A model generated the notes under the pieces. It was given only the letters and a program-made list of their open reading frames with translations. It ran no database searches and was not told where the DNA came from. Position numbers and translations under genes: made by a program. From NCBI GenBank assembly GCA_043819795.1, contig JBDREN010000197.1, positions 1 to 47,187 on the forward strand: a stretch of 47,187 bases of DNA, in the 5' to 3' direction. Of this stretch, positions 1-47,187 are shown piece after piece; position 1 is the stretch's first letter; every line of letters starts with the position of its first letter. The DNA comes from Elusimicrobiota bacterium. GTDB taxonomy: Bacteria; Elusimicrobiota; Elusimicrobia; UBA1565.

Positions 1-71
1 ACGGGCCGCCGCGCGGCGGCCGTGGCGGCCGCGGCGGCGGGCCCCGCCGCGGCGAGAAATCCTACCGCTGA
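1..71 (+). CDS. 3' end of an upstream gene with a Gly/Arg-rich (RGG-like) C-terminal tail (partial)
   Basis: Frame from position 3 reads GPPRGGRGGRGGGPRRGEKSYR* with TGA at 69-71; identity of the gene cannot be determined. Confidence 0.4.
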   Translation, partial: GPPRGGRGGRGGGPRRGEKSYR

Positions 72-94
72 GGCGGAGGCCTTTCAAGCCTGGG

Positions 95-661
95 ATGGCC
101 AAGAGAAGGCCCCGGAAGAACTCCGCCCCCGCCCGGAAGCCCCGCGGGAAGTCCGCGCCTCAGTCTCGGCGGGACGGCCGCGGGGCCGATGGTCCGCTCG
201 ACGAGCTGAAGCGGCTCTACGAGTTCATGACGCACAACGGCCTGCAGGCCCTTGAGCTCGACAGGAAGGACTTCCATGTTCGCCTGGTCCGCCGGGCCAG
301 GGTCTCGGTCCCCGTGCCGGTCCCGGTGCCGGCAGTGCCTGCGGCCCCGGCCCCCGGCTTGGCAGCGGTCGGCGCGGCGACCGCCAGCGCCGCGCCGACG
401 CCGAGCCTGCCTGCCGGCGCGCTCGTGATCAAATCGCCGATGATGGGCGTGTTCTATCGGGCGTCGTCGCCGTCGAGCCCCCCCTTCGTGAAGGAAGGGG
501 CCGCGGTCGAGCCCGGGGACCTCATTGGCCTCATCGAGGCGATGAAGGTATTCAACGACGTCAAAGCCGAGGTCGCTGGCACGGTGACCCGCATCCTGAT
601 CGAGAACGGCAAGGCGGTCAAGGCCGGGCAGGACATGTTCTGGATCGAGCCCTCGCGATGA
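95..661 (+). CDS. accB: Acetyl-CoA carboxylase biotin carboxyl carrier protein
   Basis: SPMMGVFYRASSP motif, biotinylation motif EAMKVFN, Pro/Ala-rich linker. Confidence 0.93.
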   Translation: MAKRRPRKNSAPARKPRGKSAPQSRRDGRGADGPLDELKRLYEFMTHNGLQALELDRKDFHVRLVRRARVSVPVPVPVPAVPAAPAPGLAAVGAATASAAPTPSLPAGALVIKSPMMGVFYRASSPSSPPFVKEGAAVEPGDLIGLIEAMKVFNDVKAEVAGTVTRILIENGKAVKAGQDMFWIEPSR

Positions 662-972
662 GCGCCGACGACTTCCGGGGCCAGCTGGAGGAGACCGCCC
701 GCCGCGTCCTCGATTCGCTCGGCCAGGGCGCCCCGGACAAGCCGCGGGGCGGCAGGACCGCCTGGGACCTCAAGATGGAGCTCAAGGTCTCCCATACGGT
801 CCTGCACATGGCGCTCGGGATGCTCGTCGAGCGCGGAAGGGTCGTCCTCCGGCCCGACCAGCTCACCCACATCGTCGAGCCAGCCCCCCGCCCGCATGCC
901 GAAGCAGGGGAGGCGCGCGCCGAGGCGGAGCCGGCATCCCTGACGGAAACGTCCCCCCGCGCGGAGCGTTAG
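658..972 (+). CDS. Small winged helix-turn-helix protein (DUF2582-like)
   Basis: ETARRVLDSL...AWDLKMELKVSHTVLHMALGMLVERGRV resembles the DUF2582 pattern; ATGA overlap with accB. Confidence 0.55.
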   Translation: MSADDFRGQLEETARRVLDSLGQGAPDKPRGGRTAWDLKMELKVSHTVLHMALGMLVERGRVVLRPDQLTHIVEPAPRPHAEAGEARAEAEPASLTETSPRAER

Positions 973-3239
973 TGCCGGCGGTCAGCGTCTCATCCAAAAG
1001 AAAGAAGCGCCAGAAAGGGAACCCCGTGCTCGTCCGGGCGGCCCGCTGGCTGTTCGCGATCTTCTGCGCGGGTTTCCTGACCTGGTCTTTGTTCGTCCCC
1101 CAATCCGCGGGAGCCGTGGGCCGCTCGATCCACGGGGGTCTGCTCGGCGTCCTGGGAGGCGCCGCGTATCTTCTCCCGTTCGTCCTGGCCTACGGGCTGC
1201 TGTGGTACTACCGGACCGAGGATTGGAAAGGGCTCGTGACGATGTCTTTGGGCGCCGCGCTCTGCGTCCTTTCCGCCTCGCTCCTTCTCGGCACGGTAGG
1301 CCGTCCCGAATGGGGCGGGAGCATGGGCGCCGCGCTCGCCCGCTCGGGGCTGGCGGCGCTCGGGCGCATCGGGACGTTTTTCGTCTCCGTTGGGAGCGGG
1401 CTGCTGGGCCTGCAGATCCTCTTCGATATCCCCTGGAGCCGCATCGTCAAGCGGGTCGCGACCGTCCTCAGCGATGACTATCGAGGATGGCAGCGGGGGC
1501 GGCGCGAGCTCAAGTCTCTGATCGGAGATACCGCCCGAAAGCACCTCGGGAGGGACGTCGAGGGCCCGACGATCGCGCCGATCCCCTTGCCCGCGTCCCG
1601 GGGCGCGGCGCCTACCGTTGCCGCGCCTGAGCCCGCTCTCGCGCTGACGCCTCTTTTGATCGAAGCGGCCGACCGTCCGCCCGGCGCGGAGAAGGCCGAA
1701 CCCGCGCCGAGGAGAAAGCGGCCCGCGAAGGGGTCCGGGACGGACGCGCAGCCGGACGGCGCCTCATACCGGCCGCCGCCGCTGGACCTGCTCCGATCCA
1801 AGAGCTCGGGCACGTCGACGGGCCGGCCTTCCGACGCCGAGATCAGCGAGGCCGTGACCAACCTCGACCGTACCCTCCACAGCTTCGAGATAGACGCCCG
1901 GGTCACGGGCATCAGCCCGGGGCCCGTGATCACCCGCTACGAGGTCAGCCCCGGCCCCGGCGTGACGGTCAGCTCCATCGTCGCGCGCGCCGACGACATC
2001 GCGCTCTCGATGAAGGCCCGCGGCATCCGCATGATCGCCCCGATCCCGGGCAAGGCGGCGATCGGCATCGAGATCCCCAACCAACGGCCGGCCGCCGTCA
2101 CCCTGCGCGAGGTCCTGGAGTCGCCGGCCATGGCCGAGGAGACCGCGCCGCTGGCGTTCGCCCTCGGGCTGAGCTCAGACGGGACGCCCCTGGCGGCGGA
2201 CCTGCAGACCATGCCGCACGTCCTGGTCGCCGGCGCCACCAACAGCGGCAAGAGCGTGATGGTGCACTCTCTCATCGCCTCGATCCTCTTCAGGCGGCGC
2301 CCGGACGAGGTGAAGCTGCTTCTCATCGACCCGAAGCGTATCGAGCTCACCCTTTACGACGGCATCCCGCATCTCTACGACCCCACGACTCCGCCGGCGG
2401 ATGTCCGCGTCATCACCCAGGCGAAGCAGGCGGCCCGCTCGCTGAAGGCCCTGGTCCGCATCATGGAGGACCGCTACGAGAGGTTCCAGGCCTACCGCGC
2501 CCGCGACATCCAGCAGTTCAACCGGGAGGCGGCCAGGCGGGGGGAGCCGGGGGAGTTCTTCATCATCGTCGTCATGGACGAGCTCGCCGACCTGATGGTC
2601 GTGGCCCGCGACATCGTGGAGGACTCGGTCCAGCGCCTGGCCCAGATGGCGCGCGCCGTCGGAATCCATCTGGTCATCGCGACGCAGCGGCCCTCGGTGG
2701 ACGTCCTGACCGGCGTCATCAAGGCGAACCTGCCGTCCCGCATCGCGATGCGCGTGGCCTCGAAAGTCGACTCGAAGGTCGTCATCGACGGCAACGGCGC
2801 CGAGGCCCTGCTCGGGAAGGGCGACGCCCTCTACATCTCCCCCGGCCAGGAGCCCGCCCGCATCCAGGGAGCTTTCGTCTCCACGACCGAGATCGGCGCC
2901 CTCGTCGACTACCTGAAGGCCCAGTGCCGGCCCGACTATCCTCTGCTCGACACGATGGCGGGCGCGGCCGGCGAGGCCGACCTCAGCCAGTTCGGGGTGG
3001 AGCCGCTCGAGCTCAGCCAGGCGCTCAAGCTCGTCCTCGAGCGGCGCCGCGTGAGCCAGGACCTGCTGAAGTCCCAGTTCGGCTCCTCGGCGCGCGCGAC
3101 CAACCTTCTGAGCCTGCTGGAGATCAAGGGGTTCATCAACAAACCCGAGGGATCCAATCGCTGGCAGATCCAGTTCGATAAGATCGAGGACTACCTCAGC
3201 AAGCACTTCCCCCAGGTTCGCCTCGAAAATCGGGGTTAG
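972..3239 (+). CDS. ftsK: DNA translocase FtsK/SpoIIIE
   Basis: N-terminal TM segments, GPVITRYE and IPGKAAIGIEIPN alpha-domain motifs, Walker A GATNSGKS, LIDPK, DELADLM, ATQRPSVDV, C-terminal gamma-like domain. Confidence 0.96.
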   Translation: MPAVSVSSKRKKRQKGNPVLVRAARWLFAIFCAGFLTWSLFVPQSAGAVGRSIHGGLLGVLGGAAYLLPFVLAYGLLWYYRTEDWKGLVTMSLGAALCVLSASLLLGTVGRPEWGGSMGAALARSGLAALGRIGTFFVSVGSGLLGLQILFDIPWSRIVKRVATVLSDDYRGWQRGRRELKSLIGDTARKHLGRDVEGPTIAPIPLPASRGAAPTVAAPEPALALTPLLIEAADRPPGAEKAEPAPRRKRPAKGSGTDAQPDGASYRPPPLDLLRSKSSGTSTGRPSDAEISEAVTNLDRTLHSFEIDARVTGISPGPVITRYEVSPGPGVTVSSIVARADDIALSMKARGIRMIAPIPGKAAIGIEIPNQRPAAVTLREVLESPAMAEETAPLAFALGLSSDGTPLAADLQTMPHVLVAGATNSGKSVMVHSLIASILFRRRPDEVKLLLIDPKRIELTLYDGIPHLYDPTTPPADVRVITQAKQAARSLKALVRIMEDRYERFQAYRARDIQQFNREAARRGEPGEFFIIVVMDELADLMVVARDIVEDSVQRLAQMARAVGIHLVIATQRPSVDVLTGVIKANLPSRIAMRVASKVDSKVVIDGNGAEALLGKGDALYISPGQEPARIQGAFVSTTEIGALVDYLKAQCRPDYPLLDTMAGAAGEADLSQFGVEPLELSQALKLVLERRRVSQDLLKSQFGSSARATNLLSLLEIKGFINKPEGSNRWQIQFDKIEDYLSKHFPQVRLENRG

Positions 3240-3244
3240 CCCGC

Positions 3245-3282
3245 GCGACCGGAAATCCGGTCCGCGGATTTTCGGTCGCTAC
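3245..3282. repeat. REP-like palindrome (15-bp stem with one mismatch, GTAG foot on the minus strand)
   Basis: GCGACCGGAAATCCG-gtccg-CGGATTTTCGGTCGC followed by TAC; minus strand begins GTAGCGACC. Confidence 0.55.
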
Positions 3283-3306
3283 GAATCCCCCGCGGCTGCT
3301 ATTTAG

Positions 3307-3312
3307 TACAAT
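3307..3312 (+). promoter_or_regulatory. Candidate sigma70 -10 box (TACAAT) 6 nt before the lolA ATG
   Basis: ATTTAGTACAATAGACCTATG is an AT-rich patch in GC-rich DNA; no Shine-Dalgarno present. Confidence 0.5.
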
Positions 3313-3318
3313 AGACCT

Positions 3319-4143
3319 ATGCGTCGCCCCGTGCCGCCCGGGACCATCCCGCTTTGCTGCGCGCTCGCCGTCCTACTTCTCGCCCGGGCGCCGGCGGTCG
3401 CGGCCTCCGCGGCGGAGGAAAGCGCCACGCCGGCGCCTCCGGAAACGGGCGGGGCCGTCGCGGTCCCGGTCTCGACCTCCGCCTCGGCATCGGACTCCGC
3501 GGGGGCCTTCGTCTACGTGCCGAGCTCGACCGGTCCGCTGACCGTCGAAGACGTCCTCGCCCACTTCGAGACGTTCGACCGCGAGCTCAAGACCCTCACG
3601 GCCGTCTTCACTCAGTCTTTGACGATGACCGAGACCGGCATGACCTCGTCGATCGAAGGAAGCGTCGCCTACGGCAAGCCCTCCCGCCTGCGGATCGAGC
3701 ACGTGCGCCCCGAGCGGCAGACCGTGGTCTCCGACGGCAAGGATATCTGGATCCACCGCCACTCTCGGAGCCAGGTCATCCAGTCGGACATCGAGGACTG
3801 GAAGAAGGCCGACCCGACCCTCAACAACCTGATGCAGTTCGGAAACTACGCTAAGATGCTGCGGACCTACGACGTGTCGATCGACACCACGGGCGCCCAG
3901 CCGATCCTGCGCCTCGTCCCCAAAAAGCGGGATCCGGCCCAGGACCTCGAGCTGCGCCTGGCCCTCGAGCCCGAGACGCTCTTCCCGGAGCGGACCGAGC
4001 TGGCCGTGGGAGCGATCCGGGCGCGGACGAACCTCAGCCGCGTCGTATTCAACCCTCCGCTCGCCGAGGAGACCTTCCGGTTCTCCCCGCCGCCGGGCGT
4101 CGACGTTTTCCGGGATTTCAAACCGCCGCGGTTCGAGCCATGA
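3319..4143 (+). CDS. lolA: Outer-membrane lipoprotein carrier protein LolA-like
   Basis: Signal peptide; LTAVFTQ, KPSRLRIEH, VVSDGKDIW, FRFSPPPGVDV motifs; ftsK-lolA synteny. Confidence 0.85.
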   Translation: MRRPVPPGTIPLCCALAVLLLARAPAVAASAAEESATPAPPETGGAVAVPVSTSASASDSAGAFVYVPSSTGPLTVEDVLAHFETFDRELKTLTAVFTQSLTMTETGMTSSIEGSVAYGKPSRLRIEHVRPERQTVVSDGKDIWIHRHSRSQVIQSDIEDWKKADPTLNNLMQFGNYAKMLRTYDVSIDTTGAQPILRLVPKKRDPAQDLELRLALEPETLFPERTELAVGAIRARTNLSRVVFNPPLAEETFRFSPPPGVDVFRDFKPPRFEP

Positions 4144-4889
4144 GCGAGAGGATGGAGGAGGGCGCGCGCGATATCGGGGCCCTCTTGCGCAAGCGGCGTC
4201 TGCTGCGCGGCCAGAGCCTCGAGACAGTCCACCAGCACACTCGGATCCCGAAGAGGTTCATCGAGGCCATCGAGACGAACCGCTTCGACGACTTCCCCGC
4301 GCGCGTCTACCTGCGCGGCTTCCTCAAGAACTACTGCGATTACCTCGACATGGAGTTCGAGCCGCTCTGGAAACAGCTGGACCCCGCCCCCCGCGGCGAC
4401 GCCGCCCGGGAAGAATCCGGCGACGCCCCGGACGGACGGCAGAGCCGGGCCGCCTCCCACCCCCTGCTGCTGCCGTTCACGGAATCCACCCTGCTTCCGT
4501 TCGCGCTCTTCGCCGGTCTCGCCGTCGTCGGAACGCTGCTCTGGGCGCTGAAGGGAGGCGGGCCTTCGGCCACGTCCTCGAGTGCCCCGGCGCCGGGCAA
4601 TGCGGGGGAGAGCTACAAGCTGCCGCTCGAGACCCGCCCCGGCAAGCCCCGGATCGTCACTCTGCGCGTCACCGCCGTGCGCGACGGTTGGATCCGCCTC
4701 AAGGTCGACGGGGGCCTGCGCTTCGAGGGCCGCATGCCCGCGGGGACATCGCAGCAGTGGCGCGGAACGAAGGCATTCCTGCTGCGCGCGTCGGACCCGC
4801 GAGCCATACGCGTCGAGCTCGACGACACCGAGACCGACCTGGCGGCCCTCGTCCTCGAGCCCGACGGGTCCTACCTTCTGCGTCGATGA
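4140..4889 (+). CDS. rodZ: RodZ-like protein (HTH + TM + DUF4115)
   Basis: IGALLRKRR...TRIPKRFIEAIE...VYLRGFLKNYCDYL HTH, single TM helix, C-terminal WIRLKVDG...FEGRM. Confidence 0.85.
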   Translation: MSERMEEGARDIGALLRKRRLLRGQSLETVHQHTRIPKRFIEAIETNRFDDFPARVYLRGFLKNYCDYLDMEFEPLWKQLDPAPRGDAAREESGDAPDGRQSRAASHPLLLPFTESTLLPFALFAGLAVVGTLLWALKGGGPSATSSSAPAPGNAGESYKLPLETRPGKPRIVTLRVTAVRDGWIRLKVDGGLRFEGRMPAGTSQQWRGTKAFLLRASDPRAIRVELDDTETDLAALVLEPDGSYLLRR

Positions 4890-5479
4890 CCCTGGCCAAT
4901 AAGATCACTCTGGGCAGACTGGCTCTGGCCCTCGTCACCTTCGGCTGCCTGTGGGTCCAGCGTCCCGCGCTGTACGTCGCCGCCCTGGCGCTCTACCTGC
5001 TCGCGACCGCGACCGACTGGATCGATGGGTGGCTCGCGCGCCGGACCCATTCGGTCAGCCCCTTCGGGGCCATGGCGGACCCCGTCGCGGACAAGGTGCT
5101 CGTCATCGGGGCGCTGATCGCCTTCGTCCGCATCCCCCACCTGGACGTCCCCACATGGGCCGTGTTCCTGATCATCGTCCGGGAGCTGGTCATCACGGCT
5201 CTCCGCGCGCTGGCGGGCCTCCAGGGGCTGATGATCCCGGCCGATCGCGGCGGCAAGTTGAAGATGGCCATCCAGAGCGCGGCGGTCCTGATCATCCTGG
5301 GTATTCTCGTCGCGCGCGGCTACCGCTTGATTCCCGCCTGGACGTGGCTCGACGCGATCCCCTATTACCTGGTGGTGCTCAGCATGCTCGTGAGCGTCCT
5401 CAGCGGGATCCAGTACATCCGCAACGCGCGGCACGTCCTGCGGGCGACCTGGAACGCCCCGCGCAGGAAGCGCCGATGA
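4886..5479 (+). CDS. pgsA: CDP-diacylglycerol--glycerol-3-phosphate 3-phosphatidyltransferase
   Basis: Start MTLANKITLGR by ATGA overlap; CDP-alcohol phosphotransferase motif TDWIDGWLARR...FGAMADPVADK. Confidence 0.93.
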   Translation: MTLANKITLGRLALALVTFGCLWVQRPALYVAALALYLLATATDWIDGWLARRTHSVSPFGAMADPVADKVLVIGALIAFVRIPHLDVPTWAVFLIIVRELVITALRALAGLQGLMIPADRGGKLKMAIQSAAVLIILGILVARGYRLIPAWTWLDAIPYYLVVLSMLVSVLSGIQYIRNARHVLRATWNAPRRKRR

Positions 5480-5997
5480 GAGAGCGCGCGCTCCCCGTCA
5501 TCGACCGGTTCTGCGTCGCGGTTGCCACCGGGCTGTATTTAAGTTATATTCCGTTCTGGCTCTCGAAAACGACGCGGCTGGCCCGTCTGCGCCGGTGGAC
5601 GGGCGCCGGGCTGGTCGGAACGCTTCTGGGATGGGCCCTGCTCTACGCCCTTCCCGACGGCGGAACGGGCTTCGGATGGGCCCTATCGGCGGGGATCGTA
5701 GCGGCCTGCGTCGTCAGCGACCGGGCCGACAAGCGCTTCGGCTCGCACGACGACACGCGCATCATCGTCGACGAGACCGTGGGGTACTGGGCGGCCGTGG
5801 GATGGCTGCCCCGCGACCCTTGGCTGCTCGCCGCGGGATTCATCCTGTTCCGCGTGTTCGACGCCGGGAAGTTGCCGCCCTGCCGCTGGCTCGAGCGCCT
5901 TCCGGGAGGGATCGGCGTGGTGATGGACGATGTCGGCGCGGGCCTGGCGACCAACCTGGTCCTGCGCGGCGCGCTGTGGCTCCATCCGGGACTATGA
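5476..5997 (+). CDS. pgpA: Phosphatidylglycerophosphatase A
   Basis: HDDTRIIVDETVG, FILFRVFDAGK, GGIGVVMDDVGAG motifs; ATGA overlap with pgsA. Confidence 0.9.
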   Translation: MRERALPVIDRFCVAVATGLYLSYIPFWLSKTTRLARLRRWTGAGLVGTLLGWALLYALPDGGTGFGWALSAGIVAACVVSDRADKRFGSHDDTRIIVDETVGYWAAVGWLPRDPWLLAAGFILFRVFDAGKLPPCRWLERLPGGIGVVMDDVGAGLATNLVLRGALWLHPGL

Positions 5998-6572
5998 ACC
6001 TTCTTCGCGCACTGATACTCGTTGCGGCCTGCCTCTCCGGGCTATGGGCGACCGAGGCCGAGGCCGGGGCGTCCTTCACTCTGGCCCAGGTGGTCTTCCC
6101 GGATGAGTTCCCACCCACCGTCATCGACGAGACCCCGCCCGCGGGAACGCCTGAGCCCGGCCTCGCGACCCCGCCCGCGGGAACGCCCGCGCCAGTCGTC
6201 GCGACCCCGCCCGTCGTCTCGACGACTCCCCTCGGCGTCGAGCTGCCCATGGACCGCGGCCCCTGGGTCGTCGGAGAGGCGGTCTTCGTCGGCAATCAGA
6301 GCGTCAGCGACTACGCGCTGCGCGGCAATATACGCGCACGTCGCGGGACGTTGTACACCCCGTCGGACATCGAAAGCGACGTGGCCGAGCTCACCGCGAT
6401 GCCCGCGATCATCAGCGCGAAAGCCGCCCTCTACAGCATCCCGGACCAGCCGGTCCCCGGCAGCTATCGGACGATCGCCGTCTCGACGATGATGGTCCGC
6501 ATCGTCTACACGGTCGAGGAGAAGGCGATGTTCCTGCCGGGCTTGAGGCCCCGACGACCCCGACGGGGATGA
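5994..6572 (+). CDS. Secreted protein with Pro-rich linker and POTRA-like domain (possibly the 5' part of a frameshifted gene)
   Basis: Signal peptide MNLLRALILVAACLSGLWA; VFVGNQSVSDYALRGNIRARRGTLYTPSDIESDVAEL...IVYTVEEK has the POTRA pattern. Confidence 0.65.
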   Translation: MNLLRALILVAACLSGLWATEAEAGASFTLAQVVFPDEFPPTVIDETPPAGTPEPGLATPPAGTPAPVVATPPVVSTTPLGVELPMDRGPWVVGEAVFVGNQSVSDYALRGNIRARRGTLYTPSDIESDVAELTAMPAIISAKAALYSIPDQPVPGSYRTIAVSTMMVRIVYTVEEKAMFLPGLRPRRPRRG

Positions 6573-7339
6573 AACCGGCGCCCGGGACCCCCCTGAAGGC
6601 GCCACCGGTCAGCGTCAGCGGCGTGGTCATGACGCCGACGGCCTACCGGGGGATCGGCCAGTACAACCGTCCCGGCCTCGGCCTCGACATCAACGCCGTC
6701 TATTTCATCGGGCGCCTCTACGGGAAGAACTCTCTGAGCGTCAATAAGACGAACTTCATCGACCGCATCGGCCAGTGGTACCTCAGCGCCGACGGGAAGA
6801 TGCAGATCCAGTCGGAGGCGACCTGGCGCCCCGCGGCCGCCGTGGGCGTTCGGGGCATCTTCACCTTCCGCGACGCTCCGCAGCCGTCGCTGTCGCAGCC
6901 GGGAGTGTCGGTCACGGTCACGGGGGACACGACGCGGACGCTCGCGGACAGCTATTTCGTCCTCTCCAAGAACATCCATGGACTGCGCACGAGCTTCGGG
7001 TACGCCTACGGCAACGCCGGAGAGCGCATCGCCCAGCTCACCGAGTTCCTGACGCCGCAGGCGCTGCTCTTCGCCGGCCACCCGAACCAGGAGGCGACGT
7101 CGAAGGATGTGGTCTTCGCCAGCCTCATGCTCCTGCCCAAGCCGGACCTCCCGCTCGCCGTGGAGTTCATCAAGCCCAACGGGATGGCTCTGCAGCCCGT
7201 CCTCCTGAACCTGAAACTCGGCTATTTCCTGAAGCTGAACTTCGACCTGGCCTATCTCAAGTTCCAGGGCGGGTGGGACCTCCTCGGCATGTTCCAGTTC
7301 CGCTACACCCACTTCCCCCCGCACCATCCCCCGAGATAA
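6569..7339 (+). CDS. Putative outer-membrane beta-barrel-like protein (possibly the 3' part of a frameshifted gene)
   Basis: Alternating hydrophobic/aromatic beta segments ending FQFRYTHF; no signal peptide of its own. Confidence 0.5.
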   Translation: MKPAPGTPLKAPPVSVSGVVMTPTAYRGIGQYNRPGLGLDINAVYFIGRLYGKNSLSVNKTNFIDRIGQWYLSADGKMQIQSEATWRPAAAVGVRGIFTFRDAPQPSLSQPGVSVTVTGDTTRTLADSYFVLSKNIHGLRTSFGYAYGNAGERIAQLTEFLTPQALLFAGHPNQEATSKDVVFASLMLLPKPDLPLAVEFIKPNGMALQPVLLNLKLGYFLKLNFDLAYLKFQGGWDLLGMFQFRYTHFPPHHPPR

Positions 7340-7358
7340 GGCGAAGTAAGGCTTCCGA

Positions 7359-9530
7359 TCACCGCCGTCCGGCGAGCCGGGCGCGGGCGACGCCGATGTA
7401 TTTTTTGGCGTCGCGGTTGTCCGGGTCGATGCGCAACGCCGCTTCCAGCTCGCGCACGACCTTCGGCCAATCCTGGCTCCAGTGCAGCACGGCGATGTTG
7501 TAGTGGGCGCGCGCGTAGCGGGGATTGGCGACGAGGGCCTTGCGATACATCGCCTCGGCCTCGCGCCTCTTCCCCATCTTCTCGTGTACCACGCCGAGGT
7601 TCAGGCTCGCGTCCGCGGCCGCCAGCGCGACGCTCTCCTTCACGTCCGGCAGGGAATGGTACTCCCGCGTGAGCCGAAGGGTCTCGTCGTAGAGACCGTC
7701 GGCCAAGGCGTACGCGTCGGCCGCCTTCTCCAGAGCCCCTTCGCGAAAGTACAGATAGCCCAGGTACGCGGCCGTCTCGGGCAGGCGCCGTTTCATGCTC
7801 CAGGCCCCCAGCAGATGGCCGCGCGCGGCCTCGACCTTATCCTCCTCGAGGAGGTGGGCGGCCAGACGCTGGCGCGCGACCGCGTTGGCCTCGACGAGAT
7901 CGGCCGTGAAGAAGTCGGAACGCCGCTCATAGCGGTAGTCGCCCCGGCGCACGATAAACTCCCATGCCGCCCCGGAGGCGGGGGCCTTGGCCCCGTCTTG
8001 GGCGCCGAAGGGCGTCACCAGCCCCCGCGGCGGGCCGGGACGGATCCCGGAGGGGATCGCCACGTCCGTCGTGACATAGACCGGGCGGCCGTTCTCCTCG
8101 AGAAAGCGCCGCCAATCCTCCCCGCTGCGGAGGAGGCCCAGCCGAAGCGGGCTGTCCGCGCGCCGTTGGGAGGCCCGGTACCAGGCGCTGTGCGCGATCC
8201 CCTGGGCGACCAGCCTGAGGTCCGAGCGCTTCCTCTCGACGCGGTGATAGTACCACAGGCTGAATATCTGGACGTCTTTCTTGGCCACGAGCACCGCGCC
8301 CATCGGGGTGGAGCGCAGGACGTTGCTCGCGTAATCGTAGCCGACCAGGTTCCACCTCCGGTCCATCTCGGCGAAACGGCCCGAGATCAGCGGATGCAGC
8401 GCGCAGAGCGCGGCCAAAACGGCCCCCACGGCGCCGGGCCGGTATCCTACGGCGCCCTCGGCTCCCCGCCATCGGCACAAGGCGGCGGCTCCTCGGGCCG
8501 CCCACACGGCGAGGACGAGGTCGGAAAGCAGGTAGTGCGGCTCGACGATCGCCATCGCGTGCGGGTTCGGCGGGAGGTTCGCCAGATAGAGGAAGAGGGG
8601 GCCGCTCGCGCCGTAGAGGAGCGTCGTCCCAACAAAATCACGGCGGTCGGACCGGTAGGAGACCGCGAGCCCCGTCCCCGCGAGAGCCAGTCCCGCGAGC
8701 CCCAGGTAGCCCCAGAGGTGCCCGGCGTACACCTTCAGGTTCGGGAGCAGCATCGCGCCCGAAGGGTAGTTCTTCGATAACAGGTCCAGAGTCCCGCCGT
8801 AGCCGCGACGGGTCAGCGAGCCGATGAAGTTGCCCAACTCCGCCGGATGGTTCCAGTCGAGCCAAGGGCCCTGCAGGGAGCGCAGCGGGAGATAGAGATA
8901 GACGCTCAGGCCCAGGGCCGTCCAAGCCAGGGTCTTCGCCGCGAAGCGGAACCGCTCAGCCCCGGAAGAGGCCCGAAAGGCGGCTGGCAACGCGAGCGCG
9001 ACCAATCCCGGAGCCCAAAGCAGCAGGTCGGTCCGGTTCCCCAGGAAGACCCCGTAGAGGAAAGCGGCCGCGAACCAGAGGCGGGCTATGAAACGAGCCC
9101 TCAGACGCGTCGCCAGGGCCCAGAGGAAGGCGGCCAGCAACAGCGTCAGGCTGTACATCTCCTGGACGCCCGCCACGTTCCAGTACGTCGCGTTGGAGCC
9201 CAGGAGCAGGACCAGGACGGCGGCCGGCCAGGCGCCGTATCGCGCGCCGACCACGGCGAACAGAAGCGCGAGAGCGCCCGCCGAAGCCGAGGCCGACACC
9301 AAGGCCAGGCGGTAGGCGGGCGTGCCGAGAGGAAGGGCGTCGGCCAGACGACCCGCCATGACGTAGAGCGGATAGCTCGGCGGGTGCGCCACCCCCAGGG
9401 TGTGGGCCCCTACCCCCATCTCGCCGGCGTCCCGGTAGGGAGCGAGCGTGGGGGGCATCGTCCATAGATACAGCGCGAAGAAGACGAAGAACACCGCCGA
9501 GGCCAGGACCGCCGCCAGCGGCCTGCTCAT
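7359..9530 (-). CDS. DUF2723 / TMEM260-like membrane glycosyltransferase with C-terminal TPRs
   Basis: Start MSRPLAAV at 9530 by ATGA overlap; DAGEM...LGVAHPPSYPLY, YLYLPLRS, LDWNHP motifs; C-terminal TPR helices. Confidence 0.85.
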   Translation of the reverse strand: MSRPLAAVLASAVFFVFFALYLWTMPPTLAPYRDAGEMGVGAHTLGVAHPPSYPLYVMAGRLADALPLGTPAYRLALVSASASAGALALLFAVVGARYGAWPAAVLVLLLGSNATYWNVAGVQEMYSLTLLLAAFLWALATRLRARFIARLWFAAAFLYGVFLGNRTDLLLWAPGLVALALPAAFRASSGAERFRFAAKTLAWTALGLSVYLYLPLRSLQGPWLDWNHPAELGNFIGSLTRRGYGGTLDLLSKNYPSGAMLLPNLKVYAGHLWGYLGLAGLALAGTGLAVSYRSDRRDFVGTTLLYGASGPLFLYLANLPPNPHAMAIVEPHYLLSDLVLAVWAARGAAALCRWRGAEGAVGYRPGAVGAVLAALCALHPLISGRFAEMDRRWNLVGYDYASNVLRSTPMGAVLVAKKDVQIFSLWYYHRVERKRSDLRLVAQGIAHSAWYRASQRRADSPLRLGLLRSGEDWRRFLEENGRPVYVTTDVAIPSGIRPGPPRGLVTPFGAQDGAKAPASGAAWEFIVRRGDYRYERRSDFFTADLVEANAVARQRLAAHLLEEDKVEAARGHLLGAWSMKRRLPETAAYLGYLYFREGALEKAADAYALADGLYDETLRLTREYHSLPDVKESVALAAADASLNLGVVHEKMGKRREAEAMYRKALVANPRYARAHYNIAVLHWSQDWPKVVRELEAALRIDPDNRDAKKYIGVARARLAGRR

Positions 9531-11677
9531 GGCTCGCCTCGGGCCCCGGCGCGGTGCCGGGCGCGGCGGGAGAAGGAGCGGACGCCGGCGTCTTCGGGGC
9601 GCATACGGGACGCCTCCTCGAACATGGCGGCCGCCAGGTCCCACCGCTGCTGCGTCCAATAGAGCGCCCCGAGATTGTAATGCGCCTGGAACGACTCCGG
9701 GGCGATCTCCAGGCCACGCCGGTAGGTCTGCTCGGCGTCCCGCAGGCGGTCCTGCTTCTCCATGGCGACTCCGAGATTGAGCCAGGTGTCGGCGTTGTCC
9801 GGCTGTCGTCCGGCCGCGAAACGGTACGCCCGCTCGGCGACCTTCCAGTCTCCCGCGCGCGAGGACCGATACCCCACCCACTGGGCCACCTGCGCGGCGG
9901 TGCTCCCGATCCACCGGACGTCCGGACCGACGGCGGCGGCCAGGCGAAGACGCATGAGCGCCGACCCGAACGCGCCCCGCGCCGCGTCGGCGGCCGCCCG
10001 CATGGTCGGATAAACGGGTATGAGAGCGCGGTAACGATAGTGAGAAAGAGCGCGCTCGGCGGAAAAGCGCCTCGGGTACACCGCCCACAGCGCCCGGCCG
10101 TGCGCCGCCTCAACCAGCTCCCGCCGCCCTCCCGCACGAGCGGAGCCCACCTGCCGCAAGAGCCCGCTCAGGGGAAGCTCGAAGCCGGGCAGAACGCCGT
10201 CGTTGAGCGTGGAATAGAAGGTAGGCCGCGCGCGCGCGGCAGCCGCTTCGATGTCGCGGCGGCGCTCCTCCTTGCGGTCCTTCGCGAGGCGGCGGAAGTC
10301 GGCGCCGTAGATATTGGGGAACACGAGCCCGCCGCGATCGTGGACCTCGAGGTCGGGCCGGCGCCTCTCCGCGTAGAGGAGGTAGGCGAGCGTGTAGAAG
10401 GTGTCGTCGCCGCCGTCGATGAACAATAGCGCGCCGCGCGGCAGCGAGCGCAGGAGGTTCCGGCCGTAGTCGTCGGCCGCCAGGTCCCAACGCTGGCCCC
10501 AGGCCGGGGCCGTGCGGACCGCGGAGACCGCCGGCACCAGAAGCAACGCGAGAGCGGCGGCGCGCCCCCCGCGTCCCAAGGAGGCCAGCCACCCGGCCCC
10601 CGCCGCCAGCAGCCACGCGACGCCGAACCACGAGAGCAGGTGGAAGCGCTCCAAAGCTCCCGTCGTCTGCGCGTCGAAAGGGGGGTTGCCGAGCCACAGG
10701 AACCCCGGCCCCGCGAGGACCGCCAGCCACACCGGAAGCCGCCAGGTGACCGACGGGCCTTCCCGGGCGCGGAAACGGTAGGAGGCCACGCCCAGCAGCG
10801 CCAGAGCGAGGCCGAACGGACCGAGTCCCGCGTAAAGGGTCCCGAGATACCGCGCCGTCTGGGACCAGAGGCCCGCCCACCGCCCGCTGGAGGCCCCCTC
10901 GACGGTCAGGGAGAAGGATCCGTAGTCCCGACGCAACAGGACGTGCAGCAAAGACGGCAGGTCCGCGGGATGTCCCCAATCCAGGGGGGGGAACGCTCGC
11001 GCGCGGATCGGGAGGTACAGGTACGCAGTGAGCCCCGCCAAGGCGAACGCGACCATCAGGGCCAGCCCACGCGCGGCCCGCGCCGCCCAACAAGGACGCG
11101 CCTCGGATTCGGCTCCGGGCCCGGCGGCGGCGCGCCGCGCGTGGAACCACCCCGCCGCCAGCAAGGCGGGGACCGCGAGCACGAGGGTGTGATGATTGGC
11201 CCCGCCCAGACCCAGGCAGAGCCCCAGCGCCGCCATCGGCCGCGCGTCGAAGAAGCGGTCCCGGTAGCGGACGAATATCCAGAGCCCCGCGGCCGCGAAC
11301 AGGCCGTTGAGCGCGAAGACCTCCGTTTGGAGCGACGTGTGCAACCACAGGGGGCTGAGGCCCAGGAACAGCACTCCTGCCGCGGCGCCCACCCGCGGGA
11401 TGCGCGCGCGTCTCAAGGCGTCGAATAGGATCGCGAGAGCCGCGGCCGCGCATAGGACAGATAGGAGGTTGACCCGATAGCCCCAGGCGGCCCACGGGAG
11501 CGCGGCTCCGAGCGCCCGGCCAGTCAGGCAGAACAGGGGGTAGCCCGGGGCGTGCGGGATGGAGAGCGTCGCGGCGGCCGCTATGAGCTCGCCGGAGTCG
11601 CCGAAGCTCACCGAAGGGCCCATCCCGAAGATCCCCAACCCGGCGAACGCCGCGAAGATGATGCCCGCGTCCCTCAT
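9527..11677 (-). CDS. Second DUF2723 / TMEM260-like glycosyltransferase with C-terminal TPRs
   Basis: GDSGELIAAAATLSIPHAPGYPLF, GGANHHT, YLYLPIRA, LDWGHP; TPRs WLNLGVA and AHYNLGALY; start could alternatively be 11773. Confidence 0.85.
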   Translation of the reverse strand: MRDAGIIFAAFAGLGIFGMGPSVSFGDSGELIAAAATLSIPHAPGYPLFCLTGRALGAALPWAAWGYRVNLLSVLCAAAALAILFDALRRARIPRVGAAAGVLFLGLSPLWLHTSLQTEVFALNGLFAAAGLWIFVRYRDRFFDARPMAALGLCLGLGGANHHTLVLAVPALLAAGWFHARRAAAGPGAESEARPCWAARAARGLALMVAFALAGLTAYLYLPIRARAFPPLDWGHPADLPSLLHVLLRRDYGSFSLTVEGASSGRWAGLWSQTARYLGTLYAGLGPFGLALALLGVASYRFRAREGPSVTWRLPVWLAVLAGPGFLWLGNPPFDAQTTGALERFHLLSWFGVAWLLAAGAGWLASLGRGGRAAALALLLVPAVSAVRTAPAWGQRWDLAADDYGRNLLRSLPRGALLFIDGGDDTFYTLAYLLYAERRRPDLEVHDRGGLVFPNIYGADFRRLAKDRKEERRRDIEAAAARARPTFYSTLNDGVLPGFELPLSGLLRQVGSARAGGRRELVEAAHGRALWAVYPRRFSAERALSHYRYRALIPVYPTMRAAADAARGAFGSALMRLRLAAAVGPDVRWIGSTAAQVAQWVGYRSSRAGDWKVAERAYRFAAGRQPDNADTWLNLGVAMEKQDRLRDAEQTYRRGLEIAPESFQAHYNLGALYWTQQRWDLAAAMFEEASRMRPEDAGVRSFSRRARHRAGARGEP

Positions 11678-11680
11678 ACC

Positions 11681-11768
11681 CGCATCCCTCCCCCACGGGG
11701 AGGGATGCGCTTCGTAGTGGGGGCTGATCTCACTCCCTCTCCCCGCGGGAGAGGGCCGGGGTGTGGGG
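11681..11768. repeat. Pair of REP-like GC-rich hairpins
   Basis: CGCATCCCTCCCC-cac-GGGGAGGGATGCG (13-bp perfect stem, 11681-11709) and CCCTCTCCC-cgc-GGGAGAGGG (11735-11755). Confidence 0.65.
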
Positions 11769-11807
11769 CTCATCCTTGTCGCCGTAAGTATCCGCGTTCC
11801 TTCTTTC

Positions 11808-14015
11808 TTAGAGGTATCCCAGCCTTCTTCTCATCAGCCATTCGAGCAGCAGCACTCCGGCGAGGGCCCAGAGCCACCCGCTCCACGCCCAGACATGCCT
11901 GCGCCCGCGCACGGTCCGCTCCCGACGCACCGGCGGCAGCGTATCGAGCCAGGCCCCGAGCTCGGCGTCGTCATCGGCAAGGTGCAGGTCGGAGTAGCGC
12001 CCGCCCGTCCTTTCGGCCAGCTCCTTGAGGCGCCTGCGGTTCAACGGGGCCTCGCCGCCCGCCGCCTCCCAGCGGAAGCCCGCCACGTCCTCGCCCCAGA
12101 ACTGCCCGCGGTAGCGAGCGACCGCCCGCACCCGGTGCGCGCCCTCGGCTAGGTCCGTGAGCTCCACTTGGAACACTCCCGGCTCGCGCTCGAAGAAAGC
12201 CGGAGTCTTCGACGCACCGTCGGGTCCCGTCCAGACGAGGCGCAGGTCCACGTCCTCTCCCGAGACCGCCCGGAAATGCTCGTCGAAGACGTGGAGCGAT
12301 AGCACGGCCGGCTCCCGCGCGGGCATGCGGTCGGGAAGGGGGCTGAACTTGACCTTCTTGAGCTCGAGGCTCCCGGTCAGGTATTGGACCGCCCGGCTCC
12401 AGAAGCGGCCGAAGAACGAGGATATCTTCCAGTTGCGCCCGCCGCCCAGCTTCCATCGCCACGTGGACTCGGTTCCGACGAGCATCACCTTGCCGCGCCC
12501 GAACTCGCGGACCGCTATGACGGGCAGCGGCTGGCCCGAGGACGTCTTCTCGGTCGGGTGGGCAAGCAGCACGCTCGCTCCGGGACGCACCGCCGAGAAT
12601 CGGGTGAACCCGTCGAGCGGCGGCAGCACGCTCCAAAGCTCGGCGGTCGCTTCGGGAGAGTCCCCGAGTTGGAGGAGCGGATGCCGCGGCGACGCCACGG
12701 TCGGACGGAACACCCCAGGCACGAAATCGTCGGACTTCGTCAGGAGCGTGACCGGCAGGGTCTCCTCCAAGGGCGTCCCCTGGTAGCCGCCCTTGGTGAA
12801 GGCGTTGGAGCCTCCGATCACGAGCAGCGCGCCGCCCTGCGCGACGAAGCGTTTGAGATTCTGGAGGTACACCTTGGGGAGGTTGAAGCGCCAGAAGGCG
12901 AAGTTTTCGAGGATGAAGAGGTCGAACTGGAACAGGTTCTTGACGAAGATCTCGGTCGCCGGGAAGGGGATCAGCGACAGCTCGCTGTCGGGCACCGGGC
13001 TGACGTCCTCCGGGTTGCGGAGGATCACGAAGGAAACGAGCTCGTGGTTCGGATCGCCCTTGAGCTGGGCCCGCAGCTGAGAGTACTCGAAGCTCGGCCT
13101 TCCGGCCAGGTACATGATCCGGTATTTCTGGCGGATGACCTCGACGCCGAAGTCGCGCGCGCTCTTGACCCGGTCGCCCGCGTCGCCCGCGTCCACTTCG
13201 AAGCGGTACTCCTGCCGCCCGAGCGCGTCCGCCTCGACGGTGAAGGTGGCCCGGATCATCTCGTAGGGGCGCGTCACCGCAAACGACTTCTCTCCGACCA
13301 GGACCCCGCCCTTCCGGAGACGCAGGCGCACCTCGCCTCCCTCCAGCCTGTGTGCCTCGACGGCCGCCGAAACGGGGAAGCGGCTGTGGATGAATACGAA
13401 ATCCGGGGATTGGAGCGCGGTGAGGCCCACGGACCGGCGGACCTCCAGGGGCCCCACGCCGAACGCGTCGACCGGAGCGCCTACGCGGGCCAAGACGGGC
13501 TCGAGCTCCTCGCCGGACTCGAAGGCCCCGTCGGAGAGCAGCCAGACGCGCGCGACCGGCGGTCCCGCGTTCGTCACGTCCGAGAAGACCGACGCCGGAT
13601 CCAGAGCGGAGGGCTCGGGCTCGAGCCCGTCCAACTCTTCCCAGGGGACGCGGCGCGCCCCGCCCGACGCCCCGAAAAGAACGGGCTCCGCGCGCTCTTC
13701 GATGAGGCGGCGGTGGCGCTTGAGCCAGCGTACGGCCCGCGCGAGGCGGGGGACGCCGCGGTCGTCGGCCGAGCGCATGCTGGGACCCTGATCGATGACG
13801 ACCGCCACGCGGGGCCGCGCGACGCGATCGGACAGCAGGTGAACGACCGGTTTGAGGATCGCCCCGGCCAGCAGCAGCATCGCCAGCAGGCGCAGCGCCG
13901 CCAGCGAGCGCGGCAGGCGGCGCAGCGTCGGCCAAAGGGCCCCCAGGGCCGCCGTGGCGGCGGCCGCCAGGGCCCACTCGAGGGGGCCCGACTCCAGGAC
14001 GATGCCGTAGTTCAA
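11808..14015 (-). CDS. Membrane-anchored vWA-like / class I glutamine amidotransferase-like (DUF1355-type) protein
   Basis: N- and C-terminal TM helices, VVIDQGPSM, LLSDG, IPFPATEIF, GGALLVIGGSNAF, GRGKV...TWRW, LLEWLMRRR; typical member of MoxR clusters. Confidence 0.75.
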   Translation of the reverse strand: MNYGIVLESGPLEWALAAAATAALGALWPTLRRLPRSLAALRLLAMLLLAGAILKPVVHLLSDRVARPRVAVVIDQGPSMRSADDRGVPRLARAVRWLKRHRRLIEERAEPVLFGASGGARRVPWEELDGLEPEPSALDPASVFSDVTNAGPPVARVWLLSDGAFESGEELEPVLARVGAPVDAFGVGPLEVRRSVGLTALQSPDFVFIHSRFPVSAAVEAHRLEGGEVRLRLRKGGVLVGEKSFAVTRPYEMIRATFTVEADALGRQEYRFEVDAGDAGDRVKSARDFGVEVIRQKYRIMYLAGRPSFEYSQLRAQLKGDPNHELVSFVILRNPEDVSPVPDSELSLIPFPATEIFVKNLFQFDLFILENFAFWRFNLPKVYLQNLKRFVAQGGALLVIGGSNAFTKGGYQGTPLEETLPVTLLTKSDDFVPGVFRPTVASPRHPLLQLGDSPEATAELWSVLPPLDGFTRFSAVRPGASVLLAHPTEKTSSGQPLPVIAVREFGRGKVMLVGTESTWRWKLGGGRNWKISSFFGRFWSRAVQYLTGSLELKKVKFSPLPDRMPAREPAVLSLHVFDEHFRAVSGEDVDLRLVWTGPDGASKTPAFFEREPGVFQVELTDLAEGAHRVRAVARYRGQFWGEDVAGFRWEAAGGEAPLNRRRLKELAERTGGRYSDLHLADDDAELGAWLDTLPPVRRERTVRGRRHVWAWSGWLWALAGVLLLEWLMRRRLGYL

Positions 14016-14758
14016 GGGTTCCCCGAGCGCATCTTCTGCAGGATGAACGGCTGATGCACGGCGTCCGACTTATAGGTCCCGGTGAGCGCGTACATCACGA
14101 TATTGAGCGTGAGCTTGCGCGCCTGCATCCGCTGCCGCTCGCCGCCCGGCACGCACTCGTAGAGGTAGTTGCCGAGCGGATCCTTCGCCCAGGCGCCGAG
14201 CAGGTCGTTGCGGGAATAGACCACGACCGTCTTGCCGGCCCAGTCCACGCCCTCGACCGAGCCGGAGACCTTGACCCGGCCGCCGATGCTGCGCATCAGG
14301 AAGAACGTCTTGAAGAGCACGTGGTCGGCCGGCAGCGGCTTGAGATCCGAATCCGGGAGCACGTCGCGCAGAGTCCGGCGTACCCACGCGTCGAAGGGCC
14401 CCGAGACCAGGCCGGAGGCGTCCTCGATCCACAGGAAGCCCCCCGAGGTCAAGTAGTCGCGCAGGTGCCCGATCTCATCGTCGTCGAGGCCCGGAGGCGC
14501 CTGCTTGCCGCCCAGCAGGAGGAACGGCGACGAGAAGAGCTCCGGGTCCTTGAGCGTCAGCACGCGCCGCTCGGGAGCGGCGAGGACGCTCGTGACGTCG
14601 GCGACGAACTTGAGCGCTTCCGCATGCACGCCCGGGTACGGGTCCCAGGCGCCCGTGTAGCGCAGTTGGGTCCAAACGAAGAGGTCCCCCAGCTGCGCCG
14701 CGGCCGGCCCGGCTACAAGCCAGAGAGCGAGCGCGAGAGGGAAGGCGCGCGTCCTCAC
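14012..14758 (-). CDS. DUF4159 domain protein
   Basis: GTG start overlapping the upstream stop; signal peptide; LRDYLTSGGFLWIED, LPADHVLFKTFF, NIVMYALTGTYKSDAVH. Confidence 0.85.
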   Translation of the reverse strand: MRTRAFPLALALWLVAGPAAAQLGDLFVWTQLRYTGAWDPYPGVHAEALKFVADVTSVLAAPERRVLTLKDPELFSSPFLLLGGKQAPPGLDDDEIGHLRDYLTSGGFLWIEDASGLVSGPFDAWVRRTLRDVLPDSDLKPLPADHVLFKTFFLMRSIGGRVKVSGSVEGVDWAGKTVVVYSRNDLLGAWAKDPLGNYLYECVPGGERQRMQARKLTLNIVMYALTGTYKSDAVHQPFILQKMRSGNP

Positions 14759-17097
14759 GCGGCCCCTCCGGCGGACGAGGCCGTCCCCGCCGCGACCGCC
14801 GTCTCCGGCGGCCTGCCCGCCGTGCCCCCTCCGGCGAGGCGCGGCGGAGCGGGCAAGTCCGCGCCGCGATGGCGCGGCCTGCAGAGAAACGCCTCCATGA
14901 CGAGCAGAACGAGCACCAGGGCCAGCGCGCCCGTGCGGACCTCGCGCCCGTAGACCGAGCGAAGGAAGTCCTCGCGGAGCGCGTCCGGCCGCAGAGATGT
15001 CCAGGGCGGCTTGCTCACCGGCGCGAGGTCTCCCTCCGGGCCGGTCCGGTCCAGGTTCACCGCGAATGCCTCCGGGCTCGCGTCCGCGCCCCATCGCCCC
15101 TCCTGCCGCTGCGCCGAAGAGCCGGGCTCCCGCCCCGTATCGGTCCCGCCCATCGGCCGCAGGAAGTACATCCCCGGCTCGCGCGTGTCCTGGTACTCGA
15201 GCCTCCGGTCGCGGACGATCAGGACCGCCCGCCGGCCGCCGGGCCCGCGGACCTGCGCCCTCGGCGGAGCCGCCTCGCCGGAAGCCCAGACCCGGACGAT
15301 CGGCTCTCCGACGGAAAGCGTCCGCCACTTCTGCCGGCCGGAATAGCGCGAAAGCCACCGCAGGCCGACGTCCACCCAGGCCGTGAACACGGGCTTGAGC
15401 GCGAGGTTCGACCATCCGATATCGAGCGACGACGCCCACAGCAGGACCCGTCCCTGACCGAACTCGCCGGCGAGCATCAGCGGCCGGCCCGAGCCGTCCC
15501 GGAACCATATCGAGGCTCCCGGGCCGGAGCTGAGCCGATATCGGCGCTCGATCGACACGTTCCTCAGCTCGAACTCGTTCCAGGCGAAGGACAGCCCCTC
15601 CACCGTCCTCTGCGGGGAGCCCTCGCCCGCCTGGGAGGGGACGCTTCCCGTCCCGCTCAGCGGGACCGCGGAACCGGGCACCTTCGCCGGCACCAGGACG
15701 GAGGTCCGCGTCGCGCGGCTCTCCGCCGGGCCCAGGCGGCCCGGAAGGAGCCGGCGCAAGGGATGGTAGGTGTCGGGCTCGGCCCGCGTGCCGGCCAGCA
15801 GCCACAGTCCCCCGCCGCGGACCACGTAGCGTTCGAGCGCCTCCGGCATCCCGGAGGGCATGCGGCGGAAATCGGCCAGAATCACCGCGCCGTACTCCTC
15901 GAGACGGACCTGGTCCAGGCGGCCGAGGTCCGCCACGTCGAGCTGATACGGAAGACGCTCCCCCTCGGATAGGAGCTTCTTCAGGAAGTAGCCGCCGCGG
16001 CCGGCCTCCAGGTACCGGGGGCTGCCGTAGAGCAGAAGGACCTTCGGCTTGGGCTGCACGCGCAGCGAAAAATAGTAGACATCGTCGGGCTGGAGCGCGT
16101 CGCGGCGCAGCTCCAGGCGTCCCCAGTGCTCCTCGCTCCTTCCGGGGGGAAGCCGGAACGTGAGAGGTGCGCCGAGCCCCGGATCGAGCTTCAGGCCCCG
16201 GCTGTCCACGCGCCGGTCGCGGACCCAAAGGTCCATATGTCCCGCGCGACGCTCGCCCGCGAACAGGGCGGTCCGAACCGAGAGATCCGTCCGCTCGGCC
16301 GCGCCGCGGGGAGTCCCCTCGGCGCGGCGAAGCGCGGCCGTCACGCTCGCCGGAGCCGGCCTCACCTCCTGGATACCGGCGTTGTCCGGATGGTCCTCGA
16401 ACCCCAAGCCCAGGAGAAGCACTTCCGCGTCGTAGCCGGTTAGCGCGGCCACCCCTTTGTCGGACAGGGCACGGAAGGCGTGCCCGGCGTTGTCCGAGAG
16501 GACCACTACCACCCGGCGCCGCAGGCTCCCGGGCTCGCGCTCGGCCAGGTGGGCGTAGGCCGACCGCAGAGCCGGCCCGACGTCGGTGTTGCGGTTCCCG
16601 ACCCGGTGCCGGGACAAAGCCTCCCGCGCGGCCGGGAGGCTTTCCGCCCAGGCCAACGCTCCCTCGATCCTGTCCGAGAAGGCGGCGACAGCCACCCGGT
16701 CGGCGGGCCGCAGGAGCCCGATCAGGAGCGAGCCCGCCGCCGCCGCCCATTGGAGCCGCGACTTCCCGCGGACCACGGCCGCCATCGACCAGGAGGTGTC
16801 GAGCAGGATCACGACGTCCAGCCCCTCCTCCGAGCCGCCGGCCGCCGCGGCGCGCCGATGGAGGACCGGACGGGCGAAGGCGAGCACGATCCCTGCGAGG
16901 ATGAGGCAGCGGACGAGCATCAAAAGCCATTGTCTCAGCCGCGTGGCGGGCAGGGTCCGGGCGTAGGCCGCCCGGAGCAGCGTCAGATCGCTAAACGGCA
17001 TCCGGCGCGCGCGCCGGAGAAAGATCAGGTGCAGCACGACGGGCGCGGCCGCCAGGGGGAGAGCCCACAGGAGCGCCGGGTTCAGAAAGGACATCAT
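14755..17097 (-). CDS. BatA-type N-terminal + vWA domain membrane protein
   Basis: MSFLNPALLWALPLAAAPVVLHL...LAFARP; vWA MIDAS-like LLDTSWSM; VVVLSD; C-terminal TM helix. Confidence 0.87.
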   Translation of the reverse strand: MMSFLNPALLWALPLAAAPVVLHLIFLRRARRMPFSDLTLLRAAYARTLPATRLRQWLLMLVRCLILAGIVLAFARPVLHRRAAAAGGSEEGLDVVILLDTSWSMAAVVRGKSRLQWAAAAGSLLIGLLRPADRVAVAAFSDRIEGALAWAESLPAAREALSRHRVGNRNTDVGPALRSAYAHLAEREPGSLRRRVVVVLSDNAGHAFRALSDKGVAALTGYDAEVLLLGLGFEDHPDNAGIQEVRPAPASVTAALRRAEGTPRGAAERTDLSVRTALFAGERRAGHMDLWVRDRRVDSRGLKLDPGLGAPLTFRLPPGRSEEHWGRLELRRDALQPDDVYYFSLRVQPKPKVLLLYGSPRYLEAGRGGYFLKKLLSEGERLPYQLDVADLGRLDQVRLEEYGAVILADFRRMPSGMPEALERYVVRGGGLWLLAGTRAEPDTYHPLRRLLPGRLGPAESRATRTSVLVPAKVPGSAVPLSGTGSVPSQAGEGSPQRTVEGLSFAWNEFELRNVSIERRYRLSSGPGASIWFRDGSGRPLMLAGEFGQGRVLLWASSLDIGWSNLALKPVFTAWVDVGLRWLSRYSGRQKWRTLSVGEPIVRVWASGEAAPPRAQVRGPGGRRAVLIVRDRRLEYQDTREPGMYFLRPMGGTDTGREPGSSAQRQEGRWGADASPEAFAVNLDRTGPEGDLAPVSKPPWTSLRPDALREDFLRSVYGREVRTGALALVLVLLVMEAFLCRPRHRGADLPAPPRLAGGGTAGRPPETAVAAGTASSAGGAA

Positions 17098-17101
17098 GAC
17101 G

Positions 17102-17988
17102 CTAACCTATAGCCCGCTGCCGCGCCAGGAAACGCGCGAGCGTGGGGTCCCAAGGGGCGTCCGTATAGAACACGCAGTAGTGGATGCCTGAGCCGTGGAA
17201 GGAAGCCTGATAGAGCCTCTGCTGGCGCTCGAAGGCCTCGCGGTAGGCCCTGCGCAGCAGGGCCGCCTCGCAGCGCAGCGTGCCGTCCCCTTCCATCGCC
17301 TCGAAGAGGACGGGGCCGTCGAGGTCCAGGTCCCGTTCGGTCGGGTCGAGCACCTGCATGACGAGGATGCGGTGCTTGCGCGCCTGGAACGCCTTCACCG
17401 TCTCGAGGATGCGCTTCGCGTCTCCGAGGAGGTCCGAGACGATCACGATCAGCGAGCGCCGCGGGATCGAGCCGACGATGCGGCGCAGGACACGGCCCAG
17501 GTCGGTCTCTCCTCCCGGACGCGTGCGGTCCAGGACGCCGTCCATGAGCTCCAGGTGCGCCAGGCGCTGGCGCGGGGGCAGGAAGTCCCGCCGCCCGGTG
17601 TCGAAAGTAAGCAGCCCCGCCGCGTCGCCCCGGGCGAGGACCAGGTAGGCCATGCACATCGACAGCCTGCAGGCGAGCTCCCACTTGGGCTCGGGCCCCG
17701 CGCCCCGGTAGCCCATCGATCCCGAGGCGTCGAGCATCAGGTATGTCTTGAGGCTCTTCTCCTCCTGGAACTCTTTGATGAAGAACCGGTCCTTGCGCGC
17801 GTAGACCTTCCAGTCGATGTGTTTGACCTCGTCTCCCGGGACGTATGTCCGGTGCTCGGCGAACTCCTGAGAGAAACCCCGGCGGGCGCTGCTGTGCCGG
17901 CCGGTGAGGTGTCCCTCGACGATATGCCGGCGCAGGTCGAATTTGAGGTTCTTGAGCCTCGCCAGGACGACGGGATCGAGGTACCGCA

Positions 17989-17989
<1 letters not shown>
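17102..17989 (-). CDS. DUF58 domain protein
   Basis: EFAEHRTYVPGDEVKHIDWKVYAR, LDASGSM, VSDL motifs; adjacent to MoxR. Confidence 0.92.
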
Positions 17990-18975
<986 letters not shown>

Positions 18976-19042
18976 GGTGTTTAGTGGGAATGATAACAAA
19001 GATTGACGGGATATGGCGAATCGCCCCACCCTTGTCCGCGCC

Positions 19043-19558
19043 TCAATAGAAGCCGCGCAGGATGCCGCGGACGCGGGATCGGGGCACGAAGCGGACGGGC
19101 TCCCCGGAATCCGAGTCCCTCCAGACCGTGGAATCGTTCGACTCGTCCCGGTTGTCTCCCAGGACGAAGTAGTGGAGCTCCGGGACCTCGACGGGGCCCA
19201 TCGTGTCGCCCCGGAGGCGCTCGCGCGGGCGCGTGTGCCGCGCGTAGGGCTCCTCGACGAGCGCGCCGTCGACGAAGACCTCCTTGCGGCGCAGCTCGAC
19301 GACGTCGCCCCCGGCCGCGATCACGCGCTTCACCATCTCCTCATGGGGGGGGACCGGCGCGGAGAAGGCGATGATCTCCCCGCGACGCGGCTCCCGGAAC
19401 CGGAATGTGATCTTATCGAGGAGGACGTGCGTCCCGACGGGCAACGCAGGCTCCATGGACGCCGAGGCGATGTATATCCCCTCGAAGGCGACCAGACGGA
19501 GCGCTCCCGCGGCCACGGCGGCGATCGCGAAGAGAAAGAGAAGGCGCCGGAGGCTCAC
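19043..19558 (-). CDS. lepB: Signal peptidase I
   Basis: Catalytic Ser in SASMEPAL, Lys in MVKRVIA, GDNRDESNDS. Confidence 0.92.
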   Translation of the reverse strand: MSLRRLLFLFAIAAVAAGALRLVAFEGIYIASASMEPALPVGTHVLLDKITFRFREPRRGEIIAFSAPVPPHEEMVKRVIAAGGDVVELRRKEVFVDGALVEEPYARHTRPRERLRGDTMGPVEVPELHYFVLGDNRDESNDSTVWRDSDSGEPVRFVPRSRVRGILRGFY

Positions 19559-19565
19559 TCACGTG

Positions 19566-19594
19566 AGTGTAGCAGGCCCCCGGCGCCCTTTCAA
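19566..19594 (-). promoter_or_regulatory. sigma70 promoter of lepB (TTGAAA-17-TACACT, extended -10)
   Basis: Minus strand reads TTGAAAgggcgccgggggcctgcTACACTcacgtgaGTG; start codon 7 nt after the -10 box. Confidence 0.6.
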
Positions 19595-19607
19595 TAGCCG
19601 GATGGAC

Positions 19608-20732
19608 TCAGAACGGGATGATGAACTGCGGGCAGCCGGTCCACCCGCCCCCGTCTTGGTCGAACGGGTCCGCCGCCGGCATCGGGCGGGTGAGCTCCCC
19701 GCCGCCGTCGCAGCGGTAGACGCACACGCCGTCGCCGTAGTCCTTCAGCCAGCAGGCCTTGGATCCCGGACGGATCGTGCTTTCGGCGGCGATCGAGCCG
19801 TTGATGTGGGAGAGGAAGCCGCTCGCCAGGGAGCTCCCGCTCTGATAGGCGGCCTGGCCGGTCTTCCACCAGCCCTTCCAGGTCGGCTTCGAGACCTGCC
19901 CGATCCGCTTGAACCGCCACTTTACGTAGTAGAGCTTGCCGTCCCGGAGCTTGTGCGCGAACTCGTCGGCGAAGTCGGCGAAGTTGATCATGAAGGGCTC
20001 GCCGACGATCGGTATGTCGAGCTCCGTCTTCCAGACGGTCCCGTCGAACCAGCCGGAATGATGGCGCACGAGCCGGATCTCGAGCCCCAGGCTCTCCCCT
20101 TCATAGTAGGACGCCCAGCGGTCGCGAAGGGTGAGGGCGAAGTTCCCGGAGGCGGGGTCGAAGCCGAAGGACTCCGCGTACACGCCGGCGGGGTCCGGCT
20201 CCGAAGCGATCTTCGCGCCGGCCCGGGCTTCCACAATGTCATAGTTCCAGCCGGGGGTGTCCACCGTGTACTCGTGGGAGGCGTCGATCACGCGGGCGGA
20301 GAGCCAGTTGTCGTAGAGACACACCCGGAAGATGTCCCGCTCCCAAGGGAGCATCTCGCCGCGGCCCGAGACCCGGACCCGGACGCGACGCCGCTCGGTG
20401 CGGACCCAGTATTCGTGGCAGTCCTCGCCGCCGTCGTGGCGGGGCTGGCAGCGCTCCTCGAAGATCCTGCTCTCGAGCAGGATGCTCTCGGACGTGAGCG
20501 GATCATTGGCGGCGAACGAGAACGTCGCGCAGTCCTCTTCGGTATGATAGCGGAGGGGGCCGACATGATTCTCGGTCAACTCGGGGGCCTCCTCGGCCTC
20601 TTGACGGACCTGCTCGAGGACGCCTTTGATATCCACGCCCTGATCCAAGTCGAAGGCCGGCGTCTCGGCTGCCGCGAGCCGGACTGAAAGCAGAAGCGCG
20701 GCCACGACGGACATCGTAACGGCTTGTTTCAT
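19608..20732 (-). CDS. Secreted hypothetical protein with Cys-rich C-terminal tail
   Basis: GGAGGGA RBS, signal peptide MKQAVTMSVVAALLLSVRLAAA; no family recognised. Confidence 0.75.
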   Translation of the reverse strand: MKQAVTMSVVAALLLSVRLAAAETPAFDLDQGVDIKGVLEQVRQEAEEAPELTENHVGPLRYHTEEDCATFSFAANDPLTSESILLESRIFEERCQPRHDGGEDCHEYWVRTERRRVRVRVSGRGEMLPWERDIFRVCLYDNWLSARVIDASHEYTVDTPGWNYDIVEARAGAKIASEPDPAGVYAESFGFDPASGNFALTLRDRWASYYEGESLGLEIRLVRHHSGWFDGTVWKTELDIPIVGEPFMINFADFADEFAHKLRDGKLYYVKWRFKRIGQVSKPTWKGWWKTGQAAYQSGSSLASGFLSHINGSIAAESTIRPGSKACWLKDYGDGVCVYRCDGGGELTRPMPAADPFDQDGGGWTGCPQFIIPF

Positions 20733-20904
20733 CGCGATCCCTCCGGGTGGCGGGCTCGGAAGACCCGCTTCCCTAAAAGCGGGGACATTGTACCGCACTC
20801 GCCCTCCCGCCGCATAGGGCTGAGAGTCCCACGACAACATGGGCCCTAGGGCCCATGTTCCGGCTAGGGGGAGTTGATGACTCGAAAAATCGCGCTTCCG
20901 CGCT

Positions 20905-20933
20905 TTGCCAATGCCCGGCGGATTTGGCATAAT
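20905..20933 (+). promoter_or_regulatory. sigma70 promoter of the exbB/tolQ-like gene (TTGCCA-17-CATAAT, extended -10 TG)
   Basis: TTGCCA at 20905-20910, CATAAT at 20928-20933, ATG at 20945. Confidence 0.6.
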
Positions 20934-20944
20934 CAAGCCCGACT

Positions 20945-21574
20945 ATGGGCGGATTCGACGTCGGGCTCAAGGAAACCCTCGCCGCCGGCTGGTTCACGCT
21001 CGGCATCCTCGGCCTGCTCTCCGTCTATTCCACCGGGCTCATCGCTCAACGCTGGATAGTATTCAAGAGGAGCATGGGCTCGGCTCCCGACTTCCTCGCC
21101 CGCCTGCGCCGCTGCGTCGAGTCCGGGAAGCTCAAAGAGGCCCTCGATCTCTGCAAGCGTTATCCGGGCTCCGCCTCGGCCGTGGTCATGGCCAGCATGG
21201 TGGGGCCGAGCGGCAAGGCGGAGCGCCGCGCCGCCGCGGAGCGCACGCTCGAGCGGCAGGTTTCGCGCCTCGAGCACGGGCTCCCCGCCCTCGGCACCAT
21301 CGGCAGCACGGCGCCGTTCATCGGCCTTTTCGGGACCGTGCTCGGCGTCATCCGCGCCTTCCGCGACCTCGCGGGAGCCGCGAACGCCGGTCCGGGGGTG
21401 GTGGCGACGGGCATCTCGGAGGCGCTCTGGGCCACGGCCGCGGGGCTCTTCGTGGCGATCCCGGCGATCATCGCCTACAACTATTTCACGACCCGCGCCA
21501 ACAGCTTCGGCGACGAACTCCGCTGGATCGTCGACGAGATCCTCGAGCGCCTCACGGAGCGGCCAGTCCACTGA
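20945..21574 (+). CDS. MotA/TolQ/ExbB proton channel family protein
   Basis: LGTIGSTAPFIGLFGTVLGVIRAF, GISEALWATAAGLFVAIPAIIAYN. Confidence 0.93.
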   Translation: MGGFDVGLKETLAAGWFTLGILGLLSVYSTGLIAQRWIVFKRSMGSAPDFLARLRRCVESGKLKEALDLCKRYPGSASAVVMASMVGPSGKAERRAAAERTLERQVSRLEHGLPALGTIGSTAPFIGLFGTVLGVIRAFRDLAGAANAGPGVVATGISEALWATAAGLFVAIPAIIAYNYFTTRANSFGDELRWIVDEILERLTERPVH

Positions 21575-21981
21575 TGCACGGGAAGTTCGATCGCGGCAGG
21601 CCGATCGCGGAGATGAACCTCATCCCGCTGATCGACGTCGCGCTCATCCTCGTCATCATCTTCATGATCCTGACGCCGGTGCTCGTCCAGCACCAGCTCA
21701 CGGTGCGCCTGCCCTCATCGACGCAGGGCGAGTCCGGCGAGGCGGAGGCGGCGATCCGGGTGCAGATCGACCGCAGGGGCAACGTCACGATCAACGGCCA
21801 GCCCGTCCGGAGCGGCAAGCTCGAGCGCGAGCTGACGCTCAGGCTCGGCAAGTCGGCGCGCAAGACCGTGCTGGTCCAGGCGGACCGGACCGTCCCGATC
21901 GAGAAGGTGGTCACGGTTCTCGACGTCGCCAAAAAGTTGAAGGTCGGCAAGCTCGGCATCGGGGTCATCCGGAAACCATGA
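21574..21981 (+). CDS. ExbD/TolR biopolymer transport protein
   Basis: EMNLIPLIDVALILVIIFM, VLVQADRTV; start overlaps the upstream stop. Confidence 0.92.
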   Translation: MHGKFDRGRPIAEMNLIPLIDVALILVIIFMILTPVLVQHQLTVRLPSSTQGESGEAEAAIRVQIDRRGNVTINGQPVRSGKLERELTLRLGKSARKTVLVQADRTVPIEKVVTVLDVAKKLKVGKLGIGVIRKP

Positions 21982-22103
21982 CGCCTCCCGAAGGGAGGGG
22001 GGCGCCGGAACCCGGCCGTGCCCCCGCACCGCGCCACGCGCCCGATTCCGGGGGGCGGCGAGTACTGCGACTTTGCCAGGTTGCCGGTGTCTAACCCGCG
22101 GCC

Positions 22104-22895
22104 ATGCCGGAGCTGAACGGATCGATCAAGCCGTATCTCACCTGCTCGGCCGCGAGTCACGCGGCGCTCATCCTGGTGCTGGGGATCGTCCTTCCCAACG
22201 GGGCGGCCGCGCCGGAGAAGGTTTACAGGATCGACTTCATCGGCGCCACCGGAGGGATCATCAACCGGTCCGGGACGCCGGCCCGCCCGAAAGCCCGGGG
22301 GGAAAAGGCCGCCCCGAAACCCGTGACGCTGAAGGCCCCTTTGCCAAAGCGGGTGGCCCCCCAGAAAGACCCCGACGCCTTCAACCTCAAAGCCCGCAAG
22401 CCGCTGGCCCCGCTGCCGCGGCCGAGCTTGCTGGCCCGGCCCGCGCCCTCCGCGGAGAAGCCGGAGCCGGAGATGATCGCCGCAGCCCCGCCCCCCGTCG
22501 AGCCGGCCGAAGCCCCGGCGCCCGCGGAGGAGGCCGAGGTCCCATCGGCGGCCTCGGGGGAGGCGGCCGCCGACGCCGGGGACGACGAGCCCGGCGCCCT
22601 CGTGTCGGCCGACATGCCCGACTTTCCCCACCCTTGGTATCTGACGCGTCTGCGAGCGTCGCTCTGGGATCGCTGGTCGGCGAGGATGCCGCCCGGTCCC
22701 GCCGAATGCGGCGCGGTATTTTCGATCATGCGCAGCGGGAGGGTCGTGGACCTCCGCATCGAATTCACCTCCGGCGACAGAGGCTACGACTACGCCGCGC
22801 TGAGCGCCGTGCGGGACAGCGCTCCGTTCCCGCCGCTGCCCGGCGGCTTCCGCGAGAAGTTCCTCAAGGTCCATGTCCAGTTCCGGTCGCGGTGA
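22104..22895 (+). CDS. TonB/TolA-like energy transducer
   Basis: TM helix with SAASH, Pro/Ala/Lys-rich linker, C-terminal FSIMRSGRV...SGDRGYDYAALSAV...PFPPLP. Confidence 0.85.
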   Translation: MPELNGSIKPYLTCSAASHAALILVLGIVLPNGAAAPEKVYRIDFIGATGGIINRSGTPARPKARGEKAAPKPVTLKAPLPKRVAPQKDPDAFNLKARKPLAPLPRPSLLARPAPSAEKPEPEMIAAAPPPVEPAEAPAPAEEAEVPSAASGEAAADAGDDEPGALVSADMPDFPHPWYLTRLRASLWDRWSARMPPGPAECGAVFSIMRSGRVVDLRIEFTSGDRGYDYAALSAVRDSAPFPPLPGGFREKFLKVHVQFRSR

Positions 22896-22977
22896 GGTGA
22901 GCGCGGCCGCAATATGCTATCATGGATGTCGGCGGGGCGCCTGGCAGGGCGCGTCTTCTTAGGATAGGAGATCACGC

Positions 22978-23133
22978 ATGGCCCGAGAAATCTGCGAGAA
23001 GTGTCGCAAGCCCATGGCGGCGAACAAGCGGTGGTTCCAATGCTCCAAGTGCCACGCTTGGTTCTGCCCGAGCTGCATGGACCGCTTCTGCCTTTTCTGC
23101 CGGGCTCCCGTCAACCAGATCCAGCCCCGCTGA
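22978..23133 (+). CDS. 51-aa C4C4 RING-like zinc-finger microprotein (absent from ORF track)
   Basis: Translated by hand: MAREICEKCRKPMAANKRWFQCSKCHAWFCPSCMDRFCLFCRAPVNQIQPR*; AGGAG RBS at 22966-22970, extended -10 TGcTATCAT at 22915-22923, terminator downstream. Confidence 0.85.
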   Translation: MAREICEKCRKPMAANKRWFQCSKCHAWFCPSCMDRFCLFCRAPVNQIQPR

Positions 23134-23152
23134 CCGACGCCTCCGATCGATG

Positions 23153-23186
23153 AAACGGGCTCTCCCGGGAGGGAGAGCCCGTTTTT
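23153..23186. terminator. Rho-independent terminator, probably bidirectional
   Basis: AAACGGGCTCTCCC-ggga-GGGAGAGCCCGTTT-TT, 14-bp perfect stem. Confidence 0.8.
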
Positions 23187-23189
23187 CAA

Positions 23190-23205
23190 TGGTGCGCCCG
23201 GCAGG
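23190..23205 (-). mobile_element. tRNA-Arg-like 3' end fragment; candidate att site / island boundary
   Basis: Minus strand CCTGCCGGGCGCACCA resembles the T-stem 3' half, acceptor strand and CCA of bacterial tRNA-Arg; rest of tRNA absent. Confidence 0.6.
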
Positions 23206-23241
23206 GAATCCCGCGCCGCTGCCGGGACTCCTCAGCCGGAC

Positions 23242-23475
23242 TCAACGCACCACGGCAAGCTTGCCCGAGCTCCAGATGCCGGCCTCTCCGGACTTCTCGG
23301 CCTCGATCGTGTACAGGTAGACGCCGCTGGGGATGCGGCCGCCCCACGCGTACTCGTAGGCGTATTTCGCCCCGCTGCCGTCGTCGACGACGGCAGGCGT
23401 CCCCTCAAGGGTCGCCTGGTGCACCTGCTGGCCCGCCACGTTGTAGATGCGCAGCGTCACCTTGTCCGCTATCCC
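23242..23475 (-). pseudogene. Remnant of a FlgD-Ig / T9SS-CTD-like C-terminal domain from a large secreted protein
   Basis: GIADKVTLRIYNVAG...YEYAW...PSGVYLYTI...GKLAVVR*; the upstream in-frame sequence looks unrelated, with no YPNP-type start or signal peptide. Confidence 0.65.
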
Positions 23476-23731
23476 GGCTGCGTCCTTCGCTCTGTGCGCG
23501 GACGCCGCGCGGGACTCCATCAAGCGGCGGGAGCATCGAGGCTTCTCCTGATTCAGGCGGACGCCCGTCGGAGCACACGGCCGCGCGCCCCTCGCGCGGA
23601 GCTCGTGACGAAAATCACGCCTACCCGTGACCAAAGTCACGTTGCCCCCGCGCGTTCCTCATGCTAAACAATTGAATGGGTCTTGGCGGGCGAACGAAGG
23701 CGACCACCGTTCGGAATACCGCGAGGTGATG

Positions 23732-24109
23732 ATGGCCACAAAGGTTCTCGTCGTCGATGATGAAGAGGATTACCGGACCATAGTGAAGACCGTTTTGGAG
23801 GACGCCGGCTATGAGGTCCGCCTGGCCGAAGGCGGCGAGCAAGGCCTGAGCGCCGTCGAGGAGTACCAGCCCGAGATGATCCTGCTCGACTGGACCATGC
23901 CGGAGCAGGAAGGCCCCAGCTTCGTGCAGAAGGTGCGCAGCTCGGGCGCCCGGAAGGACGTCCCCGTCATCGTCCTGACCGAGCAAGAGTTTCCCGACCA
24001 GGAGCCTGACGACCTGCCTTCGGATGTGGACGACTTCATCGGCAAGCCCTTCGAGAGGGGCGATCTGCTGACCCGGCTTCAGGCGATGCTCTGGCGCGTC
24101 CCCACCTGA
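23732..24109 (+). CDS. Single-domain response regulator (receiver)
   Basis: KVLVVDDEED, ILLDWTMP, IVLT, FIGKPF; GAGG RBS. Confidence 0.9.
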   Translation: MATKVLVVDDEEDYRTIVKTVLEDAGYEVRLAEGGEQGLSAVEEYQPEMILLDWTMPEQEGPSFVQKVRSSGARKDVPVIVLTEQEFPDQEPDDLPSDVDDFIGKPFERGDLLTRLQAMLWRVPT

Positions 24110-24293
24110 AGCCCGCTCTCCACCCTCACGCGCGCCCTCCGTCCCGCCGGCTCCTGATTCAATCGGGTATCTTCCCGAAGGCTCACGCGAAATGCTGTAA
24201 TCCGCTGCGATAGGGGACCCGTGCGGTCCGTTTCCCCGGGCGCGGGCGCTGCTGGCGAAGTAGGGCCGACCCCTTCCGATCCGGAGAAATAAG

Positions 24294-25790
24294 ATGACGA
24301 GCAACGCCACCGTCTGCATCGGGGCCGGGGTGCTGGTGTACCTCGCCGGCATGCTGGGGGTGGGGTACCTGGCCGCCCGGCGCATCGAGAACGCCGAGGA
24401 CTACCTCGTGGGGGGCAGGAACCTCCCCATATGGCTTGTGACGGCAACGATCTTCGCGGGGTGGTGGGGGGGCGAGACCGTCCTCGGAGCCTCAGGGATC
24501 GCCTACCGCGACGGGATCATGGGCACGGTCTACGACCCTTGGGCCATCGGGGGCTGCCTGATCCTGGCGGGCCTTTTCTACATGAAGACCATCCGGAAGA
24601 TGAGGCTGGTCTCTTTGGCGTCGTTCTTCCGGATCCGCTTCGGCCCCAAGGCCCTGTTGGTGGTCTCGCTCCTCTTCATCCCCGAGTACGTGGTCTGGAC
24701 CGCGGCCCAGATCCTGGGGATCGGCAAACTCTTCCACGCCATCCTCGGGTGGGACCTGATCTGGACCTCCATCCTGGGAGCCGCCGTCGTCATCGCCTAC
24801 ACCTTGGCCGGGGGCATCCTCGCGGTGGTCTGGACGGACTTCGTGCAGAGCCTGCTCATCCTTCTCGGCATCTGCCTGATCCTGCCGCTGGCGATCTCGG
24901 CCGCCGGGGGGTGGTCGGAGGTCGTGGCGCGGGTGCCGGAGGAGCACTGGAGGCTTTTCCCGGCGTTCGGGGACTGGAAGACCTGGCTCTGGTGGTTCGC
25001 CGCCTTCACCGGGATCGCCCTGGGCAGCATCCCGGCCCCCGATCTGATGCAGCGCGCGATGGTCGCCCGCAGCCCCGAGGTGGCGGCCCGCTCGTCCATC
25101 CTGGCGGGGACGCTCTACTGGACCTTGGGGGGCATCCCGCTGCTCCTCGGGCTCATCGCCTTCCCGCTGGTAGCGAAGGGGATCCTCCCGGCCGAGCGGA
25201 TCGCGCAGGACGCGGAGCTCATCGTCCCCCTGATGGCAACCCACCTGCTGCATCCGCTGATGGCGGCGGTGTTCGTGGGAGCCCTGTTGGCCGGGATCAT
25301 GTCTTCGGCCGACACCGCGCTGTTCGCCCCCGCCACTATCATCTCCAACGACCTGCTCAAGCCCTACTTGGAGAGGCGCCGGGGCCGGGCGCTGGGAGAC
25401 CGGGAGTTCCTCGCCCTGTCCCGGTACTCGGTGCTCGGGGTCGGGATACTGGCGACGGTCGTGAGCGCCTATTCCGACACGCTCTACGGCCTGCTCGTCA
25501 TCGCGTTCACCTACGTCTGGCACACGATCTTCTTCCCGTTCACCCTCGGCCTTTATTGGGAAAAGACCACCGAGCGGGGCGCCTTGGCGGGGATGTTCGC
25601 CGGGGCGGTGACCTTCCTGTTCGGGGCCGTCCCCCAGTTGACGACGACCCCGCAGCCCGAGCCGCTCTGGACCTTGGTCCCGGCCCTTTTCTCGGGCCTG
25701 GCGACGGTCCTGGTCTCCCGGTGGACCCAGAAGTCCGACCCCCCGAAACCGCTGACCACGGAGGACGGCGAGCTCCTCGCCAAGTGCTGA
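24294..25790 (+). CDS. Sodium:solute symporter (SSS family)
   Basis: DYLVGGRNLP, YTLAGGILAVVWTDFVQ, AGIMSSADTAL; many TM helices. Confidence 0.93.
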   Translation: MTSNATVCIGAGVLVYLAGMLGVGYLAARRIENAEDYLVGGRNLPIWLVTATIFAGWWGGETVLGASGIAYRDGIMGTVYDPWAIGGCLILAGLFYMKTIRKMRLVSLASFFRIRFGPKALLVVSLLFIPEYVVWTAAQILGIGKLFHAILGWDLIWTSILGAAVVIAYTLAGGILAVVWTDFVQSLLILLGICLILPLAISAAGGWSEVVARVPEEHWRLFPAFGDWKTWLWWFAAFTGIALGSIPAPDLMQRAMVARSPEVAARSSILAGTLYWTLGGIPLLLGLIAFPLVAKGILPAERIAQDAELIVPLMATHLLHPLMAAVFVGALLAGIMSSADTALFAPATIISNDLLKPYLERRRGRALGDREFLALSRYSVLGVGILATVVSAYSDTLYGLLVIAFTYVWHTIFFPFTLGLYWEKTTERGALAGMFAGAVTFLFGAVPQLTTTPQPEPLWTLVPALFSGLATVLVSRWTQKSDPPKPLTTEDGELLAKC

Positions 25791-25808
25791 GGCGCTCCCC
25801 GGCGCGTG

Positions 25809-25837
25809 TTGAACCCTCGATGCCGTTATAGTAAAAT
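25809..25837 (+). promoter_or_regulatory. sigma70 promoter upstream of gabT (TTGAAC-17-TAAAAT)
   Basis: TTGAAC at 25809-25814 and TAAAAT at 25832-25837 in an AT-rich intergenic patch. Confidence 0.6.
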
Positions 25838-25878
25838 GCTTTTTCAATAGAGAGTCGCCTTCCCCCTCTGGAGCGCCG

Positions 25879-27240
25879 ATGCCCAAGTCCGTCAAGCAAG
25901 CCGAGCCTCGCCAGCGCCGGGACCGTTCCATCCGGCTGCAGAAACGGCGGCTCAAGTCCGTCCCTCGGGCCGTGTTCTCCTTCTCCCAGATCGCCGTGGC
26001 CGACGCCCAGGGGGCCCGGATCCGCGACGTGGACGGCAACGACTACATCGACTTCGGGGGCGGCCTCGGGTGCCTGAACGTCGGGCACCGCCATCCCTCC
26101 GTCGTCGCGGCCCTGAAGGAGCAGATCGGGCGGTTCCACCACGTCTGCTTCCACGTCTGCAATTACGAGGGATACGTCCGGCTGGCCGAGCGGCTCTGCC
26201 TCTCGTGCCCGGGGGATTTCGCCAAGAAAGCCGTTCTTCTCAACAGCGGGGCCGAGGCGGTCGAGAACGCGGTCAAGGCCGCGAAGGTGTTCACTGGACG
26301 GCCGGAGGTGATCTCCTTCGACCTGGGCTTCCACGGCCGCACCAGCATGGGCATGGCCCTCACCGGCAAGGACACCCCGTACCGCAAGGGGTTCGGCCCG
26401 TTCCCGCCGGGCGTCCATCACGCGACCTACCCCTATCCCTATCGCCCCCCGGCCGGCGTGAGAGCGGAGGACCTGACCGAGCACTGCCTGAGCGAGCTCG
26501 TGAGGCTTCTGGCCACGCGGACCTCCCCGGACCGGGTGGCCGCCGTGGTCGTCGAGCCTCTTCAGGGAGAGGGGGGGTTCATCGTCCCGACTCCCGGCTT
26601 CCTCCCGGGCGTGCGGAGGCTCTGCAAGCGCTTCGGCATCCTGCTCATCGTCGACGAGGTCCAGACCGGAGTGGGCCGCACCGGAAGGATGTGGGCGTGC
26701 GAGCATTCCGGCGTGGTCCCCGACCTGATGACCGTGGGCAAGTCGCTCGCGGCCGGGCTGCCGCTCTCCGCGGTGGTGGGCCGCGCGGACGTGCTCGACG
26801 CGGTTCCCGTGGGGGGCCTGGGAGGCACCTACGGGGGCAACCCCCTCGCCTGCGCCGCGGCCCTGGCCGTGCTCGACGTCTTCGAGCGCGAGGACCTTCT
26901 GGCGCGCGCCGCGAAGCTGGGGACGATCATCGAGACGCGCTTCGACGCGATGGCCGAACGGTGTCCGGGGGTCGGGGATTCCCGCGGTTTGGGACCGATG
27001 CGGGCGATCGAGCTGGTCAAGGACCGGAAGTCAAAGGCCCCGATCCCGGCCCAGACGACCGGGGAGATCCTCGACGCCTGCGCCGAGCGCGGCCTGCTGA
27101 TCCTGAAAGCCGGACTATACGGCAACGTGATCCGCTGCCTGGTGCCGCTGAACGCCTCGGAGGCGAAAGTCCGACGGGGCCTCGACATCCTGGAGGAGGT
27201 CGTCTCCGGGAAGCTTTCGACTTCCAAGGAGAAACGTTGA
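25879..27240 (+). CDS. gabT: 4-aminobutyrate (or 5-aminovalerate) aminotransferase, class III PLP
   Basis: NSGAEAVENAVK, GFHGRT, EPLQGEGGF, DEVQTGVGRTG, GKSLAAGLPLS, GGTYGGNP. Confidence 0.88.
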   Translation: MPKSVKQAEPRQRRDRSIRLQKRRLKSVPRAVFSFSQIAVADAQGARIRDVDGNDYIDFGGGLGCLNVGHRHPSVVAALKEQIGRFHHVCFHVCNYEGYVRLAERLCLSCPGDFAKKAVLLNSGAEAVENAVKAAKVFTGRPEVISFDLGFHGRTSMGMALTGKDTPYRKGFGPFPPGVHHATYPYPYRPPAGVRAEDLTEHCLSELVRLLATRTSPDRVAAVVVEPLQGEGGFIVPTPGFLPGVRRLCKRFGILLIVDEVQTGVGRTGRMWACEHSGVVPDLMTVGKSLAAGLPLSAVVGRADVLDAVPVGGLGGTYGGNPLACAAALAVLDVFEREDLLARAAKLGTIIETRFDAMAERCPGVGDSRGLGPMRAIELVKDRKSKAPIPAQTTGEILDACAERGLLILKAGLYGNVIRCLVPLNASEAKVRRGLDILEEVVSGKLSTSKEKR

Positions 27241-27241
27241 T

Positions 27242-28417
27242 ATGAAGATCGCCGTTGTTGGAGCGTTCGGCCAGATGGGAGAGGCCTGCCTCTACGACCT
27301 CTGCGCCTCCCCCGGGGTCACCCGCGTGCTGGCGGCGGACCGCACTCTGGCCCGCTCCCGCGCCGTGCTGCGGCGCATTCCCCGCGGACGCAAGGCGCGG
27401 GCCATCGCCTTGGACCTCGCCTCTCCCGCCGCCCGCCGCAAGCTGGCGGGCTCCAAGGTGCTGGTGAACTGCGCCTGGTACGAGTTCAATCTCGAGGCGA
27501 TGAAGCTGGCCTTGGCGCTCAAGGCCCACTACGTGGACCTCGGCGGCCTTTATCACATGGCCCTCAAGCAGCTGCGGCTGCATCCCGACTTCCGCCGGGC
27601 CGGCCGCACCGCGGTCCTGGGCTGCGGCTCCACGCCGGGCATCACGAACATGATGGCGGCCCGGCTCGCGGGGAAGCTCGACCGCCTCAAGAGCCTCAAG
27701 ATCTACAACGTGAGCCAGGACCCCTCCGAGCCCGGGGGAGACTTCCTGCCTCCGTTCTCGATCCGGACCATGCTCGACGAGGGCGAGATGCCCGCCCCGG
27801 TGCTCTCGGGCGGCCGTCTCAAGACGGTCCCGGCCTTCAGCGCGGAGGAAGCGGTCTCCTTCCCGCCTCCGTTCGGGCGCGGGCTCGCCGGAGCCCTCAT
27901 CCACTCCGAGCTAGCGACCCTCCCCGCGGCGTACAAGAAGAAGGGCCTGAAGGACTGCTTTTTCAAGCTCGTCTACCCCGAGGCGGTCAGGCGGCAGCTT
28001 TCGCTCCTCATGGCGATGGGTTTCTCGAGCGAGGAGCCGATGGAGATCAACGGGGCCAGGATATCGCCCCGGGACTTCCTCACGGGCATGGCGCTCAAGG
28101 GGCTGGCCAAGTCCACCGGGATCCCGCAGGACGTGGAGATGCTGCGCGTGGTGGCCGAGGGGAGCGCCGGGGGTAAAGCCGTTGCGATCACTTCGGACTG
28201 CTCGTTCCGATCCGCGTTCGGCCTGTCGGCCGGGGCCATGGGGGTGGGCTTCCCGGCCTCCATCGCGGCCCAGATGGCCGCCGCGGGCTCCACGGCCCCC
28301 GGGGCCTTTGCTCCCGAGAGCGTCCTGCCGGTGGACCCGTTCTTCAAGGAGCTGGAGCGCCGCAAGATATTCCGTCTCAAATCGACGGCTCGAAAAGGCG
28401 GGCGTTCGAACCGGTAA
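27242..28417 (+). CDS. Saccharopine dehydrogenase-family NAD(P) oxidoreductase (lysine 6-dehydrogenase / carboxyspermidine dehydrogenase-like)
   Basis: Rossmann GAFGQMG, AHYVDLGG, GCGSTPGITN, HSELATLP, GAFAPE. Confidence 0.82.
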   Translation: MKIAVVGAFGQMGEACLYDLCASPGVTRVLAADRTLARSRAVLRRIPRGRKARAIALDLASPAARRKLAGSKVLVNCAWYEFNLEAMKLALALKAHYVDLGGLYHMALKQLRLHPDFRRAGRTAVLGCGSTPGITNMMAARLAGKLDRLKSLKIYNVSQDPSEPGGDFLPPFSIRTMLDEGEMPAPVLSGGRLKTVPAFSAEEAVSFPPPFGRGLAGALIHSELATLPAAYKKKGLKDCFFKLVYPEAVRRQLSLLMAMGFSSEEPMEINGARISPRDFLTGMALKGLAKSTGIPQDVEMLRVVAEGSAGGKAVAITSDCSFRSAFGLSAGAMGVGFPASIAAQMAAAGSTAPGAFAPESVLPVDPFFKELERRKIFRLKSTARKGGRSNR

Positions 28418-28429
28418 GGAGCATAGACC

Positions 28430-29812
28430 GTGGCCTTCGACAGCAAAGAGATCCTCAGACAGACCCGGGACATCCTCCACCTCATCGGCCAGGATGAGTT
28501 GAGCGAGGAGCAGCGGCAGTGGCTCCTGCAGACGACGCTCCAGGGATACGCCGACCACATCAACCCGGGCATCATCGAGTACCGCAAGGCGGTCTCGACC
28601 GACTACGCCGCGATCGAGTGGAAGGACGGCGGCAACCACTTCACCGACATCAACGGACGCCGCTACGTCGACCTTCTGGGAGGCTTCGGGATCTACAACA
28701 CGGGCCACCGCCATCCCAAGGTGGTCAAGGCCGTCGTGGATCAGCTCAAGCGCCAGGCGCTGCACAGCCAGGAGCTCTTGGAGCCGTTCCGGGCCGTGCT
28801 GGCCAAGCTCCTGGCCGAGCTCACCCCCCGGGGCCTGGACTTCAGCTTCTTCGGGAACTCGGGCACCGAGGCCATCGAAGGCGCGATGAAGCTCGCCATG
28901 CTCCACACGGGCCGAAAATCCTTCGTGGCCGCGGTCCAGGGCTTTCACGGGAAGACCCTCGGGGCCCTGTCCTGCACCGCCCAGGCCAAGTACCGCCAGC
29001 CCTTCCTTCCCATCCTCCCGGACTGCTACCACGTTCCCTTCGGCGACGCCGCGGCGATGGAGGACATGCTCACCTCCGCCGACAAGGTCGGCAACGACAT
29101 CGCGGCCGTGGTCCTCGAGCCCATCCAGGGGGAGGGCGGCATCCACGTGCCGCCGGACGACTACCTCCCCAAGGTGCGGGAGCTCTGCGACCGGTTCGGG
29201 GCGCTGCTGGTCCTCGACGAGATTCAGACCGGGATGGGCCGCACCGGCCGCATGTTCGCGTGCGAGCACTGGGACGTGGTCCCGGACGTGCTCTGCCTCG
29301 GCAAGTCCCTCGGGGGGGGAGTGATGCCGATCGGGGCCTTCGTCTCGTCGCGGCCCATCTGGGAGCACCTCTTCAGCAACCCCTTCCTGCACTCGACCAC
29401 TTTCGGCGGCAACCCCCTGGCCTGCGTGGCGGCCATCGCCGGCATCCACGTCCTCATCGAGGAGAACCTGCTCGAGCGGGCCGAGCAGACGGGGAACGTC
29501 GTCATCGACAAGCTCAGGGCCCTGGCGCGCCGCTTCCCCAAGCTGTGCGTGGACGTCCGGGGCAAGGGCCTCATGCTCGGGATCGAGTTCCCTTCCGACG
29601 AGATCGGCTTCGACGTGGCCAAGGGGCTCTTCGACAACGGGGTCCTGGTGGCCGGGACGCTCTTCTCCGCCAAGACCGTCCGCATCGAGCCCCCTCTCAC
29701 CATCAGCCTTGAGGAGATGGATGGGGCCCTCGCCGTGATGGAGAGGGTCTTCAATGACGTCAACGAGGCCCATTTTCCGCCCAAACCCACACGGGTCGCC
29801 CCGCAGCCTTGA
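28430..29812 (+). CDS. patA: Putrescine aminotransferase
   Basis: HINPGIIEYRKAV, QALHSQELLEP, FHGKTLGALS, NPFLHSTTFGGNPLAC, KTVRIEPPLTI resemble YgjG/PatA; AAGGAG RBS. Confidence 0.9.
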   Translation: MAFDSKEILRQTRDILHLIGQDELSEEQRQWLLQTTLQGYADHINPGIIEYRKAVSTDYAAIEWKDGGNHFTDINGRRYVDLLGGFGIYNTGHRHPKVVKAVVDQLKRQALHSQELLEPFRAVLAKLLAELTPRGLDFSFFGNSGTEAIEGAMKLAMLHTGRKSFVAAVQGFHGKTLGALSCTAQAKYRQPFLPILPDCYHVPFGDAAAMEDMLTSADKVGNDIAAVVLEPIQGEGGIHVPPDDYLPKVRELCDRFGALLVLDEIQTGMGRTGRMFACEHWDVVPDVLCLGKSLGGGVMPIGAFVSSRPIWEHLFSNPFLHSTTFGGNPLACVAAIAGIHVLIEENLLERAEQTGNVVIDKLRALARRFPKLCVDVRGKGLMLGIEFPSDEIGFDVAKGLFDNGVLVAGTLFSAKTVRIEPPLTISLEEMDGALAVMERVFNDVNEAHFPPKPTRVAPQP

Positions 29813-29850
29813 GCGTGCCGCCGACCGAAGAGCGCCCAGGAGGAACCTCC

Positions 29851-31377
29851 ATGACGAAGACGGCAGAGAAGACCAAGAGCCCGGCCAAGGCCGAAAGCCT
29901 CAAGATGCTCATCGGGGGCAAGTGGGTCCGGGGCTCCGGGAACCCCCGCGAGGTCATCGACCCCGCGACCGAGCGGACGATCGCCGTCGTCCGGGACGCC
30001 GGAGCCGACGACGTGGACCGCGCGGTCGCGGCGGCGAAAGAGTCCTTCGATGACGGCCGGTGGTCGAAAAAATCTCCCGGGGAGCGCTCCCTGGCGCTCT
30101 TCCGGCTGGCCGACCTGATCGAGAAGGACGCGCAGCGGCTCGCCGTCATCGAGAGCGAGAACGCCGGCAAGCCGATGAAGCTCGCCGCCGAGGGGGACAT
30201 CCCCTTCGCCGTGGACAACCTGCGGTTCTTCGCGTCGGCGGCCCGGATGCTCGAAGGGCGCGCGGGTGGGGAATACGCGGGCGGCTACACCAGCTACCTG
30301 AGGCGCGAGCCGGTGGGCGTCGTCGCTCTGGTGGCGCCCTGGAACTACCCCTTCATGATGGCGGTCTGGAAGATCGGGCCCGCCCTGGCGGCCGGCAATA
30401 CGCTGGTCCTCAAGCCCTCGGAGCTGACCCCGCTGAGCACGCTGGAGCTCGGCAAGCTCGTGGCCAAGGCCGGCATCCCCGACGGCGTGCTCAACATCGT
30501 GACCGGAGGCGAGGAGACCGGCAGGCTGCTGACGCAGCATCGCGACGTGCGCATGATCTCCTTCACCGGTGACACCGACACCGGCCGCAAGATCATGGGG
30601 CAGGCCGCGCCCACGGTCAAGAAGCTCCACTTCGAGCTGGGCGGCAAGGCGCCCTTCGTCGTGTTCGATGACGCGGACCTCGAGGCCGCGGCCCAGGGCG
30701 CCGTCGTGGGCGCCTTGCAGAACGCGGGCCAGGACTGCACCGCCGCCACCCGCCTTTACGTCCAGAAGGACGTCTACCCCAAGTTCATCGAGCTCCTGGT
30801 CAAGCACCTCAAGGCCGTGCGCGTGGGCGCGCCCGGAGAGAAAGGCACGGACATGGGCCCGCTCATCAGCCGGGACCAGTTCGACCGGGTGCGGGGCTTC
30901 GTGTCCCGGGCGGCCCAGGCGGGGGCCAAGGTCACGGTCGGCGGCCGCCCCCCGGCCGGCAAGCCGCGGGGGTATTTCTACGAGCCCACCCTCATCGAGG
31001 GAGCGCGCCAGGACAGCGAGATCGTCCAGAAGGAGGTCTTCGGCCCGGTGGTCGTGGCCCTGCCGTTCTCCGACGAGGCCGAGGCCGTGCGCCTGGCCAA
31101 CGACGCGGACTACGGCCTGGCCGGGAGCGTGTGGACCCTGAACGTGCAGCGGGCCATGCGGGTCTCGGGCGAGCTGCGCTGCGGCACGGTCTGGATCAAC
31201 GACCACCTGCCCCTGGCCTCCGAGATGCCCCACGGCGGCTTCAAGCAGTCGGGCTTCGGCAAGGACATGTCCGCCTACGCCCTCGAGGAGTACACCGAGA
31301 TCAAGCACGTGATGGCCGACATGAGCGGTGACCGGCGCAAGGGCTGGCACTACCTCGTCTACGGCGACCAGCAATAA
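29851..31377 (+). CDS. patD: Gamma-aminobutyraldehyde dehydrogenase
   Basis: PWNYP, ELGGKAP, NAGQDCTAATR, SEMPHGGFKQSGFGKDMSAYALEEYT; AGGAGG RBS before ATG 29851. Confidence 0.85.
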   Translation: MTKTAEKTKSPAKAESLKMLIGGKWVRGSGNPREVIDPATERTIAVVRDAGADDVDRAVAAAKESFDDGRWSKKSPGERSLALFRLADLIEKDAQRLAVIESENAGKPMKLAAEGDIPFAVDNLRFFASAARMLEGRAGGEYAGGYTSYLRREPVGVVALVAPWNYPFMMAVWKIGPALAAGNTLVLKPSELTPLSTLELGKLVAKAGIPDGVLNIVTGGEETGRLLTQHRDVRMISFTGDTDTGRKIMGQAAPTVKKLHFELGGKAPFVVFDDADLEAAAQGAVVGALQNAGQDCTAATRLYVQKDVYPKFIELLVKHLKAVRVGAPGEKGTDMGPLISRDQFDRVRGFVSRAAQAGAKVTVGGRPPAGKPRGYFYEPTLIEGARQDSEIVQKEVFGPVVVALPFSDEAEAVRLANDADYGLAGSVWTLNVQRAMRVSGELRCGTVWINDHLPLASEMPHGGFKQSGFGKDMSAYALEEYTEIKHVMADMSGDRRKGWHYLVYGDQQ

Positions 31378-31389
31378 AGGAGGCCGCGC

Positions 31390-32814
31390 ATGGCCAAGTT
31401 CACCGTCATCGATCCCGCTACCGAAGAGGTCCTGAGCGAGTTCAACTCCGCCGGCGCCAAGGAGGTGGCCCGCGCCGTGGCCTCCGCCAAGAAGGCCTTC
31501 GAGTCCTGGCGGTCCGTCCCGTCCCAGGAGAAGGCCGAGATGCTCCACGAGATCGCCAAGCGCCTGCGGGAAAACACCCAGAAGCTGGCCGAGACCCTGA
31601 CCCGGGAGGGGGGTAAGCCCCTGCGGGAGAACGTGGACGAGATCGGCTGGACGGCCTCCTGCTTCGACTTCTACGCCGAGCTGGCCCGCGCCGGGCGCGG
31701 GCGGGTCATCCCCTCCACCGAGCGCAGCCAGCTCAACCTGGTCGTCAAGGAGCCCTACGGGGTCGTGGGGGCCATCGTCCCCTGGAACTACCCCCTGCTG
31801 CTCATGGCCTGGAAGGTGGCGCCGGCCCTGGCCGCGGGCAACACGGTCGTGCTCAAGCCGGCCGAGCAGACCCCCCTGGCCACCAAGAGCTTCGTCGAGA
31901 TGACCGACGTCCTGCCCAATGGCGTGCTCGAGCTCGTGCTCGGCGGCCCGGCGACCGGGGCGGCGCTCGTAAGCCACCAGGACGTCGCCTTCGTGGCGTT
32001 CACCGGAAGCCTGGAAGTCGGCCGGAAGATCTCCCACGTGTGCGCCGACCAGATGAAGAGATGCCATCTGGAGCTCGGCGGCAAGGACGCCTTCGTGGTC
32101 TGCGAGGACTCCGACCTCGACCTGGCTGTCCGCGCCGTGGCCTGGGCCGCCTTCCTCAACACCGGCCAGGTGTGCACCTCGGCCGAGCGCGTATACGTCC
32201 ACGACTCGATCGCCAAGTCCTTCACCGAGCGCCTCCTCGAGACCACTCAAAAACTCAAGGTGGGCCCGGGCATGGACCCCACGACCGACGTCGGCCCCAT
32301 GATCCGCGGCGAGTACCGCCGGAAGGTGAAGGCCCACGTGGACAGCGCGGTCCGGCGCGGGGCCAAGCTCCTGACCGGCGGCAAGGTGCCCACGGGCAAG
32401 GGATTCTTCTTCGCCCCGACCGTCCTCGCCGGGGTAGCGCAGGACATGACGGTCATGCGCGACGAGACATTCGGCCCGGTCTGCCCGGTCGCCACGTTCC
32501 GCGACTTCGACGAGGCCATCCGCCTGGTCAACGACTCGATCTACGGCTTGGGCTCGAACCTCTACACCCACGACGCCCGGAAAGCCAAGCGCTTCTTCGA
32601 GGACGTGCAGGCCGGCACCATCTGGATCAACGATCCCCTGACCGACAACGACGCCGGCCCCTTCGGCGGCTACAAGGCGAGCGGCGGGGGGCGCGAGTTG
32701 GGCTACGAGGGCCTCGAGGCCTTCCAGCAGTCCAAGCACATCCATTGGGACTTCGAGCAGAACGCCAAGCCCTGGTGGTACCCCTATGCCGAGGCCGAGG
32801 TGAGCAAGAACTGA
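31390..32814 (+). CDS. NAD(P)-dependent aldehyde dehydrogenase (aminoaldehyde/betaine-aldehyde-like)
   Basis: PWNYP, FTGS, ELGGKD, GQVCTSAER, ETFGPV; AGGAGG RBS. Confidence 0.9.
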   Translation: MAKFTVIDPATEEVLSEFNSAGAKEVARAVASAKKAFESWRSVPSQEKAEMLHEIAKRLRENTQKLAETLTREGGKPLRENVDEIGWTASCFDFYAELARAGRGRVIPSTERSQLNLVVKEPYGVVGAIVPWNYPLLLMAWKVAPALAAGNTVVLKPAEQTPLATKSFVEMTDVLPNGVLELVLGGPATGAALVSHQDVAFVAFTGSLEVGRKISHVCADQMKRCHLELGGKDAFVVCEDSDLDLAVRAVAWAAFLNTGQVCTSAERVYVHDSIAKSFTERLLETTQKLKVGPGMDPTTDVGPMIRGEYRRKVKAHVDSAVRRGAKLLTGGKVPTGKGFFFAPTVLAGVAQDMTVMRDETFGPVCPVATFRDFDEAIRLVNDSIYGLGSNLYTHDARKAKRFFEDVQAGTIWINDPLTDNDAGPFGGYKASGGGRELGYEGLEAFQQSKHIHWDFEQNAKPWWYPYAEAEVSKN

Positions 32815-32822
32815 GCTGCTCC

Positions 32823-32877
32823 GAAATGGTCTGAATGCATCCAGGGAGTCTTCCCTGGATGCATCCAGACGGATTTC
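32823..32877. promoter_or_regulatory. Long intergenic inverted repeat
   Basis: ATGCATCCAGGGA-gtct-TCCCTGGATGCAT (13-bp perfect stem), extendable by GTCTG/CAGAC and GAAAT/ATTTC. Confidence 0.6.
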
Positions 32878-32879
32878 TG

Positions 32880-34259
32880 ATGCAAACGGCTCTAACGATC
32901 TCGATCGGCGCCTACCTCGTCGTCATGTTCGGCGTCGCCCTCTGGGCCCAGCGCCACATCAAAGACGAGGGGGACTTCATCGTCGCCGGACGGCGCCTCC
33001 CCGTTTCCCTGGCCTCCGCCACGCTCCTGGCCACCTGGTTCGGAGCCGGGACCCTGCTGACCGCGGCCGACGAGATCCGCGCCGAGGGCCTGCGCGTGGC
33101 CGCTTTGGAGCCCTACGGAGCGGGGCTCTGCCTCATCGTGGCCGGCCTCTTCTTCGCCAAGCCCCTCTGGGAGATGAAGATCTACACCATAGCGGACCTC
33201 TACCGGGAGAAGTTCGGCCCGGTCACGGAGCAGATCACGGTGGTCCTGACCGTGCCCAGCTTCATGAGTTGGATCGCGGTGCAGCTCATCGCGGTGGCGG
33301 GGATACTCGATCTCCTGCTGGGGGTCCCCATGACGACCGGGGTGGTCTCGGTGGCCCTCGTTGCCATGCTCTACACCCTTCTGGGGGGGATGTGGTCGGT
33401 GACCCTTACCGACGCGATCCAGCTGATTCTGGTGATGATTGGGCTCGTTGTCCTGAGCGTCAGCGTCTTCACCGACATCAGCCTCGGAGGGGTCCTGGCC
33501 GCGGTCGAGCCCAAGGACCGGATCCTCATCCCGCGCGAGAACGCCGCCGAGTTCTTCGGCTGGCTGAGCCTGCTCACCGTCGCGGTCCTGGGCAACATCC
33601 CCTCGCAGGACCTGGGCCAGCGCATCTTCGCCTCCAAGTCGTCGGCGGTGGCCCGCCGGGCCTGCCTCATCGCGGGCCTGCTCTACGTGGGATTCGGGAC
33701 GATCCCGGTGCTCCTGGGCCTGGCCGGCAAGTTCGCGCTCGGCGACGATGTGCGGCAGTCGGTCCTCCCGGCGCTGGCCCTGAAGTTCTTCTCGCCCGCC
33801 ATGACCGTGATCTTCGTGCTGACCTTGCTCTCGGTCGTGCTCTCGACGATCGACAGCGCGATCCTGGCCCCGGCCAGCGTACTCGCGCGCAACACTCTGC
33901 GCCGCATCATTCCCGAGGAGAAGGTCTCGACCTTGACGCTGTGCCACATCTCGGTCGTGGCCATCACCGCGTTCAGCGTTTGGATGGCCCTCTCGGGCAA
34001 GAAGGCCTTCGAGCTGCTCGAGCAATCCTACGCCCTGGGCCTGGTGGGCTTCTTCGTCCCGTTCATGGCGGGGATCTGGCTCAACCGCCGCTCCGAAGGC
34101 GCGGCCATCGCCTCGATCGCCGCGGGGATGGGCGTCTGGTCGGTGGAGTTCTTCGTCGAGACCAGCCTTCCCATGCCGCTTCTGGCCCTCGCGGCCAGCC
34201 TCGTCGCCTACCTCGCCTGGGCCTACCTGATCCTGCCCGCGCCCAAGAAGGCGGCGTAG
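32880..34259 (+). CDS. Second sodium:solute symporter (SSS family)
   Basis: DFIVAGRRLP, YTLLGGMWSVTLTDAIQ, LGNIPSQDLGQRIF, LSTIDSAIL; likely start MQTAL at 32880. Confidence 0.92.
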   Translation: MQTALTISIGAYLVVMFGVALWAQRHIKDEGDFIVAGRRLPVSLASATLLATWFGAGTLLTAADEIRAEGLRVAALEPYGAGLCLIVAGLFFAKPLWEMKIYTIADLYREKFGPVTEQITVVLTVPSFMSWIAVQLIAVAGILDLLLGVPMTTGVVSVALVAMLYTLLGGMWSVTLTDAIQLILVMIGLVVLSVSVFTDISLGGVLAAVEPKDRILIPRENAAEFFGWLSLLTVAVLGNIPSQDLGQRIFASKSSAVARRACLIAGLLYVGFGTIPVLLGLAGKFALGDDVRQSVLPALALKFFSPAMTVIFVLTLLSVVLSTIDSAILAPASVLARNTLRRIIPEEKVSTLTLCHISVVAITAFSVWMALSGKKAFELLEQSYALGLVGFFVPFMAGIWLNRRSEGAAIASIAAGMGVWSVEFFVETSLPMPLLALAASLVAYLAWAYLILPAPKKAA

Positions 34260-34313
34260 GCCCGCCTTTCCGGACCCTCCGAGGATTCGCGCGGATGCGA
34301 GCTTTTTCCGGTG

Positions 34314-36371
34314 TCAGTCGAGCCGGCCGTCGTCGGCCCAGTCCTCCATCACGCTGATCGAGCAGCCGAACTTGCGGTGGCCCTTCATCGCCTCCGAGGA
34401 GGCGGCCAGTATCTGCTCGCAGCTGCATCCGTGGGTGTCGGCCGTGGTGAAGGTATTCCTGGGCCCCTTGCCCTTGGACGCCGTGGTGTCGAACACGTAG
34501 GCGCCGGCCTCGCGCGTCCCGGTCACGATCGCGAAGCGGTTGGTGCCCAGCCTCACGCCCGGCACGGAGGCCTCCGGGGCCTCGGTGTCGCGGCATCGGT
34601 CCTGGCAATACGCTACCCCGTCATCGTCGAGATCCGAGTCGTCCGGCGTCTGGGCGCTGCAGTCGTCGTCCACGCCGTTGCAGCGGGTCTCCGGCGCGCC
34701 GGGATTGACCTCCGGGGCGGCGTCATCGCAGTCGGTCGGCCCGCAGTCGCCGCCCTCCACGGCGTAGCCGTCGCCGTCGGCATCCGTGCAAGAGGCCTCG
34801 CAATAGCCCTCTCCAGCCAGACCCTTGGCGTACTGCTCCCCGATCTCCTCGGCGGTCAGAGCCCTCTTGTAGATCGCCACTTCATCGACAAGGCCTCTTG
34901 TGGGATAGTCGAAGGCGGACCGGATCCCGATGAACAGCCTCTTGTCGCTGTTGATGGACCCGGACGCGGTCTTCTGCATGATGGGCTGGCCGTTCAAGAA
35001 CATATGCAAGCCGTTTCCGCTTCTCACAAAGGCGATGTGATGCCAATCCCCCAAGGTGATCAAACGATACTGCGTCAGCCAACCGCTCGCCGTGCTGTAG
35101 AAATCCAGATTCTGGAGCGGAGCGAGTCCGCCGAATCCCAATGCCACCACCGGGACCGAACCCGGATCCCCTATGCTCAGGAGATACTGAGAATTGCCCG
35201 TATTCTCCACGTTCGCCCAGAGGCTTATCGTGAAGTCTCCGCCTCCGAGATCCCAGTCGCTGCTGGCCGGCGCGCTTACATAATCATTGCTGCCGTCGAA
35301 ACTCAGCGCGCCTCCGGCCCGCCCGGCCGGAGTCCAGACGGGCCCGTTGACCAGAGTCCCGCGATTCGCGGCGTAGGAATCATGCGCGGTCCCGCCCGAA
35401 GTCTCCTCGAAACGCCAATAGCTGGCCATGCCCGCCGGCGCGCCGGGATTGCCGCAGGCGTCGACGTCGTCCGGGCTCCCGTCGCCGTCCGCATCAGGGA
35501 AGCAGACGCTCGGCCTTCCCATGCAGCTGTGGCCGGGATCAAGGGCGCACGCGGCGGAGCACCCGTCTCCATCTAGGTTGTTCCAATCATCGCATTCTTC
35601 TCCCGCATCTACGGCGCGCGCCCCGTCGCCGCAGAAGGCCTCAATGATCTCGTCACAATAGCCCTGCCCGAGCCCTTCGCTGTAATGCCGGCGGATCTCC
35701 TCCGGCGTCAAAGCCCTCCTGTAGATCGCCACTTCGTCGATAAGGCCTTTTGTGGGATAATCAAGAGCGGACCTGATCCCGATGAACAGCCTCTTATTGC
35801 TGTTGATGACGCCGGTTCCGGTCTTCTGCATGATAGGCTGGCCGTTCAAGAACATATAGAAGTCGTTTCCATCCCGCACAAAAGCGATGTGATGCCATTC
35901 CCCTAAGGCAATCACGCGATACTCTGTCATCCAACCGCTTGCCGTGCTGAAAAAATCCAGATTCTGGAGCGGAGCGAGTCCGCCGAAACCCAATGCCACC
36001 ACCGGGACCGACCCCGGGTCTCCTATGCTCAGAAGATATTGAGAATTCCCCGAATTCTCTATCTTCGCCCAGAGATCGATCGTAAAATCCCCGTCTCCGA
36101 AATCCCAGTCGCCGCTGGCAGGCACACTGACATAAGCTTTGCCCCCGGGGAAGTCCAGCGCGCCTCCGACCCGCCCGGCCGTCTCCCAGACGGGCCCATT
36201 CACCAAAGTCCCGTCGTTCGCGTCAAAATCATCGTTCCCGGGATTCGATGGATCATCGAAAGTCCAATAGGAAACCGTGCCAGGAGGACATGCCTCCGTT
36301 TCCTGCGCCAAGGCGCCTCTGACGAACGCCAAGGAACTTGCCAGTATCACTCCCGCGAATATTCTTGTCAT
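34314..36371 (-). CDS. Secreted protein: two LamG-like jellyrolls, Cys-rich DUF4215-like and MopE-like repeats, C-terminal GCSC domain
   Basis: Signal peptide; SYWTFD...WHHIAFVR...IDEVAIY.RALT twice (852-bp period); CGDG...EECDD; DCDD...NPGA...CNGVDDDC. Confidence 0.85.
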   Translation of the reverse strand: MTRIFAGVILASSLAFVRGALAQETEACPPGTVSYWTFDDPSNPGNDDFDANDGTLVNGPVWETAGRVGGALDFPGGKAYVSVPASGDWDFGDGDFTIDLWAKIENSGNSQYLLSIGDPGSVPVVALGFGGLAPLQNLDFFSTASGWMTEYRVIALGEWHHIAFVRDGNDFYMFLNGQPIMQKTGTGVINSNKRLFIGIRSALDYPTKGLIDEVAIYRRALTPEEIRRHYSEGLGQGYCDEIIEAFCGDGARAVDAGEECDDWNNLDGDGCSAACALDPGHSCMGRPSVCFPDADGDGSPDDVDACGNPGAPAGMASYWRFEETSGGTAHDSYAANRGTLVNGPVWTPAGRAGGALSFDGSNDYVSAPASSDWDLGGGDFTISLWANVENTGNSQYLLSIGDPGSVPVVALGFGGLAPLQNLDFYSTASGWLTQYRLITLGDWHHIAFVRSGNGLHMFLNGQPIMQKTASGSINSDKRLFIGIRSAFDYPTRGLVDEVAIYKRALTAEEIGEQYAKGLAGEGYCEASCTDADGDGYAVEGGDCGPTDCDDAAPEVNPGAPETRCNGVDDDCSAQTPDDSDLDDDGVAYCQDRCRDTEAPEASVPGVRLGTNRFAIVTGTREAGAYVFDTTASKGKGPRNTFTTADTHGCSCEQILAASSEAMKGHRKFGCSISVMEDWADDGRLD

Positions 36372-36729
36372 ACCCTCTCCTTCCCGTTCCCGGAATCACG
36401 CCGTCGCGCGACCGATCCGCGTTTGTATCCCCAACCACAGTATAACACGGCCGGCGAATCCCAGCCAGCCGTCGGAAGCTACCGCGCGGACCGCAGGCCC
36501 GCCGGGTCACCTGGAGACTGCCGCACTCCGGAGAGCGATAACAAGGCTCCGCTTTCCCGCTGACTCATCAACAAATGCTTTTTTGATAAGCACCATTTCC
36601 AGGGGATTGTCAGCGCTTGTCCTTGATTTGCCAGAGGAATGGGGTTATATCATTGCTAAGGCTGGCAGGCGGGCGGGCCTTGACGCATCGGTGCCCTGTC
36701 GGGGCGTGGCCGCGCGGAGGATTAAGGAA

Positions 36730-39700
36730 ATGAGAATAATATTGTCTGGACTCATACTGGGGAGTTGCCTGCCTTTTGCCGGAGGCGCGCTGGCGCAAGA
36801 AACATGTCCTTCCGGCATGGTCTCGTACTGGACATTCGACGATTCCCTGGATCCCGGGAACGACGATTTTGGCGCGAACGACGGGACTTTGCTCAATGGC
36901 CCTGTCTGGACCTCCGGCCGGGTCGGGGGGGCCTTGGGTTTTGACGGCGTGGACGACTATGTCTATGTGCCCGACAGCGACGACTGGGATTTCGGCGCCG
37001 GCGATTTCGCGGTCGAATTCTGGACACGACTTCGCAGTCTTTCAGGATGGCGCATCTTTATGGATATCGGAGGCCATGATGTCGGCATCCGGATCAACTA
37101 TTTCGGCAACAATCTGGAAGTATATGTGGCGCACGGGTCCGGCCAGAATTTCAATTTCCCATGGTCCCCGTCGCTGAATACCTGGTATCACCTCGCCGTC
37201 ATAAGGAACGGGAATGCTTTTGAAGCGTATGTGGACGGCTCTCAGATCGGCAGCACTCAAGATGTCACCGGAAAGGACATAACGGGACTCACCCGCGGCG
37301 TCGGGATCGGAGAGGCGGTCAAGTCCACCGCGCATCTCAACGGGGACCTCGACGAAGTCGCGATCTACAACAGGGCGCTGACCCCGGAAGAGATCTCGCA
37401 GCACGTCGATGACGGCCTGGCCGGCAAGGGGTATTGCGAGGCCTATGTCCCCTGCGGCGACGGCGTCATCGACGCGGGCGAGGAATGCGACGACGGCGAT
37501 CGGGCGGACGGGGACGGCTGCTCCGCGGCTTGCGCGGTGGAGGACGGCCACGTGTGCCATGGAGAACCCAGCACCTGCTGGCCCGACCTGGACGGTGACG
37601 GCTGGCCGGACCTGCGGAATCTGGTGTCCAACCCCGGTTTCGAGCTGGACGAAAACGACGACGGTTGGGTCGACGAATGGTACCTTGCCGGAATAGACCG
37701 CGAGGCGGCTCACGGCGGGGCCGCTTCGGGCCGGCGCGAGACCGGATCCTATACGTGGCAGTATGTGCCCATCAACGGCCGCGTGCACGGGTTCACCTTC
37801 GGGGGCTGGAACAAGCTCGACAAGCAGTCCGAGACCCAGTATCAGCCCACGATGCACGTGGTCGTCTACTACGAAGACGGGACATCCGCCGGCTCCAGCA
37901 AGGGCGCCCGGTTCGATCGGGAGACCCACGATTGGACGCTGAGCATGGACTACATCGACACCGACGAGACCAAGCTCATGACCACCGCGCTGATCAGGTT
38001 GTGGTGGCAAGGGGACGGCACCACCTGGTTCGACGACGTATTCCTCGTCCCGTCCCGGTGCCTGACCTTGGACGGCGATTGCTGCGGCAACGGCGTCCTC
38101 GACGCGCAGGAGGCGTGCGACGACGGGAACAGAGACGGCGGCGAGGGCTGCTCCGCGGCCTGCGCGGTCGAGCCGGGCTACGGCTGCGCGGGCGAGCCGA
38201 GCATATGCGCTCCCAACCTCGACGGCGACGACATGCCGGATCTGGCGAACCTGCTGAGAAATCCAGGCTTCGAGACCGACGAGGACTACTACGGCTTGGT
38301 CGACGAATGGTACCTTACCGGGATAGACCGCGGGGAGGCTCACGGCGGGGCCGCTTCGGGCCGGCGCGAGACCGGATCCTATACGTGGCAGTATGTGCCC
38401 ATCAACGGCCGCGTGCACGGGTTCACCTTCGGGGGATGGAACAGGCTGGACAAGCATTCCGACACCGGGAAACAGCCCCAGATCTCGGGGGTGGTCTACT
38501 ACGAGGACGGGACGTACCACGGCTTCGGCGACGTGGTCCGCTTCGGCGCCGACACCCACGACTGGACGTTCGGTTCGGCCTATTTCGACACGGACGAGAC
38601 CAAGCTCATGACCACCGCGCTGGTCAGGCTCTGGTGGCAGGGCGACGGCACGACGTGGTTCGACGACGTTTTTCTGGTCGCCAGCTCATGCGTGGACCTG
38701 GACGGCGACGGCCATAAGGGGACACCGGCCGGGTGCGGGCCGGACTGCGACGACTTGGACCCGGGCGTGAGCCCGGGGGCGGGCGACGCGGATTGCGACG
38801 GGCTGGACCAGGACTGCGACGGCACCGCGGACGACGATTATGTCGCGGCCCCCACGTCCTGCGGGGTGGGCGCCTGCGCCTCGACCGGCGAGTCCGCGTG
38901 CGTGAACGGACAAGAGACCGACACCTGCGCGGAGAACGCCCCTCGACCCGAAACCTGCGACGGCCTGGACAACGACTGCGACGGGACCGCGGATGACGGG
39001 GGCGACGCCCTGTGCACCGACGGGCTCTGGTGCACCGGAACCGAGACCTGCGCCGGGGTCTCAGGCTGTCAGCCCGGAATGCCTCCGGTCTGCGCCGACG
39101 CCCTGTCCTGCACCGTTGACAGCTGCGACGAGGACGCGGACGCCTGCGCCTACACGCCGATAGACGAGGACGGCGACGGCTCCGACATCTGCGACGGGCC
39201 CGGTCAGGACTGCGACGACGGCAATCCCGACGCCTATCCGGGCGCCGAGGAGCGGTGCAACGGGTTCGACGATGACTGCGACGGGCAGACCGACGAGGGC
39301 TGCGACGACGACGGTGACGGGATCCTGAACGCCGCCGACAACTGTCCGGACGCCTACAACCCGGACCAGTTGGACACCGACGCGCAGGGTGGAGGAGACG
39401 TCTGCGACATCTGTCCGAACGATCCTGCGGATGCCTGCGATCCCGGCGGCTCCGCGGGCGAGTACGTGGAGGCGGCCGAAGGCGGCGAGGTGGCCGCTCC
39501 GTCCGGGAGCGCCTCGTTCGCGGTCCCGGCCGGGGCCCTCGACGCCGACACGAGCATGGCAATCACGGAGAGCACCCCCGCGGATCCGAACATCGAGATC
39601 GGCTCGAACAAGGGGCAATCCCTGTCGCAATACTCCTTCACGCCGGCCGGGACGACCTTCAACGAGCCCGTCACGGTGACGCTGGTGACGGAATGCACGC

Positions 39701-40164
39701 TCAAGCCCAGGCTGTGCGACAAGCTCAGGATCATGGTGAAGGGCACCGGCGCGGGGGCTTGGGAGGCGCTGCCCACGACCTGCACCACCGCGGGCACGAC
39801 CTACACCTGCACCGCACAGACCACGCACTTCAGCCTGTTCGCGGCCGCGGGACCGACCGACGAGGACGAAGACGGCATCGCCGACAGCTGGTTCGGGGAG
39901 CTGGACAAATGCGGCGGCGGCGTGCCCGGGGGCAACCCGTGGTACGCCGACGGCGGATTGAAGCCCAACCATTACGACAGCGGCAACTGGAGCCTGGAGG
40001 ACGCCTACGGCTGCAGCTGCGCCCAGGTCCTGTTCTGCAAGCCCGGGGAGAACGCCGGCGAGCTCAAGCACGGCTGCTCGGCCGGCACCAAGAGCACGTG
40101 GGAGGCGCAGGCCCCCGAGTCCTGGGCCCCGAAGTGCCAAGCGGACGGGATCGTGGCCCCGTAG
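36730..40164 (+). CDS. Secreted multidomain protein: LamG, DUF4215-like repeats, two CBM4/9-like domains, MopE/TSP3-like repeats, ZU5-like domain, C-terminal GCSC domain
   Basis: AAGGA RBS and signal peptide at 36730; NL..NPGFE...WFDDVFL twice (630-bp period); CDGLDNDCDG; DNCPDAYNPDQLDTD; VPAGAL...FTPAGTTFNEPV...TTHFSLFA. Confidence 0.85.
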   Translation: MRIILSGLILGSCLPFAGGALAQETCPSGMVSYWTFDDSLDPGNDDFGANDGTLLNGPVWTSGRVGGALGFDGVDDYVYVPDSDDWDFGAGDFAVEFWTRLRSLSGWRIFMDIGGHDVGIRINYFGNNLEVYVAHGSGQNFNFPWSPSLNTWYHLAVIRNGNAFEAYVDGSQIGSTQDVTGKDITGLTRGVGIGEAVKSTAHLNGDLDEVAIYNRALTPEEISQHVDDGLAGKGYCEAYVPCGDGVIDAGEECDDGDRADGDGCSAACAVEDGHVCHGEPSTCWPDLDGDGWPDLRNLVSNPGFELDENDDGWVDEWYLAGIDREAAHGGAASGRRETGSYTWQYVPINGRVHGFTFGGWNKLDKQSETQYQPTMHVVVYYEDGTSAGSSKGARFDRETHDWTLSMDYIDTDETKLMTTALIRLWWQGDGTTWFDDVFLVPSRCLTLDGDCCGNGVLDAQEACDDGNRDGGEGCSAACAVEPGYGCAGEPSICAPNLDGDDMPDLANLLRNPGFETDEDYYGLVDEWYLTGIDRGEAHGGAASGRRETGSYTWQYVPINGRVHGFTFGGWNRLDKHSDTGKQPQISGVVYYEDGTYHGFGDVVRFGADTHDWTFGSAYFDTDETKLMTTALVRLWWQGDGTTWFDDVFLVASSCVDLDGDGHKGTPAGCGPDCDDLDPGVSPGAGDADCDGLDQDCDGTADDDYVAAPTSCGVGACASTGESACVNGQETDTCAENAPRPETCDGLDNDCDGTADDGGDALCTDGLWCTGTETCAGVSGCQPGMPPVCADALSCTVDSCDEDADACAYTPIDEDGDGSDICDGPGQDCDDGNPDAYPGAEERCNGFDDDCDGQTDEGCDDDGDGILNAADNCPDAYNPDQLDTDAQGGGDVCDICPNDPADACDPGGSAGEYVEAAEGGEVAAPSGSASFAVPAGALDADTSMAITESTPADPNIEIGSNKGQSLSQYSFTPAGTTFNEPVTVTLVTECTLKPRLCDKLRIMVKGTGAGAWEALPTTCTTAGTTYTCTAQTTHFSLFAAAGPTDEDEDGIADSWFGELDKCGGGVPGGNPWYADGGLKPNHYDSGNWSLEDAYGCSCAQVLFCKPGENAGELKHGCSAGTKSTWEAQAPESWAPKCQADGIVAP

Positions 40165-40202
40165 GCGCGGATCCGGCAAATCGAGTCAGGGTGGGTGGAA
40201 AG

Positions 40203-43200
40203 ATGAGCAAGAACATGAAGCCGGTGGTTCCGATATTCTTGGCATCCGTTTCGGCGGCGGCTTTGGCTCTCCTGCCGCTCCATGCGCGGGCCCAATGTCC
40301 GAGCGGCGGGGGGATGGTCAGCTATTGGACCTTCGACGCGGGAGACGCGACCGACGATCACGACGCCAATGACGGCGCCGTTCACGGCGCCACGGCCGCG
40401 CAAGGCAGGACCGGCCAGGCGTTCCATTTCGACGGGGAGGACGACTATATCGAGGTCCCGCACGCGACGAGCCTGAACCTGGCCGGCCCCGAGCCGGTGT
40501 ATGACTACGTCGAGGTCCCCCATTCCCCGAGCCTGGACCTAGCCGGCCCCGAGCCGGTGCATGACTACGTCGAGGTCCCCCATTCCCCGAGCCTGGACCT
40601 GGCCGGCGGGCAGTTCACTTTCGAGACGTGGATCAAGATAAGGGGGTACGCGGGCGATTTCCGGACCATCATCGGAAAGATCGGCTGGACCGATACGAGC
40701 CTGTGGAGCTACAACTTCCAGGTCAGGTCCGACGGGGGCTTGTACGTCGACTTCGTCAACACCGGCGGCACCCGGTTCCCGTTGAGCAGCCACACCGAGT
40801 CGCTTCGGACCGGGATATGGCATCATGTGGCGGCCACCTACGACGGAGGCATGCTGCGCTTGTACATCGACGGCGACGAGGTGGCCTCCCGGGAGGCCTA
40901 CGGCGTCCCGAGGGCGAACGACTATCCGCTCTCCATCGGGCGATGGTGGTCCGACGACCCCAACCAGTTCCAGGGCATGATCGACGAGGCGGCGGTCTAC
41001 GACAGGGCGCTGGCCGCCTCGGAGGTCCTGAGCCACTACGAGGCCGGCTCGGCCGGCTATTGCGTCGGTGGCTGTCCCGCGGGAATGGTGAGCCATTGGA
41101 GCTTCGACGAGGCGGACGGGGCTACCGCTTACGACTCCATTGGCGTCAACGACGGGACCATATATGGAGCGGTCCGCGCGGCCGGCAAAGTGAACGGCGC
41201 GCTGGACCTCCCGGGGAGGCAGTTCACGTTCGAGGCGTGGATCGACATAAGGGGTTACGCGGGCGATTTCCGGACCATCATCGGGAAGATCGGCTGGACC
41301 GACACGAGCCAGTGGAGCTACAACTTCCAGGTCAGGCCCGACGGCGGCCTGTACGCTGACTTCGTGAACGGCGCCGGCACCCGGTTCCCGTTGAGCAGCC
41401 ACACCGAGTCGCTTCGGACCGACGTCTGGCAGCATGTGGCGGCCACCTACGACGGCGGCATGCTGCGCCTGTATATCGACGGAGCCGAGGTGGCCGCCCG
41501 GGAGGCCTACGGCGACCCCAGGCCGAACGAGTATCCGCTCTCCATCGGGAGATGGTGGTCGGACGACCCCAACCAGTTCCAGGGCATGATCGATGAGGCG
41601 GCGGTCTACTCCAGGGCGCTGGCCGCCTCGGAGGTCCTGAGCCACTACGAGGCGGGTGCGGCCGGCTATTGCGACGGCGGTTGCCCGGCGGGGATGGTGA
41701 GCTACTGGAGGTTCGACGAGGCGGGCGGAGCGACCGCTCACGACTCCGTCGGCGGCAACGACGGGACCGTCCATGGGGCGGTCCGGACGGCCAGTAAGGC
41801 GAACGGCGCGCTGGACCTCCCGGGCAGGCAGTTCGCCCTCGAAGCTTGGATCAACGTAAAGGAGTACGCCGGCGACTACGGGGCGATCGTCGGGAAGATC
41901 GGGTGGAGCGATACGAGCCAGTGGAGCTACAACATGCACGTCAGGTCCGACGGCGGCCTGCACGCCAGCTTCGTGAACGCGAACGGCACCCAGTTCCCGC
42001 TGAGCAGTCCCTCCGACTTGATCCAGGCCGGCGCTTGGCACCATGTGGCGGCCGCCTACGACGGCGCCATGCTGCGCATGTACATCGACGGCGCCGAGGT
42101 GGCGGCCCGGGAGGCTTATGGCGACCCGAGGCCGAACGAGTATCCGCTCTCCATCGGGAGATGGCATTCGGGCGATCCCAACTGGTTCTCCGGGGCCATC
42201 GACGACGTGGCGCTCCACAGCAGGGCGTTGACGCCCGCCGAGATCCGGGAGCATCACGACAAGGGCTCGCTCAGCAAGGGCTATTGCTGGGCCTGCGCCG
42301 CCGACGCCGAGTGCGACGACGGCAACCCCTGCACGAAGGACCTGTGCGCCGGCGGGACCTGCGTCGCGGACCCGGCGGCGATGAACGGCGCCCCGTGCGA
42401 CGACGGGACGCTCTGCACGGCCGGGGATATCTGCGCCAACGGGTCGTGCGCGGGCGCGGCCGTGCCCGGCGCCGAGGGCCTGCGGAGCTACTGGACCTTC
42501 GACGCGGGGGACGCGGCCGACGTCTACGGCGGCAATGACGGGACCGTCCACGGCGCCGCGGGCGCGCAGGGCAGGACCGGCCAGGCCTTCTCCTTCGACG
42601 GAGAGGACGATTATATCGAGGTGCCTCACGCGGCGGACCTGAACCTCGGGGGGCCCGAGGCCGTGGCCGACCGCGTCGAGGTGCCGCATGCCCCGAGCCT
42701 GGACCTGGGCGGCCCCGAGCCGGTGAGCGACTACGTGGAGGTGCCGTATTCCCCGAGCCTGGACCTGGGCGGCCCCGAGCCGGTGAACGACTACGTCGAG
42801 GTGCCGCATGCCCCGAGCCTGGACCTGGCCGGAGGGCAGTTCACCCTCGAGGCATGGGTCAACGTGCGGGCGTACGCCGGGGATTTCCGAACGATCATGG
42901 CGAAGATGGGCTGGACCCATACGACCGGGTGGAGCTACAACATGCGGGTCAGGGACAATGGCGGCCTGTACGTTGACTTCGTCAACGACAACGGCACTCG
43001 ATTCCCATTGAGCAGTCCCGCCGGCCTGCTACAGACCGGTGTTTGGCACCACGTGGCGGCCGCCTACGACGGCGGCATGCTGCGCTTGTACGTCGACGGC
43101 GCGGAGGCGGCGTCCCGGGAGGCCTACGGAAGCCTCAGGCAGAACGACTATCCGCTGTCCATCGGCAGGCTGCGATCGGGAGACCCGGACCAGTTCTTGG

Positions 43201-45794
43201 GCATGATCGACGAGGCGGCGGTCTACGACAGGGCGCTGGCCGCCCAAGAGGTCCAAAGCCACTACGCGGCCGGCTCGGCAGGCTACTGCACGGGGGGCTG
43301 CCCGGGGGGGATGGTGAGCCTTTGGAGCTTCGATGAGGGCGATGGATCCGTGGCGTACGACTCCATCGGCGGCAATCACGGCGCCATCTATGGGGCGAGC
43401 CGGAGCGCCGGCATGGTCAACGGCGCGCTGGACTTCCCGGGGGAGCAGTTCACCCTGGAAGCCTGGATCAACGTGAGGGGCTACGCGGGCGATTTCAGGA
43501 CGATCATGGCGAAGATGGGCTGGGACCATACGAGCTGGTGGAGCTACAACATGCAGGTCAGGGACAATGGCGGCTTGTACGCCGACTTCGTGAACGAGGC
43601 CGGCACTCGGTTCCCATTGAGCAGCCCCTCCGGCCTGCTCCAGATCGGCGCTTGGCACCACGTGGCGGCCGCCTACGACGGCGGCATGCTGCGCTTGTAC
43701 GTCGACGGCGCGGAGGCGGCGTCGCGGGAAGCTTACGGCAGCCCCAGGCCGAACGACTATCCGCTGTCCATCGGCAGGCTGAGGTCGGGGGACGCAAACC
43801 AGTTCTTGGGCAAGATCGACGAGGCGGCGGTCTACGACCGGGCGCTGGCCGCCGAAGAGGTACTGAGCCACTACGAGGCCGGTTCGGCCGGCTATTGCGA
43901 CGGCGGCTGCCCGGCGGGGATGGTGAGCCTTTGGAGCTTCGACGAGGGCGACGGAGCCGTCGTTTACGACTCCATCGGCGGCAACCACGGGACCGTTTCC
44001 GGGGCGGTGCGGACGAGCGGCATGGTCGGCGGCGCGCTCGACTTCCCGGGCAAGCAGTTCACCCTCGAATCGTGGATCAACGTGACGCGCTACGATGGCG
44101 ATGAGAGGACGATCCTGGCGAAGATGGGCTGGACCCATACGAGTTGGTGGAGCTACAACATGCAGGTCAGGTCCTATGGAGCCCTGTACGCCGACTTCTT
44201 CAACGAGAACGGAACGCGGTTCCCGTTGAGCAGCCCCTCCGGCTCGATCCGGACCGGCGCCTGGCAGCACGTGGCGGCCACCTACGACGGCGCCGTGCTG
44301 CGGCTCTACATAGACGGCGCCGAGGCGGCGTCCCGGGAGGCCTACGGGGACCTCAGGCGAAACGACTATCCCCTGTCCATCGGCAGGCTCAGGTCGGGAG
44401 ACCCCAACACGTTCTCCGGGTTGATCGACGAGGTGGCGGTCTACGACCGGGCTCTGGCCCCCGAGGAGCTCCTGAGCCACTACGAGGCCGGCGCGGCCGG
44501 CTACTGCGACGGAGGGTGCCCGGCGGGGATGGTGAGCCTCTGGAGCTTCGACGAGGGCGGCGGGGCGGCCGCGTACGACTCCGTCGGCGGCAATCACGGG
44601 ACGATCAGTGGAGCGGTCCGGACGGCCGGCATGGTGGGCGGCGCGCTGGATTTCCCGGGCAGGCAGTTCGCGATGGAGGCGTGGATCAATCCGGCGGAGT
44701 ACGCCGACGATTACAGGGCCATCATCGGCAAGGTCGGCTGGACCGATACGAGCCGCTGGAGCTACAACTTCCATGTCCGATACGACGGCGGCCTGCACGC
44801 CAACTTCGCCAACGACAACAACGCCACCTTCTCGCTGACCAGCGCCCCCGGCTCGATCCAGACCGGCGTCTGGCAGCATGTGGCGGCGACCTACGACCAC
44901 GGCATGCTGCGCCTCTACATCGACGGGGCCGAGGCCGCGTCCCGGGAGGCCTACGGCGGCCCCCGGCCGAGCGACTATCCCGTGTCCATCGGAAGATGGC
45001 AGTCGGCCGATCCCAACCCGTTCGCGGGCCTCATCGACGAGGCAGCGGTCTTCGGCAGGTCGTTGACGCCGGCCGAGGTCCAGAAGCATTACGACAAGGG
45101 CCTGATCGGCAAAGGCCTTTGCGAGGCGCTCTGCACGGACGCCGACGGCGACGGCTACGGCGCGGCCGGCAGCGATACCAGCGGCTGCGCCGAGCCCGGC
45201 TACGACTGCGACGACGGCGACGGCGCCGTCATCCCCGGCTCGATCATAGAGACGGACATCTACGGCTCGGGCGACATCGGAGAGTGCCGGACCCGGATCG
45301 AGGAATGCCTGGGCGCGTCCGGCGCTCTCCAGACCATCCGGGCCGCGGTCGGCCCGTCTGTCGAGGCCTGCGACGGCCTGGACAACGACTGCGACGCCGC
45401 GGCGGATGAGGACTTCCCGGATTTCGACGGCGACGCGGCGGCCGACTGCGTGGACCCGGACGACGACGGCGACGGGCTCGCGGACGAGGACGACGGCTGC
45501 CCGTACGAGAATCCCGGAGCCCAGGACGCGAACGGCGACGGCTGCGCCGACAGGCTGGAGGACGCCCCCCGGGTCGTCGAGGAGCTGAGCCTGCCCGGGG
45601 GAACGGCCAACGAGATCACCTCCAAGCTGGAGACCGCGATCGCGGCCCAGAATGAGGGGAAGACCGAGCCGGCGGTCAACAAGCTTCGCGCCCTCATCAA
45701 CAGCGTGCAGGCGCAGCGGGGCAAGAAGATCTCCGCCGAGGACGCGGACCTCCTCATCGAGTTCGCGAACAACGCGATAAGCGGGATGGAGTAG
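40203..45794 (+). CDS. Giant secreted protein (1863 aa) with seven LamG-like domains in nested/permuted order, Cys/Asp-rich repeats and a C-terminal FIMAH-like helical domain
   Basis: Signal peptide MSKNMKPVV...ARA; seven W.HVAA.YD cores; TSP3/MopE-like repeats; C-terminal SKLETAIAAQ...LRALINSVQAQRGKKISAEDADLLI. Confidence 0.88.
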   Translation: MSKNMKPVVPIFLASVSAAALALLPLHARAQCPSGGGMVSYWTFDAGDATDDHDANDGAVHGATAAQGRTGQAFHFDGEDDYIEVPHATSLNLAGPEPVYDYVEVPHSPSLDLAGPEPVHDYVEVPHSPSLDLAGGQFTFETWIKIRGYAGDFRTIIGKIGWTDTSLWSYNFQVRSDGGLYVDFVNTGGTRFPLSSHTESLRTGIWHHVAATYDGGMLRLYIDGDEVASREAYGVPRANDYPLSIGRWWSDDPNQFQGMIDEAAVYDRALAASEVLSHYEAGSAGYCVGGCPAGMVSHWSFDEADGATAYDSIGVNDGTIYGAVRAAGKVNGALDLPGRQFTFEAWIDIRGYAGDFRTIIGKIGWTDTSQWSYNFQVRPDGGLYADFVNGAGTRFPLSSHTESLRTDVWQHVAATYDGGMLRLYIDGAEVAAREAYGDPRPNEYPLSIGRWWSDDPNQFQGMIDEAAVYSRALAASEVLSHYEAGAAGYCDGGCPAGMVSYWRFDEAGGATAHDSVGGNDGTVHGAVRTASKANGALDLPGRQFALEAWINVKEYAGDYGAIVGKIGWSDTSQWSYNMHVRSDGGLHASFVNANGTQFPLSSPSDLIQAGAWHHVAAAYDGAMLRMYIDGAEVAAREAYGDPRPNEYPLSIGRWHSGDPNWFSGAIDDVALHSRALTPAEIREHHDKGSLSKGYCWACAADAECDDGNPCTKDLCAGGTCVADPAAMNGAPCDDGTLCTAGDICANGSCAGAAVPGAEGLRSYWTFDAGDAADVYGGNDGTVHGAAGAQGRTGQAFSFDGEDDYIEVPHAADLNLGGPEAVADRVEVPHAPSLDLGGPEPVSDYVEVPYSPSLDLGGPEPVNDYVEVPHAPSLDLAGGQFTLEAWVNVRAYAGDFRTIMAKMGWTHTTGWSYNMRVRDNGGLYVDFVNDNGTRFPLSSPAGLLQTGVWHHVAAAYDGGMLRLYVDGAEAASREAYGSLRQNDYPLSIGRLRSGDPDQFLGMIDEAAVYDRALAAQEVQSHYAAGSAGYCTGGCPGGMVSLWSFDEGDGSVAYDSIGGNHGAIYGASRSAGMVNGALDFPGEQFTLEAWINVRGYAGDFRTIMAKMGWDHTSWWSYNMQVRDNGGLYADFVNEAGTRFPLSSPSGLLQIGAWHHVAAAYDGGMLRLYVDGAEAASREAYGSPRPNDYPLSIGRLRSGDANQFLGKIDEAAVYDRALAAEEVLSHYEAGSAGYCDGGCPAGMVSLWSFDEGDGAVVYDSIGGNHGTVSGAVRTSGMVGGALDFPGKQFTLESWINVTRYDGDERTILAKMGWTHTSWWSYNMQVRSYGALYADFFNENGTRFPLSSPSGSIRTGAWQHVAATYDGAVLRLYIDGAEAASREAYGDLRRNDYPLSIGRLRSGDPNTFSGLIDEVAVYDRALAPEELLSHYEAGAAGYCDGGCPAGMVSLWSFDEGGGAAAYDSVGGNHGTISGAVRTAGMVGGALDFPGRQFAMEAWINPAEYADDYRAIIGKVGWTDTSRWSYNFHVRYDGGLHANFANDNNATFSLTSAPGSIQTGVWQHVAATYDHGMLRLYIDGAEAASREAYGGPRPSDYPVSIGRWQSADPNPFAGLIDEAAVFGRSLTPAEVQKHYDKGLIGKGLCEALCTDADGDGYGAAGSDTSGCAEPGYDCDDGDGAVIPGSIIETDIYGSGDIGECRTRIEECLGASGALQTIRAAVGPSVEACDGLDNDCDAAADEDFPDFDGDAAADCVDPDDDGDGLADEDDGCPYENPGAQDANGDGCADRLEDAPRVVEELSLPGGTANEITSKLETAIAAQNEGKTEPAVNKLRALINSVQAQRGKKISAEDADLLIEFANNAISGME
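40440..40610 (+). repeat. In-frame 60-bp tandem repeat x3 (DY[IV]EVPH..SL[DN]LAG)
   Basis: Lines 40441, 40501 and 40561 align column by column. Confidence 0.95.
40611..42287 (+). repeat. 609-bp period repeat, three LamG cores
   Basis: CAGTTC unit starts at 40611, 41220, 41829. Confidence 0.93.
42606..42836 (+). repeat. In-frame 60-bp tandem repeat x4
   Basis: Lines 42601, 42661, 42721 and 42781 align column by column. Confidence 0.95.
42837..45122 (+). repeat. 609-bp period repeat, four LamG cores
   Basis: CAGTTC unit starts at 42837, 43446, 44055, 44664. Confidence 0.93.
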
Positions 45795-45979
45795 GCCGCG
45801 CCTCCTGCCCGGCCTTACCGGAAATATGGTGCGGCCGACGTGTTCTCGCCGCACCTCGAGGAAGGCTTCGATACGAGGTTTGCGGCGCATCTTCGCTTAA
45901 ATCTACAATGATACCGTCCGAAGGCCGCAGGATCTCTGCCCGCCATTTCATCGAGCGGCCCGACGGGAAGGAGGCGGCG

Positions 45980-47071
45980 ATGATGAAGACTAGAAGGGCG
46001 GCATCCGCGCTCGGCGCGATCGGCTGCGTTGCGGCTGCTTTGGGTTTTGCCGCCATGACGGCGCGGCCAGCCGGGGCGCAGGCCGCGTGTCCGGACGGCA
46101 TGCTCCACTACTGGACGTTCGACGAGGGGACGATCGAAGGGAACACCGTCGAGGATGTGGCCGGAGGCAACGACGGCGCGATCACCGGGGCGATATCGAC
46201 CGCGGGGCGCGTGGGAGAGGCTTTGCGCTTCGACGGCAACGATTACGTGCTCTCGAACGGCGGCATCAACATATCGGGGAATCAGCCCAGGACCGTCGAA
46301 TACTGGGCTAAGACGAATCATCTCCTGTCGAGCGCGTCCCAGCCGATCCTCTGGTGGGGAGGGCTGTCCACCTCGCGCCTGAACCTGGTCACCTTCGGGC
46401 ATCAGCGCAAGACCACCTTCCCGACGGCGAACTTCTACGGCTACTACCGGGACGTGTCGGGCAGCGCCGAGGTCTTCGCCGACGAATGGACCCACGTGGC
46501 GGTGACGTACGACGGAAGCGATATCAGGATATACATCAACGGCGCTGCGGGCTCGCCGAGCCCGCAGCCGCTCGACACCGACGCGAGCACGTTGACCATC
46601 GGTCACTACCCCGGCTGGCCCAGCTACTACATAGGGGAAGTCGACGAGATAGCGGTCTACGACAGGGCTCTTACGGCGGAGGAGATCGAATTCCACTATC
46701 AGAGCGGCCTCATGGGATACGGATACTGCATGCCGGACACCGACGGCGACGGGATAGGCGACCACATCGACGCGTGCGCCGACACCCCTCCGGGGGAGGA
46801 GCTCGTCCGCGGATGCTCCGGCAGCCAGATGTCCGGGTGCGACGATGCGGACGGCGACGGCGTGGTGGACGACTCCGACGCCTGCCCGGGCACGGATCCG
46901 GAGCTGGAGCCGTACCTGCCCGTCGCGGAGGGCTGCTCCTGTTACCAGATCCTGGAGCTGAAGCCCGGCGCGGACAAGGGCGAGATGAAGAACGGCTGCT
47001 CCGACGGGACCTTGGGCGCCTTCTTGAACAGGACGGGCTGGGCCAAAGACATCCCGCGGCCGGGTCAATAA
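45980..47071 (+). CDS. Secreted LamG-domain protein with TSP3-like repeats and C-terminal GCSC domain
   Basis: AAGGAGG RBS before ATG 45980; signal peptide; CPDGMLHYWTFD...WTHVAVTYDG...VDEIAVYDRALT...GYC; DTDGDGIGD..DAC. Confidence 0.87.
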   Translation: MMKTRRAASALGAIGCVAAALGFAAMTARPAGAQAACPDGMLHYWTFDEGTIEGNTVEDVAGGNDGAITGAISTAGRVGEALRFDGNDYVLSNGGINISGNQPRTVEYWAKTNHLLSSASQPILWWGGLSTSRLNLVTFGHQRKTTFPTANFYGYYRDVSGSAEVFADEWTHVAVTYDGSDIRIYINGAAGSPSPQPLDTDASTLTIGHYPGWPSYYIGEVDEIAVYDRALTAEEIEFHYQSGLMGYGYCMPDTDGDGIGDHIDACADTPPGEELVRGCSGSQMSGCDDADGDGVVDDSDACPGTDPELEPYLPVAEGCSCYQILELKPGADKGEMKNGCSDGTLGAFLNRTGWAKDIPRPGQ

Positions 47072-47187
47072 GGGAAGGATTCAGCGAAGAGACGTGAAGA
47101 ACCGGCCCCCCGGGCGCGCGCCCCCGGGGCCCGTTGACTTCCGCAGCCGCCACGTCGTCAGTCCCCCGCCGACTAGCCATCCACCCC

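What the first reader, a model, noticed from the sequence alone, without database searches (positions are those of the whole stretch)
40296..45122. Recursively nested ('Russian-doll'), circularly permuted LamG domains in a giant secreted protein
Seen: the neighbouring genes encode ordinary LamG units in the order A (CPxGMVSYW...AL.FDG) - B (DYVxVP...) - C (FT..W...GYC). In this gene the order is A,B,B,B,C,A,C,A,C (40296-42287) and A,B,B,B,B,C,A,C,A,C,A,C (about 42480-45122). The number of stacked 20-aa B strands (3, then 4) equals the number of A and C segments, and each inner A runs straight into C (ALD[LF]PG.QF) with no B. The first A, first B (DDYIEVPHA..LNL) and last C (QFA.EAWIN..EYA.DY.AI...LTPAE...DKG) of each block resemble their counterparts in the other block more than the inner copies. 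Only the last B has the normal B-C junction (SLDLAGGQFT). Inference: a permuted B-C-A domain, with its native termini joined by GYC-xGG-CP, is inserted into the B/C loop of the previous domain to 3 and 4 levels. This would give a stalk whose chain runs out via the B strands and returns via C-A. An alternative is long-range donor-strand complementation of linear A-C domains. Single domain insertions are well known; I do not know of a described multi-level self-nested lectin rod.
Basis: partly seen in the sequence, partly recalled or inferred. Interest (0 to 1): 0.92.

Follow-up and report, generated by a model that had tools for sequence, protein, structure and literature searches.

The report
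Self-nested lectin domains in secreted protein
A secreted bacterial protein, with two sister genes in the same genome, carries its lectin-like domains cut into pieces and ordered so that each domain most likely sits inside a loop of the previous one, three or four layers deep, an unusual natural case of recursive protein architecture whose 3D structure is still unproven.

Summary
Observation confirmed. The 1863-aa ORF (40203-45794) holds two LamG3 blocks, A,B3,(C,A)2,C and A,B4,(C,A)3,C. Two paralogues in the same genome share the layout, and B count equals core count in 6 of 6 blocks (3,4; 4,4; 3,4). All 16 inner A-C junctions lack about one B unit (spacing 5), whereas 0 of 1171 junctions in 410 other ORFs and proteins are shorter than 17. 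The stacked B strands show purifying selection. A coarse coevolution model puts A-end and C-start about 25 A apart, too far for the 4-residue link, so linear A-C domains fail. Rigid-body tests leave the nested pairing and one cyclic swap. No structure prediction could be obtained, and a Potts pairing test was inconclusive. Best reading: recursive self-insertion of a permuted B-C-A domain (0.77), giving side arms of 3-4 binding domains. Multi-level self-nesting is known in cyanobacterial RNA polymerase Si3, and single-level LamG-in-LamG insertions occur in other proteins. This is therefore a new variant, found so far in one genome only; the ligand is unknown.

The parts
40203..45794 (+). Whole gene, 1863 aa, seven LamG3 cores in two nested blocks
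   Evidence: exact protein P0121 in the collection as a singleton 90% cluster
40203..40295 (+). Signal-peptide-like N-terminus (basic start, hydrophobic stretch, A-x-A); judged by eye, no predictor run
40296..40439 (+). Block 1 first A segment (inferred: outermost domain, with B1 and the last C)
40440..40610 (+). Block 1 stack of three B strands (60-bp period)
40611..41219 (+). C1 + GYC-xGG-CP link + A2 (inferred innermost permuted domain with B3)
   Evidence: colinear B-C-A match to a stand-alone domain of L035, 48% over 182 aa
41220..41828 (+). C2 + A3 (inferred middle domain with B2); starts at a B-less A-C junction
41829..42290 (+). C3, last core of block 1 (inferred outermost domain)
42291..42476 (+). 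Cys-rich spacer between the blocks (weak Dictyostelium-repeat hit, E 0.0012, below cut-off)
42477..42605 (+). Block 2 first A segment
42606..42836 (+). Block 2 stack of four B strands
42837..44663 (+). Block 2 three (C,A) units: C 42837, A 43299, C 43446, A 43908, C 44055, A 44517
44664..45122 (+). Block 2 last core
45123..45791 (+). C-terminal acidic Cys/DxDxDG repeats (weak MopE-type hit) and FIMAH domain (about 45576-45779); 70% identical to the C140 paralogue
34314..36371 (-). Neighbour with two ordinary A-B-C LamG3 domains
36730..40164 (+). Upstream neighbour (start inferred) with one ordinary LamG3 domain; ends 38 bp before the gene
45980..47071 (+). Downstream neighbour (start inferred) with one ordinary LamG3 domain

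Best explanation
Each block is a recursive self-insertion. The outermost LamG3 domain is A1+B1+last C. Into its B/C loop is inserted a circularly permuted domain (B-C-A, opened at the hairpin turn between strand ALxF and strand YVEVP, its native ends joined by GYC-xGG-CP). The next such domain is inserted into the same loop of that one, to 3 or 4 levels. The chain goes out through the B strands and returns through the C-A units, so neighbouring domains are tied by two short links at opposite ends of each domain. Both ends of a block lie on the outer domain, so each block is a side arm whose tip is the innermost, only contiguous, domain. The protein is then a secreted, branched, multivalent surface-binding protein with two arms. 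Shown: segment order, 1:1 ledger, selection on B, absence of B-less domains elsewhere. Inferred: the pairing, the arm shape, secretion, and binding of a glycan or surface protein (family-level inference only). Origin (inferred): one crossover between the similar LxF/LxL motifs at the A end and B end made level 2. Further levels can then arise in one step by offset gene conversion that replaces an inner B...C stretch with a longer B..B..C-A-C stretch, which adds one B and one C-A together.
For: 6 of 6 blocks in three genes have B count = core count, with 3 vs 4 between equivalent first blocks. A-end to C-start spacing is 5 in 16 of 16 inner junctions, and the first-A spacings (56, 62, 73, 73, 76, 82) hold the missing units. 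0 of 1171 junctions in 410 other ORFs/proteins are under 17. B core pN/pS is 0.10/0.53, 0.14/0.67 and 0.16/0.54; 21 of 22 B cores score above the 67th percentile of ordinary B strands. Inner A ends fit the strand profile in 16 of 16, non-last B ends fit the loop profile in 15 of 16. Coevolution of 1693 ordinary domains makes B a paired core strand. Coarse models put A-end to C-start at 21-28 A against at most 19 A for five steps, and B entry to exit at 18-25 A. The rigid-body scan removes 18 of 36 pairings outright and ranks nested best in both linker regimes. Distance matrices: A-C r 0.62 nested vs 0.20 in order; B-C 0.42 vs -0.21. The closest outside relative found is a stand-alone domain already in B-C-A order.
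Against: No structure model was obtained. The geometry rests on a coarse C-alpha model built from predicted contacts and my own strand assignment. A cyclic swapped pairing also reached near-zero violation (1 and 2 of 14 starts, vs 3 and 4 of 14 for nested), and four-domain blocks were not enumerated. The Potts pairing test has low power (control 38-46 of 63) and favoured nested over linear in only 5, 4 and 3 of 6 blocks; the second C80 block favoured linear at all three settings. Distance-matrix p-values (0.005, 0.043) ignore kinship and array edge effects. In the second C80 block the inner C copies are near-identical while the B copies are not, so homogenisation is not always coupled. The architecture was found in one genome only, and no RNA holder was listed.
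Confidence: 0.77

Rival explanations
1. All B strands are used, but the segments pair in a non-nested, intrachain domain-swapped pattern (for n=3: A1+B1+C2, A2+B2+C3, A3+B3+C1), giving a compact cluster.
For: It was the only other pairing, of the six refined, that reached near-zero violation in the rigid-body test. Inner segments are 71-91% alike, so swapped partners are chemically plausible and may coexist with the nested form.
Against: It splits every C from the A joined to it by the short GYC-xGG-CP link. Distance matrices and trees fit A1 with the last C better. The stand-alone relative folds B-C-A as one unit. It was reached less often than the nested solution.
Confidence: 0.1
2. Linear A-C domains, each completed by a B strand or hairpin donated from the N-terminal stack (long-range donor-strand complementation).
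For: It explains the 1:1 count and selection on B equally well. Inner A ends (ALD[LF]) also score well as the loop before C (7.4-7.7 bits). The Potts score preferred it for the second C80 block.
Against: It needs a 21-28 A gap (or 13-24 A in the other register) closed by five steps (or one). B units are joined by only 6-9 steps, which would force all domains to one hub. No B-less A-C junction was seen in 1171 others.
Confidence: 0.07
3. Only one domain per block folds properly; extra B copies are slippage repeats and B-less units are degenerate.
For: Short tandem repeats expand easily, count equality alone is 1 in 15, and the genes are known from one genome.
Against: Open frames in three diverged paralogues (59-62% identity). 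pN well below pS in B cores and C segments. B cores score like functional strands, and counts change together.
Confidence: 0.04
4. Mis-assembly of an ordinary tandem LamG array.
For: Metagenome-assembled contigs with one record each; no listed public contig spans the gene or an A-C junction.
Against: No exact repeat of 80 bp or more; novel junction sequence in three genes with gene-specific linkers; an exact short contig across B2/B3/C1.
Confidence: 0.02

Closest known systems
Si3 insertion of cyanobacterial RNA polymerase beta-prime (SBHM repeats)
   Same: Homologous domains inserted into one another to several levels, giving an elongated arm. PMC13114784 calls it a 6-level recursive insertion; PMC10895346 reports that SBHM-2 to -5 contain elements from distant sequence regions (passages seen).
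   Different: Different fold, cytoplasmic, with branching nodes. The LamG case is a regular A,Bn,(C,A)n-1,C series of young, near-identical copies in a secreted protein, with the outgoing strands as a tandem repeat.
Laminin_G_3 / ConA-like domain (PF13385); nearest solved sequences 4QVS, 5HON (arabinanase), pappalysin LamG
   Same: Seven cores far above the Pfam cut-off; weak PDB sequence matches (E 1e-5 to 1e-9).
   Different: Ordinary members run A-B-C with 17-32 residues between A end and C start in 1159 of 1171 junctions. Ligand unknown here.
Single-level LamG-in-LamG insertions in unnamed tandem-LamG proteins P0135, P0140, P0174, P0181, P0205, P0268
   Same: A LamG domain, whole or permuted, sits inside another LamG domain.
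   Different: Different site (a loop inside segment A), one level only, no stacked B strands; read from sequence, not structure.
Stand-alone permuted LamG domain in locus L035
   Same: Same core subfamily, colinear B-C-A, 48% over 182 aa.
   Different: Opened one strand earlier (begins with strand SLxLDG), single, flanked by other domains.
Donor-strand complementation (chaperone-usher pili; haloarchaeal Taf fimbriae, PMC11821415 passages)
   Same: A strand from elsewhere in sequence completes a beta-sandwich.
   Different: There the donation is between subunits and the fold is Ig-like. The TafC model matches only through its LamG part (299 bits, cut-off 410).

Membership tests
Laminin_G_3 (PF13385) | Profile match above the curated cut-off | tested here: met
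   683 bits vs 27.6, 7 stretches
Laminin_G_3 (PF13385) | Contiguous A-B-C order with B between A and C | tested here: not met
   5 of 7 cores follow A directly (spacing 5); two follow a B stack
Laminin_G_3 (PF13385) | Glycan or calcium binding | not testable with these tools
   inferred from the family name only
Recursive domain insertion (A1-B1-C-B2-A2 type) | Sequence pieces balance to whole domains when read as nested | tested here: met
   6 of 6 blocks; spacings
Recursive domain insertion (A1-B1-C-B2-A2 type) | Inserted domain has close N- and C-termini | tested here: met
   coarse models: 5-12 A between A end and B start; coarse only
Recursive domain insertion (A1-B1-C-B2-A2 type) | Discontinuous host domains seen in a 3D structure or confident model | not testable with these tools
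   no structure prediction could be obtained
Recursive domain insertion (A1-B1-C-B2-A2 type) | Residue covariation picks the nested partners | tested here: inconclusive
   Potts test: 5, 4, 3 of 6 blocks; control 38-46 of 63
Cyanobacterial Si3 / SBHM array | Sandwich-barrel hybrid motif inside an RNA polymerase subunit | tested here: not met
   only LamG-clan and small repeat families hit; works like it, not a member
Donor-strand complemented linear domains | Acceptor A and C in one domain, lacking only the donor strand | tested here: not met
   link too short for the 21-28 A gap in coarse models
TafC fimbrial protein (NF052521) | Score above the curated cut-off 410 over the whole model | tested here: not met
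   299 bits, profile positions 149-366 only

The most novel reading that the evidence does not exclude
A self-propagating, centre-embedded protein architecture. Once a permuted LamG domain sits in its own B/C loop, a single offset gene-conversion event adds a whole nesting level (one B plus one C-A). Arm length then becomes tunable while the B stack acts as an exact counter. The domains must fold from the tip inwards after the chain is complete, and each block forms a two-stranded, possibly disulfide-closed lectin arm that bears no load along the main chain. This would be a way of building branched multivalent adhesins that I did not find described.
Probability: 0.35. Interest if true: 0.85.

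Novelty: new variant of a known kind. Interest (0 to 1): 0.72.

Why it matters
If the pairing holds, this is an unusually clean natural series of recursive self-insertion: six blocks at depths 3 and 4, with young, alignable copies. That makes three open questions directly testable: how multi-level nesting arises, how discontinuous domains with near-identical competing strands find the right partners, and in what order they fold. It also warns that Pfam-style annotation (seven LamG domains in a row) hides the true topology, and it offers a template for designing branched or two-stranded multidomain proteins. Limits: one genome, no structure, no known ligand.

Tried and rejected
The ESM Atlas holds no model and gave only ordinary LamG3 clusters. 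Potts pairing test: inconclusive. Sequencing runs: one holder at 0.22 of words; no RNA holder listed. Parts without cover say nothing. P0147, P0185, P0170 and P0240, flagged as possibly inserted or two-level by a token scan, proved ordinary tandem arrays. The B-end register rows were off by one residue and were redone. Promoter and terminator counts were at chance level. Earlier findings: three look-ups, nothing shown. The organism's taxon was not determined.

Full report
OBSERVATION. The window is the whole contig C197 of an unnamed 4.99-Mb genome G000 (241 contigs, 90.3% complete, 1.14% contamination). One open frame, likely starting at ATG 40203 and ending at 45794, encodes 1863 aa with a signal-peptide-like start (by eye). 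Parsing gives A,B,B,B,C,A,C,A,C (40296-42290), a Cys-rich spacer, then A,B,B,B,B,C,A,C,A,C,A,C (42477-45122), acidic Cys-rich repeats and a FIMAH domain. Pfam sees seven Laminin_G_3 stretches. The three neighbouring genes have ordinary A-B-C domains.

NOT AN ARTEFACT. The gene has no exact repeat of 80 bp or more. The same genome holds two paralogues, on C140 (2077 aa; blocks 4B/4C and 4B/4C) and C80 (2161 aa; 3B/3C and 4B/4C), 59-62% identical, with their own linkers and a mostly 17-aa B period. So 6 of 6 blocks balance, and the first blocks differ in depth (3, 4, 3), which needs at least one coupled change. The blocks are kin, and shuffling the six counts would match 1 time in 15 (my arithmetic), so this alone is modest. 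Short contigs of run X1 match exactly, and one bridges B2/B3 and B3/C1. X1 may be the source sample, and no listed piece bridges an A-C junction by the 31-base rule.

THE B STRAND IS INDISPENSABLE AND ACCOUNTED FOR. I measured the spacing from the end of A (the F of ALxF) to the start of C, counting only A hits of 12 bits or more that reach the profile end and have a C-start motif within 130 aa. In the own genome 16 of 99 junctions have spacing 5, all in the three genes; six have 56-82, the six B stacks; 77 have 17-25. In 410 other ORFs and proteins, 0 of 1171 junctions are shorter than 17. Twelve are longer than 33, and a motif scan found no stacked B among them. With a 17-aa period the books balance exactly: 56+5+5 = 3x22 and 73+15 = 4x22. 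The B cores are under purifying selection (uncorrected pairwise pN/pS 0.10/0.53, 0.14/0.67, 0.16/0.54), and 21 of 22 score above the 67th percentile of 1670 ordinary B strands.

WHICH PIECES PAIR. Coevolution analysis of 1693 ordinary domains shows that B pairs with a late C strand and with A. The last strand of A pairs with the C strand at columns 189-193 and lies near column 83, nine residues along an extended strand from the C start. The two terminal cysteines also couple. The junction motifs ALD[LF] and xLx[LP] resemble each other, so I tested the register: inner A ends fit the strand profile better in 16 of 16 (by 3.3 bits in 12, only 0.6 bits in 4), and non-last B ends fit the loop profile in 15 of 16, with Pro at the position of the buried Phe in four C140 copies. 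Coarse C-alpha models from these contacts put A end and C start 21-28 A apart, against at most 19 A for five peptide steps. The alternative register needs 13-24 A in one step. B entry and exit lie 18-25 A apart. A rigid-body scan of all 36 pairings for n=3 removed 18 outright, including every pairing in which an inner A shares a domain with the C that follows it, and ranked the nested pairing best for both linker lengths (4 starts each). Refining six of the 18 left two feasible: nested (3 and 4 of 14 starts) and one cyclic swap (1 and 2 of 14). End-to-end centre distances of the nested solutions ranged from 40 to 68 A, so a straight rod is possible but not required. Sequence history points the same way, weakly: pooled distance correlations are 0.62 (A-C) and 0.42 (B-C) under nested pairing, against 0.20 and -0.21 in order, but kinship and array edge effects inflate these. 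Trees show cores grouping by gene, last cores pairing across blocks in two of three genes, and 5 of 6 first A segments forming a clade. Against my reading: a Potts score with a weak control (38-46 of 63) preferred nested to linear in only 5, 4 and 3 of 6 blocks, and always preferred linear for the second C80 block. No AlphaFold-type model could be obtained, so the pairing is inferred, not shown.

HOW IT MOST LIKELY WORKS. Innermost domain B(last)-C1-A2, each further shell B-[insert]-C-A, outermost A1-B1-[insert]-C(last). Both ends of a block are on the outer domain, so each block is a side arm off a short backbone, and the protein displays arms of three and four similar binding domains. Binding of a glycan or surface protein is inferred from the family only; the genome is rich in such proteins (66 ORFs with LamG hits). 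For the origin, the nearest outside relative found is a single domain in L035 that is already permuted and aligns colinearly B-C-A (48% over 182 aa), so the permutant is viable. Inner A ends and B ends share a short DNA motif of about 8 bases, as expected of a crossover there. Further levels could be added in one step by offset gene conversion (inference). Block 1 fits a recent coupled duplication (B2/B3 distance 0.03, C1/C2 0.09), but in the second C80 block inner C copies are homogenised while B copies are not.

COMPARISON WITH WHAT IS KNOWN. Multi-level nesting of homologous domains is described: PMC13114784 (passages) reports a six-level recursive architecture in cyanobacterial RNA polymerase Si3, and PMC10895346 (passages) shows SBHM domains built from distant sequence elements in a 150-A arm. 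The main text of PMC13114784 does not mention laminin, lectin or concanavalin. Its supplementary tables, cut when stored, use numeric groups. I saw 30 of 281 places for group 10.1.1 (which I recall as the ConA-like group); they include five 10.1-in-10.1 events side by side in one host, none nested. The unseen rows may bear on novelty. Nine literature searches (listings only, except the papers named) turned up no nested LamG protein. PMC11821415 (passages) and PMC10619420 (passages) concern donor strands and tandem adhesin domains and do not match. Within my own hits, six unrelated tandem-LamG proteins show single-level LamG-in-LamG insertions at another site. No outside homologue with the nested layout was found in the protein, contig and genome searches listed under Tried and rejected.

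VERDICT. The feature is real, and the nested reading is the best supported (about 0.77), with a swapped variant as the main rival. It is a new variant of a known kind, recursive domain insertion, here in the LamG fold with a regular strand-counting layout. Interest 0.72: surprising to a structural biologist and easy to test, but confined to one genome, without a structure or a ligand.

Noticed in passing
G000:C140:46145-52378 (L001:6146-12379) and G000:C80:1477-7962 (L002): Two paralogous genes with the same nested layout (4+4 and 3+4 cores), B period mostly 17 aa; the C80 gene ends in thrombospondin type 3 repeats instead of FIMAH.
   Followed up: yes
P0135, P0140, P0174, P0181, P0205, P0268: Unnamed tandem-LamG proteins, most with an N-terminal hydrophobic anchor, carry single-level LamG-in-LamG insertions inside segment A, either a whole A-B-C domain or a permuted one; an independent origin of self-insertion.
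   Followed up: partly
L035:1648-12594: 3649-aa protein with several stand-alone LamG domains in permuted order (strand SLxLDG first, segment A last); one is the closest outside relative of the cores.
   Followed up: partly
G000 genome-wide: Large expansion of LamG proteins: 66 ORFs with hits, including an open frame over 30 kb on C15 with 12 hits; relatives in the same family show far fewer candidates (3-58 vs 194).
   Followed up: no
window 34314-47071: Cluster of four secreted-looking LamG genes with Cys-rich and acidic repeats; GC drops to about 60% at 35-38 kb against about 68% elsewhere.
   Followed up: no
L001:14589-18001 (-) and L001:1603-4182 (+): The C140 paralogue lies between a leucyl-tRNA-synthetase-like ORF and pilus-assembly-like ORFs (PilC/PilT/PilB by eye from the first residues; no family search run).
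   Followed up: no
L060:3-2867: One LamG domain with a 48-residue A-to-C spacing that may hold a partly duplicated hairpin; not a B stack by my motif scan.
   Followed up: no
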